Positions 1 through 64,000 of a DNA stretch of 64,000 bases are shown one piece after another. Position 1 is the stretch's first letter. Each line of letters opens with the position of its first letter. The position numbers were made by a program, and so were the translations under genes. The stretch lies in the NCBI GenBank assembly GCA_977016875.1, contig CDRNST010000104.1, forward strand, positions 2,728,001 through 2,792,000. Direction: 5' to 3'. The stretch is from Pavona decussata. Taxonomy: Eukaryota. Below the pieces are notes generated by a model that had not been told where the DNA came from, searched no databases, and was given only the letters and a program-made list of their open reading frames with translations.

Positions 1-45132: not shown

Positions 45133-47475
45133 AAAGAGAGGTGTCCCCTCTGACCTCTCACCTGACACTGTGATTCTTGTGTTGGTATCGTTTTCCCAAA
45201 CCACTACTCCTTTAGTTTACACTAACCATCCTCTAACGTTTGAATTCATTTCCAATTTTCAAGACAACAAATTCAACACTGGTTCAGATGGTAACTGGCA
45301 ACCTGAGCACGCCGGTACTAAAGTCCAGCGGTCTTCCAATTGGGAGGATGGCCTGGGTCATGGCGACATTGAGAAAAACAGGAAAGAGAAGAAACGACTG
45401 GAAACAAAAAGAGATGCAAACGAGAGATATCACGCGAAAATAGCCAGAGATTCTGCGGAAAAACGGCAGAAAGAACAGGCGAGACAAGACTACCATAGGT
45501 AAGTTATATTCCGAGAGCAATGTGCTTGCTTCGTATTGAGGGAGCGAGACTTACTTTAAGTGGACTTGGCGCGCTTTTCATTCAACCGTAAGGTTCGGTT
45601 CATCCAGTTGAAATACAAATGAAACGAGCAAATCAGACCTAAATTTTCAGGAATAACCGAACGAACTTCAGGGGTGCACGAGTTTTTCATTTCTGTCACG
45701 GATATTACAGCTCATTTGCACGAAATGTCCCTTACATCACGTGAGCTATTTTATCTACCAATGAGATTGCAAGTTTGCAACTGAAAACGAGGTTGTTTGC
45801 CCAATGGCAAAGCCTTACCTTCTGACTCGGCAAGTTTCTGGCATTTCCAACCGAAGCTACATGTTACAAATGGAAAGCACCCCAACCAGGTGGTTTCCCA
45901 TCCCACCCCTACCCCTTTGTCACTGATTACCCTCAGGTCTAACAAGAAGGAAGCCTGAGATCTCTCGATGAATTTTTTTCAGATTTTTTGTTCTCACCAA
46001 CATTTTTGTTGCCAAAGCCCGTAGGACAATTTCTCATCACACCAGTCTGTAATTATTATTATTATTATTTTTTTTTTTTTTTGCCGCCAAGGTCTTTCTT
46101 GTAATAAACGTACCAGTGCAGTTCTAGGAGAACCCCCCCCCCCCCCCAAAGTGAATGAGAAAACTAACGATGAAGTGTTCAAGGTGCACTGATTGTAAGA
46201 TTGTTGAGTGCAATGCCCAACGACCGCAATGAAAAAATCATGTTTCGCTGTTTGTAGAAAAATGGTTGATGATCGAAATCGGCAACTTGTCGAACAGTCG
46301 GCCGAGAAAACACGCCAAGAAAGCGACAGAATGGAGGGTAAAAGACAAGCAACTGAAAAGGTTTGCCAAAAGGAACGAGAGAGACAAGAAAAGGCCGAGA
46401 CATGGAAACACTCGAGGATAGAAACCATGAAAGAACGGAGAACACAACACGAAGAAATGGAGAACAGTTATGAGCGAGCCGCACAGGAATACGAGTCGCA
46501 AAGACTGGTAAGTAACGAAAGAAATCCTTCAACTTTGTATACGCAAAAACAAAACTTATGAGCGCTAATGCAAAAGCTGTGTGTGGCTAGCGTTGCTTTA
46601 GGGACGATTTCGTTCTATCCGGCTTTCTTTCCTTTTTTTTTTCTTTTTGTTCAAGCGTGAGATAATTGACTGATTAGGTTATTCCAGGTTGTGTTCAAAA
46701 TGCAGCCAACCGCTTTTAGAGTTTCACTGAGAGATTGGCGAAATGACGTTACTGTGAATATTCCAAAAGTTAATGTCAAGTGGAGCAGGGGTGTACTACT
46801 GTGACGTAAGCACTCTCCTCCCACTAATGTGGCCTGGGTTCCATTGACGCTACCGGTATCATATTTGTGTTAAGTTCATTATTGGTTCTCGTTTTTGCTC
46901 CGAGAGGCTTTTCTCCCTTACTCCGATTTTTCCTTCTCCTCAAAACCAATCCTCATTCCAATTCGACCTGGAACGTACGGACTCGTATTGAAGGAGTTCC
47001 TGGGAGCTGCAAGATGCTCCGTGGATAAAAGATTACATTTACAACTCAAACCCTTATAATTTTATGCGCTTTACACTCGATCCACATAAACGTTTTTCAC
47101 ATTTTAAACACAGCCATTTGTTACTTTTACTTTCAAACGTTTTCGGACTTGGTATTTTACTAATATTCAATTTTTGTTAACGAAATACAGTTCGATACGC
47201 CAATGTCGGGAAGATAAATGAAAACAATCTTCATTTTCTTTTGTTTTCAGAATGCGTACAAGGATCGTGAACAGCGAAGAGTGGATTCTCACCATGATAG
47301 ATTAGTGAGCGAAAGGAGAATGGAGCATGAAAGAGACGAACAGATGAAACAACGTGAAATGGATCGACAGACGAGAATAGACAAGATAAAAAGCACTGCA
47401 GAACGAAGGAAAGAACTGAGAATTCACGTGAAACAACAAAATGAACAGAAATATAGAGCAAGTATTCTTCCATGA
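40385..47475 (+). CDS. C11orf16: vWA + DUF4537 protein with repeat region and charged helical tail (C11orf16-like, VWA3B-related); join(40385..41419,41918..42137,42545..43006,43582..43818,44276..44416,45264..45498,46258..46507,47251..47475), ~934 aa
   Basis: vWA MIDAS VFLLDTSGSM...TNTMEAL...IYLVTDG; DUF4537-like VLARKDSDGLFY...GDKVLAPW...RYGPGTVLDG...VAFYNG...VAVRIP; all junctions GT-AG and in phase. Confidence 0.82.
44886..45131. mobile_element. MITE family ggacggtgcctacta; other copies at ~52204-52584 and ~62780-63099
   Basis: ggacggtgcctactaat / aatagtaggcaccgtcc; the internal block gcagatcttagcaagg(c/g)ctatt is shared between copies. Confidence 0.7.
46782..47043 (+). mobile_element. tRNA-derived SINE with V-domain-like core; deleted copy at 54712-54830 (-)
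   Basis: Decayed tRNA head (ggagcagggg...gcactctcctcccac.aatgtggcctgggttc) followed by ttggttctcgt...ctccgagagg.ttttctcc...ctccgattttt. Confidence 0.65.
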
Positions 47476-48701
47476 AACAGAAGGCGCGCGATATGGGGCG
47501 CTCTCTGATGCCCTATCCTCCACCTAAGCCGCACCACTGTTTCCTCAGAAACGTATCCCTTTACCTAATTTGCGATAGGGTGCGGATGTAATATTAAATT
47601 TTGAAGGTCAATTTCGAGCGGGGTTATACACATATTCCGGGTTTGTCCACCCCCCCCCCCCCACCCCACCACCACCACCACAATCAACATGGCGTCAGAA
47701 ACTGTGAAACGGTTTGTTCAGTTTTATTCTTGGTGAATAAGGTGCTAAACCCCAAAGTACGCAATATATAGAAATGAAAGAGGGATCCTTGTCGTATTTG
47801 TAAAGACACTGGATCTACGGATACTGGTACTTATTTTAAACTCGCGCGTAGCGTGCAGTACTTTTGTAAATTAGTGAAAAATAAACTTTATTCTGTTCAA
47901 TAGATAACCACGCGACAGATGAACGTGTGAATATATACCAAAATAAAAAATGCGAAAAAAACTACACAGAGTAAACTCTAAGTTCAAGAACTTGACGAAA
48001 AAACAGAGTGACGCAAGATTTTGTATGGAAAAATATTATCTGTAGTAACAAGGTTTTTCAAAACATATGCAACCGGCCAACCCCCGTAAAAGGAAGATTG
48101 GAGTCATTAGTCACTTGTCAAGAGGAAACGTTTCAATCAGAAACCTTCATATCTTTGAAGCGAGCATTTGCCGATGAAGGAAGGTTTAAGGTTCTAATCG
48201 ACAGGTCATCGGCTTTACGACATCATTTCACGCAGCTAAACTGAAGTTAAAATCTTTCAAACATGATGTGCACAGGGTTCAAACATGTCAACCTTAAAAA
48301 ACCGTGCTCCCTTTCTTCCCTATTTCTCTACTGTTACTCAGCACTTTGAGGTCGCGTTCGATTGAACGTAGTCAGGAGGGTAATGGGCTCCCGCCGTAGT
48401 ACAGAATTATGATGAACGAAATAGCCTCTACATTTCTCTTTTTAGGTACATTTAGGAGGGTGTATCCGTACAGTTTTAATGACACCTGATTTTTTATTTA
48501 GGTATTTTCTGTGCCAGTAACTCTTAAACCTCGTATGGGGGATTTTTAGTAGCGTTTACGCATCCCCGAATAAGACTAATCGCATGCAGGAATCTCCCGG
48601 TCATTACAGTTGGATGGAAAAAGAGGGACACGTCTGAGGATTTCCATCTTTTCCGAAACCTTTTCACTTGAATTAGCTGTAACAATGAAATTATTGTTAG
48701 A

Positions 48702-48894
48702 GAAAAATTTGTTTCTTGATCCTGTCATTATATCAAACAAAAAGGTTTCGTTTTCAGGATCGAAAATTTATGCTCAAGCACAAGCTTTCGATTCCCTCAC
48801 GGAATCTTTGTCAAGTGGACAAAGATTCCGTGAGGGAATCGAAAGCTTGTGCTTGAACATAAATTTCCGATCCTGAAAACGAAACCTTTTTGTT
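48702..48894 (-). mobile_element. Near-perfect 77-bp-arm palindrome interpreted as a minimal Penelope-type insertion with a U3-A8 hammerhead
   Basis: Arms 48736-48812 / 48818-48894 (2 mismatches); minus strand cac-TTGACAA-a-gattcc-gtga-g-ggaatc-GAAA-GCTT-gtg; flanking ttgttaga direct repeat (48694, 48890). Confidence 0.7.
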
Positions 48895-49066
48895 AGAATA
48901 AAAATTTTTAACCGAGAATTCCGGGTTTTGACGAAAGATGATGATCCCTCGATAGTCAATGACAACTGAGCTAATCAGATTCGAGTATTCGCGATAGACC
49001 ACAGTCTACATGGCAATGAGCTAAAACTAAGAGCGAGAAAAGAGCGCGCGTAGCTGACTAGCTTCA

Positions 49067-52000
49067 TTAGATCGGTTTTAACACGCTTGTGGCCGAATTA
49101 ATCGAGTGCGTCAACAAAGAAATTTCCTTTTTAACTACTTCCCAGTTTCCCGATTTTCTCGCCATATTCACGGCATGGTTTACCCGCGGGAAGTAGATAC
49201 CATCGTACAGGTTTGAGAGGTTTGGTCCATAAATAACATGCCTCAACTGTTTAAGATCGTTCGCTTCCACTGTTTGAATAAACGCTTTCTCTAGCTGCAT
49301 CATTTGATCGTTTACGACGCGGAAATCCTCTGGACCCATTTTCATCTTGTTTTGTTCAAACTCGCGCGACATTGCCACAAAATTCTTCACAGCGCGCGAG
49401 AATGCAGTCATATCGATATCATGTGCTTTAAAATGAGCGTTTGTCTCCAGTATTTGTGCTTTGGACTGTAATAACTGTCCATAGGTTGTCGTATTGAAAG
49501 GCAACAAAGCCGAGTCCGATATTTTGAGCAGAAAAATTCCCGCGTATTTCGCCACAGCCAGATGGGTTTTGAACTCGGGATCGATAAAAGTTTTAATCCA
49601 ATAATACGTGTCGTGTACAGAATGATAAACGGGGTAAGATCGCCTTATTCCGTACACCCCTCCGAAGATATACGACCAATCAGCCGAGGAAACTCCGATG
49701 AAGTGATAGAAGGCAACATAATCGCTGCCGAAAGCTAGATTGTCACAGACTGGTGAGCCGTTGACATTCTTCGTAACATCCCTCTCCAGCATCACATCAT
49801 ACATGCTTCTACAAGCGTGCGAAACTGTGGGATCACAAACTTCTTTGGTTAAGGAAACAGCAACGTCTTGAAGCAAAGGATTCGCGTCAACGTTAATGCT
49901 AAAGTTACCGTTTACAGCCACGTCCATGTTAAGATACGCAACTGCTCGATCTTGGAGAATCTGAGCATTCTCTTCTACCCATTCGGCTGACCCAACAACA
50001 AAAATCTCTTCTGCATCCCAACTGCAAAGCATTATGGTCCGGCGCGGCCTCCATCCCGCTTTCAGCAGTTCACCCAAACCACGTGACACCTCCATGAGCA
50101 CAGACGTGCCGCTGACCGCATCAGCTCCGCCGAACACCCAAGCGTCTCGGTGGTTTCCCATGAGCACATAGCGGTCGGGTTCCTCCTTACCCCTGATCTG
50201 ACCAATCACGTTGTAAATGGTTCTTCTCTCCAGTTTATTATTTACCTCCATTCTCAGCGTAAGAGACTCGTCTTCAAACCCAGGCCCCAGGTGATATGTG
50301 AGTTCCAGGCCGCCTTGCCATTCCTTGGGTGCTGCAGGCCCTTCAGAGAGAAAATTGGCATCAAATGTACTTAACCAGGAGCCCATGACTAGGAGCCTGT
50401 ATCTGGATTAGCTGCTTGAGTCAACCCGCTTTCCCGACTAGTATAAGAATTTTCATTGTTATGCTGCACCTTTATGGCATGGCACACGCGGAGATACTAA
50501 GATATGGGCAAAAATAATTTCCGCGCATGCGAAGAAGTGCAACAGGATGGAGGTTTCCGTCGCTGAGGGGAGGTGGGTGAGGCAAAAGGGAAACTCTGAA
50601 CAGACCTCTCGGGACATAAACGCATATTAGAACGATTACAAGCATAGAGGGCGTATAAATACTATGCTTAATACCTATGGGAATTACGAAGGTCTCAAGA
50701 GGAAATGTGAGCTAATTTATGCAGCGCGCGAGACCATTTCGAAGCAATCATACCAATGAAAATATTGGCAGACCTTTTCAGTTTAGCCATTGAACAGCAA
50801 CAAAACAGTGAAGGTTGTTTGTGTTCATAGTGGTGTACAAAGTAACTTTGGGTCGGTAGTTTTCTGTTGTTAGACCAATGTTACAAACTATTGTTACTGG
50901 ACGGTCTTGGTAGTTGGTAGTAAGCTATACTTACCTTTCATTCGTCGCAAAATCTCCTTCGCATCCCCAAAAGACATGGCCATAGAAGGAATTGTGGGTA
51001 ATCCACTCTGGTTGAGTGGCTGTCGGTATATTCCGTCAACAGCGGGGAAGCCTGGGGTGAGTGGATCTCCAGGCCCCTTCTCGCCCATAGCTGATCCACG
51101 CTGCATGCCGGAGTCTGGGAGCCACCAAGAATTTGGGAATGTGTTTTGGGGTCCTTCAGGAGCAAACTGCGCAGGGTCCGTATATATAATGGCCCCGGAT
51201 GCGCCGTGTGAGGCAGCATTGTAGACCTTGCAAACGAAAAGAAGCGCATTGTGTGATGTTTTCTCAAACATGTTATCTCAGTAGAGAGAAAAACTGGCCA
51301 GAAAAGGCGCGCGAAAAAAGAAAACAAAAGAAATCATTTGTTATTCACAATGCTTGAAATAAACATGGCATTGTGGAGTGTGCGTGTGTGTACGGAGGGG
51401 GGGGGGGTGTGCGTGTGTGTACGGAGGGGGGGGGGTGAATGAGGGATGGGAGAGGATGCCACGAGGAGACTCGTTGTGTCCCAAAGCTTTTGACCAGGAT
51501 TAGAAGAGGAGGGAGGGTGGTTATTTTAATAAAGATGTTTCTACGATTTCAGTAAGTCACCAGCAACTGAATGCTAGCTTAGTCAACGAGAAGTAACCAC
51601 TGTGTTTCAACAACTACAAGACAGCTTATGTCAAAGTGACAGAGCACATCATTAGTCGTCAACAAACTCTCACACTCTTGAGTCTACAAGCGTAGCAGGT
51701 AACGGCGAACCATTAGGGCAACATAAGTAAAACCCTGCACCCTGTCCGTACTGTCCAGTACAAATATGTTTTTGGCGATTCAAAGTGACAATGCCCCTTT
51801 AATTATTCCTGTAAAACCTTGAATACCCTATTTTTCTTTCCCGCATGGTTGTAAACCACACACAAATACCTTTCATCAAATTATTCTAAAATTGTAAATA
51901 CGAACTCCTCCACATGAGGAAAATACTCACCAACACCCAACAGGGAGATATCTAGTGAATTCTACAAGCCAATTTTTTTTTAACAATTTTTTGCGTGACA

Positions 52001-55000
52001 AAATGGCAGAACTTGAAAAATAATGCTGGCAACTCATTTTCGTGCTGACCATCCGTAACCAAAGCCACTCAGTGATAAATAGTTTCAGTGTACTATCGTT
52101 GTAACGCTTCAATAACTTATGTAAACTATGATTTTAGGTTTCCGTCGGTGTGACTGCGACTATGAGCTTTTCAAAGTGCCGCAAGGATAGCGGACAAAGC
52201 TCCTTAAAGAATGGTTCCTCCTTTTGCTACAGCGCATGCGTTCCGCGCATCTCGGAATGGACCAAGAAACTCTGGTTTCTTAAGGACGATCCATGCTATT
52301 TCAAAGGTGTTTTTGAGCGGCTTGTGACTATGTGGAAAAAGAGGATCTTAGCAAGGACTATTGAAATCGAATTAGAAAACAGGGGTAACCACGCATTTTC
52401 ATACACAATTAAGCCTTACTTTGGAAAAAATGCCATGTATTTTAAAGTTTTGTTTAGAATTGTTGTTACTTACAAGTTATCTCTGAGAAATGCGTGGTTA
52501 CTCTCAATGTTGCAAACATCTGCTTTTTCCCTTTTGTCGTAAATAACGCACAAAAGACATCTATGTTAGGTGGGACTGTCATTAAAAACCAGTCTTCAGC
52601 AAACGCTGTATCACAAATTTATATCACATACCTTATTCCCCCTAAATACTCTTCCTTGACGAATGATAACAATTTTACCCTTGACTGACACACCCATGCC
52701 TTTCAGCTTTTTAAAATCCTTTTCAGTTCCAAAGTTGGCGTACACGACCTCTCCCTTTACCACCCCACTGGGGGAGTAGCCGAGGAAGACTGGCATTCCT
52801 TTGGCTTTTCGTTCATCTTCGCGTAAAACCTGTTGATTTGAAAAAAGAATGTTATTGATGGCCTAGGATGATCAGGTCCTCCACCACTGCCGAGTATAAA
52901 AATCGTACTTTTAGCGCCGGGAAAAGTCGCATCACAGGTAAGCTGTACACCGCCGTCCACAGTTCTTTATGCACCATTTTAATTATAACAGGGACGTGTT
53001 GCCCAGAAGGACAAGGAGCAGTGACAAACTTAGACTCCCGTCTGTAAAAATTAGAATGTACGAAAAAAGCCTTTTTTATCTGGCTGTGTAATTTTTAATC
53101 AGAATTTTAATCAGATTTAGATTTTTAGTTTTTACTTTATATGACATTTTATAGCTATTTTTATTGTACTTAATTATCATTATTATTTCCACTCAATTCA
53201 GTTTATTATATAGGGCCTCTATGGATAGCAGTTTTTATCTTGTACAAAAACTGAAGGAATTACCCTATTAAAATAAAGGTTTCTTATCTTATCTTATTTT
53301 CCTCCACTTTGGTTTCAAGCATAGCACTGGCTAAATTCATTCATCCTTCGTTATCGACGCATAAAGACGAATATTTCTCCTACTACTACAGCATCATTTA
53401 AAACTCATTTTAGCACAGTAAAACCGATGATGAGGATATAAATTTACACTTGTCGCTCTTTTTACCGCAACGTTTACTGATCGAGCACAAGTTGTAGTTT
53501 AAATCGTGTGTGCAAACTAGCGGCGATTTCAGCCCGATTCATCGCCGCGATAACACAGGGTTTCGAACATGTTTAACATTTGTTGGAGGATTTGTCAGAA
53601 AAAGGAAGAGTGATACCACGCTGGCAGCTGGTTCATACACGTGTAGACGCTCTTTGGGCGGCTTCACGCATTCATTCCCTTGGGAGAGGAATTGATGCGT
53701 GACGAGCCTAAAGAACGTCCGAGAAGGAGGCTAATACACCTGCGATGTGAAACACGCACGAGAAAAATTGCAGAGAAGTGCTAGAGGAGTTGCACCAAAG
53801 ATCGCATTTGTAAACGGGGCTTATTAAAGGGACTATGTCACCCCAGGCGCATGCGAGCGTTGATGAGAAGCACTTTAAAATCGTTGGCACGACTTTTTCA
53901 AATACCGTAACTGGTTTGAACCCAGGAGTCATGCCATAAGTACGTAAATTATGATCATCCGGGTGAGTGTAGTCCTGAGAACGACTCAATCTGGAAAGCT
54001 GGTTTACTAACTAAGAACAAAGGCCACTCAACAGTTGCCTACAACTACAATTAAGCGAGTAACTAACGTGGAAAGTTGATACAAGTTTATTTCTACTTGC
54101 CTTTTCATCGGGGTGTGACTCAAACACAACCTTGCCATCTCGGTGAATTTCTACTCTGCTCCGCTTTGAATCTTGATGCGGAAAATTCATTAAGACATCG
54201 TACTTTGCCATTTCTACATGATCAAATCCATAACTTCGCCATTTCGCCTCAATGTGACGCGCCAAATCGTTATTCCGTTTGGAACTGGCAAAATGAGGCT
54301 CTTGAGAAAAATACCTGTGTTATACAAAATCCATTATTATCCTTTCTCAACTTCCGCGGAATTTAACCTCCCTCCCCCTCCCCCCTTGAAAATAAGTCCT
54401 TCCTCCCCACCATTCCAATTCATATGCAAATGTTTAGGCTGTTTGTTAGTGTCAAGCACAACCAATTGAAGACGTACTGAAATAAGACTGTCCGAAAAAA
54501 TGCCCTGAAACTAAATATATTCCGAATATTCACGGCAGATCTGGCAATAATTTTTATTCCATCAGTAATTTTAAAGGATTTCTGACACCGAGCGAAAGAT
54601 TATCTCTCTACCACATCTGTAAAAAATATCGACTTGTGTTCAAACGACCTTACTCATATCCCTATCAAATTGTTTCCATCTAGAGTAAGTAATCTATTAA
54701 ACGTCAATAACACCGAGAACGCTGAGAAAAACCTCTCGGAGCAAAGACGAGAACCAACAACAAACTCAAACCCGGGCCACACTGATGGGAGGCGAGTGCT
54801 CTCACCACCGTGCAACTCCCGCTGCCCCTTTCTCTCATGAAAATAATAATTAATAATTTAATAATTTATTACTTATTCGGCGCAAATATCTATATGAATA
54901 TATTCAAATGCGCCTTACAAGTTACAGTAAAATAATAATAAAATAATAAAACTAAAATAAAAACGGGTCATTAGCTGAGTTAAAGAAAGAAAAAAGAAAA

Positions 55001-56238
55001 GAGAACAACAAACTGAAAAAGAATCATTTGACAAATACATGAAATAAAATAATACATTAAAATAACATTTAGCGTGCGACGGGCGAAAGCGAAAGTCGGT
55101 TGCGCGAACGAGCAGCAAAGCCGCGAAGAGATAGTGCCGCTTACACTGCCCATGGCGGCTCCGCCTCCGAAATTTCCTATTCGCCGGCGGACAAGGACTT
55201 TCAGATAAGAGTAAAGGAACGAGATTGGTATGAGTACAACTTTTAAATTTCTAATCAGTAACATCCCCGAAACTCTCGCTCCTTCCCGTTGTTTACTAAC
55301 AGATAAGGAGAGCCAAGGAACTAGACTGGTGTGCAAATGATTATCTAAACCACGCAAACTACACTTGAAATAGTCGTACTCGTAGTCAAATCTGAAAGTC
55401 CCTAAAACGGCCAGCTTGGCAGTGACACGCCACTTCGCAAAATTCCGCCGGCATACGAAGGGCTGATTTATTACCTGTCAGAATCATTGTAAAATGTATA
55501 CAAAGCATATCAAACTTTGGAAATACCCGAGAAAAGGGAGCAGGCAATGAAACAGAGGACTTTGAAAAACAAATTGTTTGGCCGGGCGATGGTCTTAGGT
55601 TCGACTCCTGATAGGAGCACTCGGATTTTTTTCCGAGTATGCCTGTGTCACTAACTGAATACGCATCATTCTCGAATTAAAGGTTGTTAACAGCTATGAG
55701 GTAAAGATTTTTGTATCTTTCTCGGAAATCTTCGAACACCTTCAGAATTCTTCAATAATCCTTGGTACTTTTCTGAGAATGAAAAAACCTCTGCCTGTAC
55801 GCTTGCTACATATATTTGCGGGTTTGAGATTTTTCAGTCTTAATTAATATGCAACTTTCAGCCGGATCATCAAATAATCTCGTTTTTCACTGCAGTTTAA
55901 AAGACATTATCACCAGGGAGCTGTCAAACTCTTTATAAACCACCATGAAGAAAATCCATCTTTAAGAAATTGACTTAACGATTCTGAGATACTCACCGCA
56001 CATTTTCCTCGAGATTTTTGGCCTTCAATGAGTTCAACAGTTGTGATTTAAAATCAGAGGTAGAACGGCGGTTTAACACCTCGAAGCGGCCTAACGCCGG
56101 ATAACTTGAGTTTGTGAAGTACCCACATAAAAAAGAAGCACAAACTACGACCACAATGGAGGAAACGCTCAAGAAGAACTTGAAAAAAGGTTTGACACAG
56201 CTTCTTTCCGAGATGGTTGGGCTTCTGTTTAAATCCAT
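49067..56238 (-). CDS. Type II membrane M28B metallopeptidase (glutamate carboxypeptidase II/NAALADase-like); join(55997..56238,54101..54314,52632..52829,50935..51226,49067..50340), ~739 aa
   Basis: N-terminal TM; PA domain GEVVYANFG...GKIVIIRQGRVFRGNKV; GPGDPLTPG; zinc/catalytic motifs GNHRDAW, GADAVSG, SWDAEE, YLNMD, YHS; TfR-like dimerisation domain VNDQMMQLEKAF...RHVIYGP. Intron 2 uses a probable GC donor. Confidence 0.92.
52990..53300 (+). mobile_element. 3' end of an L2/CR1-group LINE
   Basis: RRTRSSDKLRLPSVK... ORF end, T-rich UTR, tagggc...accctattaaaataaa and (tctta)n tail. Confidence 0.5.
53905..53990 (-). mobile_element. Probable PLE terminal-repeat tail fragment
   Basis: tctcaggactacactcacccggatgatcat...atgactcctgggttcaaacc, recognised from memory as a PLE-associated repeat; no second copy in the window. 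Confidence 0.35.
54843..54990 (-). mobile_element. L2-type 3' tail remnant
   Basis: Minus strand tgtaaggcgcatttga...ttgcgccgaataagtaataaa(tta)n. Confidence 0.5.
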
Positions 56239-56666
56239 TTTGCCACGATTTGACCTGACCTGTTGCTTATATCTAGAGGCTACAAACACCTGTCATAGGC
56301 AAACAATTACAAGACAATGCATGGTCGAATTTCTTAGCGTTAGGTGCTTACGGAATGGAACAAATTTTAGTTGCAGTTTGGCATATCTTTGACGCCAGTG
56401 ATTATTGGATTTACTGTTGTGAGATTAAAAAAAAGCCTTAAAAGAGACGTCACGGGTAATTCCACGTTTGGACTTTTTCGTCTCAAACGGTACGGGCTTC
56501 TGCGAGCCAATCAGCTATCGAGAATCCGCTTCACCGCGCGCTCAATGGCGGGGCGCCATTTGACAAAATAACAATCCCGGCCTTCAACAGTACAAGCACG
56601 AAATCGCTGGTGTTTCTGCGGCAATACTTAAGAGTTGTTGTTCCAATGAATTGATCTTAACGAACA

Positions 56667-57087
56667 GGGCCCAGTTGATCAAAGTCCGATTGAACTAATC
56701 CTGAATTAACGTGAACTATGATTCCAGTTTAGTGACTACAGTCAACTCCCGCCTTGCGGACACCTCGCTACAGTACGAACACCCGGATAATATGGACAGC
56801 ACCTTAATTCCCGGCAAAAATAAATTACAGACGTTTGACTGAAAACAAATTCCCGCTATTACGGACTCTCGCTATTAAGGACACTAACTCGCGGTCCCGA
56901 GAGTATTCGCAATAAAGGGAGTTGACTGCAATCATTAAAGAATCTTCCAAAGATTTCTGTCCCTCAGTTTTTTACTTAGACTTGTCTTTGACGTTATCTT
57001 AAAAATACACTTTTAATGGGCGAGATGAAAAACCTCGGTTAGCTTTTAATCGTGGATCAAATCGGCTTTCGAACAACCCGCGGCCCC
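56667..57087. mobile_element. MITE with a nested pogo-like MITE (56739-56928)
   Basis: Outer gggcccagttgatcaaagtccgatt / aatcggctttcgaacaacc...ggccc; inner cagtcaactccc...gggagttgactg. Confidence 0.65.

Positions 57088-64000: not shown

Follow-up and report, generated by a model that had tools for sequence, protein, structure and literature searches.

Inverted repeats derived from transposable elements and located in 3' untranslated regions (UTRs) are sources of double-stranded RNA (dsRNA) and substrates of ADAR and Dicer.

Insertions of Penelope-like elements (PLEs) are highly 5'-truncated, often lie next to an inverted, 5'-truncated copy and often carry a tail of 30-40 bp, at only one end (Craig et al. 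2021, PMC8557442). The purified PLE protein of the anole cleaves and extends both DNA strands; it initiates reverse transcription (RT) at two internal positions, which delimit the tail (PMC11167929). The minimal hammerheads of PLEs (min-HHRs) were defined because canonical searches miss them (Cervera & de la Pena 2014, PMC4209133). Typical of them are a long helix II, a helix I of 2-5 bp, an unpaired base 9/10.1, a conserved G10.1-C11.1 pair, a palindromic 15.2-16.2 and the lack of loop 3; a natural covariant of the core, U3-A8, is present in about 1,300 copies in a flatworm, and the min-HHRs are inactive as monomers and show weak cleavage even as dimers (PMC4209133). Thousands of minimal hammerhead motifs have been counted in a stony coral (PMC7229834), and the non-LTR retrozymes of corals are thought to be PLE-dependent (PMC7229834; bioRxiv 10.64898/2026.07.22.740005).

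The locus described here is placed at positions 48695-48897 of the window, that is, the whole stretch of DNA that was analysed (64,000 nt), in the genome of a stony coral. The element is probably a retro-insertion of a 265-nt repeat, produced by PLE machinery and carrying a minimal hammerhead motif of the U3-A8 form that comes from the PLE lineage. The positions of its parts and of the neighbouring gene features are given in Table 1.

Table 1. Positions of the features of the insertion, of the hammerhead-like motif and of the adjacent peptidase gene.
Feature	Position	Strand	Remarks
One-sided 3' tail of the sense copy	48695..48732	-	Unit ~227-265, ends in CTCTAACA; one arm only
Body of the sense, 5'-truncated copy	48733..48817	-	Unit 139-226; 3' arm of the RNA hairpin and 5-nt loop
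Inverted, tail-less, 5'-truncated partner	48818..48897	+	Unit 145 to ~230; 5' arm in the mRNA
Minimal hammerhead-like motif, 39 nt	48779..48817	-	Sole match of the relaxed descriptor in the window
Motif, helix I	48817-48815 / 48781-48779	-	3 bp
Motif, core UUGACAA	48814-48808	-
Motif, unpaired A	48807	-
Motif, helix II	48806-48801 / 48795-48790	-	6 bp, loop GUGAG
Motif, GAAA	48789-48786	-
Motif, G15.2 C16.2	48785-48784	-
Motif, U16.1 and U17	48783-48782	-
Motif, predicted cut	Between 48782 and 48781	-	From hammerhead architecture
Last coding exon, M28 / transferrin-receptor-like (NAALADase-type) peptidase	49067..50339	-	ORF, Pfam, RNA splice joint
First minus-strand AATAAA downstream of the element	48493..48498	-	Pattern scan; candidate poly(A) signal, reference form

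The hairpin and the 265-nt repeat family

The element contains an inverted repeat with arms of 80 nt each (48733-48812 and 48818-48897), 96% complementary and separated by a loop of 5 nt, which reads CACUU in the minus-strand RNA. The uninterrupted stem was of 77 bp, 48736-48812 being paired with 48818-48894. Only two sites in this stem are not Watson-Crick pairs, 48867/48763 and 48857/48773; both are G-U in the minus strand and C-A in the plus strand. The folding energy of the minus-strand RNA of the hairpin was -140.4 kcal/mol (z = -22 against shuffles). The 77-bp hairpin past the peptidase stop, reported in a preliminary description of this DNA, was confirmed by the coordinates of the inverted repeat and by the fold energy, and so was its remark that both arm mismatches turn into G-U pairs on the minus strand. 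MicroRNA families of Rfam (MIR8007, MIR7994 and others) matched the hairpin with 78 bits (threshold 195) and 69 bits (threshold 100); these are sub-threshold matches of a generic long-hairpin kind, obtained on both strands, and the identity as a microRNA precursor was rejected.

Copies were searched for in the genome of the coral (602 Mb). The sequence search gave matches at no fewer than 45 places, a pattern of the 27-nt tail matched 106 times against 0 with a reversed control, and a pattern of the motif region matched 172 times. The family consists of roughly 100-250 dispersed copies of a non-coding repeat of 265 nt. The unit, read on the minus strand of the window (reference copy L028:1363-1627), starts at a fixed 5' end and contains a stable hairpin of 18 bp (positions 77-133), three more hairpins and a tail at 227-265. 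Nine copies begin at unit position 1-2 and the flanking sequence beyond is unrelated between loci; as far as 42 loci show, the unit is a short non-coding element and not the end of a longer one. In single-arm copies, the arm runs inward into a common body of 140 nt, and on its outer side there is a conserved extension of 38-39 nt.

The 5' ends of the copies were spread over unit positions 1-225 (40 distinct loci); about 17 of 63 were clustered at 137-153, and a further cluster was found at 123-126. Both clusters fall at the 3' base of the 18-bp hairpin, which suggests that reverse transcription tends to stop at this structure. Head-to-head pairs, with the 5' ends joined and the 3' ends outward, were found in at least 15 of 40 distinct loci. 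The first 22 loci had been picked with the palindrome as query, so this sample favours pairs; a selection by the tail alone gave 19 distinct loci, of which 5-7 were head-to-head pairs. In most pairs one copy ends at 263-265, with the tail, and the other at 225-233, and one pair (L010) is tail-less on both sides. The inner ends of the paired copies vary between loci. Target site duplications (TSDs) of 9-15 bp were clear in 13 of 30 family copies. Partial tandem pieces were present only in one locus (L026), the other copies being mostly solo or inverted.

At the locus under study, BLAST of the 265-nt unit aligned 48818-48695 to unit positions 139-265. The sense copy has the same orientation as the peptidase mRNA, and the tail belongs to this copy. 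The paired copies are cut at close unit positions, 139 and 145, which results in the almost loop-less palindrome at 48733-48897. The one-sidedness of the tail, already pointed out, proved to be conserved across the family, but its length was 38-39 nt and not the 25-34 nt previously given. The flanking direct repeat described before does exist (TTGTTAGA, or 78% over 23 nt), but it overlaps the element's own ends; the TSD candidates of this copy are AAATT alone or this overlapping repeat, and none of them is clean.

The minimal hammerhead-like motif

The sequence of the minus-strand motif was as previously written, at 48817-48779. All the core letters U4 G5 A6 / A9, G12 A13 A14 A15.1, U16.1 and H17 are present, together with the unpaired base 9/10.1, the G10.1-C11.1 pair, a 6-bp helix II, a 3-bp helix I and a palindromic GC at 15.2-16.2, without loop 3. 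A C3-G8 core was found in 0 of the family copies seen, which have U3-A8 instead. In its architecture the motif agrees with the documented PLE form (PMC4209133) and with its U3-A8 variant, the one that had been proposed, and a chance likeness is unlikely.

Rfam gave no hammerhead score at E<=10 in a scan of 71 nt, and none in a 601-nt region, the whole window or eight family loci; the motif at 48817-48779 did not reach the gathering threshold of Hammerhead_1 (RF00163). Canonical type I hammerheads elsewhere in this genome scored 39-54 bits, and no sequence likeness was detected between the 265-nt family and the canonical hammerhead repeats of the genome. The silence of Rfam was withdrawn as an argument against a ribozyme because PLE min-HHRs escape canonical descriptors. 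A relaxed descriptor, able to detect canonical control hammerheads, gave 0.04 matches per simulated 64-kb window, and, given the helix II hairpin, random flanks meet it about 3e-7 of the time. A chance origin of the motif is unlikely and, judging from its sequence, it very probably descends from the minimal hammerheads of PLEs.

A second family (C) keeps the whole motif, with differences at N7 (C>A) and at two letters of loop 2. Helix I changes from CAC/GUG in family A to UAC/GUA plus a fourth pair, U-A, in family C, where the third pair is U-A instead of C-G, and in subfamily B (CAC/GUA) its third pair is broken without compensation, leaving 2 bp. Helix II is invariant across families; the search patterns that provided the evidence on family C fixed the core and helix II, and the conservation there is therefore partly by design. 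A genome pattern of helix II only excluded G after GCUU and was not used as an unbiased sample. The changes in family C are the pattern expected of a selected hammerhead. At the locus, the motif of the inverted partner copy lacks U3 and U4 because the partner begins at unit position 145, and only the sense copy is complete.

As a monomer, the motif in 48779-48817 probably lacks activity. In the predicted fold of the unit, the 3' half of the motif, GAAAGCUUGUG, is paired within another hairpin. The energy cost of forcing helices I and II is +6.6 kcal/mol for a solo copy and +53.5 kcal/mol for the palindrome; on energy grounds, this latter value agrees with the earlier proposal that the stem sequesters the ribozyme motif. 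The 5' ends of copies showed no pile-up at the predicted cut (about 2 of 63, against about 0.7 expected).

Transcription of the peptidase gene into the element

The peptidase open reading frame (ORF), on the minus strand, has 439 codons and its stop is placed at 49067-49069. The exon encodes the domains Peptidase_M28 (PF04389) and TFR_dimer (PF04253). The stem starts 170 nt 3' of this stop, on the same strand, in agreement between the ORF, the arm coordinates and the preliminary description.

The RNA evidence consisted of contigs from four runs of four studies, over 47600-52600. The splice joint 50339>50934 was present in the contigs, with GT..AG on the minus strand, and the introns were without coverage; the four runs are therefore RNA. 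Contigs continuous with the coding exon end at 48865 (X1) and 48836 (X2), 33 and 62 nt inside the proximal arm, respectively. On the far side, a contig of X2 spans 47693-48728, up to the tail; it has no strand and may be a convergent neighbour transcript. In X11, a form with 3% divergence, the contig extends from the exon as far as 48876 and goes on with TAA in place of 81 nt, with 48794-48767 and with ten non-genomic A's; the end of this contig is a poly(A) end within the distal copy. In the X5 contig the flank at 48900 directly abuts the last six arm letters and the tail, with an overlap of 5 nt, AAAAA.

The X5 and X11 forms represent either alleles in which an unstable palindrome has suffered a deletion or skips of the RNA stem in library making. 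Whichever their origin, the transcript extends to the far side of the element. Spliced contigs enter the proximal arm and two of them extend as far as the distal arm or the tail, which places the element in a 3' region transcribed with the peptidase gene, as had been supposed; the mRNA does not end before 48894, as contigs pass this position. De Bruijn contigs cannot cross palindromes and give no strand, and for this reason a transcript of the whole stem was inferred and not seen; transcripts reading through the insertion would carry the 77-bp stem. The AATAAA listed in Table 1 may be the poly(A) signal in use. The sole change in the locus-anchored part of the contigs was 48884 A>G (X2), the wrong type for editing of the mRNA strand.

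Origin of the insertion and comparison with known systems

The minimal PLE insertion of the preliminary description was sustained by the variable 5' truncation, the tail on one partner and the TSDs of 9-15 bp; the copies have solo arms and one-sided tails, and not symmetric terminal inverted repeats without PLE association. Double priming, a PLE partner and the stalling of RT at the internal hairpin are proposed as the mechanism. A PLE endonuclease would cut both DNA strands, and both 3' ends would prime reverse transcription on the element RNA. One strand, primed at the distal start site, would include the tail of 38-39 nt, and the other, primed at the proximal site, would give the tail-less copy. 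Both cDNAs would stop at unit 139 and 145, just 3' of the stable internal hairpin of 18 bp, and the joining of their 5' ends head-to-head would produce the near-perfect palindrome. The insertion would have landed 170 nt past the stop of the expressed M28 peptidase gene, its tailed copy having the orientation of the mRNA, and the 39-nt U3-A8 minimal hammerhead motif at the start of this copy would have been inherited from the PLE lineage.

The genome contains GIY-YIG domains (at least 150 matches), many of them in long open frames and in inverted pairs. Among 42 loci, no coding parent PLE sharing the 3' end of the unit was found, all of them being the short element; the search, which the preliminary description had suggested, included 20 tail-anchored loci with 6 kb upstream whose upstream regions were compared all-against-all, and gave no link between the family and a coding PLE. 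Inspection by eye placed none of the listed GIY-YIG sites within 5 kb of a listed site of the motif.

Other origins of the fold-back were considered. The near-perfect inverted repeat of 80 nt, its many genomic copies and the Rfam matches to MITE-like plant MIR hairpin families, all below the gathering scores, would agree with a MITE or fold-back DNA transposon, moved by cut-and-paste and with the arms as terminal inverted repeats. In such an element, most copies would not be expected to be single-armed and to run on into a shared body of 140 nt whose 5' end is fixed, nor the truncation points to vary, the tail to be one-sided and the inner ends of the pairs to differ by locus. A cut-and-paste origin is highly unlikely, and we exclude it because of the solo arms with the common body, the one-sided tail and the TSDs, whose length is not fixed (9-15 bp). 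Likewise, a SINE mobilised by a LINE, and inverted by twin priming, would explain the small size and non-coding nature of the retroelement, its variable TSDs and its 5' truncation, but the 3' end has neither poly(A) nor a simple repeat, and both arms are copies of one and the same portion of the unit, where twin priming would give adjoining parts. For these two reasons LINE twin priming was excluded, and we regard it as extremely improbable; the alternative 3' ends 35-40 nt apart, with and without the tail, are moreover a PLE hallmark.

A further reading accepts the PLE-type fold-back and gives the hammerhead likeness no ribozyme meaning, the conserved hairpin with its A-rich flanks being a module for binding or initiation by the PLE RT, and the match to the minimal descriptor a coincidence or a dead relic. 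We hold this to be unlikely, although several data are in line with it: no hammerhead score was obtained in Rfam, helix I, of 2-3 bp, is broken in subfamily B, the 3' half of the motif is taken up by a competing hairpin, the 5' ends are not in excess at the predicted cut, published min-HHRs cleave poorly even as dimers (PMC4209133), and in the anole PLE insertion takes place without need of cleavage and the protein-binding region overlaps the hammerhead (PMC11167929). Against it, flanks that fit the descriptor arise at the very low rate given above once the hairpin is present, every special feature of the PLE min-HHRs is found, including the unpaired base and the palindromic 15.2-16.2, and family C alters only N7, loop 2 and compensated pairs of helix I. 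We consider quite unlikely, for its part, a catalytic U3-A8 motif, acting as a dimer or aided by PLE protein, with the family as a solo retrozyme-like parasite of PLEs, the stem as a switch that hides the ribozyme and makes the peptidase 3' UTR a dsRNA substrate, and the stem-skipping RNAs of two studies as products of stem processing or instability in vivo and not of library making.

Read as a PLE-type insertion, the locus would be a clean and small natural record of PLE integration, in which both ends prime, the two start sites are 35-40 nt apart and RT stalls. It would also add a cnidarian family to the U3-A8 minimal hammerheads, which so far come from a flatworm, and its perfect 77-bp duplex in an expressed 3' region offers a testable case for dsRNA editing, dicing and palindrome instability. 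The kind is already known, since descriptions of the geometry of PLE insertions date from 2006-2024 and that of the U3-A8 minimal motif from 2014, and these findings leave the existing knowledge of PLE and hammerhead systems unchanged.

The family shares with published PLE insertions (PMC8557442, PMC11167929) the variable 5' truncation, the head-to-head copies, the tail of 38-39 nt on one partner, the alternative 3' ends about 35-40 nt apart, the AT-rich targets and the variable TSDs. Unlike them, the 265-nt unit encodes nothing, an autonomous partner being inferred, and the partners at 48695-48897 are cut at nearly the same point, giving an almost loop-less palindrome. As in the TE-derived inverted repeats of 3' UTRs, the transcribed 3' region here contains an intramolecular duplex that is long and perfect.

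With the min-HHRs of the Cercyon PLE of Schistosoma mansoni (PMC4209133), the motif has in common the type I topology, the 6-bp helix II, the unpaired base 9/10.1 and G10.1-C11.1. The palindromic 15.2-16.2, the lack of loop 3, which implies use as a dimer, the short helix I and U3-A8 are likewise as in PLE min-HHRs, Cercyon included, and the copies are, as in these, mostly solo or in close pairs on opposite strands (PMC4209133). The differences from PLE min-HHRs (PMC4209133) are the coral host, the 265-nt non-coding unit, which is not the mapped pLTR of a coding PLE, and the helix I of only 3 bp.

The coral non-LTR retrozymes (Cervera & de la Pena 2020, PMC7229834; bioRxiv 10.64898/2026.07.22.740005) are, like this family, short (~200-400 nt), structured, non-coding and hammerhead-bearing. 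The identity as a non-LTR retrozyme was rejected, the copies being mostly solo or inverted and nine of them having the same 5' end, at position 1-2. Retrozymes are arranged head-to-tail in arrays, with canonical and efficient type I hammerheads and circular RNAs, whereas the 265-nt family, in its mostly solo or inverted copies, begins at a fixed 5' end, 175 nt before the putative cut, and has only the minimal U3-A8 motif.

RNA contigs at the palindrome and a gap at 48170-48292

The stem of the window copy was bypassed by two RNA contig forms (window 48767-48900), one each from runs X5 and X11, which belong to separate studies. In the X5 contig, position 48900 was fused to the arm end plus tail, with a 5-nt AAAAA overlap at the joint, and in the X11 contig TAA replaced 48795-48875 and poly(A) followed 48767. 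These forms are either palindrome deletion alleles or the product of stem-skipping in cDNA synthesis.

A contig of a further RNA run, X2, lacked 121 nt at window 48170-48292. The ends of this gap are non-canonical (CC..AA), and the contig differs from the reference at many other positions. The gap is thus less likely an intron than a length difference (indel) that separates haplotypes or populations.

Duplicated copies and tRNA-like genes in the flanks

A 5'-truncated insertion at locus L059 (5887-6045) has the junction ATCATCAAAGATTCC and the TSD CATCAATTATCT. Insertions with this junction were found at at least nine places, beside a 619-codon open frame, and seem to have been carried along when a host gene or segment was duplicated. 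Two segmental duplications, L048/L062 (99% identity over 6 kb) and L029/L030 (members separated by about 43 kb), each carry a copy of the 265-nt element. The tRNA-like genes present in the flanks of the L028, L019 and L020 copies are probably a tRNA-bearing PLE-type repeat. Coordinates are detailed in the table.

Genomic features of Pavona decussata (C, contigs; L, loci holding copies of the 265-nt family)
Feature	Location	Position
L059-type insertion	C82	590472
L059-type insertion	C132	1357408/1358603/1418296/1429553
L059-type insertion	C403	60647/274542
Segmental duplication L048/L062	C63/C93	741622/64451
Segmental duplication L029/L030	C15	427501/470635
tRNA-like gene	L028	926-998
tRNA-like gene	L019	535-606
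tRNA-like gene	L020	2766-2837
Family C copy	C47	1090340-1090381
Family C copy	C53	606098-606139
Family C copies	C123	4553278-4553356
Inverted GIY-YIG pair (example)	C179	254191/258096
Inverted GIY-YIG pair (example)	C67	976013/980246
Canonical type I hammerhead (example)	C206	723433-723477
Canonical type I hammerheads (example)	C6	5145616/5146121
Canonical type I hammerheads (example)	C8	760893/761378

Endonuclease domains and other hammerheads of the genome

A first look at the genome gave 933 candidate GIY-YIG domains, of which 150 were scored, all of them exceeding the cut-off. Many lie within open frames of 400-1041 codons and many form inverted pairs spaced 1-7 kb apart, a pattern which suggests that the genome holds many young endonuclease-bearing PLEs.

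A sister family, C, shares the U3-A8 minimal motif of the 265-nt family but differs in having N7 = A, helix I UUAC/GUAA and the loop GCGAA; it is present at the three tabulated places and about 35 others. The C123 copies stand head-to-head with 45 nt between them, and thus family C forms fold-backs too. Canonical hammerheads of type I over the Rfam cut-off numbered at least 50, against about 83,000 rough first-look candidates, and many form direct or inverted pairs spaced 300-500 bp apart. Their helix I has 6 bp and their loop 3 is of the AGCU type; in sequence they are unrelated to the 265-nt family.
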